Shown: in pieces, positions 1 to 64,000 of the stretch
Layout of the letters: each line of letters opens with the position of its first letter
How positions within the stretch are numbered: position 1 is the stretch's first letter
Source: Gammaproteobacteria bacterium
GTDB taxonomy: Bacteria > Pseudomonadota > Gammaproteobacteria > Xanthomonadales > Rhodanobacteraceae
Length of the DNA stretch: 64,000 nucleotides
Assembly (NCBI GenBank): GCA_021325195.1
Contig: JAJPHQ010000091.1
Coordinates: 15,223-79,222 of the forward strand
Reading direction: 5' to 3'
The notes under the pieces: generated by a model
The model's database searches: none
What the model saw: the letters and a program-made list of their open reading frames with translations, nothing else
What the model was told of the DNA's origin: nothing
Translations under genes and position numbers: made by a program

Positions 1-39
1 CGATGATCCGTTCGTGTGGGGCATCGGTTGAGATCCGAC

Positions 40-1140
40 ATGCCGGCGTACGACCTGATCGTCGCGGGTGCGGGCATCGTGGGCGCGGCTTGCGCGCTGG
101 CCGCGGCCGAGGAAGGTTTGCGTGTCGCGGTCGTCGAACCGGGCCCGATCGGCGGCGGCGCGACCGCGGCGGGGATGGGACACCTGGTAGCGATGGACGA
201 ATCGCCCGCGGAATTCGCGCTGGCACGTTATTCGCTGCCGTGGTGGGAAGCCTGGGCCGAAGAGGCCGCCGCGGAATTCCGCCGCTGCGGCACCCTGTGG
301 GTGGCCGACGACGAAACCGGCATGGTGTCGCTGCAGGCCAGGTTTGCACGATTCGCCGCCGCAGACGTCGCGTGCGAGCGGCTGGATGCTGCGGCATTGC
401 GCGAAGCCGAGCCCGAACTCGCGCACGATCTTGCCGGCGGACTGCGCGTGCCCGGCGATGCGGTGGTGTATCCACCACAGGTCACGCGCCTGATGCTGGA
501 CCGCGTGAACGCGCGAGGCGGCGCGCTGCTGCACCGACGCAAAGTCGTCGCGCTGGAAAACGGCGGCGCCCGGCTCGACGACGGAACACGTCTCGCAGGT
601 CCCGTGCTGGTCGCCTGCGGTTGCGACACGCCCGCGTTGTTGCCGGAACTGGCGATCCGTCCGCGGCGCGGGCATCTGGTCGTCACCGACCGTTACCCAG
701 ACTGGCTGCACCACCAGGTGGTCGAAACCGGTTACGCCGCCAGTGCACACGGCGACGCGGACGAGAGCGTGGCCTGCAACGTGCAGCCGCGTCCCGGCGG
801 TCAACTGCTGGTCGGTTCCTCGCGCGAATACGGACGCACGGGAAACGCCGTTTCAATGTCCCTGCTGGCGCGCATGCTGCGACGCTGTTTCCGGTTCCTG
901 CCGGGCCTCGCGCGCTGCAAGGCGCTGCGCGCGTGGACGGGCTTTCGCCCCGCCACGTCCGACGGCCTGCCCTGCATCGGCGCGGTGCCGTCGCGGCGCA
1001 ACGTGTGGGTCGCGGCGGGTCACGAGGGCCTGGGTGTCACCACCGCGCCGGGCACCGCGCGACTGTTCGTCGATCTTTTGCTCGGGCGCGCGCCGCGGCT
1101 TGACCCCGCGCCCTATGCGCCGCTGCGAGGAATGACATGA
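40..1140 (+). CDS. FAD-dependent oxidoreductase, D-amino-acid / D-hydroxyproline dehydrogenase (opine oxidase subunit B)-like
   Basis: ORF 16..1140. Rossmann motif DLIVAGAGIVGAACA follows directly after the Met at 40. It is the first gene of an overlapping-stop operon with a 2Fe-2S subunit and a second FAD subunit. Confidence 0.8.
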   Translation: MPAYDLIVAGAGIVGAACALAAAEEGLRVAVVEPGPIGGGATAAGMGHLVAMDESPAEFALARYSLPWWEAWAEEAAAEFRRCGTLWVADDETGMVSLQARFARFAAADVACERLDAAALREAEPELAHDLAGGLRVPGDAVVYPPQVTRLMLDRVNARGGALLHRRKVVALENGGARLDDGTRLAGPVLVACGCDTPALLPELAIRPRRGHLVVTDRYPDWLHHQVVETGYAASAHGDADESVACNVQPRPGGQLLVGSSREYGRTGNAVSMSLLARMLRRCFRFLPGLARCKALRAWTGFRPATSDGLPCIGAVPSRRNVWVAAGHEGLGVTTAPGTARLFVDLLLGRAPRLDPAPYAPLRGMT

Positions 1141-1382
1141 ACGGCATGGTGCATTTGCGCATCGATGACGTCGCCGTGGAAGTGGCGGAAGGCGCCAGCG
1201 TCGCGGCCGCGATCGCGCGCGTGACGCCGCGCTTCCGGCTTTCGCGCAGCGGCAGGCCGCGCGGGCCGCTGTGCGGCATGGGCGTGTGCTTCGAATGCCG
1301 GGTGACGATCGGCGGCGAAGCGCACGCACTGGCGTGCATGACGCCGGTGCGCGAAGGCATGCAGGTGCGGACCGGTGGCTGA
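1137..1382 (+). CDS. (2Fe-2S)-binding small subunit of the heteromeric dehydrogenase
   Basis: 81-aa ORF with a Cys cluster (CGMGVCFECRV...ACM). Its ATG overlaps the upstream stop (ATGA), and its end overlaps the next gene's start. Confidence 0.75.
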   Translation: MNGMVHLRIDDVAVEVAEGASVAAAIARVTPRFRLSRSGRPRGPLCGMGVCFECRVTIGGEAHALACMTPVREGMQVRTGG

Positions 1383-2655
1383 GCGCTGCGACGTGCTGGT
1401 GATCGGCGCGGGGCCGGCAGGTCTCGCCGCGGCCGCGGCGGCCGCCGGGCAAGGCGTCGACGTGATGCTGCTCGACGCGCAGCCGCGCGCGGGCGGACAG
1501 GTGTGGCGGCACGACATCGCGCACCGGGCACCCCGCCGCGCACGGCACGCCTTGCGGCGCGTTGCCGCGGTGAAGCGGCATTTCGGCATCCGGGTGGTCG
1601 ATGCGGATGCCTCGGCGCGCATGCTGCGGGTGGAAGATGCGCTGCACGCACGCGAATTCGGCTGGGACCGGCTGATCCTCGCCACCGGCGCGCGCGAGCT
1701 GTGCCTGCCGTTTCCCGGCGGGACGCTGCCCGGCGTGACCGGCGCGGGCGGCCTGCAGGCGCTGGTGAAACAGGGCTGGCCGGTTTCCGGAAAGCGCGTC
1801 GTCGTCGCCGGCAGCGGACCGTTGCTACTGGCCGCCGCGGCCTCGTTGCGGGCGCACCGCGCGCGGGTGCTCGCGATCGTGGAACAGGCCGCGCGGCACG
1901 ACGTGCACGCTTTCGCGCGCGCGCTGTGGCGCTGGCCGGACAAGCTGGCGCAGGCCGTGCAACTGCGCGCGAGGCTGCTCGGTGTGCCGATTCACTACGG
2001 CGCGGTGGTGCGTGCCGCGCGCGGCGACGGCACTTTGTGCGGTGTCGAGATCGACAGCGCTGGCGTGTCCGTCGAACTCGCCTGCGATCACCTCGCCGCC
2101 GGCTTCGGCCTGGTGCCCGACGCCGGCTTCGGGCGTTTGCTGGGCTGCGAACTCACCGCAGCAACCCAGCCCGCGATTCGCGTGGATGCGCTGCAGCGAA
2201 CGAGTGTAGAAAGCGTGTTCGCGGCGGGCGAATGCTGCGGCATTGGCGGGATGGACAAGGCCCGCATCGAAGGTGCGATCGCAGGCCACGCCGCGGTCGG
2301 CGACGAGTCCGTGGCGCGCGCGCTGTTCGCGGCGCGCGATCGTGCGCGACGTTTCGCCGACGCGGTGGCGCATACCTTCACGCTCGATCCGCGCACGCGC
2401 ACGCTGGCCGATGGCGAAACCACCGTATGCCGTTGCGAGGACGTCACGCTGGACGCACTGCGCGCCTTCCACGACGCGCGTGCGGCCAAGCTGGCCACCC
2501 GCTGCGGCATGGGCGCGTGCCAGGGCCGCATCTGCGGCGCGGCGCTCGCAGAACTCTTCGGCTGGTCGTGGCACGGTCATCCGCGCCAACCCCTTTTCCC
2601 CGCACGGCTGGCCTCGCTGGCCGACGAATCCCTTGCACGCAGGAGTTGTCCATGA
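1375..2655 (+). CDS. FAD/NAD(P)-binding oxidoreductase subunit (opine oxidase subunit A / LhpD-like) with BFD-like 2Fe-2S motif
   Basis: GTG start. Has the dinucleotide motif VLVIGAGPAGLAAA and a C-terminal CRCEDV...CGMGACQGRIC motif. Confidence 0.8.
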   Translation: MAERCDVLVIGAGPAGLAAAAAAAGQGVDVMLLDAQPRAGGQVWRHDIAHRAPRRARHALRRVAAVKRHFGIRVVDADASARMLRVEDALHAREFGWDRLILATGARELCLPFPGGTLPGVTGAGGLQALVKQGWPVSGKRVVVAGSGPLLLAAAASLRAHRARVLAIVEQAARHDVHAFARALWRWPDKLAQAVQLRARLLGVPIHYGAVVRAARGDGTLCGVEIDSAGVSVELACDHLAAGFGLVPDAGFGRLLGCELTAATQPAIRVDALQRTSVESVFAAGECCGIGGMDKARIEGAIAGHAAVGDESVARALFAARDRARRFADAVAHTFTLDPRTRTLADGETTVCRCEDVTLDALRAFHDARAAKLATRCGMGACQGRICGAALAELFGWSWHGHPRQPLFPARLASLADESLARRSCP

Positions 2656-3554
2656 GCAAGCAGAAATTCTGGCGCGGCGTGTTGCCGGCCATCACCACGC
2701 CGTTCGATGCGAACGGCGCCATCGACCACGCGTTCCTCGCCGATCATGCGAAACGGATGATCGCCGCGGGCTGCGGCGGGATCGTGCCGCTGGGTTCGCT
2801 GGGCGAAGGCAACGCGCTCATGTTCGAGGAAAAGCTGGCGGTGCTGCGCACGCTGGTCGAAACGCTGCCGGAGCATCCGGTGATTCCGGGCATCGGCGCG
2901 TTTTCCACCGGCGAGGCGGTCCGCCTCGCGCGCGAAGCCGAAAAGATCGGCTGCCGCGGCTTGATGGTGCTGCCACCTTATGTATATGTCGGTGACGCAG
3001 AGGAGATGCAGACCCACGTGTCGGCGGTGATTGACGCGACGAAGTTGCCGTGCCTGCTCTACAACAACCCGATCGCCTACCGCACCGATTTTCTTCCGGA
3101 ACACATCGCCGCGCTGGCGGAACGCCACGCCAACCTCGAAGCGGTCAAGGAGTCGTCCACCGACGTGCGCCGCGTCACCGCGATCCGCGCGCTGATCGGC
3201 GATCGTCTCGACATCCTGGTCGGCGTGGACGACGCGATCGTCGAAGGCGTTGCGGCCGGCGCGGTCGGCTGGATCGCGGGGTTGGTCAATGCGTATCCCA
3301 AGGAATCGGTGCGCTTGTTCGAACTCGCGCGCGAAGGCAAACACGTCGAAGTCGATGCACTGTACCGCTGGTTCCTGCCGTTGCTGCGCCTCGACACGGT
3401 GCCCAAGTTCGTGCAGCTGATCAAGCTCACCCAGCAACAAGTCGGGATGGGCAGCGAACGCGTGCGCGCACCGCGCAGGGTGTTGGCGGGCGCCGAGCGC
3501 GAGGCCACTTTGGCCTTGATCGCGGAAGCCGAACACAACAAGCCGGAGGTGTGA
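2652..3554 (+). CDS. Dihydrodipicolinate synthase/NAL-family lyase; by context probably delta1-pyrroline-4-hydroxy-2-carboxylate deaminase
   Basis: This is the 3' 300 codons of ORF 1503..3554, starting at MSKQKFWRGVLPAITTPF. It shows a DHDPS-family pattern (GGIVPLGSLGEG, LMVLPPYVY). The ATG at 2652 overlaps the upstream stop. Confidence 0.8.
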   Translation: MSKQKFWRGVLPAITTPFDANGAIDHAFLADHAKRMIAAGCGGIVPLGSLGEGNALMFEEKLAVLRTLVETLPEHPVIPGIGAFSTGEAVRLAREAEKIGCRGLMVLPPYVYVGDAEEMQTHVSAVIDATKLPCLLYNNPIAYRTDFLPEHIAALAERHANLEAVKESSTDVRRVTAIRALIGDRLDILVGVDDAIVEGVAAGAVGWIAGLVNAYPKESVRLFELAREGKHVEVDALYRWFLPLLRLDTVPKFVQLIKLTQQQVGMGSERVRAPRRVLAGAEREATLALIAEAEHNKPEV

Positions 3555-3555
3555 G

Positions 3556-5145
3556 ATGGAGCCGCTGCTGATCGCGGGGCATTGGCAGTCGTCGCAGGAA
3601 TGGGTCGCATCGTTCCGCGCGGAAAATCCCGCGACGGGCGAGACGATCGGGCCGGAGTTTCCGGTCAGCGGTGCGGCCGACGTGGAACTCGCGCTGGCCA
3701 GCGCGTCGGCCGTTGCGCCGGAACTGGCCGCCGCAGAACCCGAACGGATCGGCGCGTTCCTCGATGCCTACGCCGAACGGCTCGAAGCCGCGGCGGACGA
3801 ACTGTGCGCAATCGCCGACGGGGAAACCGCGCTGGGCGTGAAGCCGCGCCTGCGCGAAGTCGAACTACCGCGCACGCTGAACCAGCTCAGGCAGGCGGCC
3901 CAGGTGGCGCGTTCGCGGGCGTGGACCGAGCCGGTGATCGACACGCGCGCGGGTCTGCGCACGTGCTTCGCGCCGCTCAGCAAGCCGGTTGCGATATTCG
4001 GCCCCAACAACTTTCCGCTGGCGTTCAACGCGGTGTCGGGCGGCGATTTCGCGGCCGCGATCGCGGCGCGCAATCCGGTGATCGCCAAGGCGCATCCCGC
4101 GCACCCGCAGACCTGCCGCAAGCTCGCCGGACTGGCGCATCGCGCGCTGGGCGATGCCGGTCTTCCCGCGGCCACGGTGCAGATGATCTATCACCTCCCG
4201 GCGGCGCTCGGCTTGAAGCTGGTGTCCGACCGGCGGCTGGGCGCCGCGGCGTTCACCGGCAGCCGCGCGGGCGGACTCGCGCTGAAGCAAGCCGCCGACC
4301 AGGCCGGCGTGCCGTTCTACGCCGAGATGTCCAGCATCAATCCGGTATTCATGCTGCCGGGCGCATTGGCCGAACGCGGCGACGAGATCGCGAAAGAATT
4401 CGTCGCGTCGTGTCTTGCCGGCTGCGGCCAGTTCTGCACCAACCCCGGCGTGGTGGTGGTGCCGCGCGGTGCGTCAGGTGACGCGTTCGTCGCTGCCGCG
4501 CGCAAGGCGTTCGAGACCGCGCCGGCCGGGGTGCTGCTGGCGCGGGCGGTGCTCGATCACCTGCAGCAATCGGTCTCCGGATTGCGCCGCGCGGGCGCCG
4601 AAGTGCTGTGCGGTGGCAGCCGCGGCGACGGGCCGGGCTATCGTTTCCGTCCCACCCTGCTCGGCACCGGCGCGGCGCACTTCATCGCGCATGCGGCGGC
4701 GCTGCAGCAGGAAGCGTTCGGTCCGGTCAGCCTGATCGTGCGCGCCGACGGCGAGGCAGAAATGGAATCGGTCGCGCGGGTGTTCGAGGGCAATCTCACC
4801 GGCACGCTGTACAGCGCACGCGACGGCCACGACGACGCGCTCGCGGCACGGATCGCGCGAACGCTGCGTTCGCGCGTGGGGCGTCTGCTCAACGACAGGA
4901 TGCCGACCGGCGTCGCGGTGAGTCCCGCGATGAACCACGGCGGTCCGTATCCCGCGACGGGCCATCCGGGCTTCACCTCGGTGGGCCTGCCCGCGTCGAT
5001 CCGCCGCTTCGCCGCGCTGGAATGCTACGACCACGTGCGCGAGGACCGCCTGCCGCCGGAACTGCGCGACAAGAATCCGGACGGACGCTTGCAGCGCTGC
5101 ATCGACGGTGTGTGGACCGCCGCCGATATCGGGATGGCCGCATGA
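3556..5145 (+). CDS. Aldehyde dehydrogenase family; by context alpha-ketoglutaric semialdehyde dehydrogenase
   Basis: 529-aa ORF with ALDH-family architecture (FTGS, GQFCTNPG catalytic Cys region, EAFGPV). It is the last enzymatic step expected in a Hyp-type operon. Confidence 0.8.
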   Translation: MEPLLIAGHWQSSQEWVASFRAENPATGETIGPEFPVSGAADVELALASASAVAPELAAAEPERIGAFLDAYAERLEAAADELCAIADGETALGVKPRLREVELPRTLNQLRQAAQVARSRAWTEPVIDTRAGLRTCFAPLSKPVAIFGPNNFPLAFNAVSGGDFAAAIAARNPVIAKAHPAHPQTCRKLAGLAHRALGDAGLPAATVQMIYHLPAALGLKLVSDRRLGAAAFTGSRAGGLALKQAADQAGVPFYAEMSSINPVFMLPGALAERGDEIAKEFVASCLAGCGQFCTNPGVVVVPRGASGDAFVAAARKAFETAPAGVLLARAVLDHLQQSVSGLRRAGAEVLCGGSRGDGPGYRFRPTLLGTGAAHFIAHAAALQQEAFGPVSLIVRADGEAEMESVARVFEGNLTGTLYSARDGHDDALAARIARTLRSRVGRLLNDRMPTGVAVSPAMNHGGPYPATGHPGFTSVGLPASIRRFAALECYDHVREDRLPPELRDKNPDGRLQRCIDGVWTAADIGMAA

Positions 5146-6749
5146 ACGCCGATCACGCGATGGCCGCGGCAGAAGGGATCGGCGGCGCGGCGGCGCACGG
5201 GCGGTTCAAGAAACAGCTTTCCCTCACCGACCTGACCTTCATCGGCTTGGGCGCGATCTTCGGTTCCGGCTGGCTGTTTTCGGCGAGCCATGTCGCCAAC
5301 ATCGCGGGTCCCGCCGGCATCGTGTCGTGGTTGATCGGCGGCGCCGCGGTGCTTCTGCTGGGCCTGGTGTATTGCGAACTGGGTGCCGCGCTGCCGCACT
5401 CGGGCGGCGTGGTGCGCTATCCCGTGTATTCGCACGGCGCGCTGCTCGGGTATCTGATGGGGCTGATCACGCTGATCGCGTTTTCCAGCCTGATCGCGAT
5501 CGAGGTGACGGCGTGCCGGCAGTACGCATCGGCCTGGTTCCCGCAACTGACACAGACGGGTTCGCAATCGCCCACCTTGCTCGGCTGGTGCGTGCAGCTC
5601 GCGATCCTCATCGTGTTCTTCCTCTTGAACTATTTCAGTGTCAAGGTGTTCGCGCGCGCCAACAACATCGTCAGCGTGTTCAAGTTCGTGGTGCCGCTGA
5701 CGGTGATCGTGGTGCTGTTGTGGTTCTTCCATGCGGCGAACCTCACCGCGCACGGCATCGCGCCGTTCGGTTTTGCGGGCGTGGCGGGCGCGGTGTCGGC
5801 CGGCGGCATCATCTTCGCGTATCTGGGTTTGACGCCGATCGTGTCGGTGGCGGGCGAGGTGCACGACCCGCAGCGCAACATCCCGATCGCGCTGATCCTG
5901 TCGGTGACGTTGTCCACCATCATCTATCTGTTGCTGCAGGTCGCGTTCCTGGGCGGCGTGCCGCCGGCGCTCGTCACCCACGGCTGGCGCGGCATCGACA
6001 AGCTGTTCGAGCTGCCGTTCCACGACATCGCGATCGCGCTGGGGATCGGCTGGCTGTCGTTCCTGGTGGTGTGCGACGCGGTGATCTCGCCGTCGGGCTG
6101 CGGCAACATCTACATGAACGCGGCGCCGCGCGTGGTGTACGGCTGGGCGCGCGGCGGCACCTTCTTCAGGGCGTTCACGCGGGTCGATGCGAAGTCGGGA
6201 ATTCCGCGCGCGGCGCTTTGGCTGACCTTCGCGCTGTCGATTTTCTGGACGCTGCCGTTTCCCTCGTGGTCGGCCATGATCAACGTGGTCTCCGCCGCGC
6301 TGGTATTGAGCTACGCGGTCGCGCCGATCACCGCCGCCGCGCTGCGCCGCAACGCGCCGGGCATGCCGCGACCGTTCCGGGTGCGCGGCTTTGCGGTGAT
6401 CGGGCCGCTTTCGTTCATGGTCGCCGCGCTGATCGTGTACTGGTCGGGCTGGTCCACGCTGTCGTGGCTGCTGGGCCTGCAGATCGTGCTGTTCGTGATC
6501 TACGTGCCGTGCGCGCGACGTTCGGCAAAGCTGCGCACGACGCTTGCACAGGACGTCCGCTCGTCAATGTGGTTGATCGGCTTCTACGCGGCGATGTTGA
6601 TCCTGTCGTGGCTCGGCACGTTCGGTGGCTGGAACGTGATCCGCGCGCCATGGGATTCCGTGCTGGCGGCGATCATCGCGTTGCTCGTTTATTACTGGGG
6701 TGCGCGTACGGGCGTGCCGTACTCGCCGATAATCGGCGATGAGGATTGA
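5142..6749 (+). CDS. APC-family amino acid permease
   Basis: This is the 3' part of ORF 4608..6749, beginning MNADHAM at 5142 (ATGA overlap with the ALDH stop). It has about 12 hydrophobic segments and the motif GLGAIFGSGWLF. Confidence 0.8.
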   Translation: MNADHAMAAAEGIGGAAAHGRFKKQLSLTDLTFIGLGAIFGSGWLFSASHVANIAGPAGIVSWLIGGAAVLLLGLVYCELGAALPHSGGVVRYPVYSHGALLGYLMGLITLIAFSSLIAIEVTACRQYASAWFPQLTQTGSQSPTLLGWCVQLAILIVFFLLNYFSVKVFARANNIVSVFKFVVPLTVIVVLLWFFHAANLTAHGIAPFGFAGVAGAVSAGGIIFAYLGLTPIVSVAGEVHDPQRNIPIALILSVTLSTIIYLLLQVAFLGGVPPALVTHGWRGIDKLFELPFHDIAIALGIGWLSFLVVCDAVISPSGCGNIYMNAAPRVVYGWARGGTFFRAFTRVDAKSGIPRAALWLTFALSIFWTLPFPSWSAMINVVSAALVLSYAVAPITAAALRRNAPGMPRPFRVRGFAVIGPLSFMVAALIVYWSGWSTLSWLLGLQIVLFVIYVPCARRSAKLRTTLAQDVRSSMWLIGFYAAMLILSWLGTFGGWNVIRAPWDSVLAAIIALLVYYWGARTGVPYSPIIGDED

Positions 6750-6850
6750 GCGGGCGTACATGACGGCGGCATTGGTGCGGCTGCGCCTGGAAGGAGCCCG
6801 CATGTCGCGACCTGCGACTGGATGGCGGTGAACGTGAATTCCGAGGGCTG

Positions 6851-9800
6851 ATGACGATGAAGATTTGGGGCGTCGCAAAGGTTCTGGGCTGCGGACTATG
6901 CCTTTCCGCGTTGGCGGTATCCGTGGTGCACGCGCAGGATGCCCGGTCACCACACAGTCCGCAAAAGACGACGACACCGCCCGCATTGCAATTCCACTAC
7001 ATGGGTCCGCCGGCGGGCGGGCGCGTCGCGTCGGTGGCCGGTGTGCCGGGCGATGATTCCACGTATTACCTCGGGGCGGCGTCGGGCGGCCTGTGGAAGT
7101 CCACGGACGGCGGGCACACCTTCCTGCCGATCTTCGATGACCAGGACACGGCCGCGATCGGCGCCATCGCGGTCGCGCCTTCCGATTCCAACACCGTCTG
7201 GGTCGGTACCGGCGAGCCGTGGTTCATCCGTCCCAGCGACATCTGGGGCGACGGCGTGTACAAGTCCACTGACGCCGGCAAGACCTGGCAGCACGTGGGT
7301 CTGGTGGACACCGGCCGGATCGCGCGCATCGCGATCAATCCGAAGAATCCCGACAACGTGCTGGTGTGTGCCGAGGGACGCGGCAACAGTCCGCAACAGG
7401 AACGCGGCGTCTTTCGCACGACCGACGGCGGCAAGAGCTGGACGCGCACGCTGTTCGTCAACGAGCACACGGGTTGCAGCGGACTGAGTATCGACCCAGG
7501 CAATCCCGATACTGTTCTCGCAGGCATGTGGCAGGTGACGGGACGGACCTGGGCGGAAGACAGCGGCGGCCCGGGTAGTGGCGTGTACATCTCGCACGAC
7601 AACGGGCGCACCTGGCAGCACCTCGGCAACGGACGGCCGACACCGCCGCTGGGGAAGATCGACGTCACCATCGCGCTGTCCAGTCCGCAGCGGATGTACG
7701 CGCTGATCCAGACCAGGGATCAGGGCTCGGTGTGGCGCAGCGACGATGGCGGCGCCAGCTGGAAGGTGGTGAGCCACGACCGCAACCTCATCATGCGCGC
7801 CGGTTACTACATCTTCATCGAGGCCAACCCCAAGGATCCGAACGGCGTACTGGTGTTGAACAGCGGCCCGCATTACTCCAGCGACGGCGGCAAGACCTTC
7901 TCGGGCGAGGGCGGCAAGAACGTGAAGCCGCTGGGTCCTGCCTCCTGCGGCGACTGCCACGACGCGTGGATCGATCCGACCAACCCCGCGCACTACGTGC
8001 TGACCGATGACGGCGGCGCGCAGATCGCGACGGGCGCGGGCACCGCGCTCACGGTCGCGTTGCCGATCGGCCAGATCTATCACGTCGCCAGCGACAACCA
8101 GGTTCCGTACTGGATCTACGGCAACCGCCAGGACGACGGCGCGTGGCGGCTGTCCAGCGACATGTCGCAACCGAGCGGCAACGGCCTGCTGCCGAAGGAT
8201 GAATTCATGCCGGAAGGACACGGCTTCCGAAGGTTCTTCGACGAAGACGAAGACGGGTCCGAAGGCAAGCAAAAAATCGACAAGGCACTGCTCGCGAAAT
8301 ATCCCAAGGCCGCGCCGCCTCCGAAAGGCTGGGCGCTGGGCCCCGACGACACGGTCAAGACGCCGCCGGATCGCAGCGGCTTCGAAGGCCCCAACGAAGC
8401 GTTGCCGACGTACCAGTATTTCCCGAATGCCTGCGAATCGGGGTTCACGATCCCGAGCCCCGATGACCCGGACATCGTGTGGTCGTCGTGTTACGCCAAC
8501 AATCTCTACCGCTTCGACCTGACGCAGGGCACGCCGCATTCGGTTTCGCCGTCGCATATCGCTCTGGATTCGCCGCCCAACGAGACCAGGTACCGCTGCC
8601 ACTGGACTTCGCCGCTGGCGATCGATCCCTTCGATCCGAAGAACGTTTACTTCGGTTGCCAGATGGTGCTGCGCACCCAGGATGCCGGGCACTCGTGGAT
8701 CGAATTCAGCCCCGATCTTTCGACCCGCGATCCTTCGCGGATCGTGCCCAGCGGCGGTCTGATGCAGGACAACCTCGGCCAGTATTACGGCGAGGTGGTC
8801 TGGTCGATGGCGTTCTCGCCCATCCAAAAGGGCCTGCTGTGGGCCGGCACCAACGACGGCAAACTCTGGTACACCACGAGCGCAGAGTCGCAACAGGCGC
8901 CGCAGTGGATCGACGTCACCCAAAACCTGCACCTGCCGCCGTGGGGCGAGATCAACCAGATCGCGCCTTCGCACTTTCATCCGGGCACGGTGTACATCGC
9001 CGTGGATTTCCGCTGGGCGGGGCAGAACGACGTCAGGCCGTATGTCCTGATGACGACGGATTACGGCAAGACCTGGAAGAACATTTCCGGTGACCTGCCT
9101 TCCGGCAATCCGCTCGACTACGTGCTTTCGGTTGCCGAGAATCCGAATCGCGAGGGCATGCTGTTCGCCGGTACCGGCCACGCCTTCTATTACACACTGG
9201 ACAACGGCAGGCACTGGATTCACTTCAACAAGGGACTGCCGCCGTCGCCGGTGAGCTGGATCAACGTCGAGCCGCGGATGCACGACGTGGACGTGTCCAC
9301 CTACGGACGCGGCGACTACATCCTGCCCGACATCGTCACGCTGGAGCAGACCGGCAGCACTGAGCAGCCGCACAGCGGACGCACGCGCCTGTTCAAGCCG
9401 GGGCCGGTGTTTCGCCAAGCGCGCGGCGCCTATCCCACGGCCGGGCAACCGGCACGGCCGCAATTCCAGTTCTATCTCGCGAGCGTGCCCAAAAATCCGG
9501 TGCAACTGCAAATCCTGGATGATCAGGGCAAGGTGATCCGCACCGAAAAGCTGGATGCACACCAGGGATTGAACGGCGCGTATTGGGATCTTTTTTACGA
9601 CATGCCCACCGACGTCAAGCTGCGCACCACGCCGCCCGAGAATCCGTACATCTGGGACGAGCCGCGCTACAAGGGCAAGGATTTCCGCACCATCATCCAC
9701 TGGGGCATCGACGCACACACCGGCACGCCCATCGCAGCGCCGGGCGATTACCAGGTCCGGCTCACGCTGGATGGCAAGTCGTACACGCAGCCGTTCCAGG

Positions 9801-10306
9801 TCCTGAAGGATCCGAAGATCATGGCCAGCGACGCGGTGCTGCAGGACTCGACCGCCCTGCAGGTGCAGATCGCGAACGCGATCACCGAAACTTCGGACAT
9901 GGTCAACACCATGGAAGTGTGGCGCAAGCAGATCGAGGACCAGCTCAAGATGCACGCCTCGGGTTCCGCGGCCGCTGCACTGAAGCAGCTCGACGCGCAA
10001 ATACTGCAGGTCGAAAACCAGCTGGTCAGCCCGGAAGCCAGACTCAGCGACGACAAGCAATACTCCACGCGTTACAGGGTGTACTGGAATCTGCGCTGGC
10101 TGGGCGGCCAGGTGGGCCAAGGCGCGCAGAATGCCGCGGGCGGGTCCGATTACGAACCCACCGTGGTGCAGCGCCAGACGTTCGCGACGCTGCAAAAGCA
10201 AATCGCGCAAGCCCGGGCCGGATTTGAAAACCTCGAGTCGAACGTGTTGCCTGCTTTCAACAGCGCCATGAAGGGTGCCGGGGTGGCGATCCATCCGGGT
10301 GGCTGA
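6851..10306 (+). CDS. Secreted BNR/Asp-box repeat protein, sortilin/Vps10-like (GH74-like) propeller protein
   Basis: 1151-aa ORF with a signal peptide (…LSALAVSVVHAQD). It carries at least 9 S/TxDxGxxW/F Asp-boxes (STDGGHTF, STDAGKTW, TTDGGKSW, SHDNGRTW, SDDGGASW, SSDGGKTF, TQDAGHSW, TTDYGKTW, TLDNGRHW). Confidence 0.8.
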   Translation: MTMKIWGVAKVLGCGLCLSALAVSVVHAQDARSPHSPQKTTTPPALQFHYMGPPAGGRVASVAGVPGDDSTYYLGAASGGLWKSTDGGHTFLPIFDDQDTAAIGAIAVAPSDSNTVWVGTGEPWFIRPSDIWGDGVYKSTDAGKTWQHVGLVDTGRIARIAINPKNPDNVLVCAEGRGNSPQQERGVFRTTDGGKSWTRTLFVNEHTGCSGLSIDPGNPDTVLAGMWQVTGRTWAEDSGGPGSGVYISHDNGRTWQHLGNGRPTPPLGKIDVTIALSSPQRMYALIQTRDQGSVWRSDDGGASWKVVSHDRNLIMRAGYYIFIEANPKDPNGVLVLNSGPHYSSDGGKTFSGEGGKNVKPLGPASCGDCHDAWIDPTNPAHYVLTDDGGAQIATGAGTALTVALPIGQIYHVASDNQVPYWIYGNRQDDGAWRLSSDMSQPSGNGLLPKDEFMPEGHGFRRFFDEDEDGSEGKQKIDKALLAKYPKAAPPPKGWALGPDDTVKTPPDRSGFEGPNEALPTYQYFPNACESGFTIPSPDDPDIVWSSCYANNLYRFDLTQGTPHSVSPSHIALDSPPNETRYRCHWTSPLAIDPFDPKNVYFGCQMVLRTQDAGHSWIEFSPDLSTRDPSRIVPSGGLMQDNLGQYYGEVVWSMAFSPIQKGLLWAGTNDGKLWYTTSAESQQAPQWIDVTQNLHLPPWGEINQIAPSHFHPGTVYIAVDFRWAGQNDVRPYVLMTTDYGKTWKNISGDLPSGNPLDYVLSVAENPNREGMLFAGTGHAFYYTLDNGRHWIHFNKGLPPSPVSWINVEPRMHDVDVSTYGRGDYILPDIVTLEQTGSTEQPHSGRTRLFKPGPVFRQARGAYPTAGQPARPQFQFYLASVPKNPVQLQILDDQGKVIRTEKLDAHQGLNGAYWDLFYDMPTDVKLRTTPPENPYIWDEPRYKGKDFRTIIHWGIDAHTGTPIAAPGDYQVRLTLDGKSYTQPFQVLKDPKIMASDAVLQDSTALQVQIANAITETSDMVNTMEVWRKQIEDQLKMHASGSAAAALKQLDAQILQVENQLVSPEARLSDDKQYSTRYRVYWNLRWLGGQVGQGAQNAAGGSDYEPTVVQRQTFATLQKQIAQARAGFENLESNVLPAFNSAMKGAGVAIHPGG

Positions 10307-10369
10307 ACCGCCCGAATGCCTTCAACCTTCCTGTCGCGGATCAGACCTGCTGGCATCGGCTCGTGTACT

Positions 10370-10398
10370 TTGCAGAAACTGCATCCATGGAGTAAGAT
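10370..10398 (+). promoter_or_regulatory. Putative sigma70 promoter of the Xre antitoxin gene
   Basis: TTGCAG (10370-10375), a 17-nt spacer, then TAAGAT (10393-10398). It lies 31 nt upstream of the GTG start, and AGGAA sits about 9 nt before that start. Confidence 0.45.
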
Positions 10399-10428
10399 AG
10401 CCGTAAACTACATACAGGAACTCAAGCC

Positions 10429-10842
10429 GTGTCTCCCGCCTCGCACAAGGTCGCCGAAGCATCGCCGCGTTACCAGGCGCAAGCGGACACGCTGAGTGGC
10501 CCCGGCCTGCGCGCATTCTTCAACCTCGCCGAACGCTGGAACCTGCGCGTGGCCGAGCAGCGCAGGCTGCTGGGCGATCCGCCGGAATCGACGTTCTACA
10601 AATGGAAGCGCGAACGTGACGGCACGCTGGGCCGCGACACGCTGGAACGGATCAGCTATCTGCTCGGCATCTTCAAGGCGCTGACGATCCTGTTCCCCGA
10701 TCCCGTGCGTGCGGATGCGTGGCTGCGCAAACCCAATGCCGCGCCGACCTTCGGAGGCAAGAGCGCGCTGGAACGCATGCTCTCCGGCAACGTTGCCGAC
10801 CTGTTCGTGGTGCGGCAGTATCTGGATGCGCAGCGGGGGTGA
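10429..10842 (+). CDS. Xre-family/DUF2384 antitoxin of a RES-Xre type II TA pair (MbcA/ParS-like)
   Basis: 137-aa ORF with a GTG start. The pattern …AEQRRLLG…STFYKWKR…LERISYLLGIFKAL…WLRKPN…FGGKSALERM… is typical of DUF2384 antitoxins, and a RES gene lies downstream. Confidence 0.8.
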   Translation: MSPASHKVAEASPRYQAQADTLSGPGLRAFFNLAERWNLRVAEQRRLLGDPPESTFYKWKRERDGTLGRDTLERISYLLGIFKALTILFPDPVRADAWLRKPNAAPTFGGKSALERMLSGNVADLFVVRQYLDAQRG

Positions 10843-10854
10843 GCCGGTGCGCTT

Positions 10855-11040
10855 AGCCGATGCCTTGAATGGCATCGGCTACATCGGCGAACGCACGGCC
10901 ACGGAGCTCTTCGCCATGGATGGCGGCTCTCGGGGCCGGGCCGGCGCCCAGCACCATGGATGGTTGCTTGCGTGCTCTTGTTCTCTCATTCCGGGTTCCA
11001 TCGCCGATCAATCCGGCGATGGCCCCGGAATGACGGCAAG
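10855..11040. repeat. REP-like hairpin elements filling the antitoxin-toxin spacer
   Basis: There is a perfect 10-bp stem AGCCGATGCC/GGCATCGGCT (10855-10880). The GCCATGGATGGC module recurs elsewhere in the window. A long imperfect hairpin CATTCCGGG..CCCGGAATG (about 10986-11033) shares termini with the 26821/34184 element. Confidence 0.7.
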
Positions 11041-11096
11041 GAATCAGCGCGGCTGCAGTCGCGCACTGAAGGAAACAAGCCGCTCAAACTTTCGCG

Positions 11097-11819
11097 ATGC
11101 CGTCAAACACCCCGCCCCTCCACCGCATCCGCTGGCAGCGCGCGTACCGGATCGTGCCCAGCCGCTTTCCGCCGGTGGGCGTGTTCGACGCGATCGCCGA
11201 TCCGAAAGATCTGGACGCGCTGTACCGAATCGAATCGCTGACCAATCCGCGCCTGCGCGAGGAATGGGGCGAACTCGCCAACGTGCCGAAGGAGCGCCGC
11301 GTCAGCGGGCCGGGCACGACGCCGCTGATGGCCGCGTTCACGCACTTGAACCCCGAAGGCAGCCGGTTTTCCGACGGCAGCTACGGCGTGCTGTATCTGT
11401 CGCACGAATTCGAAACCGCGGTGGAGGAAACCGTCTATCACCGCGAGCAATTCCTTGCCGCGACGAAAGAACCGCCGATCGATTTGACGATGCGGAGTTA
11501 CGTAAGCGGCGTGCACGGCACGCTGCACGACATCCGCGGCGGCTGGAAAGCGGAGCACGATCCGAAAAGCTACACGGCATCGCGCAAGCTCGGCGCGCGG
11601 CTGCGCAAGGAAGGTTCCAACGGCATCGTGTACGACAGCGTGCGCCGCAAGGGTGGCGAATGCGCCGCGCTGTTCTACCCCGACCTGGCAAAGCCCTGCG
11701 TGCAGGGCAAGCACCTGATCTACCGCTGGGACGGCGAGAAGATCGCCCAGGTGCTGGAGGTCAGCGCCGTAAAGCGCTCGAAACCATCTTCTACATCATC
11801 ATTCCGGGGCCGCGCGTAG
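11097..11819 (+). CDS. RES-domain toxin (NAD+-targeting MbcT/ParT-like family)
   Basis: 240-aa ORF. It begins …YRIVPSRFPPVGVFD…, a typical RES N-terminus. R/E/S signature regions are GSRFSDGSYGVLYLS, EFETAVEE and IVYDSVR. The last ~20 codons read into a repeat (CATTCCGGGG at ~11800), so the exact C-terminus is uncertain. Confidence 0.8.
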   Translation: MPSNTPPLHRIRWQRAYRIVPSRFPPVGVFDAIADPKDLDALYRIESLTNPRLREEWGELANVPKERRVSGPGTTPLMAAFTHLNPEGSRFSDGSYGVLYLSHEFETAVEETVYHREQFLAATKEPPIDLTMRSYVSGVHGTLHDIRGGWKAEHDPKSYTASRKLGARLRKEGSNGIVYDSVRRKGGECAALFYPDLAKPCVQGKHLIYRWDGEKIAQVLEVSAVKRSKPSSTSSFRGRA

Positions 11820-11864
11820 CGCGGAGCTCTTGGCCACGGAGGCATCTCGTCGCGCGCAGGCGTG

Positions 11865-12370
11865 CTATTTCTTCAGCGCGTTCGAAAGCGCCACGCGCCA
11901 CTCCTCGGTGAAGCGCGTGTAATGCGCGTCGGAGAGGAATTCACGGACGAAATCGTCGCCTTCCTGGGTCAGGCCGGTGAGCGTGTACCGCACGGTGACC
12001 AGCGCGCCGCCGGAAGAATCGCTGCACGCCACATCCACCAGACCGATGTTGGAGTCCTGTGCGAGACGCGCGTAGGAAACCTTGTGCAGATCCGGCCGGT
12101 AGTCGGCGACGATCCACACCGTCTCGCGCCCGTCCAGATGCCCCGTCGTGCGAAACACCGAGCCGCGTTCGGTGGCTCACTCAGCATCTCCGGGTTCCAG
12201 CCGGGCGCCCATGCCTTTTCACCCTCCGCGGTGAAAAACGGAAATACGCGGGCGCAGGAGGCGTCGAGACGGAAGTGGCGGCTGTTGGAAAGAGGCGCGT
12301 GGGCCATGGATGCTCCACTCCAGACGAGCAGGGCGGAGAACGCCAGAACCATCCCGCTCGTCCGTGTCAT
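11865..12370 (-). pseudogene. SRPBCC-family (polyketide cyclase/AHSA1-like) gene interrupted by a frameshift
   Basis: The N-terminal part (frame of ORF 11969..12607, from the ATG at 12370) reads MTRTSGMVLAFSALLVWSGASMAHAPL…FTAEGEKAWAPGWNPEMLS. The C-terminal part is ORF 11865..12158: …VFRTTGHLDGRETVWIVADY…TEEWRVALSNALKK. The frames switch near 12160-12185, with a TGA in the second frame just upstream. Confidence 0.6.
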
Positions 12371-12434
12371 TGAATACATGGGTACGAATGTACCAAATCG
12401 AAAATCGCTATGCAAGCGCGTTATCCTGAAGGCC

Positions 12435-12713
12435 ATGGCCAGGCCGAAATCCGAGCACCGCTCCGCCGCGCCCGTGATCGAACGGGTGCAGACCGGCGTG
12501 CGCCTGGAGAAGCGCCTGCTCAAGGTGCTCAAGGGCCTTGCCGAGTCTCTGGACCTGTCCCTGGGCGACCTGCTGGAGGGGATCGCGTTGCACGCGCTGG
12601 AGAACAAGCCGCCGTTCTCGGCGGCGACGTTGAAGAAGATCGCCGATTTGAAACGGGTTTACGGCCTGGACCTCGCGGCCGGAGACAGCCATCGATTGCG
12701 CGAGAAGTCATGA
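12435..12713 (+). CDS. Hypothetical small protein (92 aa)
   Basis: This is the 3' part of ORF 11862..12713, from MARPKSEHRS. GC3-rich codon usage. No family recognised. Confidence 0.45.
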   Translation: MARPKSEHRSAAPVIERVQTGVRLEKRLLKVLKGLAESLDLSLGDLLEGIALHALENKPPFSAATLKKIADLKRVYGLDLAAGDSHRLREKS

Positions 12714-12755
12714 GCCGCGCAGCTCAACCCGCCGCGGCTGGACTCGGTCTCACAC

Positions 12756-13649
12756 TCACACATCCTCCCCGCCCTTCACCCACCCTTCTCCCGTTCCGCG
12801 ATGGATCACGCGGTCGCCGGGCTGGATCTCGCCGGCGGGTAATGAATCCAGTTTGGCAAGGCGCTCGTAGATCGGACGGAAGTCGGGGCGGGTGGCCTCG
12901 AACAACTGCTCGAAGCTGTCGATCACGAAATAGGTCTGCTGGTAGGTGTCGATCTTGTAGCGCGTGCGCATGATCCGCTCGAGGTCGAAGCCGATGCGGT
13001 TGGGGGCGTCCGACTCGAGGCAGTACACCGATTCGCCCTTGGAACTGACGATGCCGGAGCCGTAGATGCGCAGGCCTTCGGGCGTGTCGATCAGGCCGAA
13101 TTCCACCGTGTACCAATACAACCGCGTCAGGTTCATCAGCGCATCCGCGCCGATGCCATGCGCCTTGACGCCGCCGCGTCCGTAGGCCTGCATGTAGTCG
13201 GCGAACACGGGATTCAGCAGCAGCGGCACGTGGCCGAACAGGTCGTGGAACAGGTCGGGCTCGGAGATGTAATCGAGCTGCTCGGGCTTGCGGATCCACC
13301 AGGTCACCGGAAAGCGGCGGTTGGCGAGGTGATCGAAGAACACCTGATCCGGCAGCAGGCCTTCCACGCCCACGATTTCCCAGCCGGTGCCGTTCTTCAG
13401 CACGGCGTTCAGGTCATCGAACTTCGGGATCGCGTCCGCGCTCATGCCGAAGCGTTCCTGGTTTTCCAGGAATTCGCGGCAGGCGCGATTTTTCAGGATC
13501 TCGCGCTGGCGGCGGAACAGCGTGGCCCACACTTCGTGGTCGGTACGCGTGTAATCCGCCCACGGCTGCTCGACCGTCGCGGTGGTGTAGACCGGGATGT
13601 AGCCCCGGTCGGTCTGCTGGTGCTGGACACGACGCGGCGTGGTGTTCAT
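12756..13649 (-). CDS. phhA: Phenylalanine 4-hydroxylase
   Basis: 297-aa ORF with aromatic amino acid hydroxylase core motifs (PDLFHDLFGHVPLL, YWYTVEFGL, GSGIVSS). Confidence 0.9.
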   Translation of the reverse strand: MNTTPRRVQHQQTDRGYIPVYTTATVEQPWADYTRTDHEVWATLFRRQREILKNRACREFLENQERFGMSADAIPKFDDLNAVLKNGTGWEIVGVEGLLPDQVFFDHLANRRFPVTWWIRKPEQLDYISEPDLFHDLFGHVPLLLNPVFADYMQAYGRGGVKAHGIGADALMNLTRLYWYTVEFGLIDTPEGLRIYGSGIVSSKGESVYCLESDAPNRIGFDLERIMRTRYKIDTYQQTYFVIDSFEQLFEATRPDFRPIYERLAKLDSLPAGEIQPGDRVIHRGTGEGWVKGGEDV

Positions 13650-13750
13650 GGCGATCGCTCAGGGAATCTGCGTGGGTCAAGTGTAAGCCCGGCGCGTCCG
13701 CTCCGGCGCGAGCAGCAGCCAAAAGCTTCGCTTTTCGTTAAAGTGGACGG

Positions 13751-14539
13751 GTGAACGAAGCGGTCGATGTCCCCCTGAAACCTTTCCGCAACCTGCTGGC
13801 TCCGCTGCGCTGCGCGTGGCGGCTGCTGCTGCTGCTGCTGGCCGTGTTCGGCGGCTCGTTGCTGGCGATCTTCCTGCTGCCGCGCGGGCCCAGGCCCGGC
13901 ACGCTGGGCGATGCGCTGCTGCGCAACTGGTCGAAGCTGTTCCTGCGGCTGTTCGGCGTGCGCGTGCGCGCGTTCGGCACGCCGCTGCACGATCCGGTGA
14001 TGTTCGTCGCCAACCACGGCTCGTGGCTGGACATCACCGTGCTGCATACCCAGCGCGCGGCGGGATTCGTGGCCAAGGCGGAAATCAGTCGCTGGCCGCT
14101 GATCGGATGGATGGCGCGCCGGGGCGGCACGATCTTCCATCAGCGCGGCAGCATGCATTCGCTCGGCACGGTGATGACGGCCATGACGGAGCGCCTGCGC
14201 GAAGGCCGCAGCATCGCCGCGTTTCCGGAGGGCGGCACCGCGCCGGCCGGTACGCTGAAGGTGTTCCACGCGCGCATCTTCCAGGCCGCGCTGGACGCGG
14301 GCGCGCCGGTGCAGCCGGTGGCGCTGCGTTACCTGCGCAACGGGATGCCGTGGACCGGCGCCGCGTTCAGGAGCGGGGAAAATTTCCTGCACAACGTGTT
14401 CCGGGTCATGGCCGTGCCGGCCCTGACCGCCGAAGTGCATTTCCTGGAACCGGTGGCGTTCGATCCCGTGGGCGGCCGCCGCAAGATGGCCGACACCGCG
14501 CGGGCACGGATCGCGCGGACGCTGGGCTACGACGCATGA
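13751..14539 (+). CDS. 1-acyl-sn-glycerol-3-phosphate (lysophospholipid) acyltransferase, PlsC family
   Basis: GTG start. Has the HX4D motif NHGSWLD, the FPEGG motif and an N-terminal TM segment. Confidence 0.8.
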   Translation: MNEAVDVPLKPFRNLLAPLRCAWRLLLLLLAVFGGSLLAIFLLPRGPRPGTLGDALLRNWSKLFLRLFGVRVRAFGTPLHDPVMFVANHGSWLDITVLHTQRAAGFVAKAEISRWPLIGWMARRGGTIFHQRGSMHSLGTVMTAMTERLREGRSIAAFPEGGTAPAGTLKVFHARIFQAALDAGAPVQPVALRYLRNGMPWTGAAFRSGENFLHNVFRVMAVPALTAEVHFLEPVAFDPVGGRRKMADTARARIARTLGYDA

Positions 14540-15534
14540 CCCCAGCCGAGGTGGCGGCATTCCGGCCCGCGGGACTGCTGCGCAATCCACACCTGCAATC
14601 GATGCTGGCGTCGACCCGTCTGCGCCTGCTGCTGCGGCCGCAGCCCGCGAGGATGCTCGAGCGTGGCGCGCACCGGATCACGCTGGATTGCGGTGATGGC
14701 GTGCGACTGACCGGCTGCCATACCGCGCAGGCGCGGTTCGAAATGTCGCGCGGCCTCGCGATCCTGTTTCACGGCTGGGAAGGCAGCACGCGCTCGACCT
14801 ATCTGCTGCAGACCGGCGGAAGGCTGCTCGAAGAGGGCTGGGACGTGTTCCGGCTCAACTTCCGCGATCACGGCGACACGCACCATCTCAATCCCGGCAT
14901 CTTCCATTCCTGCCGGATCGGGGAAGTGGTCGGAGCGGTGCGCGAGATCGCGCGGCTGTATCCGCAGCGGCCGCTGGCCCTGATCGGCTTCTCGCTGGGC
15001 GGCAACTTCGCGCTGCGGGTAGCGCTGCACGCGCCCGAGGCGGGCATCGAGCTCGCACGCACGATCGCGGTGTGCCCGGTGATCGACCCGCACGGCGGCC
15101 TGTTCGCGATCGAGAAGGCGCCGCGGATGTACCACGATTACTTCATGTGGAAGTGGCGCCGCTCGCTGACGCGCAAGCAGCGCTTGTTCGCCGGGTCCGA
15201 ACTGTTCACGCGCCGGGAATTGCACGGCACCCTGCGTTCCCTGACCGAGGCGCTGGTGCTGCGGCACACCGATTTCGGCAGCCTCGACCGTTATCTGGAC
15301 GGCTACTCGGTGGCGGGCGAACGGCTGTCGCGGCTCACCGTGCCGACCTCGATCCTGACCTCGCGCGACGATCCGGTGTGTCCCGCCTCGGACTACGACG
15401 GCTTGGACCTGCCGCCCTGCGTGGAACTCACCATCACCGAACACGGCGGCCACTGCGGGTTCATCCGCGACTGGAGCTTGCGCAGTTATGCCGAGGATTA
15501 CATCGCCGCGCGTCTGCTGCGGCTGGCATCGTAG
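14536..15534 (+). CDS. Alpha/beta hydrolase, YheT/ABHD-like
   Basis: This is the 3' part of ORF 13816..15534, from MTPAEVAAF (ATGA overlap with the plsC-like stop). Has LFHGWEGS and the nucleophile elbow GFSLGGN. Confidence 0.75.
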   Translation: MTPAEVAAFRPAGLLRNPHLQSMLASTRLRLLLRPQPARMLERGAHRITLDCGDGVRLTGCHTAQARFEMSRGLAILFHGWEGSTRSTYLLQTGGRLLEEGWDVFRLNFRDHGDTHHLNPGIFHSCRIGEVVGAVREIARLYPQRPLALIGFSLGGNFALRVALHAPEAGIELARTIAVCPVIDPHGGLFAIEKAPRMYHDYFMWKWRRSLTRKQRLFAGSELFTRRELHGTLRSLTEALVLRHTDFGSLDRYLDGYSVAGERLSRLTVPTSILTSRDDPVCPASDYDGLDLPPCVELTITEHGGHCGFIRDWSLRSYAEDYIAARLLRLAS

Positions 15535-15663
15535 CCGGGCTGGCGCTCGGGCATAATCCGCGTCTCGCCGAAGTCGACAGCGCGCCATGTCCATTCCCGA
15601 TTCATCCGCAACGCAACGCGCTGCGGCCTGGCTCGACGGTCTCGCCACCGGGGGAGCGGCTCG

Positions 15664-17757
15664 ATGCTCGACGACCTGATCCAGTTGCAGCGCAGCGGCC
15701 GGCTGGAGGAAGCCGAGCACGGTTATCGCGAACTGCTGCGCGAACGCCCGGACGATCCCGAACTGCTGCACCTGCTGGGCATCCTGCGCGGACAGCGCGG
15801 CGATCTGTCCGAGGCGCTCGCGCTGGTCACGCGCGCGGGCGAGCTCGATCCCTACAACGCGACCTGCCAGTACACGCTGGGTGAAATGTATTTGCATGAC
15901 GGTCAGCTCGAGCGCGCGCGCGAGGCCTACCGGAAGGCGCGCGAACTCAACCCCAACCTGTCCGCCGCGCACAGCGGGCTCGGGCAGGTGGCGCTGCTGC
16001 AGGGCGACCTGGCCGCCGCGGAGGAACATTTCAGGGTCGCGCTGCGCGCCGACGAGAACGACGCCGAGGCGCTGGCCGGCCTGGGCAACGTGCATCTCGC
16101 GCACGGCGATCCGCAGATGGCGCTGCGGATGCTGACCCGCGCGCTGGAGCTCGATCCCGACAACGCGCTGGTGCAGACGAGCTACGGTCAGGCCATGCTG
16201 GACCAGGGCATGACCGACTTCGCCGCGCGCGCGCTGGACAACGCGCTGGCCCTGAAACCCGATTTCCCGCTGGCGCAACTGCTGCGCGCGCAAGTGCAGT
16301 TCCAGAAGGGCGAGGTCGATGCGGCACGCGCCGGTTACGAAAGACTGCTGCTGCGCGGCGAGCAGATGCCGGGCGCCTGCGTGGGGCTGGGCGACATCGC
16401 GCGCGCCCAGAATCGCCACGACGAAGCGATCGCCCGTTACGACGAAGCCCTGCGCCAGGCACCGTCGCTGCATGTGGCGGCGATCCGGCGTGCGGATTCG
16501 CTGGCCCGCAGCGGCCGCGCCGACCGGGCCATCGAGGATCTGCGCGCGCACATCGCGCGCCATCCCGACAGCGCGAATGCCCACATCGCCCTCGCGCATC
16601 TGTTGTCGCAACGGCAGCGCCACGACGAGGCCCTGGCGGTGTGGCGCGAAGCCGAAGCGCGCTGGCCCGACAACATCGACCTGAAGGCGCAGCACGCGCT
16701 GGCGCTGGACCGCGCCGGACGGCCCGGGGAAGCCGTCGCGCACGCGGAACTCGCCGCTGCCTCGCCGCGCCCCGCGCTGGCGCTGCTGCGCGCGCGCGGT
16801 GCGCTGCTGGCGGGCGATCCGGCCGCGGCGGTGCAACGGCTGCTGCGGATCGACGAGGCGCAATTGCAGAACCTGCCGCGCCTCGCGCGCCGCCGTCAGC
16901 GTCTGCTGGGCCTGGCCTGCGACGCGCTGGAGCAATGGCAGGACGCGGTGCGCGCGTTCGAGGCCGCGCAGCGCCTGTCGTCCGGCACGCTGCCGGAATT
17001 GCCCGTCCTGAACGGCGCCCTGCAGCAAAGGCTGCGGGACCTGGCGAAGGCGCCCGCGCTGTCCGAACCACGCGCGACGGCGCCGGTGTTCCTGTGCGGC
17101 CTGCCGGGTTCGGGCGTGGGGCAGGTCGCCGCCCTGCTGGCCGATCAGCCGGGCTGGGTGGTGCGCCGCGACCGTTTTACGGAGCCGTCCGATTTCCTGT
17201 CCGCCCCCTTCGACCCGCGCCTCGAGCAGCCGCTGGACCAGGCCGAGCTGTCCCTGCTGGCACGCCGTTATCGCAAGCCCCTGCAGCGCGCCGGCGTCGC
17301 CGACGACGTGCCGGTGATCGACTGGTTGCCGGTGCTGGACGCGCGGATGGCGCCGGCGATCGGGCGTGCCTTGCCGGGTGCGCGCCTGATCGTGGCGCGG
17401 CGCGACCTGCGCGACACCCTGCTCGACTGGCTGGGCCACGGCTGGGCCGAGGCGCTGGCGATGCCCGATGCCGTGGCGGGCGCGCATTGGCTGCGGCTGG
17501 CCGATGCGCATTTGAGGTTCGCGGCGGAACTGCTGACCGCCTGCGTGGTGGATGCCGATGCGTTGCTGGGGGGGGAAGGCGCGGAATCGCAGAAGCTGGC
17601 CGGATTTCTGGGTGTCGCGGGCTTGCCGTCCGGTCCGGCGGCGCGGGCCGCGGCGTCCGGGCGCGGCGGCCTGCCCACCACCTTTCCGGCGGGGCACGCC
17701 GCGCATTACCACGACGCCCTGTCCGAGGCGTTCGCGGTGCTGGAAGACGTGGCCTGA
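15664..17757 (+). CDS. TPR-repeat protein fused to a sulfotransferase-like domain
   Basis: 697-aa ORF with about 10 TPR-like repeats in the N-terminal 450 aa. The C-terminal domain has a PAPS-binding-like 5'-PSB motif (PVFLCGLPGSGVGQV) and an RDxRD-like motif (VARRDLRDTLLDW). Confidence 0.7.
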   Translation: MLDDLIQLQRSGRLEEAEHGYRELLRERPDDPELLHLLGILRGQRGDLSEALALVTRAGELDPYNATCQYTLGEMYLHDGQLERAREAYRKARELNPNLSAAHSGLGQVALLQGDLAAAEEHFRVALRADENDAEALAGLGNVHLAHGDPQMALRMLTRALELDPDNALVQTSYGQAMLDQGMTDFAARALDNALALKPDFPLAQLLRAQVQFQKGEVDAARAGYERLLLRGEQMPGACVGLGDIARAQNRHDEAIARYDEALRQAPSLHVAAIRRADSLARSGRADRAIEDLRAHIARHPDSANAHIALAHLLSQRQRHDEALAVWREAEARWPDNIDLKAQHALALDRAGRPGEAVAHAELAAASPRPALALLRARGALLAGDPAAAVQRLLRIDEAQLQNLPRLARRRQRLLGLACDALEQWQDAVRAFEAAQRLSSGTLPELPVLNGALQQRLRDLAKAPALSEPRATAPVFLCGLPGSGVGQVAALLADQPGWVVRRDRFTEPSDFLSAPFDPRLEQPLDQAELSLLARRYRKPLQRAGVADDVPVIDWLPVLDARMAPAIGRALPGARLIVARRDLRDTLLDWLGHGWAEALAMPDAVAGAHWLRLADAHLRFAAELLTACVVDADALLGGEGAESQKLAGFLGVAGLPSGPAARAAASGRGGLPTTFPAGHAAHYHDALSEAFAVLEDVA

Positions 17758-17988
17758 CGGCGCACGGCGACGGGGCAGGCGGCGGCATTCGCCTCGCCGT
17801 AACAACCGCCGGGCTAGACTCGGGCCTTTCGGTGACGGAGGTCCTGGCTTGAACACCGCCGCACGGCCGGGCCATTCGGTGGACGCACGGCCCATGCCGG
17901 ATGGCTGCCTGCTGGTGTCCGGCGGTCACCACGGCGCGATCTGCAAGCCTGCCTGCGAGGAAAAGTGACCACAGGAGGACATGACCCC

Positions 17989-18618
17989 ATGCATTTGCGC
18001 AGCGACAGCTTTGCCCACGGCGCCCGCATTCCGGAGGAATTCGCGTTCGGCCGGCGCGGCGATCACGGCGAGCCTTGCGTCCTGTCGAACAACCGCAATC
18101 CGCATCTGGCGTGGCGCGATGCACCCCGAGGCACCAGGTCGTTCGTGCTCACCTGCATCGACGGCGACGTGCCCGGCAAGGGCGACGACGTCAACAAGCC
18201 CGGCCGAACCGTGCCGGCCGACCTGCCGCGCGTGGAGTTCGTGCACTGGCTGATGATCGACATCCCCGCCACCTGTGACGAGATCGCAGCGGGCAGTTGC
18301 AGCGACGGCGTGACCGCGCACGGCAAGCGCGCTCCGAAGGGACCGCCCGGTTCGCGCCAGGGTCGCAACGACTACACCGGCTGGTTCGCTTCCGATCCGG
18401 ACATGCGCGGCGACTACCTCGGCTACGACGGCCCCTGCCCGCCCTGGAACGACGCGCTGCTGCATCGCTACCGCTTTCGTGTCCATGCGCTGGACGTGCC
18501 GGCGCTGGCGCTGCCCGACGCGTTCGTCTGGCCGGAACTGCGGTCGGCAATGCAGGGTCACATCCTCGATCAGGCCGAAATCATCGGCACCTATTCATTG
18601 AACCCGGCCGTACGCTAG
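17989..18618 (+). CDS. YbhB/YbcL family Raf-kinase-inhibitor-like (PEBP) protein
   Basis: ORF 17965..18618; the start at MHLRSDSF is preferred. PEBP motifs: NPHLAW, FVLTCIDGDVP, HWLMIDIP, YDGPCPP…H.YRF.V.AL. Confidence 0.75.
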   Translation: MHLRSDSFAHGARIPEEFAFGRRGDHGEPCVLSNNRNPHLAWRDAPRGTRSFVLTCIDGDVPGKGDDVNKPGRTVPADLPRVEFVHWLMIDIPATCDEIAAGSCSDGVTAHGKRAPKGPPGSRQGRNDYTGWFASDPDMRGDYLGYDGPCPPWNDALLHRYRFRVHALDVPALALPDAFVWPELRSAMQGHILDQAEIIGTYSLNPAVR

Positions 18619-18644
18619 TACGGCGCCCGCAGCAGGAGGAAACC

Positions 18645-19019
18645 ATGAGCAACGATGTCAGCAACGAAGAAGGGCGCGGCAGCGCGCACGAACGCATCGA
18701 GCGCGGCGCCAGCCGCTTCAAGGAAGGCACCAGCCACGTGGTGGGCACGGCCAAGGAAAAGATCGACGCCGCTGCCGACCGTGTCGAGGAAGGCCTGCAT
18801 CGCGCCGCCGATGCCGGTGCGCGCGGTGCACACCGCGCGGCCGACAAGGCGGACGAATGGCGCGAACGCAGCCGGGAGATCGCCGGCAACGTGCGCGAGC
18901 GCGCCGACGACCTGCTGGACAACGTCCGCGACTTCGTGCGCGAGAAGCCGGTGCAGTCGGTGGCGATCGCACTGGCGGCGGGCTGGCTGATCGGCCGGCT
19001 GCTGACGCCGCGCCGTTGA
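18645..19019 (+). CDS. DUF883 (ElaB/YqjD/YgaM-like) membrane-anchored stress protein
   Basis: This is the 3' part of ORF 18297..19019, from MSNDVSNEE. It has a charged helical region and a C-terminal anchor: EKPVQSVAIALAAGWLIGRLL. Confidence 0.75.
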   Translation: MSNDVSNEEGRGSAHERIERGASRFKEGTSHVVGTAKEKIDAAADRVEEGLHRAADAGARGAHRAADKADEWRERSREIAGNVRERADDLLDNVRDFVREKPVQSVAIALAAGWLIGRLLTPRR

Positions 19020-19047
19020 ACGGCGCATCCGCCGCGACGCTTCGCCC

Positions 19048-19587
19048 GTGAGCGGGGAGCGCGAAGAGCACGCTGCCGGGACGGCGGATCGTGCGCGCGA
19101 TCCGCGTCCGGAATCACCGGACGCCGGACTGCACGAGCAATTCCGCAGCGTGCTTGCCGCGGGCGGCGGCCTGATCACGGCGCTGCGGCGCCTGGCGCAG
19201 GCGCTGCGCGCGCTGATCGCGGCCGAGGCGCGGGTGCTGCGCGCCAGCATCGCGGTGGTGTTCCTGTCCGCGGTCGCGCTGGTCGCGTTTTCGGTGTCGC
19301 TGTGGGCCTGCGTGGTGGCGTTGCTGGGCTGGGCGTTCACCGTGGCGACACATTCGGTCGGCATCGCGCTGGGCATCCTGGTGCTGCTGCACGCCGCGCT
19401 GGTGGCGGGGATCTGGTTCTTCATCAAGCGCGCGGTGCGGCACGCGAGTTTCCCCGAGGTGCGCGCGGAACTGCGCCAGGCGGGACGCGAACTGATGCGC
19501 GACGTGGACCGTTTTGCCCAGACCCGGCCCGCGGCGTCCGCGCCGATGCCCGATTCGACTGCCGCGTCGCGGGAGCATCCGTCATGA
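19048..19587 (+). CDS. Phage-holin-family / YqjE-like membrane protein
   Basis: 179-aa ORF with a GTG start and two long TM segments. It follows directly after the yqjD-like gene, as in the yqjD-yqjE-yqjK arrangement. Confidence 0.6.
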   Translation: MSGEREEHAAGTADRARDPRPESPDAGLHEQFRSVLAAGGGLITALRRLAQALRALIAAEARVLRASIAVVFLSAVALVAFSVSLWACVVALLGWAFTVATHSVGIALGILVLLHAALVAGIWFFIKRAVRHASFPEVRAELRQAGRELMRDVDRFAQTRPAASAPMPDSTAASREHPS

Positions 19588-19841
19588 TGAATTACCGCCG
19601 CGCCCTCGCGGAACGCCGGCGCGCGCTCGCGCGCTGCCGCGAAGCGCGGCATGCATTGCACGGCGCGGTGGACGACGTGATCGGCGTCTATCGGGCGCAC
19701 CCGGTGCCCACGCTGGCAGGTGCCGCGGGCGTGGGTTTCGTGCTGGCGCAGTTGCGGGTGGGCGGCGGCCTGGTGCGCGCCGGCGTCCGGATTGCCAGCG
19801 GCCCGGCCTGGCAATTGGTGCGACAATACCTGACGATCTGA
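19584..19841 (+). CDS. YqjK-like small protein
   Basis: This is the 3' part of ORF 19302..19841, from MMNYRRALAERRR. ATGA overlap with the upstream stop. Assigned by position in the trio. Confidence 0.5.
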   Translation: MMNYRRALAERRRALARCREARHALHGAVDDVIGVYRAHPVPTLAGAAGVGFVLAQLRVGGGLVRAGVRIASGPAWQLVRQYLTI

Positions 19842-19877
19842 TTGCGCGCCGCACGGGATGCGGCAAGAGGGGTCGGC

Positions 19878-21032
19878 ATGCCGCCACCGCCGCCCGTAAA
19901 TCCGGCCGTCGCCTCGGTGCCGCCGGTGCCGAAGCCCGTGCACACGACGCCGGGCAAGCGCCGACCGCGCGCGCTGGTGCGGCGGCGCGCCCGGCGGCTG
20001 CGTTCGCTGCGGGTGCCGCTGCTGGTCCTGATGCTGCTGGCGATCGCGGCCACGCTGGTGCTGGCGAGTTCGCTGCTGATCCCGCTGGTGCTGGCGGCGT
20101 TCATCGCGCTGGGCCTGAATCCGATCGTGGCCGGCCTGTCGCGGATCTATGTGCCGCGCGCGATCGGCAGTTTGCTGGTGATGCTGGCCCTGGGCGCGGT
20201 GGTGGCCGGCAGCGTCAGCGCGCTCAGCACGCCCGCCGCGGCATGGATCAAGCAGGCGCCGGCGGTGGTCCACGAACTGGGCTACAAGCTGCGCCGGATG
20301 ACGCGTCCGCTGACGGAAGTGAGCCACGCCGCGTCGCAATCGCTGGCCGGCATCGGCGTGGCGGCGCCGCCCGCCGTGCAGATCGCTCCGCCGAACGGGT
20401 TTTCGTTCGGCAGCATCCTGCAGGTGGCGCCGCGCGCGCTGGCCGAGGCGCTGACCGTGGCGCTGCTGGTGTTCTTCTTCCTCACCTATGGCCACCAGAT
20501 GCGCACCCGGCTGGTGACCGCCTCACCCGGTTTCGGTTACCGGCGCGTGGCGCTGCGGCTGGTGCGCGGCATCCAGCTGGAGGTCTCGCGGTATCTGCTC
20601 ACCGTGACCGTGATCAACGTCTGCCTGGGCCTGCTGACCGCACTGGTGCTGTGGGGGCTGAAGGTACCGGACCCGCTGCTGTGGGGCGGCGTGGCCACGC
20701 TGCTCAACTTCATGCCCTACGTGGGTGCGATCTCCAACACCCTGCTGCTGCTGGTGATAGGGCTGCTCAACTTCAATTCGCCCGCACACGCCTTGCTGCC
20801 GGCGGCGTGCTTCGCGTTCATGGCGGCGATGGAAGGCAACGTGATCACGCCGATGATCCTGGGCCGGCGGATGCGGCTGTCGCCGGTGGCGATCCTGGTG
20901 TGGCTGCTGATCTGGGGCTGGATGTGGGGCATTCCCGGCGCGCTGCTGGCGGTGCCGATGCTGACCTGCGTCAAGCTGATCACCGAATGGCTGCCGGGAT
21001 GGGAATGGTTCGCGCGGATGGTGGAGCGGTAG
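19878..21032 (+). CDS. AI-2E family transporter (PerM/YdiK-like permease)
   Basis: ORF 19842..21032 (TTG at 19842; first ATG at 19878). It has a multi-TM profile and a C-terminal conserved region …NFMPYVGA…WGWMWGIPGALLAVPML. Confidence 0.75.
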   Translation: MPPPPPVNPAVASVPPVPKPVHTTPGKRRPRALVRRRARRLRSLRVPLLVLMLLAIAATLVLASSLLIPLVLAAFIALGLNPIVAGLSRIYVPRAIGSLLVMLALGAVVAGSVSALSTPAAAWIKQAPAVVHELGYKLRRMTRPLTEVSHAASQSLAGIGVAAPPAVQIAPPNGFSFGSILQVAPRALAEALTVALLVFFFLTYGHQMRTRLVTASPGFGYRRVALRLVRGIQLEVSRYLLTVTVINVCLGLLTALVLWGLKVPDPLLWGGVATLLNFMPYVGAISNTLLLLVIGLLNFNSPAHALLPAACFAFMAAMEGNVITPMILGRRMRLSPVAILVWLLIWGWMWGIPGALLAVPMLTCVKLITEWLPGWEWFARMVER

Positions 21033-21088
21033 GCGCGCCGATGGTGCAAACTATCCCTTCCCGTTGATTGACGGACGCGGAGCGACGC

Positions 21089-22420
21089 ATGTCTTCCACC
21101 GCCGAAGCCGCGGGCATGCAGCGGCAGATCGAGCTGGCGCGCAACCATGCGGCCCAGCAACGGATCGCAGAAGCCGAGGCGGCATACCGTGCGGTGCTGA
21201 AAGCCGCGCCCGACACGCCGGAGGCACTGAACTTCGTCGGCATGTGCGCGCTGGCACGCGGCGAACTCGCGTCCGCGCAGCACGATCTGGAACGCGCCTC
21301 GCAACTGGAACCCGCGCAGCCGGAGATCTGGAAGAACCTCGGTATCGTGCATCTGGCGCGGCGCGATCCCGGCGCCGCGCTGGCCGCGATCGACCGCGCG
21401 CTGGCGCTGGAACCCTCGCATCACGCGGCCCGTCTGCATCGTGGCGCGGCGCTGGAAATGCTGGGCCGGAGCGACGACGCCACCGCGGCGTATTTCGGCG
21501 CGCTGGTTGCCGCGCAGGAGCGCGGGATGTGGCGCAACGACATGACCACGCCGCCGGGCCTGCGGCCCGCGGTGAAGCACGCGATCCGGTTCGTGGACAC
21601 GCACCGCAAGCGGATCTTCATGGAGCTGCTGGCACCGCTGCGCGACAAGTACGGCGCCGGGGCGCTGACGCGTGTCGAGCACGGCCTCGAGATCTACCTG
21701 GGCGACCGTCCGCCGGATTACCCCGATCCGCGCCAGTTCTGCAAGTTCTTCTACGTGCCGGGCCTCACCACCACGCCCTACTATCCGCGCGACCGCTTCC
21801 CGTGGCACGCGGAACTGGAACAACACACCGGCACGATCCGCGAGGAACTGCTGGGCGTGCTGAACGATCCGGTCGGCGTGCAGCCGTTCCTGGGCACCAA
21901 CGACAACGAACTGCTGAGGCAGCAGAATCTGCTCGCCGGCACGCACGGCCAGGCGCAGTGGAACTCGTTCTTCTTCCACCGCCACGGCGAGGTGTTCGAG
22001 CAGAACGCACGCCGCTGCCCGCGCACCACGGCGATCCTGGACTCCCTGCCGCTGGTGCACATCCGCGGCCACGCACCGGAGGTGCTGTTCTCGATCCTGG
22101 CGCCCGGTTCGCACATCCTGCCGCACCACGGCGTCACCAACACGCGCCTGGTCACGCACCTGCCGCTGATCGTGCCTGAGGACTGCGCGATCCGGGTGGG
22201 CGGCATCGAGCACGTGTGGCAGGAAGGCCGCTGCGTCACCTTCGACGACACCTTCCTGCACGAGGCGTGGAACAGGAGCGGCAGGGTGCGGGTGGTGATG
22301 ATCCTGGATTCCTGGCACCCCGACCTTACCGATGCCGAGCGCGAAGCGATCGCGCTGCTGGTCGGCGCGATCGGCGACTTCAATCAGGCCGCCAACGTTG
22401 CCGCGCCGCCGAAGGATTGA
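21089..22420 (+). CDS. TPR-repeat protein fused to an aspartyl/asparaginyl beta-hydroxylase (2OG-Fe(II)) domain
   Basis: ORF 21068..22420; first ATG at 21089. N-terminal TPRs. The C-terminal domain has FSILAPGSHILPHHGVTN and DDTFLHEAWN motifs typical of AspH-family oxygenases. Confidence 0.8.
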   Translation: MSSTAEAAGMQRQIELARNHAAQQRIAEAEAAYRAVLKAAPDTPEALNFVGMCALARGELASAQHDLERASQLEPAQPEIWKNLGIVHLARRDPGAALAAIDRALALEPSHHAARLHRGAALEMLGRSDDATAAYFGALVAAQERGMWRNDMTTPPGLRPAVKHAIRFVDTHRKRIFMELLAPLRDKYGAGALTRVEHGLEIYLGDRPPDYPDPRQFCKFFYVPGLTTTPYYPRDRFPWHAELEQHTGTIREELLGVLNDPVGVQPFLGTNDNELLRQQNLLAGTHGQAQWNSFFFHRHGEVFEQNARRCPRTTAILDSLPLVHIRGHAPEVLFSILAPGSHILPHHGVTNTRLVTHLPLIVPEDCAIRVGGIEHVWQEGRCVTFDDTFLHEAWNRSGRVRVVMILDSWHPDLTDAEREAIALLVGAIGDFNQAANVAAPPKD

Positions 22421-22426
22421 GGCGTT

Positions 22427-22582
22427 GAACCCCTCTCCCCTCGGGAGAGGCCGCCATCCATGGCAAAGAACTCCGTGGTGGCGCGAAGCGCCGGGTGAGG
22501 GTCCGGGGTCGCGCCGGACATCATGCGAGTTCCGAACCCTCACCCCTTGCCCCTCTCCCGGCGGGAGAGGGGGAGTCCGTGG
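22427..22582. repeat. REP-like hairpin cluster (GAACCCCTCTCCC..GGGAGAGG family)
   Basis: GAACCCCTCTCCCCTCGGGAGAGG occurs at 22427 and an inverted partner CCCTCTCCCGGCGGGAGAGGGGG at ~22550. A CCATCCATGG module lies between them. The same family is found at 28949-28999. Confidence 0.75.
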
Positions 22583-23392
22583 TCACGCAATGTTCCGCAG
22601 CCAGCCCGAATAGATCGCCGCCAGCAGCACCGCGCCCAGCGCGATCCGGTAGATCGCGAAGGCGGTGAAACGGTGCGTGCGGATGTAGCGCAGCAGCCAC
22701 TTCACCGCTGCGAACGCGACGATCAGCGACACGATGAAGCCGATGATCAGCGCACGCCAGTCCTCGTGCGCCGTGCCGCCGCTCTTCCACACCTTCAGCA
22801 ATTCGTATCCGGTCGCCGCATACATGGTCGGAATGCCGACCAGGAACGCGAACTCGGTGGCGGCCGGACGGTTGCTGGTGCCGAACAGCATCGCCGCGAA
22901 GATCGTCGCCCCCGAGCGCGAGGTGCCGGGAAAGATGCCGGCCACCATCTGCGCGATGCCGACCAGGATCGCCACCGGCCAGGTCACCCTGCTGCGGTCC
23001 GGCATGCGCGCGGCGATCTGCTCCGCCACGATCATCCAGAGGCCGCCGATGATCAGTGCCCACGCGATCGGCGTGATCGTGGTCGGCAGCACGAAGCCGT
23101 AGTGCGTCACGATCAGGCCCAGCACGCAGGTGATCAGGAACGCGACCGCCAGCTTCCAGAAATAATCGCGGTTTTCCGGATCGTTCCAGCGCGTCAGCAG
23201 TTGCCAGATGCGTTGCCGATAGACCAGCGTGATCGCCAGGATCGCGCCGGCCTGGATGCCCACGTTGAACAGGTCCGAGCGCGCGCCCAGCCAGTGTTCG
23301 GCGATCAGCAGGTGCCCGGTCGAGGAAACCGGCAGGAATTCGGTGATGCCCTCGATGATGCCGAGCAGGATGACGTTGACAAGGTCGTGCAT
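22583..23392 (-). CDS. uppP: Undecaprenyl-diphosphate phosphatase
   Basis: This is the 3' 269 codons of ORF 22583..23716, from MHDLVNVILLGIIEGITEFLPVSSTGHL. Has BacA-family motifs, including PGTSRSGATI. Confidence 0.9.
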   Translation of the reverse strand: MHDLVNVILLGIIEGITEFLPVSSTGHLLIAEHWLGARSDLFNVGIQAGAILAITLVYRQRIWQLLTRWNDPENRDYFWKLAVAFLITCVLGLIVTHYGFVLPTTITPIAWALIIGGLWMIVAEQIAARMPDRSRVTWPVAILVGIAQMVAGIFPGTSRSGATIFAAMLFGTSNRPAATEFAFLVGIPTMYAATGYELLKVWKSGGTAHEDWRALIIGFIVSLIVAFAAVKWLLRYIRTHRFTAFAIYRIALGAVLLAAIYSGWLRNIA

Positions 23393-23516
23393 GGGCGGCT
23401 TCCGGCAAAAACGCGGGGAGTGTACGCGGTTTTGCCGCGATGACCATGAATAACGCCGGCCCTGCTGCACAATCCGCACCGGACCGGTGCGGTTCGTCAC
23501 GACGCAAGGCAGGCGC

Positions 23517-24182
23517 ATGAAACCCGCGGCGGTGCTGTGGACGGGCGGCAAGGATTCCGCGCTGGCGCTGCACGCGGCCGCCGCGCATGGCTGCGAGGCG
23601 CGCTGCCTCGTCACCTTTGCGCCGCCGGAACCGGATTTTCTGGCGCACCCGCTGCCGGTGATGGCGTTGCAGGCGCGTTCGCTGGGATTGCCGCACCGCG
23701 TACTGACCGTCGCCAAACCGTTCGAAACCGGTTACGAGGCGGCGTTGCGGACACTGCGAGATGAAGCCGGCATCGAATGCGTGGTGACCGGCGACATCGC
23801 GGCCGTCGATGGCCGGCCCAACTGGATCGCCGAGCGCTGCCATGCCGTCGGCATGCAGGCGTGCCTGCCGCAGTGGGGCCGCGATCGCGAAGCGTTGCTG
23901 GGGCAATTGCTGGAAGCCGGATTCCGGGTCCGGATTTCCTGCGTCGATACCCAAAGACTCGATGCGGATTGGGTCGGCCGGGAGCTCGACGCCGAAGCCA
24001 TCGCCGGATTGCGCAGTATCCACCTCCGGAACGGTCTGGATATGTGCGGCGAGAACGGCGAATACCACACGCTGGTGGTCGATGGCCCATCGTTCGCACG
24101 GCCGGTGGCAATCCGCGACTGGACGTTGAAGATCGCGGGACCGCTGGCATACATGCACATCCGCGACGCGGTGCTCGCTTGA
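23517..24182 (+). CDS. Dph6/MJ0570-related ATP pyrophosphatase (DUF71, PP-loop) protein
   Basis: ORF 23487..24182; start at MKPAAVLWTGGKDSALAL (PP-loop-like TGGKDS). Has the C-terminal GENGEYHTLVVDGP motif typical of the family. Confidence 0.65.
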   Translation: MKPAAVLWTGGKDSALALHAAAAHGCEARCLVTFAPPEPDFLAHPLPVMALQARSLGLPHRVLTVAKPFETGYEAALRTLRDEAGIECVVTGDIAAVDGRPNWIAERCHAVGMQACLPQWGRDREALLGQLLEAGFRVRISCVDTQRLDADWVGRELDAEAIAGLRSIHLRNGLDMCGENGEYHTLVVDGPSFARPVAIRDWTLKIAGPLAYMHIRDAVLA

Positions 24183-24250
24183 CCGTCCGCGTCCGCCGGG
24201 CGAGCATCCCGTGCGTCCCGGCCGGGACATCCACTTCCGAGGGGGTTGTC

Positions 24251-24667
24251 ATGCATGCTCCGAGTGCCCTGGCATTGACCGGTTTCATCGCCTGGACCCT
24301 GTTTCTGCTGGTCGTGATGGAACTGTTGCGCTCCCGGCTCGTGCTGTCCGGCAAGGTTGCTTCCGACCGGATCGTGCCGGACAACGCCAATCTTTCGCCC
24401 TTCATGCAGCGGCTGGCGCGGGCGCACCTGAATTGCATCGAGGGGCTGGCCGTGTTCGGCGGCCTGCTGGTCGTCGCGCTGTTGACCGATCGCGCCGGGG
24501 TGACCGATCCGCTGGCGTACTGGCTGCTCGGCGCCCGGCTGGTGCAGTCGTCCGTGCACCTGGCGTCAGCCGGCGTGGTCGCCGTCAATCTTCGCTTCAC
24601 CGCCTTCGCGGTGCAGATGGGGATCGGCGTGTGGTGGGCGGTACGGCTCCTGCATCCGGCGGTCTGA
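24251..24667 (+). CDS. MAPEG-family membrane protein
   Basis: This is the 3' part of ORF 23777..24667, from MHAPSALALTGF. It has 3-4 TM segments, and …RAHLNCIEGLAVFG… is MAPEG-like. Confidence 0.55.
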   Translation: MHAPSALALTGFIAWTLFLLVVMELLRSRLVLSGKVASDRIVPDNANLSPFMQRLARAHLNCIEGLAVFGGLLVVALLTDRAGVTDPLAYWLLGARLVQSSVHLASAGVVAVNLRFTAFAVQMGIGVWWAVRLLHPAV

Positions 24668-24774
24668 GACACGCCGGTTTCGTCAGGCGTTGCGCCGCCT
24701 TCACGCCGCCATCGCCGCCGCCGTGGTGGGATGAAGACAGGTCGGGCCGCACCGACGCTGCACGGGTGTTCGCC

Positions 24775-25218
24775 ATGAAAGTCATCGCCGGCGGAGTGAT
24801 CGCGATCGTGTTGCTGGGGATTTACGCGTGGCTGATCTGCGTGGCCTGCGGCATCGCGCTGTGCAGTGGTCACGCCTGCGAGGCCGCCACGGCGTTCAAC
24901 GACATGCAGGCGCAGGCGCTGTCGGTCACCACCGGGCTGGTGTCGGCGCTGGTGGTCGCCGAGCTGGCCGTCACGAAAACCGGCGAGGCTCCGGCCGCGC
25001 ACATGCTGGCTGCGGACGCCAGCGGCCGCGCGAAGCTGTTGCTGCGCTGGGTCGCCGCGATCTATCTGCTGGTCTGGCTGGTGGCCGGACTCGCCGCGTT
25101 CATCATCGGCATGCAGCACCCGGCCGCGCTGCCCGCACTGACCAGCGTCGGACAATCGTGGTTCGGCATCGCGGTCGCGGCGGCCTATGCCTATCTCGGT
25201 TTGAAGCCGCCGTCCTGA
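24775..25218 (+). CDS. Hypothetical membrane protein (147 aa)
   Basis: This is the 3' part of ORF 24211..25218, from MKVIAGGVIAIVLLG. It has four hydrophobic segments. No family recognised. Confidence 0.45.
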   Translation: MKVIAGGVIAIVLLGIYAWLICVACGIALCSGHACEAATAFNDMQAQALSVTTGLVSALVVAELAVTKTGEAPAAHMLAADASGRAKLLLRWVAAIYLLVWLVAGLAAFIIGMQHPAALPALTSVGQSWFGIAVAAAYAYLGLKPPS

Positions 25219-25278
25219 TTGCGTGCACGACCCGTGGCGCGGCATGATCGGGTGACGTCATTCATCCGGAACGCCACG

Positions 25279-25617
25279 ATGCAGACGATCACGTGGGAGG
25301 ATTTCGGCAAGGTCGAACTGCGCGTGGGCCGCGTGATCGACGCCAGGGTGTTCGCCGAGGCACGCAAGCCGGCCTACGTGCTGCAGGTCGATTTCGGGCC
25401 GGAGATCGGCGTGCGCAAATCCAGCGCGCAGATCACCCGGCTGTACCGGCCCGAAGAGCTGATCGGCAGGCTGGTGGTCGGCGTGGTGAACTTTCCGAAG
25501 AAACAGATCGGACCCGTGATGTCGGAATGCCTGATCACCGGCTTCCACGACGAGAACGGCGAGGTCGCGCTGTGCGTGCCCGACAAACCGGTGCCGCTGG
25601 GCGCGAAGCTGTGCTGA
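25279..25617 (+). CDS. csaA: tRNA-binding (EMAP/CsaA-like) protein
   Basis: ORF 25219..25617; start at MQTITWEDFGKVELRVGRV. …KPAYVLQVDFG…SSAQIT…VGVVNFPKKQIG is typical of CsaA. Confidence 0.75.
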   Translation: MQTITWEDFGKVELRVGRVIDARVFAEARKPAYVLQVDFGPEIGVRKSSAQITRLYRPEELIGRLVVGVVNFPKKQIGPVMSECLITGFHDENGEVALCVPDKPVPLGAKLC

Positions 25618-25659
25618 GCAACTCCTGTCGAAGGCCGCGTGCGGGCGGCCTTGGATCGG

Positions 25660-26784
25660 TCAGGGCGAAAAGATCAGCACGAGGTAGGACAGGAACAGCA
25701 GCAGGTGCACCAACCCTTGCAGCGTGTTGGTGCGTCCGCTGCCCAGCGTCAGGATCGACACGCCGAAAGTGAGCGCCAGCAGCATGGTGTTGGCCGGGCT
25801 CAGGCCCAGCACCACGGGACGCCCCAGCGTCAGGTCGATCAGCAGCACCGCCGGCACGGTCAACGCGATGGTCGAGAGCGCGGTGCCGAGGCCGATGTTC
25901 ATCGCCCGCTGCATCTGGTTGAAACGCGCGGCGCGGATCGCGGCGATGCCTTCCGGCGCCAGCACCAGCACCGCCACCGCGAAACCGGCCGCCGCCACGG
26001 GCAGCCCCAGTTCCGCCACGCCGATTTCCAGCGGCAGCGCGAACAGCTTGGCCAGCAGCACCACCAGCACCAGATACACGATCAGCAACACGGCGTGCCA
26101 CGGCCAGCCATGCGGCGACGCCGGATGGACATCGGCGTGCTCCATCGCCTCGCCTTCCTCGACGAAGAAGCTGGTGTGGGTGCGCGTCTGGATCACCAGG
26201 AACGCCGCGTACAGCAGCAGCGACATCACCAGCAGGAAGATCTTCTGCACCGGCGAGAGCGTGCCCGCGCCGGTGGTCACGGTGTAGTTGGGCCAGATCA
26301 GCGCCAGCGTCGCCAGCGGGATCAGCAGACTGAGAAACGCTTTCGCGCCGCGCAGGTTGTAGGTCTGCTCGTGGTGGCGCAGGCCGCCGGCCAGCAGCGC
26401 GATGCCGATGATGCCGTTCAGCACGATCATCACCACCGAGAACATGGTGTCGCGCCCGAACGCCGGGTTGTCGGCGTTGTGCAGCATCACCGTCACCACC
26501 GTCGCGATTTCCAGCGAGATCGCCGACAGCGTCAGCATCAGGGTCCCGTACGGTTCGCCGAAACGCGTTGCGAGGTGCTCGGCGTGGCGGGTGGCCGCGA
26601 TCGCGGCCAGCAGCGCCCCGATGAAGAACGCGACGAACGCGATCGCGACCGCGGCACCGGAGGCGCCGTTCGACGACAGCGCGGGCTTGAACAGCCAGCC
26701 GACGATCAGGATGGCCAGCGCGACCGGCAACGGCCATTCGCTGCCGAGGGACCGCCAGTCCTTCGTCGCCGCGTCATCGCCCAC
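25660..26784 (-). CDS. Ca2+/H+ antiporter (CaCA family, ChaA-like)
   Basis: 374-aa ORF with a GTG start and a multi-TM profile. It has two alpha-repeat-like regions (GTLMLTLSAISLEIATV and LAPEGIAAIRAA). Confidence 0.7.
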   Translation of the reverse strand: MGDDAATKDWRSLGSEWPLPVALAILIVGWLFKPALSSNGASGAAVAIAFVAFFIGALLAAIAATRHAEHLATRFGEPYGTLMLTLSAISLEIATVVTVMLHNADNPAFGRDTMFSVVMIVLNGIIGIALLAGGLRHHEQTYNLRGAKAFLSLLIPLATLALIWPNYTVTTGAGTLSPVQKIFLLVMSLLLYAAFLVIQTRTHTSFFVEEGEAMEHADVHPASPHGWPWHAVLLIVYLVLVVLLAKLFALPLEIGVAELGLPVAAAGFAVAVLVLAPEGIAAIRAARFNQMQRAMNIGLGTALSTIALTVPAVLLIDLTLGRPVVLGLSPANTMLLALTFGVSILTLGSGRTNTLQGLVHLLLFLSYLVLIFSP

Positions 26785-26820
26785 GCGCCACCCCTTCGCC
26801 GTCAGCCGCCAGTGCGGCGT

Positions 26821-26981
26821 CCCGGAAGAATCACGTCGTCATTCCGGGGCCTGCGCCGGCATGCCGGTGCAGCAACCCGGAATCTGCTGCAGTTTTTGCA
26901 GCAGCGGGAGCAGATTCCGGATCTCACCCGCTTCGCGCATTCGTCCGGAATGACGAAGCCATTTCCGGGACACCACACTAG
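26821..26981 (+). repeat. MITE-like ~160-bp repeat, copy A (terminal inverted CGTCATTCCGG…CCGGAATGACG)
   Basis: Aligns by eye along its whole length with 34184..34347 (same orientation). Internal inverted termini are at 26837-26847 and 26945-26955. Non-coding. Confidence 0.75.
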
Positions 26982-27032
26982 TATGCCTCATGCGCAGGCC
27001 GGGCCGCTTCGCGAACGCAACCGCGAGACGAC

Positions 27033-27320
27033 ATGACGCAACCACGAGCCAAGACCCGCGACGGGGACCGGGACAGCCCGCCCGGCGAACGCCTGGCGGC
27101 GGCATTCGGCGCGCTGGTGTTTTTCGCGCCGCTGCTGTTTCTGTTCTGGTTTTTGGCGAACAGCCGGATCGCGTGGCTGGCCGAACGACCGATTCCGTGG
27201 CAATACCTGTTCGCTGCCATCGGCGCGTCCACCCTTCTGGGCTTTGCGATGCCGCGCCTGACACCCGCCGTGTTCGGCTGGATCGCACGCGGTTTTCACT
27301 GGCTGGCGAGGCTGTGGTGA
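27033..27320 (+). CDS. Hypothetical small membrane protein (95 aa)
   Basis: ORF with GC3-rich codons and two hydrophobic segments. No family recognised. Confidence 0.4.
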   Translation: MTQPRAKTRDGDRDSPPGERLAAAFGALVFFAPLLFLFWFLANSRIAWLAERPIPWQYLFAAIGASTLLGFAMPRLTPAVFGWIARGFHWLARLW

Positions 27321-27399
27321 GCAAGCCTGGCGATGCGGCCGCTACGGCAGAACGTATTTCCGGCTCGTCTTGGGAAAATCACCAAACAAGTGCGGAGAA

Positions 27400-27416
27400 T
27401 GCACTTTATTGGTGCG
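27400..27416 (+). promoter_or_regulatory. Putative NtrC binding site upstream of glnA
   Basis: TGCACTTTATTGGTGCG resembles the TGCACC-N5-GGTGCA NtrC consensus. It lies ~65 nt upstream of the sigma54-like element. Confidence 0.5.
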
Positions 27417-27466
27417 TTTGCGGCGATCCAGCCACGCAAGTCATTGAACAAACTGGGTGCATCCGT

Positions 27467-27483
27467 TGGTACGTCCCGTGCAA
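27467..27483 (+). promoter_or_regulatory. Putative sigma54 (-24/-12) promoter of glnA
   Basis: TGGTACGTCCCGTGCAA has GG (27468-69) and GC (27480-81) separated by exactly 10 nt, as in TGGCAC-N5-TTGCA. It lies 34 nt upstream of the glnA ATG. Confidence 0.55.
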
Positions 27484-27516
27484 TCGACAGGCATTCCCTT
27501 CCTTCCGGAGCCGCCG

Positions 27517-28926
27517 ATGACCGCCGACAAAGTTCTCGCCACCATCAAGAACGAGAAGGTCGAATTCATCGACCTGCGCTTCGCCGACATGCGCGGCGTG
27601 CAGCACCACGTCAGCTTTCCCGCGCACGCGATCGACGCCGGCACGTTCGAGGACGGCAAGATGTTCGACGGTTCCTCGATCGCCGGCTGGAAGGGCATCA
27701 ACGAATCGGACATGGTGCTGATGCCCGATCCGGCCACCGCCTTCCTCGATCCGTTCGCCGCGCACAAGCAGTTGAACATCCTGTGCGACGTGCTGGAGCC
27801 CTCCACCATGCAGGCCTACGGCCGCGATCCGCGTTCGATCGCGCGGCGCGCCGAGGCGTATCTCAAATCCACCGGTGTCGCCGACACCGCGTGGTTCGGG
27901 CCGGAGCCGGAATTCTTCATCTTCGATTCGGTGCGCTGGCAGAACGACATGGGCCGGGTGTTCTACGAAATCGGCTCCGAGGAAGCCGCGTGGAGCTCGC
28001 GCTACAAGTACGACGAAGGCAACCACGGTCACCGTCCCGGCATCAAGGGCGGCTACTTCCCGGTGCCGCCGGTCGATTCCCTGAACGACCTGCGCGCGGA
28101 AATGTGCAGCGTGCTGGAATCGTTGGGCCAGGTGGTCGAGGTGCACCATCACGAAGTCGCGAACGCCGGTCAGTGCGAGATCGGCACGCGCTTCAACACC
28201 CTGCTGCACAAGGCCGATGACCTGCTGACGCTCAAATACGTGCTGCGCAACGTGGCGCACGCCGCGGGCAAGACCGTCACCTTCATGCCCAAACCGGTGG
28301 TCGGCGACAACGGCAGCGGCATGCACGTGCACCAGTCGCTGAGCAAGGACGGCAAGAACCTGTTCGCGGGCGAACTGTACGGCGGGCTCTCGCAACTCGC
28401 GCTGTGGTACATCGGCGGGGTGTTCAGGCACGCGCGCGCGATCAACGCATTCGCCAACTCGACGACCAATTCCTACAAGCGCCTGGTGCCGGGCTTCGAG
28501 GCGCCGGCGATGCTGGCCTACTCCGCGCGCAACCGTTCGGCCTCGTGCCGGATTCCGTACGTGGCGAATCCCAAGGGCCGCCGGATCGAGGTGCGTTTCC
28601 CCGATCCGATGAACTCGGGTTATTTGACCTTCACCGCGCTGATGATGGCGGGCCTCGACGGGATCCTGAACAAGATCGATCCGGGCGCGCCGATGGACAA
28701 GGACCTCTACGACCTGCCGCCGGAGGAAGAGCGCAACATCCCGCAGGTGTGCTCTTCGCTCGACATGGCGCTGGAGGCGCTGGACCGCGACCGCGAATTC
28801 CTGAAGGCCGGCGGCGTGATGAACGACGACTTCATCGACGCCTACATCGCGCTCAAGATGAAGGAAGTGACGGCTTATCGCGCGTCCACGCATCCGCTGG
28901 AATACCAGATGTATTACAGCATCTGA
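27517..28926 (+). CDS. glnA: Glutamine synthetase type I
   Basis: ORF 27457..28926; start at [30 protein letters not shown] motifs and the adenylylation-site region [11 protein letters not shown] are present. Confidence 0.95.
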
Positions 28927-28948
28927 CGCATCGATCGCCGCATTGCTT

Positions 28949-28999
28949 GAACCCCTCTCCCTTCGGGAGAGGGTGCCCGAAGGGCGGGTGAGGGTTCGG
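28949..28999. repeat. REP-like hairpin (GAACCCCTCTCCC TTCG GGAGAGGG … GGGTGAGGGTTC); probable glnA terminator
   Basis: Nested inverted repeats lie directly after the glnA stop. Same family as 22427-22582. Confidence 0.7.
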
Positions 29000-29000
29000 C

Positions 29001-29486
29001 ATGATTCGCTGCGCATCCATCGCAGACGCGTCCGCCATTCGCGCGATCTACAATCATTACGTCACTGATACGGTCATCACGTTCGAGGAACAACCGGTCA
29101 CGACAGCCGAAATGCAGTCACGCATGGCCGCGGTGCTCGAAAGGTTGCCGTGGCTGGTGCCGGAACGCGACGGTGACATCGCGGGCTACGCGTACGCCTC
29201 GCCGTGGAAAGCGCGGATCGGCTACCGGTTTGCCGTGGAAAGCACGATCTATCTCGCGCCCGCGCATGTCGGGCATGGATTCGGGTCCGCGTTGTACGAA
29301 ACCCTGCTCGAGCGCCTGCGAGCACGGGGCATCCATTGCGTGATCGGCGGGGCCGCGCTGCCGAATCCCGCCAGCGTCGCGCTGCACGAGAAACTCGGCT
29401 TCACCAAGGTCGCGCACTTCCGGGAAAACGGCTTCAAGTTCGGCCGCTGGATCGATGTGGGCTACTGGCAGCGCATCTTTCGATGA
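29001..29486 (+). CDS. GNAT N-acetyltransferase, phosphinothricin/methionine-sulfoximine acetyltransferase (PAT) family
   Basis: 161-aa ORF. IRAIYNHYV…TFEE.P…GYAYASPWK.R..Y…E.TIYL……LGF.K.G…..G.KFGRW.D is the PAT-family pattern. Confidence 0.8.
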   Translation: MIRCASIADASAIRAIYNHYVTDTVITFEEQPVTTAEMQSRMAAVLERLPWLVPERDGDIAGYAYASPWKARIGYRFAVESTIYLAPAHVGHGFGSALYETLLERLRARGIHCVIGGAALPNPASVALHEKLGFTKVAHFRENGFKFGRWIDVGYWQRIFR

Positions 29487-29576
29487 CAGACGCGGCACGC
29501 CGGATCCGCGTTGCGGCTCCGGCTTGCGATGTGGCAGCGCGCAGCCATAATCGAACGGCGCAACCGCCGATCCAGG

Positions 29577-30233
29577 ATGGCCGTTTCCCTGCCCTTGTTC
29601 GAATCCATCGCGCCGACCGGGACACGCGAGCCGCTCGCGCCCGGGGCGTGGCTGCTGCGCGGTTTCGCACTGGACGCCGCCGCAGGGTTGCTGGCGGAGA
29701 TCGAACGGATTGCGTCGTCGTCGCCGTTCCGGAATCTCGTCACGCCCGGCGGCAAGACGATGTCGGTGGCGATGACCAACTGCGGTGCGGTCGGCTGGTT
29801 CAGCGACCGGCGCGGCTATCGTTACACCGAGATCGATCCGGAAACCGGCAGGCCTTGGCCGGCAATGCCGGGATCGTTCATGAAACATGCGCATGATGCG
29901 GCAAGCGCGGCGGGATTCGAGAATTACGCGCCGGACGTGTGCCTGATCAACCGCTACGAACCCGGCACGCGCCTTACCCTGCACCGCGATCACGACGAGC
30001 GCGACCGCCGTGCGCCTATCGTGTCGGTGTCGCTGGGCCTGCCGGCCACGTTCCTGTTCGGCGGCCTCGCGCGCAAGGACGCGCCGCGCCGCGTGCCGCT
30101 CGTGCACGGCGACGTGGTGGTGTGGGGTGGTCCGTCGCGAATGCGCTACCACGGCGTTCTGCCGGTCAAGGCCGGCGAGCATCCGCTTGCCGGCGCGCGG
30201 CGCTACAACCTCACCTTTCGGGTCGCGCGCTGA
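29577..30233 (+). CDS. alkB: Alpha-ketoglutarate-dependent DNA/RNA dioxygenase AlkB
   Basis: ORF 29511..30233; start at MAVSLPLFE. Motifs: INRYEPG, LTLHRDHDE, VVWGGPSRMRYHGV, RYNLTFR. Confidence 0.85.
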   Translation: MAVSLPLFESIAPTGTREPLAPGAWLLRGFALDAAAGLLAEIERIASSSPFRNLVTPGGKTMSVAMTNCGAVGWFSDRRGYRYTEIDPETGRPWPAMPGSFMKHAHDAASAAGFENYAPDVCLINRYEPGTRLTLHRDHDERDRRAPIVSVSLGLPATFLFGGLARKDAPRRVPLVHGDVVVWGGPSRMRYHGVLPVKAGEHPLAGARRYNLTFRVAR

Positions 30234-30316
30234 AAACTGCGAAAAATTCGACTCACACGGCCCCGTGAATCGGCAAGCAGCTTGCGTGCGGACACGCGGT
30301 CGCCTTCAATACGCCG

Positions 30317-31102
30317 ATGCGCCGTGGCCTTCTCGCCTGTCTTGCAACGCTGCTGCTCGCCGGGTGTGTCTCGGCGCCGCCGCGCAATCCGCTGGCGGTG
30401 TGGGTGCCGTCGAAAAACTACAACGCGCGGCAGCCCACGCTGATCGTGCTGCACTACACGCAGGAGGCCGACGTGCGGGAAGCATTGCATACCCTGCGTA
30501 CGCACAACGCCGGCGGCCCGGTCAGCGCGCATTACCTGATCGGCAAGGACGGCACGATCTACCAGCTCGTCGCCGAGAGGGACCGCGCCTGGCATGCCGG
30601 TCCGTCGTTCTGGGACGGCGAGTTCGACGTCAACTCGCGTTCGATCGGGATCGAACTGGACAACGACGGCAACGAGCCGTTCGCGCAGCCGCAAATCGAT
30701 GCGCTGCTGCGCCTGCTTGCCGACATCACCTCGCGGCTTGGCATCCCGCGCACCGCGATCGTCGGCCATGCCGACGTCGCACCCAGCCGCAAGGACGATC
30801 CGGGCGTGTGATTTCCGTGGCGCGAACTGGCCGCGCACGGTTTCGGTCTGTGGTACGACCCGGGTCCCCTGCCCGATCCGCCGCCGGGATTCGACCCGCT
30901 GGCGGCGCTCCGGCTGATCGGTTACGACACGAGTGACCCCGCCGCGGCCATCGTGGCCTACCACCGGCATTTCCGTGCCAGCACCGCGCCGGACCTGGAC
31001 GCCGGCGACCTGCGCATCCTCTGGAATCTTCAAGGCAAGTTGCTGCGGATGGGGGAATCCGCGCCGCCGCAGGCCCCAGCGCCCGCGGCCGTTACGCACT
31101 AA
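30317..31102 (+). pseudogene. AmiD/AmpD-family N-acetylmuramoyl-L-alanine amidase lipoprotein with an in-frame TGA at 30809-30811
   Basis: ORF 30317..30811 has a lipobox (LLLAGC) and amidase_2 motifs (VLHYT, [19 protein letters not shown]). After the TGA the same frame stays open to the TAA at 31100-31102. It encodes [16 protein letters not shown]…AIVAYHRHFRA…, the conserved continuation of this family. Confidence 0.7.
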
Positions 31103-31111
31103 ACTGGTGCA

Positions 31112-32140
31112 ATGAACCAGATTGGTGAACCGCCGGCCGCGGCCGGGTCCGCCGCGATCGAATCGCTGGTCACCGGCGTGGCCGAACTGGATGCGGCGCT
31201 TCGCTTCGTCCGGGTCAACCCGGCGTTCTGCGAAATGCTGGGCGTGGGCCTGCGGCGCCTGCTCGGTCAACCCGTCACGATCCTGCATCCCGAGCCGCGG
31301 CTGCACGAGGCGGCGGAGCGGGCCTTGCAACGCGGCGGCGGCATCCGGATGGATGCGGTCGCGCTGTGCGCCGCACCCGGCAGGGAATGCGCGCTGGATT
31401 TTCTCGTCAGCGCGCACGCCGACGGGGTGCTGCTGGAAGCACGACCGGCGGTTCCGTCGACGCCGTCGCGGCTGTCGGAATCGCTGCGCGGCTTCGCGCA
31501 CGAGGTGCGCAATCCGCTGGCCGCGATTTCCGGCGCCGCGCAGCTGCTGCAGCAGCGTGCGAACGATGCGGGTCAGCGCGAACTCGCGCAGTTGATCCGC
31601 GACGAAGCCAACCGGCTCGCCGGATTGACCGAACGTCTGCTGGGCACCCGCAACAACACCGTGACGCGCGCGGTCAACGTGCATGCGCTGCTGGAACGCG
31701 TTGCGGAGCTGTTGCGCGCCGAGCGCACCGGCGTGGCCATCGTGCGTGATTACGATCCCAGCCTGCCGGCCTGGCAGGGCGATCCCGACCGCCTGCTGCA
31801 GGCGTTGCTGAATCTCGTGCGCAACGCGGTCGAGGCGAATGCCTCGCGCATCGTGCTGCGCAGCCGCGCCGAGGCGGGCTGGCGCGATGCGCGCGGCCAG
31901 CGTGTGCCGGCGCTCAGGGTCGAGGTCGAGGACGACGGCGACGGCGTACCCGCGCAGATCGAAACCACGCTGTTCGAGCCGATGGTGTCGGGCCGCTCGG
32001 ACGGTACGGGGCTGGGTCTCGCGCTGACACGCGAGATCGCACGCGAACACGGCGGCGAATTGACCTACCAGCGGCGCGAAACCGGATCGTGCTTCGTGTT
32101 GCTGCTGCCGCGCCGGGTCCCGGACCGTTTGCCCGCTTGA
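31112..32140 (+). CDS. glnL: Nitrogen regulation sensor histidine kinase NtrB
   Basis: 342-aa ORF with a PAS-like N-terminus, the H-box FAHEVRNPLAAISGAAQLL, N-box LLNLVRNAVEA and G-box GTGLGLAL. An ntrC gene lies downstream. Confidence 0.85.
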   Translation: MNQIGEPPAAAGSAAIESLVTGVAELDAALRFVRVNPAFCEMLGVGLRRLLGQPVTILHPEPRLHEAAERALQRGGGIRMDAVALCAAPGRECALDFLVSAHADGVLLEARPAVPSTPSRLSESLRGFAHEVRNPLAAISGAAQLLQQRANDAGQRELAQLIRDEANRLAGLTERLLGTRNNTVTRAVNVHALLERVAELLRAERTGVAIVRDYDPSLPAWQGDPDRLLQALLNLVRNAVEANASRIVLRSRAEAGWRDARGQRVPALRVEVEDDGDGVPAQIETTLFEPMVSGRSDGTGLGLALTREIAREHGGELTYQRRETGSCFVLLLPRRVPDRLPA

Positions 32141-32197
32141 ACCAGGGGGCAGCCGCACCGGCGGCCTGATGATGGTGCGGCAGAGGGTTGTGGAGGC

Positions 32198-33646
32198 ATG
32201 AAGGAACCCATCGAGATGAGCGACACGCGCCATGATTCTCCGCAGCACGCGGTCACGGGTGAGATCTGGATTGTCGATGACGACCGCGCGGTGCGCTTCG
32301 TGCTGGCAACGGCGCTGCGCGATGCCGGCCACACGGTCGCCGAATTCGCCAGCGTCGAGGACGCGCAGCGCGCCTTGCGCCGCGACGTGCCGGCGCTGCT
32401 GCTGTGCGACGTGCGGCTGCCGGGCGCAGACGGGCTGACCCTGCTGCGCGAAAGCAGGGCGGCGCATCCCGCGTTGCCGGTGATCGTGATGAGCGCGTTC
32501 ACCGATGTCGCGACCACCGCCGCGGCCTACCGCGAAGGCGCGGCCGATTACCTGCCCAAGCCGTTCGATCTCGCGCAGGCGCTGGCGTCCGTTAAGCGTG
32601 CGCTGGGCGAAGCGGCCCCGCCGCAGGCTGCCGAGCGGGCTGCCGAGCCGCGCCACGCGCTGCTGGGTGAAAGCGCGCCGATGCGCGAGGTATTCCGGCT
32701 GATCGGACGCGTCGCGGCCAGTGACCTGAACGTGTTGATCACCGGCGAGACGGGGACCGGCAAGGAACTGGTCGCGCGCGCGCTGCATGCCGAAAGCGCG
32801 CGCCGCGCGCGGCCGTTCGTCGCGCTCAACACCGCGGCGATTCCTGCCGAGCTGCTGGAATCGGAACTGTTCGGCCACGAGGCCGGCGCGTTCACCGGCG
32901 CGCAGCGGCGTGCAGCCGGGCGCTTCGAGCAGGCCGAAGGCGGCACGCTGTTCCTGGACGAGATCGGCGACATGCCGCTGGCCCTGCAGACGCGCCTGCT
33001 GCGGGTGCTGGCCGGTGGCGAGTTCTACCGCGTGGGCGGCCGCGAACTGATCCGCAGCGACGTGCGGGTGATCGCGGCCACGCATCAGGATCTGGACGCC
33101 AAGGTCGCGCGCGGCGAATTCCGCGCCGACCTGCTGCACCGTCTCGACGTGGTGCGCATCCACCTGCCGGCGTTGCGCGAGCGGCGCGAGGACATCCCGC
33201 TGCTGGCGAAGCGGTTTCTCGCGGACGCCGCGCGCGCGTTGAAATTGCCGGAAAAGCATTTCGCGCAGGGCGCCTTGCAGGCGCTGGCGAAGATGGATTT
33301 CCCCGGCAACGTCCGGCAACTGGAGAACCTCTGCCGCCGGCTCGCGGTGATCGCGCCGGGGATGAGCATCCGGCGCGAGGATCTCGACGACCGTGCGCCG
33401 CGCGCGCAAGCCACGGGCGACGCGGCGCTGCCGTGGGAAGTGTCGCTGCGCGCGTGGGCGGAGTCCGAACTGGCGGACGGCGCGAGCGATCTGCACGCGC
33501 GCGCGCGCGCGCGGCTGGACCGGGTGTTGCTGGACGCGGCGCTGGCCGTCCACGACGGGCATCGCCAGAAGACCGCGATCGCGCTGGGGCTGGGCCGCAA
33601 CACGCTGACCCGCAAGCTCGGCAGTTCGCGCAAACGACGGGACTAA
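32198..33646 (+). CDS. glnG: Sigma54-dependent response regulator NtrC
   Basis: Receiver domain ([14 protein letters not shown]…LLCDVRLPG), AAA+ domain with [15 protein letters not shown] and the GAFTGA motif, and a C-terminal HTH. An alternative start is at 32216. Confidence 0.9.
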
Positions 33647-33682
33647 GCACTCGGCACTCGGGACTCGAAGGGGCACAGACTC

Positions 33683-34144
33683 ATGGCCATCATCACGCGC
33701 GCCGCCAAACAAGAAGACGTGCCATTCCTGGTGGAATGCAACGCGGCGATGGCGCGCGAGACCGAGCACAAGACGCTCGACCGCGAGGTACTGACGCGCG
33801 GCACCCGCGCGGTATTCGATGACCCGCGTCGCGGTTTTTACCTGATCGCCGAGATGGATGGCGTGCCGGCGGGTTGTCTTCTGATCACCTGCGAGTGGAG
33901 CGACTGGCGCAACGGCGACTGGTGGTGGTTCCAGAGCGTGTACGTGACGCCGGCGGCCCGGCGCCACGGCGTGTTCCGCGCGCTGTACGCCGAGGTCGAG
34001 CGCCGCGCGCGCGCAGCCGGCGCGGTCGGCCTGCGCCTGTACGTCGAGCGCGACAATGCGCACGCACTGCGTACCTATTTCTCGCTGGGCATGGAAGAAG
34101 AACCGTACCGGATGCTGCGCAAGGGGTTCATCGAGTTTCGCTGA
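33683..34144 (+). CDS. GNAT family N-acetyltransferase
   Basis: 153-aa ORF with an acetyl-CoA-binding region: VYVTPAARRHGVFRALY. Confidence 0.7.
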   Translation: MAIITRAAKQEDVPFLVECNAAMARETEHKTLDREVLTRGTRAVFDDPRRGFYLIAEMDGVPAGCLLITCEWSDWRNGDWWWFQSVYVTPAARRHGVFRALYAEVERRARAAGAVGLRLYVERDNAHALRTYFSLGMEEEPYRMLRKGFIEFR

Positions 34145-34183
34145 CCGCGCAAGAAGGTTTTCGTCATCCGGCCAGCGTGGCGT

Positions 34184-34347
34184 CCCGGAAGAATCTTTGC
34201 GTGGTCATTCCGGGGACTGCGCCGGCGTGCCGGCGCAGAAACCCGTAACCTGCCGGGGTCTTGCAGCAAAGAGGAGCAGATTCCGGATCTCAGCCGCTTC
34301 GCGGGCTCGTCCGGAGTGACGAAGGTATTTTCGGGACACCACACCAG
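34184..34347 (+). repeat. MITE-like ~160-bp repeat, copy B
   Basis: Collinear with 26821..26981: CCCGGAAGAATC…GTCATTCCGGGG…GAGCAGATTCCGGATCTCA.CCGCTTCGCG…TCCGGA.TGACGAAG…TTT.CGGGACACCACAC.AG. Non-coding. Confidence 0.75.
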
Positions 34348-34446
34348 GGGAATGGCCGAGATCCATCTTCAAGGATGGATGAAGCCACCGGGTTCCGGCA
34401 TTCGCCGGAGCGACGACAATGAAAGGACGAAACAGAGGACCCAATC

Positions 34447-35730
34447 ATGATTCCGCAAACCCGCCGCGTCGCCGTCGTGGGCGGCGTGCGCATTCCGTTC
34501 TGCAAGCGCGACACCGCGTACGCCGACCTCGGCAATTTCGGGATGAGCGTGGAAGTGCTGGGCGCGCTGGTCGAGAAGTTCGGGCTGCACGGCGTCGAAC
34601 TCGGCGAGGTCGCATTCGGCGCGGTGATGAAGCATCCCGCCGACTGGAACCTCGCGCGGGAGGCGCTGCAATCGTCCGGGCTCACGCCGACCACGCCCGG
34701 CATCACCACCGCGCGCGCCTGCGGCACTTCGCTGGACAACGCGATCCTGATCGCGCAGAAGATCGCGACCGGCCAGATCGAGGTCGGCATCGGCGGCGGT
34801 TCGGACACCACCAGCCAGGTGCCGCTGACCTATTCCGACCGTTTTCAGCAGCGGCTGCTGGACATGCACCGCGCGCAGACCTTCGGCGAGAAGTTGCGCG
34901 CGGCCACGCGCGGCTTCCATTGGCGCGAGTTGAAACCGCAGGTGCCGGGCGTGGTCGAGCCGCGCACCGGACTGTCGATGGGCCAGCACTGCGAAAAGAT
35001 GGCGCGCGAATGGAAGATCGGCCGCGCCGAACAGGACGAATGGGCGCTGGGCAGCCACAGGAAACTCGCGGCCGCCTACGACGCGGGCTTCTTCGGGGAC
35101 CTGGTGATCCCGTTCAGGGGCGTCACCCGCGACAACCTGCTGCGGCCCGACACCACGCCGGAAAAACTCGCGGCCCTGAAACCCGCCTTCGACAAGACCT
35201 CCGGCAAGGGCACGCTGACCGCCGGCAATTCCTCCGCATTGTCGGACGGCGCGGCCGCGGTGCTGCTGGCCAGCGAGGACTGGGCACACGCGCGCAACCT
35301 GCCGGTGCTGGCGTATCTCGTCGATGCCGAAGTCGCGGCGGTCGATTACGTGCACGGCGAAGGTCTTTTGATGGCGCCAACGATCGCGGTGCCGCGGATG
35401 CTGCAGCGCGCGGGTTTGAAACTGCAGGATTTCGATTTCTACGAAATCCACGAAGCCTTCGCCGCGCAGGTGCTGTGCCAGTTGCGCGCGTGGGAATCGG
35501 CCGACTACTGCAGGAACCGGTTGGGGCTGGATGCGCCGCTGGGCGCGATCGATCCGGCGAAGACCAACGTCAACGGTTCGAGTCTCGCGACCGGCCATCC
35601 GTTCGCCGCGACCGGCGCGCGGATCGTGGCGACACTCGCGAAACTCCTGGCGCAGAAGGGTTCCGGCCGCGGGCTGATCTCGATCTGCACCGCGGGCGGG
35701 ATGGGCGTGGTGGCGATCCTGGAGCGGTGA
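34447..35730 (+). CDS. Acetyl-CoA C-acyltransferase (thiolase)
   Basis: 427-aa ORF with the active-site Cys region TTARACGTSLDNA and C-terminal motifs NVNGSSLATGHPFAATGARI and ICTAGGMG. Confidence 0.9.
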   Translation: MIPQTRRVAVVGGVRIPFCKRDTAYADLGNFGMSVEVLGALVEKFGLHGVELGEVAFGAVMKHPADWNLAREALQSSGLTPTTPGITTARACGTSLDNAILIAQKIATGQIEVGIGGGSDTTSQVPLTYSDRFQQRLLDMHRAQTFGEKLRAATRGFHWRELKPQVPGVVEPRTGLSMGQHCEKMAREWKIGRAEQDEWALGSHRKLAAAYDAGFFGDLVIPFRGVTRDNLLRPDTTPEKLAALKPAFDKTSGKGTLTAGNSSALSDGAAAVLLASEDWAHARNLPVLAYLVDAEVAAVDYVHGEGLLMAPTIAVPRMLQRAGLKLQDFDFYEIHEAFAAQVLCQLRAWESADYCRNRLGLDAPLGAIDPAKTNVNGSSLATGHPFAATGARIVATLAKLLAQKGSGRGLISICTAGGMGVVAILER

Positions 35731-35776
35731 GGGAGCCGGCGGGGCAAGCACTTCCCGCCGGGAAGGATTCCGCCGT

Positions 35777-36349
35777 TCAGCTCACCCTGAACAAGGTCGG
35801 CTTCCACGCGCCGCTGGCATAGGAATCCCGGCGACGGCGCTGCATCCGCGCGATCGTCTCGGCCGCGCGCGCATCGGCCCAGTCCACCCGCTTGACCATC
35901 AGGGCGGCCGGATCCTCGCCGCGCAGGCGCGCTTCCTGTTCGCGCCACGCGCAGAAGTCGTCGTAGGCCTCGATCTCGTGGCGCAGATCGTGCCGGCACA
36001 GTTCGATCATGATCGCGTCGTCGAGAAATCCCAGCACCGGAACGGAATCGGGAATCAGATCCTGCGGATCGGCGAGATAGGCCAGCGCGGCCAGCACCCG
36101 CTGCCGGTCGGCATCGGGCAGGCCGAACCCGACGTCCCTGGCCATCGCAATCAGCGACTCCACGCTGCCCAGCCGCTCGGCGATGAAGGGCGGCATGGAG
36201 GAGTTCCGGTATTCCGCGAGCTGCTTCTGCGCGGCGGCGATGATCTGGTCGGGGTTGCCATCCTTCATGCGGGCTTCGAGCTCGTGCATGCCCTTGATGA
36301 AGGGACGCAGGTCGTCGTCGCTCAATCGAATGTTGATGTCCAGCGGCAT
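35777..36349 (-). CDS. YkvA/DUF1232 family protein
   Basis: 190-aa ORF with a DUF1232-like core: YLADPQDLIPDSVPVLGFLDDAIMIE. Confidence 0.6.
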   Translation of the reverse strand: MPLDINIRLSDDDLRPFIKGMHELEARMKDGNPDQIIAAAQKQLAEYRNSSMPPFIAERLGSVESLIAMARDVGFGLPDADRQRVLAALAYLADPQDLIPDSVPVLGFLDDAIMIELCRHDLRHEIEAYDDFCAWREQEARLRGEDPAALMVKRVDWADARAAETIARMQRRRRDSYASGAWKPTLFRVS

Positions 36350-36417
36350 GGCGCGCCCCTTGGCTTTCGAATGAATGCGCCAGCGTAGCGAGAGGTCCGC
36401 AAACCGTCAATCGCGGC

Positions 36418-38247
36418 TCACAGGATGCCCTGTATCCCCGCGCCGAAGGCGGTGACGAAGCGGGCGATGATCGCAGTGAGCGACAGGTTGACCTCGGGGA
36501 AATCGCCCACCGGCTCCCAGCATTCGAGGAAGTCCGGGTCGCCGGGCGGCAGCGGCCGGCAGCCGGGCTTCAACTGGTAGTCGGTGGCGTAGCCGAACGG
36601 CCAGAGGTCGAAGATCGGCAGCCGCCGCGACACGTCGCCGATGGCCTGGCTCACGTCGCCGATCACCGGGGTGGGCCGGCGCGGCGCGACCAGCCAGGCG
36701 TTGCGGGGCGCGGCATCGCGCAGGATCGCCGCGCGCACCTGCATGGCAAACGCGGGGTCGTCGATGATCACGCCGGACTCGGTGTTGTAGTTGGCCGAGC
36801 GCGGATCGAAGTTGTGCGAACCCACCATCACGATGCTGCGGTCCACCACCAGCGACTTGGCGTGCAGGCTGATGCGCGGTCCCGGCTGGCCGGTCTCGAT
36901 CGGCGCGCGGCCGCCGTGATGCGGGGAGGAGGTTTCCGAACCGAAGCCGGAAAGCCGTTCGTAGTCGGCCAGCATCGCCGGCGCGTCCGCCGGATGCGGC
37001 ATCAATTCGTGGATCTGGAAACCATAATCGACCAGGAACTTCTTGTGGTGCTTGTACGACAGCGCATACACCGGCAGCGCGTCGGTGGAGGCCAGCGAGT
37101 CGGTGGACACGATCACCTGCACCGGCGGATGCTTTTTCTGCAGCGCGCGGAAGATCCCGCCGGCGCGATGGGTCAGCACCAGGTACGGCGTCTGCAGCAC
37201 GATCTCGTGCTGCGCGCCGGCGATCATCCGCATCAGGTCGCTGGTCAGCTCGCGCGAGTCGGGGCCGTGCACGGCTTCGGACTTGGACGGCAGATCGTAG
37301 AAGAAATCGACCAGTCCGACGTTCAGGCTGTGCCCGAGCAGGTTCGCCTGCAGCCACGCGCGGTCCCCGGCCTCGGCGCGCACCTTCGCCACGCGCTGGG
37401 GGTCGTCGAAGCGGGGTTCGGACCAGGGTTCCGCGTCGTCGGGATGGGCCAGGATTTCGGCGTTGACGTCCTTCAGGTGGGTGATCGGCGTCGAGCGCGG
37501 ATTGTTCCAGAAGATCTCGAAGCTCTTGGTCATCTGCATGCCGGCAGGGCCGGCGACGATCACGTCGCGGTCCAGGAAATCCATCTGCGGATCCCAGTCG
37601 AAATAGTCGTTGGCGTAGTTGCGGCCGCCCACGATGCCGACCTTGCCGTCGACCAGGAACAGCTTGTTGTGCATGCGCTGGTTGAACTTGTGGAAGCAGC
37701 ACAACACGCTGGCGGTGTATTCCGCGAAGTTGTTGCGGGCGCTGTCGAAGGTCGGGTTGTACAACCTGATTTCGAGGTTGGCGCTGGCGCGCGCGAGGCG
37801 CGACAGCAGCACCGGATCGTTCAGCGAACCCAGCTGGTCGGCGAGGATCCGCACCCTGACCCCACGCCGCGCCGCCTTGACCAGTTCGTCCAGCACCAGC
37901 AGGCCGGCATCGTCCTTGGCCCAGATGTAGGTCTGGATGTCGATGGAGCGCCGCGCCGCGCGTATCAGGTTGATGCGCGCGACCAGCGCGTTCTGGCCGA
38001 TGCCGAGCAGGGTGACGGTGTTGCGCGGATGCCCGGGTTTCGATGCCGCGATCGCGGCATCGGCCTGCGCCAGGAACGGCGAGGACGCCGCGCAGTGGTC
38101 GGCGGCGCGGCAGTCGAGCGTGCGATCGACCGACAGCGCGACGATCCGGTCGGCCTGCTCGATCCTGCGCGTGGACAGCGGCGCGCAGCCGGCCAGCAGC
38201 ACCAACACGACACACAAGCACCAGCCGCTTCGCGACATCCGTCTCAT
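36418..38247 (-). CDS. Phospholipase D family lipoprotein (two HKD motifs; cardiolipin-synthase-like)
   Basis: Lipobox VLLAGC. HKD motifs: HNKLFLVDGKVGIVGGRN and HAKSLVVDRSIVMVGSHN. Confidence 0.85.
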   Translation of the reverse strand: MRRMSRSGWCLCVVLVLLAGCAPLSTRRIEQADRIVALSVDRTLDCRAADHCAASSPFLAQADAAIAASKPGHPRNTVTLLGIGQNALVARINLIRAARRSIDIQTYIWAKDDAGLLVLDELVKAARRGVRVRILADQLGSLNDPVLLSRLARASANLEIRLYNPTFDSARNNFAEYTASVLCCFHKFNQRMHNKLFLVDGKVGIVGGRNYANDYFDWDPQMDFLDRDVIVAGPAGMQMTKSFEIFWNNPRSTPITHLKDVNAEILAHPDDAEPWSEPRFDDPQRVAKVRAEAGDRAWLQANLLGHSLNVGLVDFFYDLPSKSEAVHGPDSRELTSDLMRMIAGAQHEIVLQTPYLVLTHRAGGIFRALQKKHPPVQVIVSTDSLASTDALPVYALSYKHHKKFLVDYGFQIHELMPHPADAPAMLADYERLSGFGSETSSPHHGGRAPIETGQPGPRISLHAKSLVVDRSIVMVGSHNFDPRSANYNTESGVIIDDPAFAMQVRAAILRDAAPRNAWLVAPRRPTPVIGDVSQAIGDVSRRLPIFDLWPFGYATDYQLKPGCRPLPPGDPDFLECWEPVGDFPEVNLSLTAIIARFVTAFGAGIQGIL

Positions 38248-38271
38248 CGGGAGACGATGATACGCGACGCC

Positions 38272-38847
38272 TCAACGGGACGGATCGAGGTGTATCTGCA
38301 TGTCCAGTTCCACCCGGTCCGAGAGCGTGCCGCGCCACGCGCGCATCCCGAACGCCGAGCGCGACAGGCTGCCCCGCACACGGACCGGGCACGCCAGCGG
38401 CGTGCGCGGACAGGCCGACGGCAGCAGCATGAACGAGACCGGCCTCCGCTGGCCGTGCAGTTCCAGCATGCCGCGCAGCACGCCGCCGGAGGCCAGCTCG
38501 GCCAGCGGAAACGGCTCCGAGTCGAAACGGATCCGCGGGTAATGCGCGGCGTCGAAGAATTCGGGACCCAGCGCGCGCGCGCGGTCGCCGGCATCGTCTA
38601 TCGCGAGACCGGCGACGTCGATCACGGCGTGCACCTCGGCAAGGCCGGGGCCGGAAACCCCGCCCCGCTGCAAGCGGCCGCGCAGCCCGGGGAAGTCGCC
38701 CCGCACGTGCGCGAACCAGAACTTGCGCACGCTGAAGGTCGCGTGCGATTGCCCGGGATCGATCGGCCACGCCTGTTCGGCATGCGCCGGCAGTGCCAGC
38801 ACCAGCCACGCAGCCAGCGCCAGCCACCCGTGAAGCCGGACCGTCAT
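38272..38847 (-). CDS. YceI-family periplasmic protein
   Basis: ORF 38272..38913; start preferred at MTVRLHGWLALAAWLVLALPAHA. …SHATFSVRKFWFAHVRGDF… is YceI-like. The ATG overlaps the sixA stop. Confidence 0.7.
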   Translation of the reverse strand: MTVRLHGWLALAAWLVLALPAHAEQAWPIDPGQSHATFSVRKFWFAHVRGDFPGLRGRLQRGGVSGPGLAEVHAVIDVAGLAIDDAGDRARALGPEFFDAAHYPRIRFDSEPFPLAELASGGVLRGMLELHGQRRPVSFMLLPSACPRTPLACPVRVRGSLSRSAFGMRAWRGTLSDRVELDMQIHLDPSR

Positions 38848-39323
38848 GGCGACCAGAAGGCGCGCAACCGGCCGTGGCCGGGTTCGGGCATCTCGTCCTC
38901 GAGTTCGAGCCAAGCCAGCGAGGCCGGCGCCATCCCGCGCGCGCCGGACGAGCGGCCTTGCGTCAGCAGCGCCAGCAATTGTTCCAGCCCGGGATTGTGG
39001 CCGATCAGCAGCACCCGGCCGGCCTGCGCGGCGTGGTTTTCCAGCAGCGACAACAGCTCACCGGGCGTGGCCTGATAGATCGCGGGCAGGAACTGCGGCG
39101 CCGGCAGCCTTTTCAGGATGCCGGCGATGGCCTCGGCGGTCATCTGCGCGCGCCGCGCCGGCGAGCACAGCAGCGCGTCGGGCGCGGCCGAACGCGACTC
39201 AAGCCAGCGGGCCGCCGCACGCGCCTGCTGCTCGCCGCGCAGGCTCAGCGGGCGTTCGCTGTCGCGTCCGTCCGGGGCGGCCTGCATGGCCTCGGCGTGT
39301 CGCAACAGCAACAACTCATGCAT
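38844..39323 (-). CDS. sixA: Phosphohistidine phosphatase SixA
   Basis: This is the 3' 159 codons of ORF 38844..40088, from MHELLLLRHAEA. Motifs: RHAEA, RPLSLRG, IGHNPG. Confidence 0.8.
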   Translation of the reverse strand: MHELLLLRHAEAMQAAPDGRDSERPLSLRGEQQARAAARWLESRSAAPDALLCSPARRAQMTAEAIAGILKRLPAPQFLPAIYQATPGELLSLLENHAAQAGRVLLIGHNPGLEQLLALLTQGRSSGARGMAPASLAWLELEDEMPEPGHGRLRAFWSP

Positions 39324-39337
39324 GGCTGCAGCCGGAT

Positions 39338-40396
39338 TCAGTGGGCCGACGAGGTCGCAGCGGCGGGCGAGGCGGTGCCGGTGAAGGACGCGGGCGCGTC
39401 GGTGGAAATGCCGTTGGCGCGCAACGTGGCCAGGACCAGGCTCAGCTCGGTGCCGCCGTTGCGTGCCATGTCCAGCCATGATTTCGCCAGCGCCTCCTCG
39501 GTGAGTGAGTGCTGCAGCAGCATCGAATAGTTTTGCATCTGCCAGGCGAGGTTGCGGTTTTCCTCGTCGGTCTGCGGCTTGTCGGCGGCATCCAGTTCGC
39601 CCTTGATGTGCAGGCCCACGGCGCGCGCGATCGGGCTGCTGCCCCATTCCAGCGTGTGCGCGAGTTTCAGGCAGTCGGCCTTGATGCCGGCGTCCTTGTC
39701 TGCCGCATGCTTGCCGCAGACCTGCAGCAGCGGCTCCAGATTCGGACGCGGATGCGCGCCGGTGTTCTCCACCGCGACCAGCACGCGCACGCCGTCGGGA
39801 TTGTCGGGCTGGCCGTCGTGCGCGCCATGGATGGTGTCCGGCAGGGGCGGCAGCACCGATACGGCGTCGGCGACGCCCTGCAGCGCAGCGCCGTAATAGT
39901 CGTCGTACATCGGCGCTCCCGCGGCCTGCTTCAGCGCGGCGCGCTCGGCGTCGGCGTCGTGTTTGGCCGCGGCCAGGTCCAGCGCGACCAGCCAGACTGC
40001 CGCGTTGCCGGCGGCCTTCTTCTGCAGCGCCGCGAACGCCTTCGCGTTGGGGCAGTCGTCCTTGCCGCAGTCGCTCAGGCGCACCCACTCGATCGCCGGG
40101 CCGGCGTCCGGCGCGGCCAGCGCGCGCGCACTCAGCGAATCGAAATCCAGTCCCTGCGGCTGATCGGTGAAGGGCCGGGCCAGCAGCGCCGCGCCCAGCA
40201 GGTAGGCGGGATCGGCGCGCAACGCCACCACGCTGACCAGGTCGTGCTGGTATTGCCGGATCGCGGTCAAGCGGGCCTGGTCCGCGGCGGACGGTTTGGC
40301 GGTTTCCGCCGGTGCGGACGGGTCCGGCGGGGCGGCCGACGCGCCCGCGGCGATCGACAGCGAGGCGAGGGCGAGGATCAGCGGGATGCGACGCAT
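39338..40396 (-). CDS. Secreted hypothetical protein, paralog B (two conserved Cys pairs)
   Basis: 352-aa ORF with a signal peptide MRRIPLILALASLSIAAGASA. Collinear similarity to the upstream ORF 40449..41483. Confidence 0.65.
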   Translation of the reverse strand: MRRIPLILALASLSIAAGASAAPPDPSAPAETAKPSAADQARLTAIRQYQHDLVSVVALRADPAYLLGAALLARPFTDQPQGLDFDSLSARALAAPDAGPAIEWVRLSDCGKDDCPNAKAFAALQKKAAGNAAVWLVALDLAAAKHDADAERAALKQAAGAPMYDDYYGAALQGVADAVSVLPPLPDTIHGAHDGQPDNPDGVRVLVAVENTGAHPRPNLEPLLQVCGKHAADKDAGIKADCLKLAHTLEWGSSPIARAVGLHIKGELDAADKPQTDEENRNLAWQMQNYSMLLQHSLTEEALAKSWLDMARNGGTELSLVLATLRANGISTDAPASFTGTASPAAATSSAH

Positions 40397-40448
40397 GGGC
40401 AGTTCCGGTTCGGCGGGGCGAAAAAGCTAAGCGGGGGCGGATGAACGG

Positions 40449-41483
40449 CTACTGGCCGGCGGCCGCCTGCGGCGGTTGCCAGCCGGCAGGCGGTTGCAGC
40501 GGCACGTGACGGGATTGCAGGAGGATGATCAGGGCCGCGTCCTCGCTGCGCTGCGTGCGCAGCGCGTCCAGCCACGCCCTGGCCAGCGCCGTGTCATCGT
40601 AGGCGCTGCCTGCGAGCGCGGGGAATTGCGTGACCCGCCACGTCACCGCGCGCAGCCGCCGACGCGCGTCGTCGCGCTCGGCCGGGTTGTCGCTGTTGCG
40701 CATGACCATCCTGCTGCCCGCCAGCATCGCGACCAGCGTGCCGCTGTTCTCCATCGACGTGCCGATCCGGACGCAAACCTGCCTGCGTACGCGAGGGGCT
40801 TGCGGATGGCCGCACGCGGCGGCGAGCGCCAGCGTGTCGCGCTCGAATGGCCCCTGCTGCTGCATGGCCTGCATGGCGCCCTCGAAGAAATCGACCAGGT
40901 AATCGTCGCGGTGGTCGGGCGACAGTCCCGGCGGCAGCGGCGCCGCGGCGCGCACCCGCAGGGCGCGCTGCGCCAGCCGCCACGCGTGGGGATCGAAGCG
41001 GGGCGCGTCCGCCATCTTCTGCAGGGCGTGGTCCAGCGCCTGCGCATCGCCGGCGCGATCGGCCCGGGCCGCCGCCGGCACCCACGTCGCGGCGTTGTCG
41101 GGTTCCAGCGCTTGCAGCCAGGCCAGCGCGGCCCCGGTGTCGCAGTTGGCGGCGGCTTCGCAGAACTGCCAGTGCAGCCAGGCGAGATCGGCGTCCCTGG
41201 GTGCCACCAGCGACGCGGCCTGCGCGTATTGCGCGCGCTGCGCGGGGTCGCGCGTCATCAGCGCCGCCGCCAGCAGCGAATCGGCATCGCCGCGCGCGGC
41301 CAGGTCATGCACGGCTTTGCCGAGCCAGGGCGGATCGGTTTCTGCCATGCGCTGCGCATCGGACATCCGGCCCAGCACCTCGGTCTCCGGCACCGCGGCG
41401 GAAGTCGCGGGCGCGGGCGGACGGGCCGCCGCCGCGAGCAACGGCAGCGCCAGCAGCAGTGCAGGCGAGAGGATGCGTTTCAC
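40449..41483 (-). CDS. Secreted hypothetical protein, paralog A (two conserved Cys pairs)
   Basis: This is the 3' part of ORF 40449..41738. GTG start at 41483 (VKRILSPALLLALPLLAAA), preceded by GGAGA ~9 nt upstream. Signal peptide present. Confidence 0.6.
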   Translation of the reverse strand: MKRILSPALLLALPLLAAAARPPAPATSAAVPETEVLGRMSDAQRMAETDPPWLGKAVHDLAARGDADSLLAAALMTRDPAQRAQYAQAASLVAPRDADLAWLHWQFCEAAANCDTGAALAWLQALEPDNAATWVPAAARADRAGDAQALDHALQKMADAPRFDPHAWRLAQRALRVRAAAPLPPGLSPDHRDDYLVDFFEGAMQAMQQQGPFERDTLALAAACGHPQAPRVRRQVCVRIGTSMENSGTLVAMLAGSRMVMRNSDNPAERDDARRRLRAVTWRVTQFPALAGSAYDDTALARAWLDALRTQRSEDAALIILLQSRHVPLQPPAGWQPPQAAAGQ

Positions 41484-41517
41484 GGTCCTTTGTCTCCGGC
41501 GCGCGGATAAAGTTGCA

Positions 41518-42369
41518 TCAAGCGCGCAAGCTTTCGCGCATGAATTCCGGCTGCGCCAGCGCCGCACGATGGATCTCGACGTTGTAGTAGCGGGTCGCGA
41601 AAGGCTTGTCGGCGGCGTCACGCTCGCGGAAACCTTCGAGCGGACCGCCCTTGCGCGCCATGGTGCAGCTCCACCAGCCGGTGGGATAGCACGGCTGCGG
41701 GAAAGGCAGGGTGTGGATGGCCGGGAAACCGGCCGCACGCATCGCGCCGCGCATCGACCGGATCAATTCCAGATGCGCAACGGGTGATTCGGACTGCTGC
41801 ACCAGAATCCCGCCTTCGCGCAGCGCCCGGTAACAGCTTGCGTAGAACGCCGCATTGAACAGCCCTTCCGCCGGACCGACCGGGTCGGTGGAATCGACGA
41901 TCACCACGTCCAGCGAACCGGGCGCGCGATCGCGCATGTAGCGGATGCCGTCGTCGAACAGCAGCCGGGCGCGGGGATCGCCGTTCGATTCGCACAGTTC
42001 CGGGAAATACCTTTCCGCAAGGCGCGTGACACGCTCGTCGATTTCGACCTGCACGGCGGATTCGACCTCCGCGTGCTTCAGCACTTCGCGCAGCGTGCCG
42101 CAGTCGCCGCCGCCGATGATCGCCACGTTGCGCGGCGCGGCGTGCGCGAACAGCGCCGGGTGCGTCATCATCTCGTGATAGAGGAAATTGTCGCGGCCGG
42201 TGAGCATGATGCAGCCGTCGATCACCATCAGGTTGCCCCAGTCGGTGGTGCGGTAGATCTCGATGGACTGGAACGGCGTCTTTTCCGCATGCAGCCGCGC
42301 CTCCACGCGAAAGCCGATCGAGGAGCCGGACGCGGCGTGCGCCTCGGTGAACCAGGTGGATTGCGACAT
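41518..42369 (-). CDS. speE: Spermidine synthase (polyamine aminopropyltransferase)
   Basis: ORF 41518..42498; start at MSQSTWFTEAH. Motifs: LMVIDG, YHEMMTH, VAIIGGGDCGTLREVLKH, VIVDSTDPVGPAEGLF. Confidence 0.9.
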   Translation of the reverse strand: MSQSTWFTEAHAASGSSIGFRVEARLHAEKTPFQSIEIYRTTDWGNLMVIDGCIMLTGRDNFLYHEMMTHPALFAHAAPRNVAIIGGGDCGTLREVLKHAEVESAVQVEIDERVTRLAERYFPELCESNGDPRARLLFDDGIRYMRDRAPGSLDVVIVDSTDPVGPAEGLFNAAFYASCYRALREGGILVQQSESPVAHLELIRSMRGAMRAAGFPAIHTLPFPQPCYPTGWWSCTMARKGGPLEGFRERDAADKPFATRYYNVEIHRAALAQPEFMRESLRA

Positions 42370-42395
42370 GCGGGTGATCCCTGTGACCAACGTTC

Positions 42396-42432
42396 GATTG
42401 TAGCGGTGCCGGCAAGGCGAGGCGCTACAATC
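42396..42432. promoter_or_regulatory. Mirror-image divergent -10 elements of speE and speA
   Basis: The perfect 10-bp inverted repeat GATTGTAGCG-N17-CGCTACAATC places a TACAAT hexamer ~28-30 nt upstream of each divergent start codon. Confidence 0.45.
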
Positions 42433-42460
42433 CGCGCTTTCCCGTTCCCCGGATGCCGCG

Positions 42461-44359
42461 ATGGCGCAAGCCTGGAGCCTCGACGACGCCCGCCGCACGT
42501 ATTCGGTCCCGCACTGGAGCGACGGCTACGTGGAGATCGGCGCCGACGGCCGCGCGCGGATGCGTCCGCGCGGCGCCGGCGGCCCGGCGATCGCGCTGGA
42601 CGATGCGGTCGCGCGCGCCAGGGCGATGGGCCTGCGGCTGCCGCTGCTGCTGCGCTTCCCGGACATCCTGATCGATCGCCGCGAGAAGCTGCGGGCCGCG
42701 TTTGCCCGTGCCATGCGCGAAACCGGCTACCGCGGCGCCTACACCGCGCTGTATCCGGTCAAGGTCAACCAGCAGCGCACGGTCGCGGGCACGCTGGCCG
42801 ACGGCAGGGTGCGCGAGGGCACCACGGGTTTCGGCCTGGAAGCGGGCTCCAAGCCCGAGCTGCTGGCGGTGCTGGGGCTGGCGCGCGCGGGCTCGATGGT
42901 GGTGTGCAACGGCTACAAGGATGCCGAATACATCCGGCTGGCGCTGATCGGCCGCAAGCTCGGCATCGACGTGGTGATCGTGATCGAGAAGCCGTCCGAG
43001 CTCGAATACGTGATCGCCGAATCACGCGCGCTGGGCATCGAGCCGAAACTGGGCGTGCGCGTGCGCCTCGCCTCGATCGGCGCCGGCAAATGGCAGAACA
43101 CCGGCGGTGACAAGGGCAAGTTCGGACTGACGCCGGCGCAGTTGCTGGAACTGGTGGCGCGGCTGCACGAGGCGCGGCTCACGCACGCGATGCGCCTGCT
43201 GCATTTCCACATGGGCTCGCAGATTTCCAACCTGCGCGACATCACCGCCGGCATGCGCGAAGCGGTGCGGCATTTCGCCGAACTGCGCAGGCTGGGCCTG
43301 CCGCTGGATCACGTCGATGTGGGCGGCGGCCTGGGCATCGATTACGAAGGCACGCGCTCGCGCAGCGAGTGCTCGATCAACTACGACCTCGACCAGTACG
43401 CCGGCGCGATCGTTGCGCCGCTGGCCGCGGCGTGCGCGGAACTGCAACTCGACCCGCCGCACGTGCTGACCGAATCCGGCCGCGCAATGACCGCCCATCA
43501 TGCCGTGCTGGTGGTCAACGTCAGCGAAGTCGAACACGCGCCCGACGGCACGGTGCCGCCACGGGAAGCGGACGAATCGCCGGTGCTGCGCTCGCTGCGC
43601 GACACGCTGGCCGCGCTGGACCAACGCCCCGTGCGCGAGGTGTGGCAGGACGCGCAGCAGTTCCTGGGCGAAGGACAGTTGCTGTACGCGCAGGGCGCGC
43701 TGGATCTCGCGCAGCGCGCGAAACTCGACGCGCTGTACCACGCGATCGCGCTGGGCGTGCGTGCGCGGCTGAAACCCGACGAGCGCGCGCACCGCGAGCT
43801 GATCGATGCACTCGACACCAAGCTGGTCGACAAGTATTTCTGCAACTTCTCGGTGTTCGAGTCGATCCCCGACGTGTGGGCGATCGACCAGGTGTTCCCG
43901 ATCATGCCGCTGACCCGGCTGGACGAGAAGCCGCTGCGGCGCGGCACGCTGGCCGACCTCACCTGCGATTCCGACGGGCGCGTGGACGTGTACGTCGATT
44001 CCGAGGGGCTGGACGTCAGCCTGCCGCTGCACGACCTGCGCCGGGACGAACCCTACCGGCTGGGCATCTTCCTGGTCGGCGCCTATCAGGAACCGCTGGG
44101 CGACATCCACAACCTGTTCGGCGACACCGATGCGGTCAACGTCCGGATCGACGGTGACGGATTCAAGCTTGACGGTGCGCGTCGCGGCGATTCCGCCGAC
44201 ATGCTGCTCGATTACGTCGGTTACAGGCCGGACGACCTGCGCGCGGCCTATCGCGCCAGGATCGCGGCCGCCGACATTCACGGCGATGCGGCGAAACAAG
44301 TGGAAGCCGCGCTGGAAGCGGGACTGACGGGATACACCTATCTCGCCGAATCAAACTGA
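42461..44359 (+). CDS. speA: Biosynthetic arginine decarboxylase
   Basis: 632-aa ORF: MAQAWSLDDARRTYSVPHWSDGYV…YPVKVNQQR…. Full-length SpeA architecture. Confidence 0.9.
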   Translation: MAQAWSLDDARRTYSVPHWSDGYVEIGADGRARMRPRGAGGPAIALDDAVARARAMGLRLPLLLRFPDILIDRREKLRAAFARAMRETGYRGAYTALYPVKVNQQRTVAGTLADGRVREGTTGFGLEAGSKPELLAVLGLARAGSMVVCNGYKDAEYIRLALIGRKLGIDVVIVIEKPSELEYVIAESRALGIEPKLGVRVRLASIGAGKWQNTGGDKGKFGLTPAQLLELVARLHEARLTHAMRLLHFHMGSQISNLRDITAGMREAVRHFAELRRLGLPLDHVDVGGGLGIDYEGTRSRSECSINYDLDQYAGAIVAPLAAACAELQLDPPHVLTESGRAMTAHHAVLVVNVSEVEHAPDGTVPPREADESPVLRSLRDTLAALDQRPVREVWQDAQQFLGEGQLLYAQGALDLAQRAKLDALYHAIALGVRARLKPDERAHRELIDALDTKLVDKYFCNFSVFESIPDVWAIDQVFPIMPLTRLDEKPLRRGTLADLTCDSDGRVDVYVDSEGLDVSLPLHDLRRDEPYRLGIFLVGAYQEPLGDIHNLFGDTDAVNVRIDGDGFKLDGARRGDSADMLLDYVGYRPDDLRAAYRARIAAADIHGDAAKQVEAALEAGLTGYTYLAESN

Positions 44360-44383
44360 CGCGCTGCCTGTCGTTTGCGGGAT

Positions 44384-44444
44384 TTGCAAGGGCGCGGCTT
44401 GCCGCGGTATCTTACGCTTCAAGTATCGATGAAGAATACGTAAG
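44384..44444 (+). promoter_or_regulatory. Putative vapBC promoter and operator
   Basis: TTGCAA (44384-89), an 18-nt spacer, then TATCTT (44408-13). The inverted repeat CTTACG (44411-16)…CGTAAG (44439-44) flanks an ATCGAT palindrome just before the vapB ATG. Confidence 0.45.
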
Positions 44445-44447
44445 AAC

Positions 44448-44660
44448 ATGAGCGCCGTCGCCACGCTATCCTCGAAATTCCAGATCTCCATCCCCAAATC
44501 CGTGCGTGAAGAACAGCACTGGAAGGCCGGGCAGGAGTTCGTGTTCATCCCCAAGGGCGCGGGCGTGCTGGTCATGCCGGTGCCGGAGCGGAAGCAGCTT
44601 GCAGGTATCGCCAGGGGCGCGAAAACCGGCGGGTATCGCGACCGGTCGGATCGCGTTTGA
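44448..44660 (+). CDS. vapB: AbrB/MazE/SpoVT-family antitoxin VapB
   Basis: 70-aa ORF. SKFQISIPKSVRE…W.AGQEF is the SpoVT/AbrB fold signature. The stop overlaps the vapC start (TGATG). Confidence 0.8.
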   Translation: MSAVATLSSKFQISIPKSVREEQHWKAGQEFVFIPKGAGVLVMPVPERKQLAGIARGAKTGGYRDRSDRV

Positions 44661-45037
44661 TGCGCGTCGTCGATACGTCGGCGTGGATCGAATGGCTGGT
44701 CGGCAGCGCGCTCGGCAAAAGACTCGGCAAGGAATTCCCGGCGCGGGAGCAATGCATCGTGCCGACCCTGGTGCAACTGGAGTTGGCAAAGTGGCTGGCC
44801 CGTGAAACCGACGAAGACCGCACCGACCAGGTGATCGCCTACACACAGAAGTGTGTCGTGGTGCCCATGGATACGCGCATTGCGCTGCAGGCGGCCGAGT
44901 TGGGCCGCGAACACAAGCTCGCCACCGCTGACGCGATCATCTGTGCGACCGCGCGTGAACAGGGCGCGGACCTGCTGACCTGCGACGCGCATTTCGCGAA
45001 ACTCCCGGACGTCGTGTATTTCCGCAAGCGCGACTAG
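44660..45037 (+). CDS. vapC: PIN-domain toxin VapC
   Basis: ORF 44657..45037; ATG at 44660. VVDTSAWIEW…, the ATADAIICATA region and TCDAHF carry the PIN acidic residues. Confidence 0.8.
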   Translation: MRVVDTSAWIEWLVGSALGKRLGKEFPAREQCIVPTLVQLELAKWLARETDEDRTDQVIAYTQKCVVVPMDTRIALQAAELGREHKLATADAIICATAREQGADLLTCDAHFAKLPDVVYFRKRD

Positions 45038-47202
45038 CGCGGCGGAGCAGTGCTCGCAGAGCCAGCGGGAATCACCGCCGGTCTGTATCCGGCGTACTCG
45101 GTCAGCAGCGCCTGGAAGCGCGGATCATGGCGGATCGGATCCCAGGCCGGGTCGAGCCACAGCATGACGGGCGAATAGTCGCCGCCGATGCCGGGCGTGG
45201 CCAGCGCCTGCGCGAGCAGCGGCACCGCGAGATCGGGGCGGCCGGCCTGAACGTATTGCGCGGCGTTGATTTGCATCAGTCTCGGCGCAGAAAGGTGATC
45301 GTTGCTGCTGGAAGCGATGGCCTGTGATTGCGCAAGAGCATTCAGACCTTCCGCGGTATGGCCGAGACCCAGTTCGGCCTCGGCGATGCGGTTCCAGACC
45401 GATCCCTGCTCGATGCCCTGCTGCATCTTGAGTTGCGTCCGCAGCATGGGCAAAACCTGCTCGTACAGAGGTGTGGCACGCTCCGGCTCACCCAGCCATC
45501 GCAACAGTCGCGCTTTCGTCTGCGGCTTGCCGATGACCACATAGGCAAGAAACGGATCGGGCACGTTCACGGGAACGCTGTCGAGCAGGTCCAGGGCTTC
45601 CCGGTACCGCCTCTGATAGATCAACAGCGGTACACGCGTTCCGACTTTTATGCGGTTGGAATACCCTGTGGGAGCGCTTGAGCCGCGTGGCGCAGGATCG
45701 GCCGCAGCCAGCGCTCGTGCGATGTCGCCGCTACCAAGCAGGATGCTGTGAGCCAAGTCTTCCTTGGCACTGATGTTGTCGGGCTCAAGGGTCAGGGCGC
45801 GCAGCGACCAGCGTTCGGCGTCCGGGTAACGTCCCATCACCATGTAGGTGCTGCCGATGTCTGCGGCAAGCACGGAGTTGCGCGGATTCTGGGTGAACGC
45901 CTGTTCGAACGAAACCATCGCCGCGTCGAAACGCCCCATGCGCCGTTGGGCCAACCCTTGTCCCTCGAGCGCATCGGGATCATTGGGGCGAAGCGCGAGC
46001 GCCGCCGCAAAAGCCTTGAGCGCGCCCTCGAAGTCGCGTCGCCCCCAATAGTCGTTGTACCCCAACGCGAGCTGCGCTGCCGCGAGGTCGGGCGCCAGTT
46101 TCAACGCCTGCTCGGCATCCTTGCGTGCCTGCGCACTAAGTTGCGCAGCGCTCATTCCACCGGCGCCTTCGTACGTGAAGTCGCTTTCCGCGTAGGACAG
46201 CCGCGCATAGGCCAGCGCAAAACCGGGATCCTTTTCGATGGCCTGCCGGTACAGCGGGATGGCTGCTGCGAGTCTCAGCGGGTTGCCGTCGCCGAGTTCA
46301 GCCTGATTCGTCTGGTATTCGGCACGCAGGAACAGATCATAGGCGGCCTCGTTCCGGGTCGGCACGGCGGTCAGGCGCGCCGTTTCCGTCGAGGAAAGCT
46401 TCGCATCGAGCGCGGCAGCGATCTTCTCCGCCACCTCGCCCTCGACGCCGAACACGTTGTCCAGCGTACGCGTGTAATCCTGCGCCCAGAGATGATTCTG
46501 GGTATCGGCATCGATCAACTGCACGTTGATCAGTACCTGCTTGCCCTGCTTCTGCACGCTGCCTTCCAAGATGCTGGCGACACCCAGTTGCCGGCCGACG
46601 ATTTTCAAATCATCGGGATGGCTGGCGTATTTCGCGGTGGAGGTGCGCGCGATCACCTTGAGATCGCCGATATCGGCCAGTTTGGTGAGGATCAGGTCCT
46701 GCATGCCGGCCACGAAATAATCGTTTTTCTTGTCGTCGGACAAATTCTCGAACGGCAGCACCGCGATGGATTTGGCAGGGATAGGTTGCGCGGCAATGGC
46801 GGCCACTGCGACTGCGGAGGATCGCTGCACGACGGATGTCGCGGAAGACGGCGCGGTGTTGCCTTCGACTTGCGCGGACCGTGCAGCGTGCGGCTCGTTC
46901 ACCGCAGCCGGCCCGAAACGCCACAGCAACGTGCCGCCGACCGCCAGCAGCAGGGCCAGGATCAGCAACTCGGTGCCGCTAACGCGTTGGGCGCCGCGCT
47001 CGCCGTGATACCAGGCCAGCACCAGCACCACGCACAGGCCGACCGCCAGCGCCAGGATCAGATAACGTTCGGCCGCGCCCGGCCAGTTGAAGCGTTGCGC
47101 GATGATGTCGATGCCCTGCAGCAGCGCGAACGCGAAGGCTATCCAGGCGATCGCCCACTGCACCAGCTTGCGCTGCTTCAGACGTTGCCAGAATTCGTTC
47201 AC
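45034..47202 (-). CDS. Membrane-anchored TPR-repeat protein with TolB-N-like module
   Basis: 722-aa ORF with two N-terminal TM segments. SIAVLPFENLSDDKKNDYFVAGMQDLILTKL is typical of the TolB-like module in this protein class. TPRs fill the C-terminal half. The gene ends overlap vapC by 4 nt, convergently. Confidence 0.7.
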   Translation of the reverse strand: MNEFWQRLKQRKLVQWAIAWIAFAFALLQGIDIIAQRFNWPGAAERYLILALAVGLCVVLVLAWYHGERGAQRVSGTELLILALLLAVGGTLLWRFGPAAVNEPHAARSAQVEGNTAPSSATSVVQRSSAVAVAAIAAQPIPAKSIAVLPFENLSDDKKNDYFVAGMQDLILTKLADIGDLKVIARTSTAKYASHPDDLKIVGRQLGVASILEGSVQKQGKQVLINVQLIDADTQNHLWAQDYTRTLDNVFGVEGEVAEKIAAALDAKLSSTETARLTAVPTRNEAAYDLFLRAEYQTNQAELGDGNPLRLAAAIPLYRQAIEKDPGFALAYARLSYAESDFTYEGAGGMSAAQLSAQARKDAEQALKLAPDLAAAQLALGYNDYWGRRDFEGALKAFAAALALRPNDPDALEGQGLAQRRMGRFDAAMVSFEQAFTQNPRNSVLAADIGSTYMVMGRYPDAERWSLRALTLEPDNISAKEDLAHSILLGSGDIARALAAADPAPRGSSAPTGYSNRIKVGTRVPLLIYQRRYREALDLLDSVPVNVPDPFLAYVVIGKPQTKARLLRWLGEPERATPLYEQVLPMLRTQLKMQQGIEQGSVWNRIAEAELGLGHTAEGLNALAQSQAIASSSNDHLSAPRLMQINAAQYVQAGRPDLAVPLLAQALATPGIGGDYSPVMLWLDPAWDPIRHDPRFQALLTEYAGYRPAVIPAGSASTAPPR

Positions 47203-47354
47203 GCCGACCCCAGCCGTGCCAGAACGACGCGCGTTGCCGCACGCGAGCGTTCTTTCCCGCGTGCGCCGGAATCCTAGCCGATTCTAGTCCCTGCGGCGGC
47301 CGACGGTGTCCTGTCCCTTCTCCTGCAGGGAGGGCCGAAAGCGAGGTCGCGAGA

Positions 47355-48110
47355 TCATTGATCCCGCGCCACCTGCAATCCCGCCGGCGACTGGCTGACC
47401 GGCATCATCTCGATCCGGTTGACGTTGAGGTGTGGCGGCAGGTTGGCGATCCACCACACGGTGTCGGCGATGTCCTGCCCGGTGATCGGGTGCGCGCCCT
47501 TGTAGAGCTTCTCGGACGCTTCCCGGTCGCCGCCGGTGCGCACCAGCGTGAATTCGGTTTCGGCCATGCCGGGTTCCACCGAAGTCACGCGCACGCCGCT
47601 GCCGTGCAGGTCGCAGCGCAGGCCCAGCGAGAACTGGGTGACGAAAGCCTTGGTGCCGCCGTACACGTTGCCGCCGGTGTAGGGGTAGGTGCCGGAAATG
47701 GAACCGATGTTGACGATCGCGCCGCGCCGTTCGATCAACCCCGGCAGCAGCAGACGAGTCAGCGTCACCAGCGCGGTGACGTTGGTGTCGATCATTTGCT
47801 TCCATTGCGCGAGGTCGCAGTCCTGCGCCTTGGCGGTGCCCAGCGCGAGGCCGGCGTTGTTCACCAGCACGTCGATGTTGCGGAAGCTTTCGGGCAACGC
47901 ATCGAGCGCCGCACGCATCGCGGCCTCGTCGCGGATGTCGAACGCGGCGGTGTGCACACGATTCTTGCCGAAACGCTCGACGAGCTGCGCGAGGCGCTCC
48001 GCGCGGCGCGCGAAGGCGATCACGCGCCAGCCGTTTTCAGCGAAGCGCGTCGCAATGGCTGCGCCGAAGCCGGCCGATGCGCCGGAGACCAAAACGGTCT
48101 TGGAAGTCAT
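47355..48110 (-). CDS. SDR-family NADP-dependent oxidoreductase (YdfG-like)
   Basis: 251-aa ORF with VLVSGASAGFGAA (TGxxxGxG), NNAG and YGGTK (YxxxK). Confidence 0.85.
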   Translation of the reverse strand: MTSKTVLVSGASAGFGAAIATRFAENGWRVIAFARRAERLAQLVERFGKNRVHTAAFDIRDEAAMRAALDALPESFRNIDVLVNNAGLALGTAKAQDCDLAQWKQMIDTNVTALVTLTRLLLPGLIERRGAIVNIGSISGTYPYTGGNVYGGTKAFVTQFSLGLRCDLHGSGVRVTSVEPGMAETEFTLVRTGGDREASEKLYKGAHPITGQDIADTVWWIANLPPHLNVNRIEMMPVSQSPAGLQVARDQ

Positions 48111-48124
48111 TGCGATAACCGAGA

Positions 48125-48460
48125 ATACCTAAAAGTCGATGGATTGACTCGCGCCATCCATGGCGCTCGCCCTGCGGGCCGCCTGCGGCGTTCGCGTTTG
48201 CAGTTCCCGGATCAAGTCCGGGACAGACTCTGCAAACGCGGTCGGGTTCCGCCCGCACACAACGCGGGCGGCCCCGGAATGACGAAGAGAAGCTGTACCT
48301 TTCGGAATCCCGTTGCCAGGCTCGCGCATCCAGCACTCGCCAAGCAACCCGGCCCTCGACGTCCTGTCTCGGGCGTTCAACCTCGCGCGCGATGCGCTTC
48401 AACGCATCGCGCAAGCGCTTCGGTTTCACCCCGAGTCCCGAGTCCCGAATTCTGAATTCC
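48125..48460. repeat. REP-like hairpin cluster
   Basis: The 37-nt module TTGACTCGCGCCATCCATGGCGCTCGCCCTGCGGGCC (48144-48180) recurs at 58975-59011 (35/37 identical, counted by hand). Also present are CCCCGGAATGACGAAG, GAGTCCCGAGTCCCGA and several GC-rich stems. Confidence 0.75.
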
Positions 48461-48464
48461 GGCC

Positions 48465-49088
48465 TTACCGTTCCTTCAGCGGCATCGCCTTGAAGCCGGC
48501 CGCGGCCAGCCGCTTCTGCATCGCCTGCAGTTCCGTGGCCGACGCGAATGGCCCGATCCGGACGCGGTTCCATACCTGGCCGTCCAGCGTCACCGACTGC
48601 ACGCTGGCGGTGAAACCCTGCAGCGCCAGCCTGGCTTTCATCGCGTCCGCATCGCTGGAGTTCGGAAACGCGCCGAGCTGCAGCACGTAACCGCCGCCAC
48701 CCGTCGTCGAAGCGACCTGCGTGGCGTTCGACGGCGACGCTTCGGGGCCGTTGGCCTTGGCGGCCTGCTGCTGTTCCTCTTTCGCCATTGCCGACAGTTG
48801 CGCGTCGGGAATCACGACTTCCTTTTCCGGCAGTACCTTGTAGAAATCGAACTTGGGCTGCGAAGCCGCACTGGACTGGTCGGCGATGCCGGGCGCGCTG
48901 CCTTTCGACGCGACCGCATCGGGATTGGCCTGCGGCTGATCACCGCGGCGCAGGCTGGGCAGATGCCCGCCCATCACCACGATCGCGCACAGGATCGCGC
49001 CGACCACCACGCCGCCGATGAACAGCATCCAGCCCGGAACCGCCGGAGTCCCGTTGCGTACCGCCTGCCTTCCGTTACCGCGTGCCAT
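48465..49088 (-). CDS. SPOR-domain (peptidoglycan-binding, division-associated) protein
   Basis: 207-aa ORF with one N-terminal TM segment. C-terminal SPOR pattern: YVLQLGAF…A…K..L…G……..G.VWNRVRIGPF……..Q.RL. It lies directly downstream of argS. Confidence 0.75.
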   Translation of the reverse strand: MARGNGRQAVRNGTPAVPGWMLFIGGVVVGAILCAIVVMGGHLPSLRRGDQPQANPDAVASKGSAPGIADQSSAASQPKFDFYKVLPEKEVVIPDAQLSAMAKEEQQQAAKANGPEASPSNATQVASTTGGGGYVLQLGAFPNSSDADAMKARLALQGFTASVQSVTLDGQVWNRVRIGPFASATELQAMQKRLAAAGFKAMPLKER

Positions 49089-49148
49089 GCCTGAATACCC
49101 TCGTGCGCTTCCGCTGTGCGTGCAAGCAATCGTCCGGGCGGGCTCCGT

Positions 49149-50834
49149 TCACATCGTTTCGGGCGCCGAAACGCCCAGCAATTCCAGGCCGTTCGCGAGC
49201 ACCTGCCGTGCCGCGAACGCCAGCGCCACCCGCGCGTTGCGCTGCGCCTCGTCGTCCACCAGGAACTGTTCCGCGTTGTACCAGGTGTGGAACGCGTAGG
49301 CGAGCTCGCGCAGATATTGTGCCAGCAGATGCGGTTCCAGGTTGCCGGCGGCGGCCTCCACCCCTTCCGGAAAGCGCGAGATCTCGACCAGCAGCGCGCG
49401 TGCGTGCGGGCTGTCCAGCCGGTCCAGGTGCTTCAGCGCGGGGCCGCGCTCGAACACGAAGCCGCGCTCGTGCATCTGCCGCTCCACGCTGCACACCCGC
49501 GCATGGGCATACTGGATGTAATAGACCGGGTTGTCGTTGGTCTGCGCGCGGGCGAGATCGATGTCGAACACCAGTTGCGAATCGCCCTTGCGCGCAACCA
49601 GGAAATAGCGCGTGGCATCGCGGCCGGCCTCGTCGATCAGGTCGCGCAGGGTGACGTAGCTGCCGGCGCGCTTGGAGATCTTCACCTCGCTGCCGCCCTT
49701 CATCACCGTCACCATCTGGTGCAGCACGTATTCCGGCCAGCCCTCGGGAATGCCGGCGTCCAGTGCCTGCAGCCCCGCGCGCACGCGCGCCAGCGAGCCG
49801 TGGTGGTCGGCACCCAGTTCGGTGATCGCGCGCCGGTAGCCGCGTTCCCACTTGGAAAGGTGATAGGCCACGTCCGGCACGAAGTAGGTGTAGCTGCCGT
49901 CCGACTTGCGCATCACGCGATCCTTGTCGTCGCCGAAATCGGTGGACTTCAGCCACAAGGCGCCTTCCGATTCGTACGCATGGCCCTCGGCCACGATGCG
50001 ATCGACCGTCTGCTCGACCTTGCCCTCGTTGCGCAGGGCGGATTCCAGGAAATACACGTCGAAATCGACGCCGAACGCGTGCAGGTCCTCCTCCTGCTCA
50101 CGCCGCTGCCACAGCACCGCGAAGTGGCGGATCGCCTCCAGATCGTCGGGATCGCGCGGGCTGGTGAATGCGTCGCGTCCGGCGTGCACGGTCTCGCCCG
50201 CCAGATAGGCGCGCGCGATGTCGCGCACGTATTCGCCGCGGTAGCCGTCCGCGGGCCAGCGCGGGTCGTCGGGACCGATGCCCCTGATCCGCGCCTGCAC
50301 CGACAGCGCGAAATTGTGGACCTGCGCGCCGGCATCGTTGCAGTAGAACTCGCGGACCGCCTTCCAGCCGGTGGCCGTCAGCAGCCGGCACAGCGAATCG
50401 CCGATCGCGGCGGCCCGCCCGTGGCCCACGTGCAAGGGCCCGGTGGGATTGGCCGACACGAATTCGACGCCCACCGTCTGCCCGCCTCCGCTGCGGTTGT
50501 GCCCGTAGTGCGCGCCTTCCGCGAACACCCGCCGCAGTTCGGCGTGAAAGGCCGCGTCTGCCAGAAAGAAATTGATGAAGCCGGGACCGGCGATCTCGAC
50601 GCGCTCGACCTGCGGGTTTTCAGGCAGTGCCGCGGCGAGGGTTTCGGCCACCTCGCGCGGCCTGCGGCCCAGCGGCTTGGCCAGCAGCATCGCGGCGTTG
50701 CAGGCGAAATCGCCGTGCTTGCGCGAACGCGTGCGTTCGATCACGTAGGCGGCCGGTGGTGTCCCGGCGATTTCCCCGCGGCGGTGCAGGGTTTCCAGCG
50801 CGTGCTGCAACAGCTCGTGGAGGACGTCTTTCAC
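49149..50834 (-). CDS. argS: Arginine--tRNA ligase
   Basis: ORF 49149..50891; GTG start at 50834 (VKDVLHELL…) preferred. Has the HIGH-type motif [11 protein letters not shown] and a full-length class I ArgS architecture. Confidence 0.9.
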
Positions 50835-50913
50835 GGAAATCGCGGCATCGGGGCAGTCCGCAATCCTAACGCAGCGTCCGGGCACGGCCAAATCCGCAGC
50901 GTGCGGAAAAGCA

Positions 50914-50934
50914 TGTGGATAACTTTGTGGAAAG
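50914..50934 (-). promoter_or_regulatory. DnaA-box pair upstream of argS
   Basis: The plus strand reads TGTGGATAA (50914-22), the reverse complement of the consensus TTATCCACA. It is followed 3 nt later by TGTGGAAAG (50926-34, 7/9). The pair lies ~80-100 nt upstream of the argS start, in argS orientation. Confidence 0.4.
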
Positions 50935-51135
50935 CGCCGGCGCGGCGGATTCGCGAAAGCCCCTGTGAGCGGCCCCTGACGCGGGTCGCGATCAGAAATT
51001 CAATACGAGACAGTGTGTTACAGAATGTTTAATGAAAGTGCAACAAGAGCGACACACAAGATCTTGTGCCGCCGCGTTGTGCATAACTGGCGACGCGGGA
51101 GACCGTCGGGGACACGCGAGCCGGCGCTGCGGCGG

Positions 51136-51801
51136 TCACATCAACCCCCGCGCCGCCATCGAGGTCGGCTCGCCTGCGCCGATCACCAGGTGGTCCAGCA
51201 CCCGCACGCCGATCAGTTGCAGCGCGTCGCGCAGTTCGCGGGTGATCGCACGGTCGGCGGCGCTGGGTTCCGCGACGCCGCTGGGATGATTGTGGGCCAG
51301 GATCACCGCCGCCGCATTGTGGCGCAGCGACGCCCGCACGACTTCGCGCGGATGCACCGATGCGCCATCCAGCGTGCCCCGGAACAGTTCCTCGAACGCC
51401 AGCACCCGGTGGCGGTTGTCCAGGAACAGGCAGGCAAACACTTCGTAGGGCTTGTGTCCGAGTTGCGCCTTCACGAACGCCGCGCTGTCGCGCGGATTGC
51501 ACAGGGCGGGCTTCGATTGCAATTCCTCGCCCAGACAGCGCCGGGCCAGTTCCAGCGCCGCGGCGAGACGCGCGCGCTTGGCCGGACCGAGGCCGGGCAC
51601 GTCGGCAAGCTCGCCGGCAAGCAGGGCATTCAAACCGCCGGCGCGTGCCAGCAGATCACGGCCCATCTCGACCGCGCTGCGTCCACGCACGCCGTGGCCA
51701 AGCAGGATCGCGATCAGTTCCGCCGGCGACAGCGCCGCCGGACCACGCGTCAGCAGCTTTTCGCGCGGACGTTCTTCGCTGGGCCAGTCGCGGATGCTCA
51801 C
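51136..51801 (-). CDS. radC: RadC-family JAB/MPN domain protein
   Basis: 221-aa ORF with an HhH region ([16 protein letters not shown]) and the JAMM motif AHNHPSG…PS..D. Confidence 0.85.
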
Positions 51802-52058
51802 GCGCCGAGTGTGCGGGGGCGGAACCGGCGCGCCAAGCGGCCCTGCGGGCGGAATCCGGTAAGCTAGCCGCCGCTTCCCGTGTCAGCGAATTCTTACGTG
51901 GAAACATTCGCGCAACCCGCTGTATCGTGCCGTGACTGCGCAAGCCCGCACTTCCACAATCCCCGCGCGATCGTTGCAGGGCAACGATCGCGCCGCCGCC
52001 TCGACTGGAGGGGGCGGGAGATCGGGAGCATCGTGCGAAAACGAGACCCGAGGTGCTC

Positions 52059-53315
52059 ATGACCCTGCTTGCGGCACGTCACATTCTGGTCGGCGTGACT
52101 GGCGGCATCGCTGCCTACAAGGCCTGCGAACTGGTCCGGCGCCTGCGCGACGCGGACGCGCAGGTGCGCGTGGTGCTGACCGCAAACGCCGCGCGTTTCG
52201 TGACGGCCATGACCTTCCAGGCGCTGTCGGGACAGCCGGTGCGGAGCGGCCTGTGGGACGAGGCCGCGGAAATGGGCATGGGTCATCTGGAACTCGCGCA
52301 TTGGGCGGACGCGATCGTGATCGCACCGGCCAGCGCCGACACGCTGGCGAAACTGGCGCACGGTTTCGCCGACGATCTGCTGACGACCCTGTGCCTGGCG
52401 AGCACCGCGCCGCTTTCCGTCGCCCCGGCCATGAACCACCGGATGTGGCTGCATCCCGCCACGCGGGCGAATGTCGCCATGTTGCGCGAACGCGGTGTCG
52501 CGATCCTCGGCCCAGCCGAGGGCCCGCTGGCCGAGGGCGAATCCGGACCGGGCCGGATGCTGGAACCGCACGAGATCGTCGCGCATTTGCAACAACGGAT
52601 CGCGGACGTGCGTGGAAAAACGCCATCCATGGCGGGAGAGCTCCGTGGCGCGCTGACCGGCCTGCACGTCGTCGTCAACGCGGGGCCAACCTACGAAGAC
52701 ATCGACCCGGTGCGTTTTCTGGGCAACCGCAGCAGCGGCAAGATGGGCTTCGCCATGGCGGAAGCCGCGGCCGCGGCGGGCGCCGAGGTCACGCTGGTCG
52801 CGGGGCCGGTGTCGCTGCCGACGCCGCACGGCGTGGCGCGGCGGATCGACGTGCGCAGCGCCGAGGCGATGCGCAGGGCCGTGCTCGAGGCGACGCGGCG
52901 CGCGGACATCTTCATCGCCACCGCGGCGGTGGCCGACTGGCGCGTGCAGGACTACAGCGCGCGCAAGATCAAGAAAACCGCCTCCGGCGCGCCGACGCTG
53001 GTGCTGCGCGAAAATCCGGACATCCTGGCCGAGGTCGCGGCGCAAGAGCCGCGTCCGTTCCTGGTCGGCTTCGCCGCGGAAACCGACGACGTGGCAACGC
53101 ACGCGCGCGAAAAACTGGAACGCAAGCGGCTCGACATGCTGGCCGCCAATCACGTGAACGAACACGAAGGCATCGCCACCGACGACAACGCCCTGCAACT
53201 GTTCTGGCCGGGCGGCGGTGAACACCTGCCGCGCGCGTCCAAGCGCGAACTCGCCACCGCGCTGATCGAACGCATCGCGGCGCGCTACCGCGCGTCGCGC
53301 GGCGGCAAGCCATGA
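52059..53315 (+). CDS. coaBC: Bifunctional phosphopantothenoylcysteine decarboxylase / phosphopantothenate-cysteine ligase
   Basis: ORF 52053..53315; ATG at 52059. Has [11 protein letters not shown], and the C-terminal CoaB half has NRSSGKMG. Confidence 0.9.
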
Positions 53316-53791
53316 ACCGGCACGGCGGTCCCGCCGCGTTCGCGGTCGAGCTGAAGAAGCTCGACCCGCGCCTGGGCGACAGCATTCCGCTGCCCGGCTA
53401 CACCACCGGCGGCAGCGCGGCGATGGACCTGCGCGCCGCGCCCGCGGCGCCGGTCACGCTGGCGCCCGGCGACAGCGCGCTGATCCCGACCGGGCTCGCG
53501 ATCCACATCGGCGATCCGCACTGGTGCGCGCTGATCCTGCCGCGTTCGGGCCTGGGCCACCGGCACGGGCTGGTGCTGGGCAACCTCACCGGCCTGATCG
53601 ACGCCGACTACCAGGGGCCGCTGCTGATTTCCTGCTGGAACCGGGGCAACGCGCCGTTTACCATCACTCCCGGCGACCGCATCGCGCAAATGCTGTTCGT
53701 CCCGGTGGCACGCGCGAGCTGGCGCCTGGTCGAGACTTTCGCGCCCAGCGGACGCGGCACGGGGGGATTCGGCTCCACCGGAGTCGGGTGA
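53312..53791 (+). CDS. dut: dUTP diphosphatase
   Basis: 159-aa ORF with an ATGA overlap with coaBC. Motifs: [33 protein letters not shown]. Confidence 0.9.
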
Positions 53792-53796
53792 ACGTG

Positions 53797-56187
53797 ATGG
53801 AACAGACGCAGGCCAAGCCGCGCGACCCGAGGGCGATCGCACGCGTCGTGGGCGCGCGCTTCAGCCTGCGCCGCGGCGTCACCGAGATCGCGGTCGATCT
53901 GGTGTTCGCGCTGGCCATCCTGCTGGTGCTGTTTGCGGCTTTCATGTTCTGGCAGGCGTGGCTGGCATCGCGCCAGGTCGATGCCGTGCAATCCCTGGCC
54001 CGCGGCAAGGCTGATGCGGTCCGGCAGGTGGCTGCGGTGATCGCGACCCGGCGCGCCGAGGTGGTCGCGGCGCTGGCGCAGCCCAGGCTGCGCGAGCTGC
54101 TGTCGGCCAACGACGACGACACCGCGCGCACGGCCGCCGCGGAGATGATGAAGGCCGCAATCCCCGACGCGCGCGAAGTCACGTTCTACAGCCCGCAGTT
54201 GAAAGAGGTGCTGCACGGCAACCTGCGGAAGCTGGGCTATTCGCGCGCCGCGCAACTGATGCGCGCACAGGACAGCAACACCATCGCGCCGGCGGAAGTC
54301 CGGCTGTCCGGACCGCGCAGCCTGAGTTTCATCGCACCGCTCGCCGGTGACGGCGGCCAGGTGCTGGCGTACGTGGCGGTGGATTTCCCGGAGGCGCCGC
54401 TGCGCCAGGCGTTCGAGTCGGTGGAGGTGCCGGCCGGGCACCTCGACCTCCGCGAAGGCGACGGCAGCGGCGACCTGGTGCTGATCGGCCGGGGAGATCG
54501 CGGCGTCTCGACCGGCGACGATCCCGGCATCCCGGTGCCGGGCAGCCGGCTCCGGATCGCGTCCGCGCCGCCCGACTACTGGCTGCCGGTCACCCATTCC
54601 GCGCTGGCCGCGTTGCTGCTGGCGCTGGTCGCGCTGATCGCCGGCACCGCACTGTTCTGGTCGCGCTCGCGTCTGCGTGCCAGACTGGGCGGCCCGTCCG
54701 CCGCGGACGAGCCGGTGCTGGCCCAGCTCACCGCGGCAACCGCACAACCTGCCGAAGCGAAAACGAAAGTGCCCGAACAACAGGCCCGGAAAATCGAACC
54801 GGAAGGCGTCATCCCCGACCACAGCATCTTCCGCGCCTACGACATCCGCGGCGTGGTCGGCGACACGCTCACCGAAGGCATCGCGCGGCAACTGGGGCGC
54901 GCGATCGGCAGCGCGATGCGCGACAAGGATCTTTCAGAGATCGTGATCGGCCGCGACGGGCGCCTGTCGGGTCCGCAACTCGCCGGTGCGCTGATCGAGG
55001 GGCTGCGCGCGGCCGGGATCGACGTGATCGACATCGGCGCGGTGCCGACGCCGGTCAGCTACTTCGCCGCATACCAGCTCCACACCGGTTCCTGCGTGTC
55101 GGTGACCGGCAGCCACAACCCGCCCGACTACAACGGCTTCAAGATCGTGATCGGCGGCGAGACCCCGGCCAAGGACGCGATCCAGGATCTGTACCGGCGC
55201 ATCGTCGAGAACCGCCTCGCCACCGGCCGCGGCAGCCTGCGCCAGTACGACATCCGTGAGGAATATGTCGAACGCATCGCGTCCGACATCCAGGTCGGGC
55301 GTTCGCTGAAAGTCGTCATCGATTGCGGCAACGGCATCCCCGGCGAAACCGCGCCGGAGGTGGTGCGCGCGATCGGCTGCGAGCCGGTGCCGCTGTACTG
55401 CGATGTCGATGGCACGTTCCCCAACCATCACCCCGATCCGTCCGATCCCAAGAACCTGGCCGACCTGATCCTGATGGTGAAGAAGACCGGCGCGGACCTG
55501 GGCCTCGCGTTCGACGGCGACGGCGACCGGCTGGGCGTGGTGACCAGGGCCGGCGAGATCATCTATCCCGACCGCGTGCTGATGCTGTTCGCGCAGGACG
55601 TGCTGATCCGCAATCCCGGCGCGACCATCCTGTACGACGTGAAGTGCACGGGCCACCTGCAGCCGCTGATCCTGAAGGCCGGCGGCAGCCCGCTGATGTG
55701 GAAGACCGGCCACTCGCTGATCAAGGCCAAGATGAAGGAAACCGGCGCGCAACTCGCGGGCGAGATGAGCGGGCACTTCTTCTTCCGCGAACGCTGGTAC
55801 GGTTTCGACGACGGCATCTATTCCGCCGCGCGGCTGCTGGAAATCCTGGCCGATGATCCGGAAGGCCGCATGCCAGAACAGATCTTCGCCACGCTGCCCA
55901 AGGGCGTGTCAACCCCGGAACTGCATGCCGCGATGAGGGAAGGCGAGAACCGCGCCTTCATCGCGCGTTTCCGCGAACGCGCGCGGTTCGAGGGCGCGCG
56001 CATCACCACCATCGACGGGGTGCGCGCCGACTGGTCGGACGGCTGGGGCCTGGTGCGCGCGTCCAACACCACGCCGGTGCTGGTGCTGCGCTTCGACGCC
56101 GACAACGCCGATGCGCTGAAACGGATCCAGGACGCCTTCCGCGCGCAACTGCTGGCGTGCGACTCGACGCTGCAGTTGCCGTTCTAG
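53797..56187 (+). CDS. Phosphomannomutase/phosphoglucomutase with a ~340-aa membrane-anchored N-terminal extension
   Basis: This is the 3' part of ORF 53524..56187, from MEQTQAKPRD. The core has SIFRAYDIRG, TGSHNPPDYNG (active-site Ser), FDGDGDR and GEMSGH. The extension has two TM segments (VDLVFALAILLVLFAAFMFW; ALAALLLALVALIAGTALFW) and GC3-rich codons. Confidence 0.8.
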   Translation: MEQTQAKPRDPRAIARVVGARFSLRRGVTEIAVDLVFALAILLVLFAAFMFWQAWLASRQVDAVQSLARGKADAVRQVAAVIATRRAEVVAALAQPRLRELLSANDDDTARTAAAEMMKAAIPDAREVTFYSPQLKEVLHGNLRKLGYSRAAQLMRAQDSNTIAPAEVRLSGPRSLSFIAPLAGDGGQVLAYVAVDFPEAPLRQAFESVEVPAGHLDLREGDGSGDLVLIGRGDRGVSTGDDPGIPVPGSRLRIASAPPDYWLPVTHSALAALLLALVALIAGTALFWSRSRLRARLGGPSAADEPVLAQLTAATAQPAEAKTKVPEQQARKIEPEGVIPDHSIFRAYDIRGVVGDTLTEGIARQLGRAIGSAMRDKDLSEIVIGRDGRLSGPQLAGALIEGLRAAGIDVIDIGAVPTPVSYFAAYQLHTGSCVSVTGSHNPPDYNGFKIVIGGETPAKDAIQDLYRRIVENRLATGRGSLRQYDIREEYVERIASDIQVGRSLKVVIDCGNGIPGETAPEVVRAIGCEPVPLYCDVDGTFPNHHPDPSDPKNLADLILMVKKTGADLGLAFDGDGDRLGVVTRAGEIIYPDRVLMLFAQDVLIRNPGATILYDVKCTGHLQPLILKAGGSPLMWKTGHSLIKAKMKETGAQLAGEMSGHFFFRERWYGFDDGIYSAARLLEILADDPEGRMPEQIFATLPKGVSTPELHAAMREGENRAFIARFRERARFEGARITTIDGVRADWSDGWGLVRASNTTPVLVLRFDADNADALKRIQDAFRAQLLACDSTLQLPF

Positions 56188-56224
56188 CGCACGCTGTCCG
56201 CTCCCTCTCCCGTCTGCGTGAGCA

Positions 56225-56346
56225 GGTCAGGGTGGGAATACTTGCGCTGCCCCCTCGTGATGCCGGACAAGCCTGCGCAGCGGGTGCGATCCGGAATGAC
56301 GAGCAAAAACCATCGCCGTGCGCCATCCATGGCGCGCATCCATCCT
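56225..56346. repeat. REP-like modules (CCGGAATGACG; CGCCATCCATGGCGC)
   Basis: The modules are shared with 10855-11040, 26821-26981 and 48125-48460. Confidence 0.6.
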
Positions 56347-57111
56347 TCATCCGCGCCCACAGGAATCCGGCGAGGCCGGCGGGGTGTCGCCCGAAAACTT
56401 CACGGCAGTCGCGCCGGAGACGGTGCCGCTGACATGGGCCTGGTCGCTGATGTACAGATTGACCTTGCGCTCGAAGGTGAGCGGGCCGTTCACGGTCGCG
56501 CCGGGGCCGATCACGATGCGCGGCACGCAATCGCTGCCGAACGAGATGCCGAAGAAGCCCCCGTGCTTGGGCTTCTTCACGGTGATGCCGCCATCGACCA
56601 CCGACTTGCCGGTGATGTCGATGTTGCCGTTGGCGGTTTCGATGCCTCCGCCCACGTGCGCATCGGTGACCGCGATGTGGCCGTTGACGTTGGTCAGCTT
56701 GCCGCCCACCGTTGCACCCGGTGCGAGGGTCATCGAACCGTTCACGGTGGTGGCGTCGTGCTTGACCTGGGCGCCTGCAGCCAGTGCGATCGAACCGTTG
56801 ACGGTGGTCGCGTCCCGTGCGACGGCGTTTTCCTCCAGCCTGATGGAACCGTTGACGGTGGTGGCATCGCCGACCACGCCGCCGCCGGCGACGGTGACGG
56901 AGCCGTTGACGGTGGTGGCATCGCCGGCCTTGGCGTTGGCGCCCACGCGCACCGCGCCGTTCACGGTGGTGGCGTCGCGCACGCTGGAGCCGGACGCCAC
57001 ATCGATCGAGCCCAGCACCTTGCTGTTGCCGTCGCCCATGTCGCAGGCAGCCACGGACAGCGGCAAGGCCAGCATCACGAACAGATGGGTACAAACACGA
57101 GCAGCCTTCAT
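56347..57111 (-). CDS. Lipoprotein with 18-19-residue DATTVNGS repeats (predicted beta-helix; bactofilin/adhesin-like)
   Basis: ORF 56347..57240; start at MKAARVCTHLFVMLALPLSVAAC (lipobox). There are five exact DATTVNG units and two degenerate ones with an 18-19-aa period. Confidence 0.65.
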   Translation of the reverse strand: MKAARVCTHLFVMLALPLSVAACDMGDGNSKVLGSIDVASGSSVRDATTVNGAVRVGANAKAGDATTVNGSVTVAGGGVVGDATTVNGSIRLEENAVARDATTVNGSIALAAGAQVKHDATTVNGSMTLAPGATVGGKLTNVNGHIAVTDAHVGGGIETANGNIDITGKSVVDGGITVKKPKHGGFFGISFGSDCVPRIVIGPGATVNGPLTFERKVNLYISDQAHVSGTVSGATAVKFSGDTPPASPDSCGRG

Positions 57112-57263
57112 GACCGACCTCCCACGCGCCGGATGCGCGTCACCCAGTGCATCGTGCCCCGGGGCGCCGCGTTTGCCAATAGGACCAAGGTCACCGTGAC
57201 AACTGTCAGGTCGCCGTTGGTGAACCGTTACAATGCGCATTTCCGCCTGCCCGACGTCACGCC

Positions 57264-58007
57264 ATGCACACCCTCGTCCTGATCCGCCACGGCCAGTCGG
57301 TCTGGAACAGGGAAAACCGCTTCACCGGCTGGGCCGACGTCGACCTGTCCGAACAGGGCCGCGACGAGGCACGCGAGGCCGGCGAACTGCTGAAGCGCGA
57401 AGGTTACGCGTTCGATCTGGCGCACACCTCGGTGCTGACCCGCGCGGTCCGCACGCTGTGGCTGGTGCAGGAAGCGATGGGCCTGATGTGGCTGCCGGTC
57501 GTCACCGACTGGCGCTTGAACGAACGCCACTACGGTGCGCTGACCGGACTGAACAAGGCCGAGGTCGCGGCGAAGTACGGCGACGAGCAGGTGCACATCT
57601 GGCGGCGCAGCTACGACGTGCCGCCGCCGCCCATCGATCCGGAGGACAACGACTGCGCGCGCGATCCGCGCTACGCGGCGCTCGATCCCGCGCAGATTCC
57701 GTTGACCGAATGCCTGAAGGACACCGTCGCGCGCGTCTTGCCGTACTGGCACGAGGTCCTGGCGCCCGCGATCCGCGCGGGCCATCGCGTGCTGGTGTCG
57801 GCACACGGCAATTCGATGCGCGCGCTGGTGAAGTACCTCGATGGCATTTCCGATGCCGACATCACCGCGCTCAACATTCCCAACGGCGTACCGCTGGTGT
57901 ACGAATTCGACGATCAATTGAAGCCGCTGCGGCATTTCTATCTGGGCGACCCCGAGGCGATCGCGGCCAAGGCCGCGGCGGTGGCGAACCAGGCCAGGGC
58001 GCGCTGA
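57264..58007 (+). CDS. gpmA: 2,3-bisphosphoglycerate-dependent phosphoglycerate mutase
   Basis: 247-aa [26 protein letters not shown] and the SAHGNS region are present. Confidence 0.9.
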
Positions 58008-58028
58008 GCCGCGGCCTGCACCGCGGCA

Positions 58029-58046
58029 GCCTGACAATTGTCAGGC
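58029..58046. other. Perfect 18-bp palindrome GCCTGACAATTGTCAGGC after gpmA
   Basis: Read directly from the sequence. It lies 22 nt after the gpmA stop. A related TGACAACTGTCA occurs at 57197-57208, upstream of gpmA. Confidence 0.6.
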
Positions 58047-58103
58047 GACAACGCGGCGCGGTTCCGCCAGAATGCGCGCGATCCCGAAACCGGAGGCGCG
58101 GGC

Positions 58104-58628
58104 ATGTCGCCCAACGTGATCGTCCCCGTGGTGGTGGCGCCGCTGATCGTGTGGCGGCTGTACATGCGGCTGCGCCGCAACTTCGGCCGCCAGCCCATCC
58201 GGCCGAAACGGATGTGGACGCGGGTGGCGATCCTGTCGGGGGTGATCGTGCTGTTCGCGCTGGATGGCCTGCGCGGTCCGCTGCTGGCGGAAGGCCTGGT
58301 GGTGGGGCTGCTCGGCGGCGTGGTGCTGGGCATCGTGGCGCTGCGCTTCACGCATTTCGAGATCGACGGCACCAACGACTACTACACGCCCCATCCCTGG
58401 ATCGGCCTGGGCCTGACCGCGCTGCTGCTGGCCCGGCTGCTGTACCGCTTCATGGCGCTGTATCCCCTGATGACGCATGCGGCGGCGGCCGGCGGTTACG
58501 CCGCCTACCAGCGCAGTCCGCTGACGATGGCCATCTTCGGCCTGCTGTTCGGCTACTACATCGCCTACTACGCGGGCCTGCTGATCCACCACCGGCGGGT
58601 GCTGGCGGGATTGCGCGCGAAGGCGTGA
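58104..58628 (+). CDS. Hypothetical membrane protein (174 aa)
   Basis: ORF 58038..58628 (TTG at 58038); first ATG at 58104 (MSPNVIVPVVVAPLIVW). It has four hydrophobic segments. No family recognised. Confidence 0.5.
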   Translation: MSPNVIVPVVVAPLIVWRLYMRLRRNFGRQPIRPKRMWTRVAILSGVIVLFALDGLRGPLLAEGLVVGLLGGVVLGIVALRFTHFEIDGTNDYYTPHPWIGLGLTALLLARLLYRFMALYPLMTHAAAAGGYAAYQRSPLTMAIFGLLFGYYIAYYAGLLIHHRRVLAGLRAKA

Positions 58629-58639
58629 CGGCAACGCCT

Positions 58640-59145
58640 GCAAGGCGTGTCAAAGCCGATTTTCGGTCGGGTCGGGAAAGGCGCCGGAGCGGTGGCTGGA
58701 AGGCGAACGCGGACCTGAGGCAGTGTTCGCGTCCCCCGGGCCCTCACCCCACCCCATCCCCGATCGAGACGGGCTCGATTCCCGGGGAACCTCTGACTTT
58801 GCTCACTCGTGATGTTTCCGACCCTCGGCTCCCTTGCGTCAAGGGGCGGCCAAACCGTTGCCCTGCAACGGTTTGGCGGGAGTCGTGGAAGTGTGAGCTT
58901 GTGGGAACGAAGCACGAACTGGCCGGTTGATCGGATGTTCCCTAGCAGGTTGTTGAGAAAGCGCAGTCCTGCACTTGACTCGCGCCGTCCATGGCGTTCG
59001 CCCTGCGGGCCAGCTTCGCTGTTCGCATCCGCTCCTGCGGATGCAGTCTCAACGTCGCGAGTCCGGCACATGTCCGGACTCGCTCCCGACGGATCATCAA
59101 GCGCTTGTGCGCTTGATCCGCGGCGGCCCATCCGTGGCCCGCACC
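58640..59145. repeat. ~500-bp non-coding island of REP-like hairpins
   Basis: Stems include GCCAAACCGTTG/CAACGGTTTGGC (~58848-58876), CATCCGC/GCGGATG, GCGAGTCCGG/TCCGGACTCGC and GGATCA.CAAGCGC/GCGCTTGATCC. The 37-nt module at 58975-59011 is shared with 48144-48180. Only low-complexity shadow ORFs are present. Confidence 0.75.
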
Positions 59146-59169
59146 AGCAGGGTGTTTCTCAACACCCTG

Positions 59170-59171
<2 letters not shown>
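59146..59171 (-). terminator. Hairpin at the glnB stop codon
   Basis: The 11-bp stem AGCAGGGTGTT/AACACCCTGCT has a TCTC loop, and its right arm overlaps the stop. There is no U-tract, so function as an intrinsic terminator is uncertain. Confidence 0.4.
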
Positions 59172-59661
<490 letters not shown>

Positions 59662-59716
59662 CTACCCGCGCCCCGGCCGGGCCTCTAACCTGACCGGGAC
59701 GCATCGAGGCAACGCC

Positions 59717-59965
59717 ATGATCGACGTGCACGTCATAGACCAACTCGCGCACCGCCTTGCGACCCTGGTCCCGCCGGGGCTCGCGCAGGCGCGGGAGGAC
59801 ATGGAAGCCAATTTTCGGGACGTGCTGGCGCACGGATTGCGCCGCCTCGACCTCGTCACCCGCGAGGAATTCGATGCCCAGCGCGCGGTGCTTTCACGCA
59901 CCCGCGAACTGGTGGCGCAACTGGAAGCGCGCGTGGCCGAACTCGAGGCCGCGCAGGCGAAATAA
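59717..59965 (+). CDS. ubiK: Ubiquinone biosynthesis accessory factor UbiK (YqiC/BMFP family)
   Basis: ORF 59597..59965; start at MIDVHVIDQLAHRL. Coiled-coil …LDLVTREEFDAQRAVL.RTRE.L..LE.RV.ELE. Divergent from glnB, as is common in gammaproteobacteria. Confidence 0.75.
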   Translation: MIDVHVIDQLAHRLATLVPPGLAQAREDMEANFRDVLAHGLRRLDLVTREEFDAQRAVLSRTRELVAQLEARVAELEAAQAK

Positions 59966-60100
59966 GCCGCGGAATCTTCAGCCCCGCTGCGTGTGCCGCG
60001 CGTTTCCGTGTGCGGCGCAGACGGGCTGCCGCGCGCCGGGGGAGCCATGCCGGGCGGCGCGCGGCGTTTTTTCCCGGGGGATTGCGGAAATGCGCCAGCC

Positions 60101-61615
60101 ATGAGTCTCGCCGTCGCCCTCACCCGCGCATCCGAAGGCGTGGCCGCGCCGCTGGTGACGGTCGAGGTGCACCTGTCCGGTGGCCTGCCGGGCACGTCGA
60201 TCGTCGGGCTGCCGGAAGCCGCGGTGCGCGAGGCGCGCGACCGCGTGCGCGTGGCGATCCAGAACACGCAGTTCGAATATCCCAACCGCCGGGTCACGGT
60301 GAATCTCGCCCCGGCCGAATTGCCCAAGGACGGCGGCCGCTTCGACCTCGCGATCGCGCTGGGCATCCTCGCCGCCGGCGGCCAGTTGCCGCGCGAGGCG
60401 CTGGATGGTTGCGAATTCCTGGGCGAACTCGCATTGTCCGGCGAGCTGCGTCCGGTCACCGGCGTGCTGCCGGCGCTGCTGCGGGCGCGGCGCGGCAAGC
60501 GCTGCGTGATCGTGCCGGCCGAGAACGCGCGCGAAGCGGCATTGTTGAGCGATGTCGAGGTGCGCGTGGCGCGCACGCTGGCGGAGGTGTGCGCGCACCT
60601 GCGCGGCGCCGAACCGTTGTCCGCCCCCGCGGCCGACGCGGGCGGCGATGCGATCGACGATTATCCCGATCTCGCCGACGTGCGCGGCCAGTTGAATGCG
60701 CGGCGCGCGCTGGAAATTGCCGCGACCGGCGGCCACCACCTGCTGATGATCGGTCCGCCCGGCACCGGCAAGTCCATGCTGGCGCAGCGCCTGCCGGGCA
60801 TCCTGCCGCCGCTCACCGAAACCGAGGCGCTGGAAGCCTGCGCGGTGCGTTCGGTGGCGGGCATGCCGTTCGAGCCGGGCGGCTGGCGCCGCCGTCCCTA
60901 TCGCGCGCCGCACCACACCGCGTCGGGTGTCGCGCTGGTCGGCGGCGGCTCGCATCCGCGCCCGGGCGAAATCTCGCTGGCGCACCGCGGTGTGCTGTTC
61001 CTCGACGAACTGCCGGAATTCGACCGCCACGTGCTGGAAGTGCTGCGTGAACCGATGGAATCGGGCCGGATCGTGATCTCGCGCGCCGCGCGCCAGGCGG
61101 AATTCCCGGCGCGGTTCCAGTTGGTCGCGGCGATGAATCCCTGCCCCTGCGGTTATGCCGGCGATCCGAACGGCCGCTGCCGCTGCACGCCCGACCAGAT
61201 CGCGCGTTACCGCGGAAGGATTTCCGGCCCGCTGCTGGATCGCATCGACCTCACCGTCGAGGTGCCGAGGCTGTCGCTGGCCGAGCTCGATGCGGGACGC
61301 AACGCGGGCGACGAGGATTCCGCGACGGTGCGCAAGCGCGTGATCGATGCGCGGCAACGCGCGTTGCAGCGCGCCGGCAAACCCAATGCCGCGCTCGACA
61401 CCCGCGAGATCGAACGCGACTGCGCGCTGGGGATCAGCGAACGCGTGCTGCTGCAGCGTGCGATGGACAAGCTGGGCCTGTCCGCGCGTGCCTACCACCG
61501 GGTGCTGCGCGTCGCGCGTTCCATCGCCGATCTCGCCGGCAGCGAACGCATCGGCCGCGAACACCTGGCCGAGGCGTTGCAATACCGGCGGCCAAACGTC
61601 GTCGGGCAGGAGTAG
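60101..61615 (+). CDS. comM: YifB/ComM family Mg-chelatase-like AAA+ ATPase
   Basis: ORF 59993..61615; start at MSLAVALTRA. Has a Lon-protease-like N-domain, Walker A GPPGTGKSMLA and the C-terminal …AYHRVLRVARSIADL. Confidence 0.9.
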   Translation: MSLAVALTRASEGVAAPLVTVEVHLSGGLPGTSIVGLPEAAVREARDRVRVAIQNTQFEYPNRRVTVNLAPAELPKDGGRFDLAIALGILAAGGQLPREALDGCEFLGELALSGELRPVTGVLPALLRARRGKRCVIVPAENAREAALLSDVEVRVARTLAEVCAHLRGAEPLSAPAADAGGDAIDDYPDLADVRGQLNARRALEIAATGGHHLLMIGPPGTGKSMLAQRLPGILPPLTETEALEACAVRSVAGMPFEPGGWRRRPYRAPHHTASGVALVGGGSHPRPGEISLAHRGVLFLDELPEFDRHVLEVLREPMESGRIVISRAARQAEFPARFQLVAAMNPCPCGYAGDPNGRCRCTPDQIARYRGRISGPLLDRIDLTVEVPRLSLAELDAGRNAGDEDSATVRKRVIDARQRALQRAGKPNAALDTREIERDCALGISERVLLQRAMDKLGLSARAYHRVLRVARSIADLAGSERIGREHLAEALQYRRPNVVGQE

Positions 61616-61646
61616 CGAAGCGAATCCCGCCCGACGATTTTTTGGC

Positions 61647-62822
61647 TTACGGCCACACCCGGTGGGCTGGATCGAACTCGACGGTCGCTCTGGTCACGGC
61701 GCGCACGCCGAAACCGCACACGGCCAGCGGGCCTTCGGCCATCGGTTCCAGCCCGAACGCCTGCTCGATCTCGACCTCGTTGATGGCGGCGGTGATGAAG
61801 GCGCCCAGGTTCATTTCGGTGGCGCCCAGGTAGATCGCCTGCGACAGGTGCCCGGCATCCAGGATCACCGCGCGATACGCCTTGGCATGGTTGCGGTATT
61901 TCCAGAAATTGCGTTCGAAACGCGCCACCAGCGCGATCTGCAGCGGCGCGGCGGCGTAATACGCCTGTGCCGCGACGAAACGGCGCGCAAGTTTTGCCGC
62001 CTCGTCGGCATCGAGCGCGCGCAGCGGTTCCAGCGCGTGCTCGACCGGGTGGTAGTGATACAACCCCGGCGCGATGCCTTCGACGCGCTGCACCAGCAGA
62101 TACGCCTCGACCGCGTGCAGGCCGCCCGCCGACGGCACGCCCTTCTTCAGGAGTTGCACGCCCGGCGCGTAATCGCTGACCGCGCGCGCACCGAACGCGC
62201 GGTACAGCACCGCGGAAAACGCATCGAACGACAACGGCGCGGGATCGTAGTTGCGGCAGGTGACGCGCCGATCCATCAACGCATCCAGCGGCGACGGCGA
62301 CGGCTTTTCCAGCGGCAGGCGCGAGGCCGCCGGCGCGCGCTCGCCGACCACGGGCGGCGCCGGCCCCAGCCGCTCCAGGAACGTCTGCGGACTGGCTTCG
62401 GAAAACAATCGCTCGACGGCTTCCGAATCCACGCCGCGCCAGCGGGCATGGCGATGCGTGACGGCGGACAAGCCTCGCCAGTGCACCGCGCGCACGGCTT
62501 CGTCCGCCTGCGCGAACTGGCGTGATATTTCGTCGGCCGGTGCCTGCACGATCAGCAGGCCTTTCGCCAGCAGCGCCTCGAGCACCGCCCGCGGATGCCG
62601 TGACGACAACTCATCCAGCGATTGCCAGTGCCCCGGCGACAGCGCGCCCAGCGCGGCGACCGCGGCCGCATCCAACGGAATCTCTTCATCGCAATGCGCG
62701 GCCAGCGCCAGCCAGCCGAGGCGTTCGCGCACGCCGGTTTCGCCCAGCGCCAGTTCGACAAGGTCGAAGTCAATGGATTCGCGCGGCTCGACCAGCACCA
62801 CCGCGCAGCGGCGGACGCGCAT
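61647..62822 (-). CDS. SagB/ThcOx-type (nitroreductase-fold) dehydrogenase with ~190-aa N-terminal extension; putative peptide-maturation dehydrogenase
   Basis: 391-aa ORF. C-terminal half motifs: DRRVTCRNY, VPSAGGLHAVEAYL, FWKYRNHAKAYRAVILDAGH. No YcaO-like gene is adjacent within the window. Confidence 0.75.
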   Translation of the reverse strand: MRVRRCAVVLVEPRESIDFDLVELALGETGVRERLGWLALAAHCDEEIPLDAAAVAALGALSPGHWQSLDELSSRHPRAVLEALLAKGLLIVQAPADEISRQFAQADEAVRAVHWRGLSAVTHRHARWRGVDSEAVERLFSEASPQTFLERLGPAPPVVGERAPAASRLPLEKPSPSPLDALMDRRVTCRNYDPAPLSFDAFSAVLYRAFGARAVSDYAPGVQLLKKGVPSAGGLHAVEAYLLVQRVEGIAPGLYHYHPVEHALEPLRALDADEAAKLARRFVAAQAYYAAAPLQIALVARFERNFWKYRNHAKAYRAVILDAGHLSQAIYLGATEMNLGAFITAAINEVEIEQAFGLEPMAEGPLAVCGFGVRAVTRATVEFDPAHRVWP

Positions 62823-62833
62823 GAATCGGCCGC

Positions 62834-63094
62834 TCAGGGTGAACCGCTGAGTTCGAGACGCTTCTCCACACGCTCGATGCGCTCGACAAGGCGGTCGATC
62901 GCAGCTTGCTGGCGCGCGTGATCGCCATACAGATCGGCATAATCCGCATGGCTCTTGGCTTGGCCACGCTCAAGACTGGCAAGGCGAAGCTTCACATCCC
63001 GAAATTCGTCGTGCATTTCGGAACGCACGGTCTGCATCTCGTTCCGCAGGCTCTTCAGCATTTCCAGGATCAGGTTTTCGACGTTCTCGCTCAT
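62834..63094 (-). CDS. Hypothetical 86-aa coiled-coil protein, upstream of and co-oriented with the SagB-type gene
   Basis: ORF 62834..63139 (TTG at 63139); first ATG at 63094 (MSENVENLILEMLKSL…). Heptad-like charged helices. It ends 12 nt before the SagB-type ATG. Confidence 0.5.
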   Translation of the reverse strand: MSENVENLILEMLKSLRNEMQTVRSEMHDEFRDVKLRLASLERGQAKSHADYADLYGDHARQQAAIDRLVERIERVEKRLELSGSP

Positions 63095-63150
63095 GGCGCT
63101 TTCGACGGCCCCGCGCGGCAGGGTTCTATGGTACCGCAAGCGGGCTGGAT

Positions 63151-63166
63151 TGGCAGGGCGCTTGCA
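63151..63166 (+). promoter_or_regulatory. Near-consensus sigma54 (-24/-12) promoter upstream of the 96-aa peptide gene
   Basis: TGGCAGGGCGCTTGCA compared with TGGCACG-N4-TTGCW: GG (63152-53) and GC (63164-65) are separated by exactly 10 nt, with a single mismatch in the defined positions. The -12 GC lies 36 nt upstream of the ATG at 63202. Confidence 0.6.
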
Positions 63167-63201
63167 TGAGCTCTGTCAGTCCCTCAACAAGGTGAACCGC
63201 C

Positions 63202-63492
63202 ATGGCCGATTCGAAGTTGTCGCGCGAGCACTCGCTCGCCCTGTTGCACAAGCTCGCCACCGACGACGGCTTCCGCAGCCGTTACGAGCAGAAGCCTGCC
63301 GCCGCGCTGGCCGAGCTGGGCGTGCCGCTGGAAACCATCGTGAATCTCAAGGCGTCGTGCGTTGCCCCGACCAGCTTGGCTCAAAAAGAACTTTTCCGGG
63401 CTGCGCATACTGAATGGGCGACCGCAGCGACCGAAGAATGCCTGATGATGAATTGGCCGTCGGTAAAGATGGGTTTCGGTTCCGGCGATTAA
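63202..63492 (+). CDS. 96-aa peptide with nitrile-hydratase-leader-like (NHLP-like) N-terminus; candidate RiPP precursor
   Basis: MADSKLSREHSLALLHKLATDDGFRSRYEQKPAAALAELGVPLETIVNLK… matches the NHLP leader pattern (helix, D..F+..L…P.AAL.E.G..L). AAGGTG lies 7 nt before the ATG. Cys53 and Cys80 sit in the C-terminal half. Confidence 0.6.
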   Translation: MADSKLSREHSLALLHKLATDDGFRSRYEQKPAAALAELGVPLETIVNLKASCVAPTSLAQKELFRAAHTEWATAATEECLMMNWPSVKMGFGSGD

Positions 63493-64000
63493 TGCACTCC
63501 CCCGAGTGATTTCAACCTGCTCAGACGGGGCGCCAGCCAAGCTAACTCCCTTGCTCGAGGCCACGCATCCAGGAATGTCGCCAGGGAGTTTTGGGCCTCC
63601 GCTTCGTTGCCCAGAGCCCTCGACAGCTCCGACGCACGCAGGAGCGCCAGATCGGATTCGGCAACATTGAAGGGCTCCAGCATCAACTGCATGTTGGCTT
63701 CCCCATAAGCACGTCCACGATGACTGGACAGCCAATGGGCTTCGGTCAACGCGGCGGATGAATCGTGGGCGTCCGCATTGGCTTCCATCAGTGCGACGTG
63801 GGTGAGGTACAACTCGCTGCCGTTGACCAGCGGCTTCAGGATTGCCAATGCATCTTTGGGCCTGCCGGAAGCTCGTTCGATTTCAGCCCGCACCACGTCG
63901 AGCAGGTTGTCCAAGATCGGCATGTCTGCGTCGGACGCGGGGCCGGCGATGGCAAGCGCCCGCTTGGCGAGATCGACGTCACCCGCGTGCGCGGCCAGAT
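63489..64000 (-). CDS. C-terminal fragment of a helical-repeat (TPR-like) protein; 5' end beyond the window
   Basis: The frame is open from 64000 down to the stop at 63489-91 (…LAAHAGDVDLAKRALAIAGPASDADMPILDNLL…SRLKSLGGVH*). Its stop codon overlaps the stop of the 96-aa peptide gene. Confidence 0.55.
   Translation of the reverse strand, partial: LAAHAGDVDLAKRALAIAGPASDADMPILDNLLDVVRAEIERASGRPKDALAILKPLVNGSELYLTHVALMEANADAHDSSAALTEAHWLSSHRGRAYGEANMQLMLEPFNVAESDLALLRASELSRALGNEAEAQNSLATFLDAWPRARELAWLAPRLSRLKSLGGVH

Follow-up and report, generated by a model that had tools for sequence, protein, structure and literature searches.

A three-gene peptide, dehydrogenase and cyclase cassette in Rhodanobacteraceae as a possible peptide-linked cGMP signalling module

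Cassette identity and distribution

Judging from profile matches, the locus at the end of the window (the whole 64,000-nucleotide stretch of DNA analysed) is one copy of the widespread TIGR04509/TIGR04510/TIGR04511 cassette, which consists of genes for a small peptide, a flavin dehydrogenase and a membrane cyclase. The cyclase family is homologous to the cGMP synthase XC_0250 of Xanthomonas campestris, and a fourth gene, encoding a cNMP-binding GGDEF protein, is conserved next to it in relatives. The locus is therefore better understood as a module for peptide-linked cGMP signalling than as a plain cluster for maturing a natural product. The initial annotation had described a peptide-maturation locus; its peptide and its YcaO-less dehydrogenase are retained here, while its overall reading is replaced by the signalling one.

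All open reading frames lie where they had been placed (61647-64000). The NCBIfam profiles that match at the locus are TIGR04511 (putative peptide maturation dehydrogenase), TIGR04509 (NHLP-related RiPP peptide) and, for its C-terminal end, TIGR04510 (putative peptide modification system cyclase). This is exactly the TIGRFAMs/NCBIfam triad that the initial annotation had named. All three models match, the linkage of the genes fits the family names, and full-length relatives score far above the cutoff. The window copy differs in that its cyclase is cut by the edge and a foreign coiled-coil gene is present inside the cassette. The NCBIfam definitions are computational, and no paper that cites or mentions the three models was found in the literature searched.

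The cassette was compared with 79 related loci, each with up to 10 kb of flank on either side. In a scan of genome contigs, the best 80 of 282 matches were all from Rhodanobacteraceae, Dokdonella and similar. The cyclase family alone has more than 1,800 homologues at E<=1e-20. Two candidates, an AraC-nitroreductase fusion in a PatG-type cluster (L086) and a short contig (L081), were uninformative on the cassette and were set aside. The three genes adjoin each other, both in the window and across relatives, where a peptide gene follows 80 of the 88 cyclases and precedes 83 of the 94 dehydrogenases. Past the position of the window edge, the relatives have the remaining part of the cyclase gene, then the cNMP-GGDEF gene and then aceA/aceB. 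The opposite flank in the window is housekeeping, as described before, with YifB/ComM, UbiK and P-II each confirmed. Anti-phage defence models of PADLOC gave marginal matches only (PycC at E 0.007; the cNMP domain against Pycsar effectors at E 4e-6), because the domains are common to both.

The dehydrogenase

The dehydrogenase (61647..62822, minus strand, 391 amino acids; TIGR04511) is a flavoenzyme of the azoline-oxidase type that carries an additional domain at its N terminus. It scores 481.6 bits against TIGR04511 (cutoff 240) over profile positions 1-380 of 380; residues 199-372 match the SagB domain TIGR03605 and residues 185-372 match Pfam Nitroreductase. A beta-sheet and three-helix domain (residues 1-95) is followed by a helical linker (98-152) and by the SagB/nitroreductase domain (~178-391), which carries the RRVTCRN FMN motif. 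The motifs from which the enzyme had been recognised (DRRVTCRNY, VPSAGGLHAVEAYL and FWKYRNHAKAYRAVILDAGH) are all present. W307-K308-Y309 is invariant in a 44-sequence alignment and aligns with the WKY of ThcOx. Its Lys-Tyr motif corresponds to the catalytic motif of BcerB and McbC. The family is large (311 clusters at 50% identity match at E<=1e-30), and dN/dS of related loci against the window copy is 0.15-0.21.

The AlphaFold2 model, computed with an alignment built from the representatives search, has a pLDDT of 97.3 over the whole chain (35.6 when no alignment is supplied). Its best Foldseek matches are ThcOx, BmdC and McbC, and the structural alignment with ThcOx spans ~400 columns, extending beyond the flavin domain of ~200 residues. 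ThcOx and the dehydrogenase alike carry an N-terminal extension. The N-terminal domain of the dehydrogenase is family-specific (~190 amino acids) and is kept across 94 representatives at <=53% identity; no PDB or Pfam relative of it is detectable by sequence. Its topology and the long ThcOx alignment suggest that it may be RRE-like.

Azoline oxidases of TOMM/LAP, cyanobactin and NRPS pathways are the best matches in both sequence and structure. The nitroreductase/FMN fold and the R-x-T-x-R, PSxGG and Lys-Tyr motifs are common to the dehydrogenase and SagB, BcerB, McbC, ThcOx and BmdC. Unlike those pathways, however, the locus lacks a YcaO partner and a docking or E1-like protein, and its peptide has no core rich in Cys, Ser or Thr. 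As first described, the part of the locus inside the window has no YcaO, radical-SAM protein, lanthionine synthetase, protease or peptidase, or exporter, and none of these is conserved within +/-10 kb in the 79 loci. The description of a SagB/azoline-oxidase homologue that stands without YcaO thus holds for both the window and the relatives. Among the features of a TOMM or linear azol(in)e cluster, a Lys-Tyr FMN dehydrogenase is found here, but YcaO and a Cys/Ser/Thr-rich core are not.

A canonical YcaO lying just past base 64,000 had been named as the finding that would turn the locus into an ordinary TOMM/LAP cluster, and the sole point in favour of such a cluster is that the window ends inside the third gene. 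We give it almost no chance. In the 79 relatives, what follows the edge is the remainder of the cyclase gene, and no YcaO occurs among the conserved neighbour clusters. All loci were also translated in six frames and searched by jackhmmer from E. coli YcaO, which gave nothing at E<=10, with the limited sensitivity of a search from one seed. As YcaO is missing past the edge in every relative, the objection fails; for the relatives, the ordinary cluster is already refuted. The locus is a clean case for the role of an azoline-oxidase-type flavoenzyme where YcaO is missing.

The peptide

The peptide gene (63202..63492, plus strand) encodes 96 amino acids and matches TIGR04509 with 55.6 bits (cutoff 34). 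The gene is real. Its absence from orthologous loci, or a lack of purifying selection, had been named as evidence that would speak against it; instead, it is found in nearly every related locus and its dN/dS against the window copy is 0.14-0.30.

Over 106 non-redundant peptides, the leader (~residues 1-50) has invariant L18 and R25, and D21, D22, F24, P32, A35, L36 and G40 are conserved in more than 79%. After the leader come an L59-A-x-K62 motif and a C-terminal half that diverges fast and has M83-x-x-P86 at its end. Codons 1-50 have a dN of 0.057 and codons 51-96 a dN of 0.39. No Cys, Ser or Thr is invariant among the 106 peptides: Cys53 is found in 53% and Cys80 in 40%, and some of the peptides compared have no Cys at all. 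Conservation along most of its 90 residues means that the peptide could be a small folded protein.

A conserved leader with a variable C-terminus is also found in the NHLP/Nif11 leader precursors (e.g., proteusins and prochlorosins), and the leader shows a distant likeness to theirs, with weak matches to TIGR03793 and NF038399. However, the peptide scores 12.3 against the canonical NHLP leader model TIGR03793, below its cutoff of 50.9. It has neither a conserved Gly-Gly cleavage motif nor a C39-peptidase ABC exporter, and no signal peptide is seen. Unlike those precursors, the peptide gene is always on the strand opposite its enzyme.

The cyclase and the XC_0250/XC_0249 pathway

The third gene (63489..64000 and past the edge, minus strand) encodes a TIGR04510 protein, a putative receptor guanylate cyclase of the XC_0250 type, of which the C-terminal 170 residues lie in the window. 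This fragment scores 81.4 bits on TIGR04510 positions 695-813 of 814, to be read against a cutoff of 400 for the whole protein; its nearest full-length relative (L001:6559-9216) scores 888.6 bits. The gene is convergent with the peptide gene and their 3' ends overlap by 4 nt. The 80 cyclase-peptide pairs of relatives are convergent as well, with 3' ends within 30 nt in 63 of them.

In proteins of this family, a cyclase domain is followed by one transmembrane (TM) helix, a juxtamembrane domain that is conserved and a TPR domain that varies. A hydrophobic segment at about residues 210-250 exists in 68/68 complete cyclases. The K+R count is 4.0 for the 15 residues that precede this segment and 1.9 on the side that follows it, and ~630 of the 885 residues lie beyond the helix. 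With a single TM helix, the TPR part should therefore be periplasmic. One distant variant (L083) has the dehydrogenase and the peptide beside a soluble cyclase-STAND-TPR protein that lacks the TM helix, which argues for cytoplasmic sensing, at least in this locus.

XC_0250 of X. campestris is a class III cyclase, and its residues 1-220 are reported to make cGMP (An et al. 2013, PMC3770947). It is reported to act through the adjoining XC_0249, a cGMP-activated diguanylate cyclase, and mutant phenotypes of the two overlap, XC_0249 being the cGMP receptor (PMC3770947). The signal of XC_0250 is called "as yet unknown" there, and the paper, on which alone the cGMP biochemistry of XC_0250 rests, has no mention of a peptide, a dehydrogenase or a TM helix. 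Residues 1-210 of XC_0250, taken by OCR from its Supplementary Figure S1A and possibly holding a few misread letters, score 396 bits on TIGR04510 positions 1-194 and share 55% identity with the L001 cyclase and 70% with the L082 cyclase; the latter is flanked by dehydrogenase and peptide genes. XC_0250 (886 residues) and the cyclase of a relative (885) both have the cyclase domain followed by TPRs at ~413-625. By these alignments, the "cyclase" of TIGR04510 is a homologue of XC_0250; the window's own cyclase domain would lie beyond base 64,000. The gene had been described as a helical-repeat protein of an uncharacterised triad: the triad was named correctly, but the family has a studied member. 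No Xanthomonas protein is among the matches listed for the cyclase searches, and a search with the cNMP domain of XC_0249 gave nothing above 64% identity; the database seems to lack X. campestris, so that both results are uninformative. No paper linking the cassette with the XC_0250/XC_0249 pathway was found.

A gene with cNMP-binding and GGDEF domains (Pfam) lies directly upstream of the first cyclase in ~40 related loci; gene calling recovered it in 41. The best PDB match of its product is 5h5o, in which F51, E68, H76, N123 and E124 correspond to F73, E90, H98, N145 and E146 of XC_0249 (offset 22). XC_0249 and the relatives have four of these five cGMP-contact residues in common (F73, E90, H98 and E146, each retained by 38-39 of 39 homologues), and the relatives carry Ser in place of N145. 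In relatives, therefore, a predicted XC_0249-type cGMP-binding diguanylate cyclase belongs to the module as its fourth gene. In the genome analysed here, it would be located past the window edge. The initial annotation, with the peptide, the dehydrogenase and the helical-repeat protein, was incomplete in this respect.

The cyclase-homology protein could instead be a maturation enzyme that takes the place of YcaO. As an activator or cyclase dependent on NTP, it would form a ring or an activated intermediate for oxidation by the SagB-type enzyme, and a natural product would be secreted. This is the reading implied by the NCBIfam name and by the initial annotation. The dehydrogenase keeps the Lys-Tyr motif and the azoline-oxidase fold, which, in view of BcerB/McbC work, suggest a heterocycle-like substrate; NTPs are used by the class III cyclase fold, and the three genes are strictly linked. 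We nevertheless consider a maturation enzyme improbable. The isolated XC_0250 cyclase domain makes cGMP, with phenotypes overlapping those of XC_0249 (PMC3770947), and a gene for a cGMP-binding effector is conserved beside the cyclase. It is also at odds with the large part of the protein past the TM helix, with peptides that have no invariant Cys, Ser or Thr, and with catalytic domains that are homogenised between paralogues serving different peptides.

Possible peptide-linked cGMP signalling

The cyclase is of the same kind as the Xanthomonas cGMP synthase, so the peptide may be the signal of that pathway. In the mechanism that we propose, the N-terminal domain of the dehydrogenase would bind the peptide leader, and the FMN domain would take two hydrogens from the C-terminal part of the peptide, with no need of a YcaO-made azoline. 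The matured peptide, or a fragment of it, would reach the periplasm, where the TPR sensor of the cyclase encoded next to it would recognise it. The cyclase would then alter its cGMP output, and cGMP would activate the XC_0249-like diguanylate cyclase and so change c-di-GMP. We rate it as a serious possibility, somewhat short of probable, that the receptor cyclase has the peptide matured by the dehydrogenase as its cognate input and passes this on to cGMP and then c-di-GMP. Against the mechanism stands that no exporter, leader peptidase, signal peptide or Gly-Gly motif is found by which the peptide would reach a periplasmic sensor. The soluble cyclase of L083 and the lack of an invariant Cys, Ser or Thr in the peptide also stand against it.

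In the arrays of relatives, whole cassettes or cyclase-peptide units are duplicated with a single effector gene, and some of the cyclase-peptide units have no dehydrogenase of their own. Paralogous cyclases within arrays are 71-98% identical in their catalytic domains and 22-43% identical in their TPR regions. Distances of the TPR region, of the dehydrogenase and of the peptide are mutually correlated (rho 0.54-0.74), whereas those of the cyclase domain correlate with none of them (~0). Shared cassette history alone could also give such correlations. Under the signalling reading, each cyclase-peptide pair of an array would be a separate input channel with one shared output.

ComC/ComD and AgrD/AgrC are peptide pherotype systems in which the output is a histidine kinase. 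By analogy, the cassette may share with them a hypervariable signal part and sensor domain, a conserved output domain and adjacent genes; it differs in its nucleotide cyclase output, in having no processing or export protein, and in that ligand-receptor binding is putative. The fullest statement of the proposal, in which a SagB-type dehydrogenase independent of YcaO matures a ribosomal peptide that a receptor guanylate cyclase binds as its cognate ligand, with pherotype-like arrays acting through cGMP on c-di-GMP, is tentative and rather unlikely to be correct as a whole. If true, the dehydrogenase chemistry would be new for its enzyme family (e.g., alpha,beta-dehydrogenation or oxidation at M-x-x-P), and the missing input of the Xanthomonas XC_0250 pathway would be supplied.

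Alternatively, the cGMP/c-di-GMP output of the cyclase may control, or be co-regulated with, the peptide/dehydrogenase pair, and the peptide would act elsewhere (e.g., as an intracellular effector or antimicrobial) rather than as a cyclase ligand. Cyclase/STAND/TPR proteins do recur near RiPP-like genes (TIGR03903, "TOMM system kinase/cyclase fusion", and matches to HaaT and AfsR-like proteins), transcriptional interplay would suit the way in which the cyclase and peptide genes converge and overlap at their 3' ends, and both the soluble variant and the lack of export machinery fit. However, regulation of this kind does not explain why each peptide has its own cyclase with a diverged sensor and a near-identical catalytic domain, nor the cyclase-peptide units without their own dehydrogenase, and we think it unlikely.

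A further alternative is a redox sensor in the cytoplasm: instead of being a precursor that is processed, the peptide would be a small NHLP-like protein with a fold of its own, reversibly oxidised by the FMN dehydrogenase or bound by it according to redox state, and the pair would modulate the cyclase from its cytoplasmic side. Such a sensor would account for conservation of the whole peptide including L59-A-x-K62, for the absence of a cleavage motif and an exporter, and for the existence of the soluble cyclase. It is distinctly improbable, as peptide and dehydrogenase divergence follows the TPR region and not the cytoplasmic cyclase domain, and the C-terminal half of the peptide evolves ~7x faster than the leader at non-synonymous sites, which is typical of precursor cores.

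Worked examples of bacterial cGMP signalling are very few, and XC_0250/XC_0249 is the best known. With the cassette, whose name "putative peptide modification" is purely computational, recognised as the same system, the peptide/dehydrogenase pair becomes a candidate input of the cyclase, and the cyclase a signalling enzyme rather than a maturase. Each of the two fields gains a concrete hypothesis from this.

Intergenic region and coiled-coil gene

The peptide gene and the coiled-coil/dehydrogenase unit diverge from an intergenic region (63095..63201) that was read directly. A ribosome-binding site, AAGGTGA, precedes the ATG of the peptide gene. Searches of 58500-64000 or 61500-64000 gave no Rfam family, no sigma-70 consensus promoter and no convincing terminator. 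A 13-nt repeat of the ribosome-binding region of the peptide gene is present beside the dehydrogenase start. It could be the remnant of a second peptide gene that was lost, at a length too short to tell from chance.

The small coiled-coil ORF (62834..63139 from a TTG, or 86 amino acids from the ATG at 63094; minus strand) has no family match, and 11 nt separate its stop codon from the ATG of the dehydrogenase gene. It sits in a region of lower G+C (~0.60), in the slot where close relatives have a second peptide paralogue. It had been listed with the locus, but tblastn and blastn find it in 0 of the 79 related loci. Its homologues, 13 metagenome proteins of 36-78% identity, exist in unrelated contexts, none near a dehydrogenase, peptide or cyclase gene. 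The ORF belongs to a real small gene family and is an interloper rather than a conserved member of the cassette; one homologue (L087), for example, lies between pseudopilin genes and an RND pump.

Identity of the genes at the window edge

Three genes at the end of the window match a set of family models. The dehydrogenase gene (61647-62822, minus strand) encodes 391 aa matching TIGR04511, 'putative peptide maturation dehydrogenase', over the full length (481.6 bits), and its C-terminal half is matched by both the SagB domain model and Pfam Nitroreductase. The divergent ORF (63202-63492, plus strand) encodes a 96-aa peptide matching TIGR04509, 'NHLP-related RiPP peptide' (55.6 bits, cutoff 34). 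The third gene (63489 to beyond 64000) runs off the window; the match of its product covers the final 119 positions of TIGR04510, 'putative peptide modification system cyclase'. Since all three models are matched, the TIGRFAMs/NCBIfam triad that the initial annotation had named is exactly right. Its ORF positions and layout agree with the ORFs found here, and the housekeeping genes it placed on the other flank are present (YifB/ComM, UbiK, and P-II). The locus is a genuine, correctly recognized member of a computationally known cassette and, therefore, is not categorically new. No citation of the three models was found in the papers searched.

The cassette in related genomes

One genome per species was scanned for relatives of the window dehydrogenase. 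Of 282 found, the best 79 loci were fetched. All are from Xanthomonadales/Lysobacterales (Rhodanobacteraceae, Dokdonella, Rudaea, Tahibacter, and others), and the nearest dehydrogenase among them is 89% identical. In the nearest full-length locus (L001), the third gene encodes an 885-aa protein (TIGR04510, 888.6 bits) in which residues 24-167 weakly match a class III cyclase and the TPRs start at about residue 420.

The best 79 of the 282 loci contain 88 cyclases, 108 peptide genes, and 94 dehydrogenases, and the gene order is constant: cyclase (+), peptide (-), and dehydrogenase (+). Conservation of the neighborhood across Xanthomonadales, a check proposed earlier, is borne out: a convergent peptide gene follows 80 of the 88 cyclases and a divergent one precedes 83 of the 94 dehydrogenases. 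Cyclase and peptide 3' ends are at most 30 nt apart in 63 of the 80 pairs and overlap in 35 (median spacer, 3 nt). In the window they overlap at 63489-63492, and the two genes are convergent as in all 80 pairs. With almost no spacer there is no room for terminators, and therefore the two transcripts probably overlap as antisense. Within the same 79 loci, two or three tandem cassettes exist in many genomes, and some units consist of a cyclase and a peptide without their own dehydrogenase.

Clustering of neighbor genes gives only one further conserved partner, a protein of about 350 aa encoded directly upstream of the first cyclase in 41 of the 79 loci (by a rough gene caller) and carrying Pfam cNMP_binding and GGDEF domains. 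The remaining recurrent neighbors are housekeeping genes: aceA, aceB, a LysR regulator, XdhC, a molybdopterin oxidoreductase, a Na/H exchanger, comM, and glnB. As the window ends within the cassette, a YcaO gene could be hidden beyond its edge. Against this, no YcaO cluster is found among the neighbors in the best 79 of 282 loci, and jackhmmer started from E. coli YcaO returned nothing from six-frame translations of all loci. This agrees with the dehydrogenase without YcaO that the initial annotation had described.

The dehydrogenase family has 311 cluster representatives at E<=1e-30, and dehydrogenases of 31-36% identity still pass TIGR04511. In the distant loci L082 and L085, the dehydrogenase has a small NHLP-like ORF and a TIGR04510 cyclase as neighbors; for the ORF of L085 there is no NCBIfam model match at E<=0.001. 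In another distant locus, L083 (9001-13276), which has IS66 and IS110 transposases on its flanks, dehydrogenase, small NHLP-like ORF, and cyclase are on one strand. Instead of a TIGR04510 protein, the cyclase of L083 is of a soluble cyclase/AAA_16/NB-ARC/TPR type (a STAND ATPase without transmembrane helix). Because members at 31-36% identity keep the linkage, the association of dehydrogenase, peptide, and TPR-bearing cyclase is a robust one of long standing. The soluble variant is a caution that sensing need not be periplasmic in every cassette. A 619-aa AraC-HTH/nitroreductase fusion in L086 (625-6733) is part of a different RiPP-like cluster, which also has a PatG-type protease, a TPR-sulfotransferase, and a methyltransferase.

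Connection to a cGMP pathway

XC_0250 of X. campestris is an 886-aa protein whose cyclase domain spans 32-191 and whose TPRs lie at 413-625; on its own, the cyclase domain made cGMP from GTP, and cGMP raises the diguanylate cyclase activity of the adjacent cNMP+GGDEF protein XC_0249 (An et al. 2013, PMC3770947). The input signal of XC_0250 is called unknown by the authors (PMC3770947). XC_0250 residues 1-210, taken from the supplement alignment of that paper, alone score 396 bits on TIGR04510 positions 1-194 (the equivalent L001 region scores 297 bits). Their identity is 55% to the L001 cyclase and 70% to that of L082, whose contig also has the dehydrogenase and the peptide.

The best PDB match of the upstream cNMP-GGDEF protein in the related loci is 5h5o. 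Residues F51, E68, H76, N123, and E124 of 5h5o correspond to F73, E90, H98, N145, and E146 of XC_0249 with a constant offset of 22; therefore 5h5o is the XC_0249 domain or a near-identical one. The XC_0249 structure, printed in the paper as 4KG1, now appears as 5h5o. F73, E90, H98, and E146 are kept in 38-39 of 39 homologues, whereas N145 of XC_0249 is Ser in them. Given the match of XC_0250 to TIGR04510 and the cNMP-GGDEF neighbor, this family includes a reported guanylate cyclase and adjoins its reported receptor. A rival reading makes the cyclase the maturase of the peptide, as its model name might suggest; for XC_0250, the reported product is cGMP.

No paper was found that ties the XC_0250/XC_0249 pathway to NHLP peptides or SagB. 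An exact query with the XC_0249 cNMP domain returned nothing above 64% identity from a collection of 5.8 billion sequences, in which X. campestris is apparently missing or unindexed. Work from the laboratory that described XC_0250 is said to have been scrutinized later. The cGMP biochemistry comes from a single paper (An et al. 2013, PMC3770947), which is still cited and for which no retraction notice was found.

Domain architecture and divergence of the cyclase

Each of the 68 complete cyclases contains, at about residues 210-250, a strongly hydrophobic segment of 19 residues, and in 58 of them it is the sole such segment. The 15 residues preceding this segment contain 4.0 Lys plus Arg, against 1.9 following it. 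The cyclase domain is expected on the cytoplasmic side and the other ~630 residues in the periplasm. The majority-residue fraction is 0.68-0.81 in the cyclase and juxtamembrane parts and 0.34-0.58 in the TPR region (440-720). Paralogous cyclases within arrays are 71-98% identical in the catalytic domain and 22-43% in the TPR region. Tandem paralogues in L054:835-9553, L047:833-9553, and L044:6957-18635 have near-identical catalytic domains (94-98% in three pairs) and TPR regions of only 24-32% identity, which suggests that the output domain underwent gene conversion, that the sensor domain diverged fast, or both.

When 59 cassettes are compared in pairs, distances in the TPR region, in the two domains of the dehydrogenase, and in the two halves of the peptide correlate with one another (Spearman 0.54-0.74). 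Catalytic-domain distances correlate with none of TPR, dehydrogenase, and peptide (-0.09 to 0.11). Such correlated divergence can arise from shared history alone.

Dehydrogenase and peptide

The dehydrogenase keeps the nitroreductase FMN motif, and its invariant Trp-Lys-Tyr aligns with the same motif of ThcOx. In an AlphaFold2 model of the window protein (input alignment of 94 diverse representatives; pLDDT 97.3, pTM 0.93), the order of the strands and three helices at residues 1-95 resembles that of a winged helix; four helices and then the flavin domain come next. ThcOx, BmdC, and McbC rank at the top in Foldseek, and the ThcOx alignment is about 400 columns long. The modelled N-domain is consistent with a candidate peptide-recognition (RRE-like) domain.

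Across 106 non-redundant peptides, residues 1 to ~48 are strongly conserved, with L18 and R25 invariant. The L-A-x-K motif (59-62) is retained in 74-96% and the M-x-x-P motif close to the C-terminus in 68-84%, and none of the Cys, Ser, or Thr positions is invariant. In a second class, a short hydrophobic tail takes the place of M-x-x-P. In 12 ungapped close orthologues (the window copy, 63202-63492, and 11 others), dN is 0.057 and dS 0.50 for codons 1-50; for codons 51-96, dN is 0.39 and dS is saturated at about 2.9. This roughly six-fold difference in synonymous divergence suggests that the leader part was homogenized or the core part exchanged.

Possible function

The identity of the cassette parts is secure; for their function we propose a model. 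The dehydrogenase would mature the peptide, the product would be the cognate input of the neighboring receptor cyclase, and the cyclase, given this input, would drive cGMP and then c-di-GMP. We favor this model tentatively, at somewhat less than an even chance. Peptide pherotype systems have a similar mosaic, with a conserved output domain and leader against a diversified sensor domain and peptide C-terminus; the likeness in the cassettes extends to a single effector (the cNMP-GGDEF protein) serving several cyclase-peptide units. The main weaknesses of the model are that export and cleavage machinery is missing, that the soluble variant in L083 exists, and that a common history of the genes could by itself produce the correlated divergence. 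In rival readings, the peptide and dehydrogenase form a cytoplasmic redox adaptor, or the cyclase regulates the peptide/dehydrogenase pair. What the present analysis adds is the tie between the cassette and the XC_0250/XC_0249 pathway, with the cNMP-GGDEF gene brought in as a fourth member and the coiled-coil ORF taken out.

Other ORFs and repeats in the window

The 86-aa coiled-coil ORF between the dehydrogenase and peptide genes, which the initial annotation had included in the locus, is a real gene. Its homologues are found on 13 metagenome contigs (36-78% identity), none of which has a dehydrogenase, peptide, or cyclase gene. The best homologue (L087:1757-2011, 78% identity) has type IV pseudopilin-like genes on one side and an RND efflux pump on the other. 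The place of the window ORF in the system is not upheld, as no protein or DNA match exists in any of the best 79 of 282 loci; in the closest relatives the same slot is occupied by a second paralogue of the peptide, encoded on the same strand as the peptide. The ORF belongs to a real gene family, yet it is an interloper here, outside the conserved system, and is probably co-transcribed with the dehydrogenase.

A 13-nt direct repeat is found at 62835-62847 and 63188-63200 (CAGGGTGAACCGC / CAAGGTGAACCGC). It is a copy of the ribosome-binding region of the peptide gene, directly beside the dehydrogenase start, and may be left over from a second peptide gene that has been lost, or be due to chance. 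A 297-aa ORF (56347-57240, minus strand) carries numerous DATTVNGS(I/V)-type repeats and resembles an exported or cytoskeletal protein built from repeats, possibly with a beta-helical fold.

Follow-up and report, generated by a model that had tools for sequence, protein, structure and literature searches.

What does a SagB-type flavin dehydrogenase act on when no cyclodehydratase is encoded beside it? This question is raised by a locus in the 64,000-nucleotide stretch of DNA analyzed here (the window), in which the gene for such an enzyme lies next to an ORF for a 96-aa peptide. The original prediction took this peptide for a candidate RiPP precursor, with an NHLP-like leader followed by 46 further residues, and allowed that it could instead be a modified small protein, which is still a plausible alternative. 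The precursor is already named by NCBI annotation and as an annotation it is ordinary. Its family is an orphan, whose members have no assigned modification, product or role. Our literature searches found no experimental paper on members of TIGR04509, TIGR04510 or TIGR04511, the three families present at the locus.

A conserved small-protein gene

The ORF begins with ATG, ends with TAA and is translated as MADSKLSREHSLALLHKLATDDGFRSRYEQKPAAALAELGVPLETIVNLKASCVAPTSLAQKELFRAAHTEWATAATEECLMMNWPSVKMGFGSGD. Residues 8-50, the two cysteines (C53 in ASCVAPTS and C80 in EECLMMNW) and the GFGSGD end are as the original prediction described them. A search of the sequence for GG or GA found neither, in agreement with the proposed lack of a double-glycine motif. 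Features of the locus are listed in Table 1.

Table 1. Features of the peptide locus, in window positions
Feature	Position	Strand	Remarks
SagB-related flavin dehydrogenase (TIGR04511), 391 aa	61647..62822	-	TIGR04511 481.6 bits, cut-off 240
Divergent intergenic region between dehydrogenase and precursor genes, presumed to hold their promoters	62823..63201	.	~380 nt, unusually long here
Coiled-coil ORF, 86/101 aa, lineage-specific	62834..63094/63139	-	Inside the intergenic region; G+C by codon position.70/.34/.68
Shine-Dalgarno-like AAGGTGA	63189..63195	+	Read from sequence; ATG 6 nt downstream
Gene for TIGR04509 peptide ('NHLP-related RiPP peptide')	63202..63492	+	96 aa; stop codon included
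Residues 6-50, helical N-terminal domain, nearly invariant	63217..63351	+	Presumed recognition (leader-like) part
Residues 51-79: C53-L54, L59-A-x-K62 anchor, then long, variable amphipathic helix 62-82	63352..63438	+	Alignments and AlphaFold2
Residues 80-91, conserved C-terminal motif C-L-M-M-N-W-P-S-V-K-M-G	63439..63474	+	Alignment; presumed modification or recognition site
3' end (last 170 codons) of TIGR04510 'peptide modification system cyclase', 887 aa	63489..64000	-	Frame open to window end

The ORF length by itself is little evidence for a gene, because long shadow ORFs are numerous in this DNA, which is 68% G+C; one of them (63184..63735) lies on the opposite strand of the precursor locus. 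Even so, the probability that the 96-codon ORF arose by chance and has no product is negligible. That explanation is refuted by a profile match at E 4e-15, a Shine-Dalgarno site, hundreds of full-length homologues, a dN/dS near 0.2, and a position and orientation that are invariant in 77 loci. Database searches returned 212 homologues at E <= 1e-3, most of them 67-84% identical over the full length, and an iterated search with a diverse alignment returned the same close relatives again. A profile search of 1.84 billion representatives found 239 clusters at the 50% identity level. Pairwise dN/dS is ~0.20-0.25 among 22 close orthologues. Interruption of the ORF in relatives would have spoken against the original prediction, and all 118 precursor-like ORFs in the 77 related loci are intact. 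The analysis confirmed a real, conserved small-protein gene beside a SagB-type gene, as had been proposed.

The profile match is to NCBIfam TIGR04509, with 55.6 bits (cut-off 34); residues 6-79 align with profile positions 2-75 of 87. The same profile is matched by 70 of 70 diverse relatives. Judged by these matches, the 96-aa protein is a genuine member of the family ('NHLP-related RiPP peptide', or mod_pep_NH_fam). The NHLP-like leader is only partly borne out. The curated family name is in its favor, but the canonical NHLP-leader profile, TIGR03793, scores 12.3 bits (E 0.12), far short of its cut-off of 50.9, and only 7 of the 70 relatives reach E < 0.01. The leader claim therefore came close to failing the profile comparison on which it had been staked. 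The sequence likeness to NHLP is at the clan level. Matches to NHLP-clan profiles are weak and confined to about 35 residues (13-49) of the N-terminal domain. The Os1348-family profile, NF038399, gives 21 bits, which is below its cut-off of 40, so the precursor is not a member of that family; weak NF038399 matches occur in 56 of 70 family members.

We looked for a connection to nitrile hydratase or NHLP among solved structures and rejected it. The precursor alone gave chance-level matches, and the family profile matched SonA, a borosin precursor, at E 0.047 and 1V29, a nitrile hydratase alpha chain, at E 0.67, neither of which is significant. In a structural comparison of the precursor model, 6LK7 was the best match and non-significant (E 0.7, probability 0.51). 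We also considered whether a C-L-C-M motif could descend from the C-[ST]-L-C-S-C metal site of nitrile hydratase; this idea was dropped, since the weak 1V29 alignment, by its offset, does not put the motif there.

Scans for sigma-70-like promoters, terminators and Rfam families around the precursor gene found no match. The coiled-coil ORF in the intergenic region was considered as a fourth component and rejected, as its homologue is absent from 79 related loci; it probably lies outside the system.

Three-part organization of the peptide

A three-part layout is supported by four lines of evidence: column entropy, dN/dS, the AlphaFold2 model and the C-terminal motif. The first part, residues 6-50, follows the pattern L-S-R-E-H-x-L-x-L-L-x-K-L-A-x-D-D-x-F-R-x-R-[YF]-E-x-x-P-A-A-A-L-x-E-L-G-V. 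Orthologue comparison, as originally recommended, gave a column entropy of 0.32 bits here and 1.51 for residues 51-96; dN/dS, the other recommended measure, is 0.11. AlphaFold2 places helices at residues 8-20, 22-30, 32-39 and 43-48, with pLDDT of ~80 in this domain. In the second part, residues 51-79, dN/dS is ~0.28 and mean paralogue identity 0.31. L59 and K62 are nearly invariant throughout TIGR04509-type relatives, and residues 55-79 are the most variable of the peptide. Helices continue in the model through residue 82. The tail that follows (83-93) has pLDDT below 50, and overall pLDDT is a moderate 67.8.

The third part is a motif of about 12 residues (C-L-x-M-x-x-P-x-h-K-h), which reads [C/H]-[L/V]-[C/S/x]-M-h-h-P-x-h-[K/R]-h-[D/N/G] across the family. 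M83 is found in 71 and P86 in 101 of ~103 aligned precursors. Position 82 is Cys, Ser or Thr in ~70% of precursors and Met in the peptide of the window. Several homologues stop 4-5 residues past P86, and by this comparison residues 92-96 are likely a dispensable tail.

These data change the predicted layout. A 46-residue core (51-96) is unlikely because the helical, leader-like part extends to about residue 82, with the most variable stretch inside the supposed core and the conserved motif at 80-91. Neither cysteine is conserved across the family, and the two do not define it: C53 occurs in only 48 of 116 aligned precursors, and nine of the 116 are Cys-free. The nine include the sole precursors of two loci (L054 and L066), both with an intact dehydrogenase.

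The cyclase-precursor-dehydrogenase module

The peptide is the small-protein part of a self-contained module, in which its gene lies antisense between the genes for a receptor-type cyclase and the SagB-type dehydrogenase. This arrangement holds for 118 of 118 precursor-like ORFs in the 77 related Lysobacterales loci. Tandem cyclase-precursor-dehydrogenase repeats are found in 14 loci. Variant orders also occur: two cyclase-precursor pairs precede one dehydrogenase gene in some loci, and 2-3 precursors are present per module in others. The cyclase and precursor genes are convergent, and in the window their stop codons overlap (ATTAAT). Among 79 such pairs, the median distance between the two stop codons is 5 nt, and 33 pairs overlap. 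Cultured hosts of the module include Dokdonella fugitiva, D. ginsengisoli, Dokdonella sp. MW10, Mizugakiibacter sediminis and Aquimonas voraii, the last of which is among the hosts of distant family members.

In the dehydrogenase, about the first 110 residues form an extra beta/alpha domain, and a nitroreductase-fold domain carries the K308-Y309 catalytic pair. The enzyme also scores 123.7 bits against TIGR03605 (cut-off 78.4). The AlphaFold2 model (pLDDT 85) is closest in Foldseek to BmdC, ThcOx and McbC, with E of 1e-15 to 1e-13. Its FWKY motif aligns with FWKY of ThcOx and, by offset, with K201-Y202 of McbC, and is invariant among homologues. No RRE (PqqD-like) domain was detected in the enzyme by sequence. 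The strands-plus-helices fold modeled for its N-terminal domain is compatible with an RRE.

The window contains a fragment of the cyclase corresponding to TIGR04510 profile positions 722-813; the full gene, in locus L001, scores 874 bits (cut-off 400). The protein is predicted to have its class-III cyclase domain in the cytoplasm, followed by a single transmembrane helix and a large alpha/beta and TPR region in the periplasm. A hydropathy maximum at about residues 230-250, following a WWRRP stretch, is found in 87 of 87 cyclase homologues. The N-terminal domain matches the active adenylyl cyclase Ma1120 over residues 13-117 (E 9e-15). Class III cyclases are marked by two Asp that bind metal, an Asn/Arg pair for the transition state, and a Lys/Asp or Glu/Cys pair that specifies the purine. 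D28 and D71, which we take to be the metal-binding positions, are conserved in at least 95% of the 87 homologues, as is R145. The purine-specifying Lys and the catalytic Asn presumably correspond to Asp68 and Pro141, respectively, and the domain scores 21.0 against Pfam PF00211, below the cut-off of 21.9. With these atypical features, the cyclase domain could be inactive or make an unusual product.

A gene for a cNMP-binding GGDEF protein is located just upstream of the cyclase in 52 of 61 loci with enough flank. It is missing from nine Dokdonella-type loci, and it also adjoins two very divergent precursors. Among 52 homologues of the protein, both its phosphate-binding cassette (GELAL...R) and its GGDEF motif are conserved. 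The 79 loci share no further gene family along with the module. Other neighbors include comM, xdhC, mobA, a Mo-oxidoreductase and pirin.

The fold of the dehydrogenase raises the possibility that the peptide is a classical LAP/TOMM precursor, that is, of a thiazole/oxazole antimicrobial, and that the genes for its cyclodehydratase, protease and exporter lie at other genomic sites. The enzyme has the same fold and catalytic Lys-Tyr pair as the dehydrogenases of the microcin B17 (McbBCD), streptolysin (SagBCD) and cyanobactin (ThcOx) systems; the azoline oxidases BmdC, ThcOx and McbC are its nearest structural neighbors. The frequent Cys, Ser or Thr at position 82 would suit such a precursor, as would the drop in antibiotic activity on loss of the distantly related Os1348. 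However, no YcaO/cyclodehydratase gene is found within 8-10 kb at any of the 79 loci, though the module duplicates as a complete unit, and the dehydrogenase is left without a known substrate type. The motif is not rich in Cys, Ser or Thr, the peptide of the window carries Met at position 82 and no more than two Cys, and nine other precursors have none. The conserved partners are signaling proteins (the cyclase and the cNMP-GGDEF protein) and not immunity or export proteins. We consider a thiazole/oxazole precursor quite improbable.

Models for peptide function

We lean towards reading the module as a peptide-linked signaling circuit with flavin-dependent peptide oxidation, and not as a classical thiazole/oxazole antibiotic cluster. 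The N-terminal domain (6-50) and the helix to about residue 82 would form a folded, leader-like handle. This handle may dock the peptide onto the flavoprotein, perhaps at its extra N-terminal domain. The flavoprotein, with the Lys-Tyr/FMN machinery of azoline oxidases, would then dehydrogenate part of the flexible motif at 80-91. The peptide would be functionally coupled to the 887-aa membrane cyclase, possibly as its ligand or partner. The cyclic nucleotide made by the cyclase may be read by the adjacent cNMP-binding GGDEF protein, leading to c-di-GMP.

Paralogues within genomes were also compared. Among precursors that share a cyclase, the motif is kept at 0.58-0.83 identity in 12 of 16 scorable same-module pairs, with four exceptions. 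Its identity is 0.09-0.58 in six pairs with a common dehydrogenase and separate cyclases. This contrast rests on few independent duplication events and is at most suggestive. Covariation analysis (mirror-tree, partial correlations) gave weak correlations between the motif and the cyclase TPR region (0.35) and between the motif and the dehydrogenase N-terminal domain (0.38), and no correlation between the motif and the cyclase catalytic domain (0.04); all three values come from quick alignments of loci that are not independent. The weakness of this signal counts against the circuit reading, as do the lack of a cyclodehydratase beside the dehydrogenase, the poorly conserved Cys, the atypical cyclase domain, the nine loci without the GGDEF gene and the moderate confidence of the precursor model.

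A different reading does without a RiPP. The peptide could be a small cytoplasmic regulatory protein, which stays intact inside the cell, oxidized or not. It would serve the dehydrogenase or the cytoplasmic cyclase domain as a subunit or regulator, and the cue sensed by the periplasmic TPR region would be an unrelated one from the environment. The loci contain no protease, exporter or cleavage motif that would argue for processing: neither a protease nor an exporter gene is conserved with the module in the 79 loci, and a C39/ABC transporter gene is absent within 10 kb of the locus in the window and is not conserved in the 79. Purifying selection acts along the whole length, with dN/dS of 0.11-0.29 in each of the three segments, and the length and helix pattern are kept across the family. 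In addition, the related Os1348 is a folded dimer in the crystal and was not detected outside cells. Three observations speak against this reading. The last ~14 residues, although predicted to be disordered, include the conserved motif, which fits a segment that serves as substrate or ligand. Up to three precursor paralogues occur per module, as is common for substrate peptides but not for a stoichiometric subunit. A peptide-oxidase homologue, catalytically intact by sequence, always adjoins. A purely regulatory protein is unlikely on balance.

Comparison with known systems places the circuit reading in context. In kind, the locus is the same as the NCBIfam/TIGRFAMs set TIGR04509 (mod_pep_NH_fam), TIGR04510 (mod_pep_cyc) and TIGR04511 (SagB_rel_DH_2). 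The locus matches all three above their cut-offs, with the genes adjacent. The set exists solely as sequence models with 'putative' names. Beyond these names, we observed the invariant antisense precursor, the tandem modules, the receptor-like cyclase topology and the linked cNMP-binding GGDEF gene.

Canonical NHLP/proteusin-type precursors (TIGR03793) presumably share with the precursor here the N-terminal motif K-L-A-x-D-D-x-F-R-x-x-F-x-x-x-P-x-x-A-L-x-E-x-G and a leader of ~80 residues. They differ in that TIGR03793 scores far below its cut-off here and no double-Gly site is present. Unlike in the canonical systems, no peptidase-containing ABC transporter, radical-SAM enzyme or cyclodehydratase gene is found near the precursor. 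The module differs from thiazole/oxazole RiPP systems in lacking a cyclodehydratase, in a peptide that is not Cys/Ser/Thr-rich, and in its signaling partners.

The only relative with genetics is Os1348, from the Os1348-Os1351 cluster of Pseudomonas sp. Os17 (NF038399 'Os1348 family NHLP clan protein'; PDB 6LK7), whose mutant partly loses antibiotic activity (PMC7726476). In that cluster too, a small helical NHLP-clan protein (85 aa) adjoins a SagB-type dehydrogenase in the absence of YcaO, SagC and SagD (PMC7726476). Unlike the module here, the Os17 cluster contains a GNAT, a HEXXH peptidase-like protein, a 650-aa dehydrogenase and an RND efflux pump alongside, and it has neither a cyclase nor a GGDEF gene (PMC7726476).

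Functional analogues, for which no homology is claimed, are the RRNPP-type TPR receptors of Firmicutes, lantibiotic autoinduction through NisRK, and the animal receptor guanylyl cyclases activated by peptides. In each, a genetically linked peptide and a TPR or extracytoplasmic sensor lead to a second-messenger or regulatory output. RRNPP receptors are cytoplasmic, unlike the TPR region predicted to be periplasmic here. We know of no bacterial receptor cyclase that is activated by a ribosomal peptide.

The module may even encode a peptide-hormone-like circuit. The peptide would be oxidized by the SagB-type enzyme without a cyclodehydratase, leave the cytoplasm, and be recognized through its C-terminal motif by the TPR region of its cognate receptor cyclase, and the cyclic nucleotide would then activate the diguanylate cyclase, so that a self-made peptide sets c-di-GMP. 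We offer this fuller version tentatively. Against both versions of the circuit, we found no exporter, leader peptidase or double-Gly site that would account for the passage of a 96-aa peptide from the cytoplasm to the periplasmic TPR domain.

The locus raises two questions. The first is the role of a SagB/McbC-type peptide oxidase that is not supplied with azolines by a cyclodehydratase, a puzzle shared with the Os1348 cluster and some graspetide clusters. The second is whether ribosomal peptides feed into cyclic-nucleotide and c-di-GMP signaling in any Gram-negative circuits. The strict antisense module, the receptor-like cyclase, the linked cNMP-GGDEF gene and the lack of antibiotic-type accessory genes provide testable predictions. 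If the hormone-like circuit is true, tandem modules would be parallel, private signaling channels. The precursor and cyclase genes, convergent and overlapping, would work as an antisense switch that selects between production of the signal and of its receptor.

The precursor gene and its family

The precursor ORF follows a ribosome-binding site, AAGGTGA, 6 nt 5' of its ATG. The original prediction gave its position and length exactly, together with the leader-like residues 8-50, the two cysteines (C53 and C80) and the GFGSGD C-terminal end. GG/GA is absent from the whole 96-aa sequence. The size of the ORF alone is unremarkable, since the DNA is 68% G+C and a shadow ORF of 183 codons occupies the opposite strand of the same stretch.

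Several lines of evidence establish that the gene is real. It matches the curated family model NCBIfam TIGR04509, 'NHLP-related RiPP peptide', with an E-value of 4e-15 and 55.6 bits (cut-off 34). Of 212 homologues most align end to end at 67-84% identity, and an unfiltered profile search of 1.84 billion representatives returned 239 clusters at the 50% level. Pairwise dN/dS among 22 close orthologues is 0.20-0.25, indicating purifying selection, and G+C by codon position is.60/.47/.75. In codons 2-54, compared across orthologues from loci L005-L028, median dS is 0.75 vs 1.5-1.7 elsewhere, about half. This could reflect nucleotide-level constraint, gene conversion between paralogues, or saturation.

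The precursor is one gene of a three-gene set, defined by curators years ago and named automatically by the NCBI pipeline, and several homologues already carry a TIGR04509-type name in GenBank. It thus adds a new member to a family that is known but experimentally uncharacterized. A literature search found no paper that mentions the TIGR04509, TIGR04510 or TIGR04511 accessions or describes the set. To a specialist the ORF as such would be no surprise.

The predicted NHLP-type leader was borne out at clan level only. The canonical NHLP leader model TIGR03793 scores 12.3 bits (E 0.12, cut-off 50.9) and reaches E < 0.01 in only 7 of 70 diverse relatives; 56 of the 70 have weak matches to NF038399, 'Os1348 family NHLP clan protein'. 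Among solved structures, nothing beyond borderline matches came up for the family profile: the borosin precursor SonA at E 0.047 and a nitrile hydratase alpha chain at E 0.67. The closest fold match of the precursor model is Os1348 (6LK7, E 0.7). The low TIGR03793 scores and borderline structure matches place the NHLP likeness at clan level, as a shared motif some 35 residues long that does not amount to family membership.

Coordinates of the features discussed (L-numbers, related loci; P-numbers, individual precursors)
Feature	Coordinates	Strand	Remarks
Precursor ORF	63202..63492	+	ATG to TAA, 96 codons
Precursor codons 2-54	63202..63363		low dS
Cyclase and precursor stop codons	63489..63492		shared ATTAAT
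Dehydrogenase, 391 aa	61647..62822	-	TIGR04511 'putative peptide maturation dehydrogenase', 481.6 bits vs 240
Coiled-coil ORF, 86/101 aa	62834..63094 (or ..63139)	-	gap between precursor and dehydrogenase
Cyclase C-terminus	63489 to window end, frame open	-	TIGR04510 'putative peptide modification system cyclase'
297-aa ORF	56347..57240	-	repeat protein
Loci with 2-3 cyclase genes, one dehydrogenase	L060 (Dokdonella sp. MW10) 1-9200; L064, L065, L067, L077, L080		
Divergent 83-84-aa precursor type	L062 11944-12200; L068, L071, L075, L078, L044, L055		second modules, Dokdonella-type loci
Extra 102-aa ORF	L084 6633-6941; L085 1551-1859	precursor strand	between dehydrogenase and P0385

Anatomy of the peptide

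Residues 6-54 are almost invariant among 120 close homologues, with a mean column entropy of 0.32 bits vs 1.51 for the rest. Other anchors are L59, K62, F65, A68-H69, L72, C80, M83 and P86. The dN/dS values of 0.11 (codons 2-54), about 0.28 (55-79) and about 0.27 (80-96) show that every segment is constrained and none is hypervariable. The AlphaFold2 model (mean pLDDT 67.8) predicts four short helices at residues 8-48, where pLDDT is about 80, followed by one long helix spanning 62-82. Low confidence is confined to the tail, 83-93.

Across the wider family R25 and L59 are invariant, and L14, L18, D22, L36, G40, K62 and P86 are almost invariant. The consensus of the C-terminal element is [C/H]-[L/V]-[C/S/x]-M-h-h-P-x-h-[K/R]-h-[D/N/G], and several family proteins stop four or five residues past the motif Pro. 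Paralogues at the same locus are least alike in residues 51-79 (mean identity 0.31). Between same-module paralogues it is often the 80-91 motif that is kept best, with identity of 0.58-0.83 in 12 of 16 scorable pairs. Among 116 aligned precursors, C53 is present in only 48, a Cys at 78-83 in 77, and nine are Cys-free. The sole precursor of loci L054 and L066 is Cys-free, and the dehydrogenase there still carries FWKYRNH.

Based on these data, we propose that the first 80 or so residues of the precursor form a leader-like helical handle, that the next 12 or so are a conserved flexible segment, and that the remaining tail is dispensable. A division into a 50-residue leader and a 46-residue core, as first proposed, is unlikely on the same conservation, selection, model, paralogue and Cys data; the helix is predicted to extend to residue 82 and the conserved C-terminal motif lies at 80-91. 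The RiPP-precursor reading was right in kind and is already captured by public annotation. Its leader/core boundary, the weight given to the two cysteines and the strength of the NHLP assignment need correction.

The module and its partner proteins

A GTDB scan of one genome per species, with the dehydrogenase alignment as query, yielded 376 relatives; it relied on two short conserved patterns and cannot show absence elsewhere. The best 79 loci all belong to Lysobacterales (Rhodanobacter, Rudaea, Dokdonella, Mizugakiibacter and unnamed Rhodanobacteraceae). In 77 of these 79 a family HMM found 118 precursor-like ORFs, every one antisense between the cyclase and dehydrogenase genes (cyc> pre< dh>). 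This invariant module is also duplicable. Fourteen loci have two or three tandem copies, some loci have [cyc pre][cyc pre] with one dehydrogenase gene after them, and some modules contain two or three precursor paralogues. The very divergent precursors P0385 and P0306 lie in an arrangement of four genes that includes the cNMP-GGDEF gene described below. The extra ORF beside P0385 is probably a second precursor paralogue. A divergent precursor type is Cys-free, ends in GMGWFLL(N/S)K and is without the M-x-x-P motif; it too lies antisense between cyclase and dehydrogenase paralogues. In the six loci with two or three cyclase genes and one dehydrogenase gene, each cyclase gene is followed by its own antisense precursor, and no cNMP-GGDEF gene is present.

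In 79 cyclase/precursor pairs (L005-L083) the median distance between the convergent stop codons is 5 nt, and 33 of these pairs overlap, the longest overlap being 56 nt. Separate terminators would not fit here, so the two transcripts must be mutually antisense at their 3' ends. Since the dehydrogenase gene lies downstream of the cyclase gene on the same strand, the tight overlap suggests that cyclase-dehydrogenase transcription is antisense to the precursor, possibly as a regulatory switch.

Directly upstream of the cyclase gene, on the same strand, lies a gene for a 340-aa cyclic-nucleotide-binding and GGDEF protein. Of 61 loci whose flank is long enough, 52 have such a gene ahead of the first cyclase gene. 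Nine Dokdonella-type loci lack it, and their flank carries genes for pirin, SDR and FAD-binding proteins. Its phosphate-binding cassette (F-G-E-L-A-L...R) and GGDEF motif are conserved in 52 homologues, in which the RxxD inhibitory site is absent. When all ORFs of the loci were clustered, no further family proved common to the module, and no YcaO, protease or exporter was conserved with it; antibiotic-type accessory genes are absent. Recurrent neighbors (comM/yifB, xdhC, mobA-like, molybdopterin oxidoreductase, Na/H exchanger) reflect chromosomal synteny.

The precursor-dehydrogenase gap in the window is unusually long, 380 nt. The coiled-coil ORF that fills it is annotated as a gene in the public assembly, and its G+C periodicity (.70/.34/.68) resembles that of coding sequence. 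None of the 79 related loci contains a homologue, and the ORF matches no family. Elsewhere in the window, a 297-aa ORF has many 'DATTVNGS[IV]' repeats behind a lipoprotein-like N-terminus.

Besides TIGR04511, the dehydrogenase hits the SagB domain model TIGR03605. Its structure model is confident (pLDDT 85), and the closest structural matches are the thiazoline/azoline oxidases BmdC, ThcOx and McbC (E 1e-15 to 1e-13). In profile alignments the invariant F306-W-K308-Y309 aligns with FWKY of ThcOx and PKY of BmdC. Residues 223-372 match McbC 116-265 at equal length, which places K308-Y309 on McbC K201-Y202, the catalytic pair that abstracts the azoline alpha proton (PMC6395948). With its catalytic residues intact, the enzyme looks competent for C-alpha/C-beta dehydrogenation next to FMN. 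Residues 1-110 are modeled as an extra domain of strands and helices that has no sequence match. They could, as a guess, form a peptide-recognition domain.

The full cyclase gene was read from the same contig in public assemblies (L002 = GCA_037025085.1). The 887-aa protein matches TIGR04510 with 874 bits (cut-off 400). Over residues 13-117 it aligns with the mycobacterial adenylyl cyclase Ma1120, an active enzyme (E 9e-15), and also with Rv1900c; the Pfam cyclase model falls just short (21.0, cut-off 21.9). At least 95% of 87 homologues keep D28, D71 and R145, and D28 and D71 align with both metal-binding Asp of Ma1120, consistent with conserved metal ligands. An invariant Asp, D68, occupies the purine-specifying Lys position of class III cyclases, and a Pro their catalytic Asn position. 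The Pfam score and these two replacements make activity and product uncertain. In all of the 87 homologues, hydrophobicity over 19-residue windows peaks at about residues 230-250, after a basic WWRRP stretch; an N-terminal signal sequence is lacking. This predicts a cytoplasmic cyclase domain and 630 periplasmic residues, comprising a well conserved alpha/beta domain (255-410) and poorly conserved TPR and helical repeats. The predicted layout is that of a single-pass receptor.

A proposed peptide-linked circuit

The helical N-terminal part of the precursor would dock it on the flavoprotein, which would oxidize the flexible C-terminal motif. The precursor may be functionally coupled to its cognate cyclase, and the cyclic nucleotide produced would drive c-di-GMP synthesis by the GGDEF neighbor. 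Transport is the weakest link, as nothing in the module accounts for how the peptide would get to the periplasmic TPR region. Because of this gap, a cytoplasmic regulatory small protein is a substantial alternative for the 96-aa product.

The nearest studied system is Os1348-Os1351 of Pseudomonas sp. Os17, in which an NHLP-clan protein of 85 aa is encoded together with a GNAT, a HEXXH protein and a SagB-type protein of 650 aa; SagC and SagD are absent (PMC7726476). The mutant lost part of its antibiotic activity, and secretion of Os1348 was not detected (PMC7726476). The module's signaling-type partners and its cyclodehydratase-free oxidase are concrete, testable grounds for proposing a new kind of peptide-linked second-messenger circuit.
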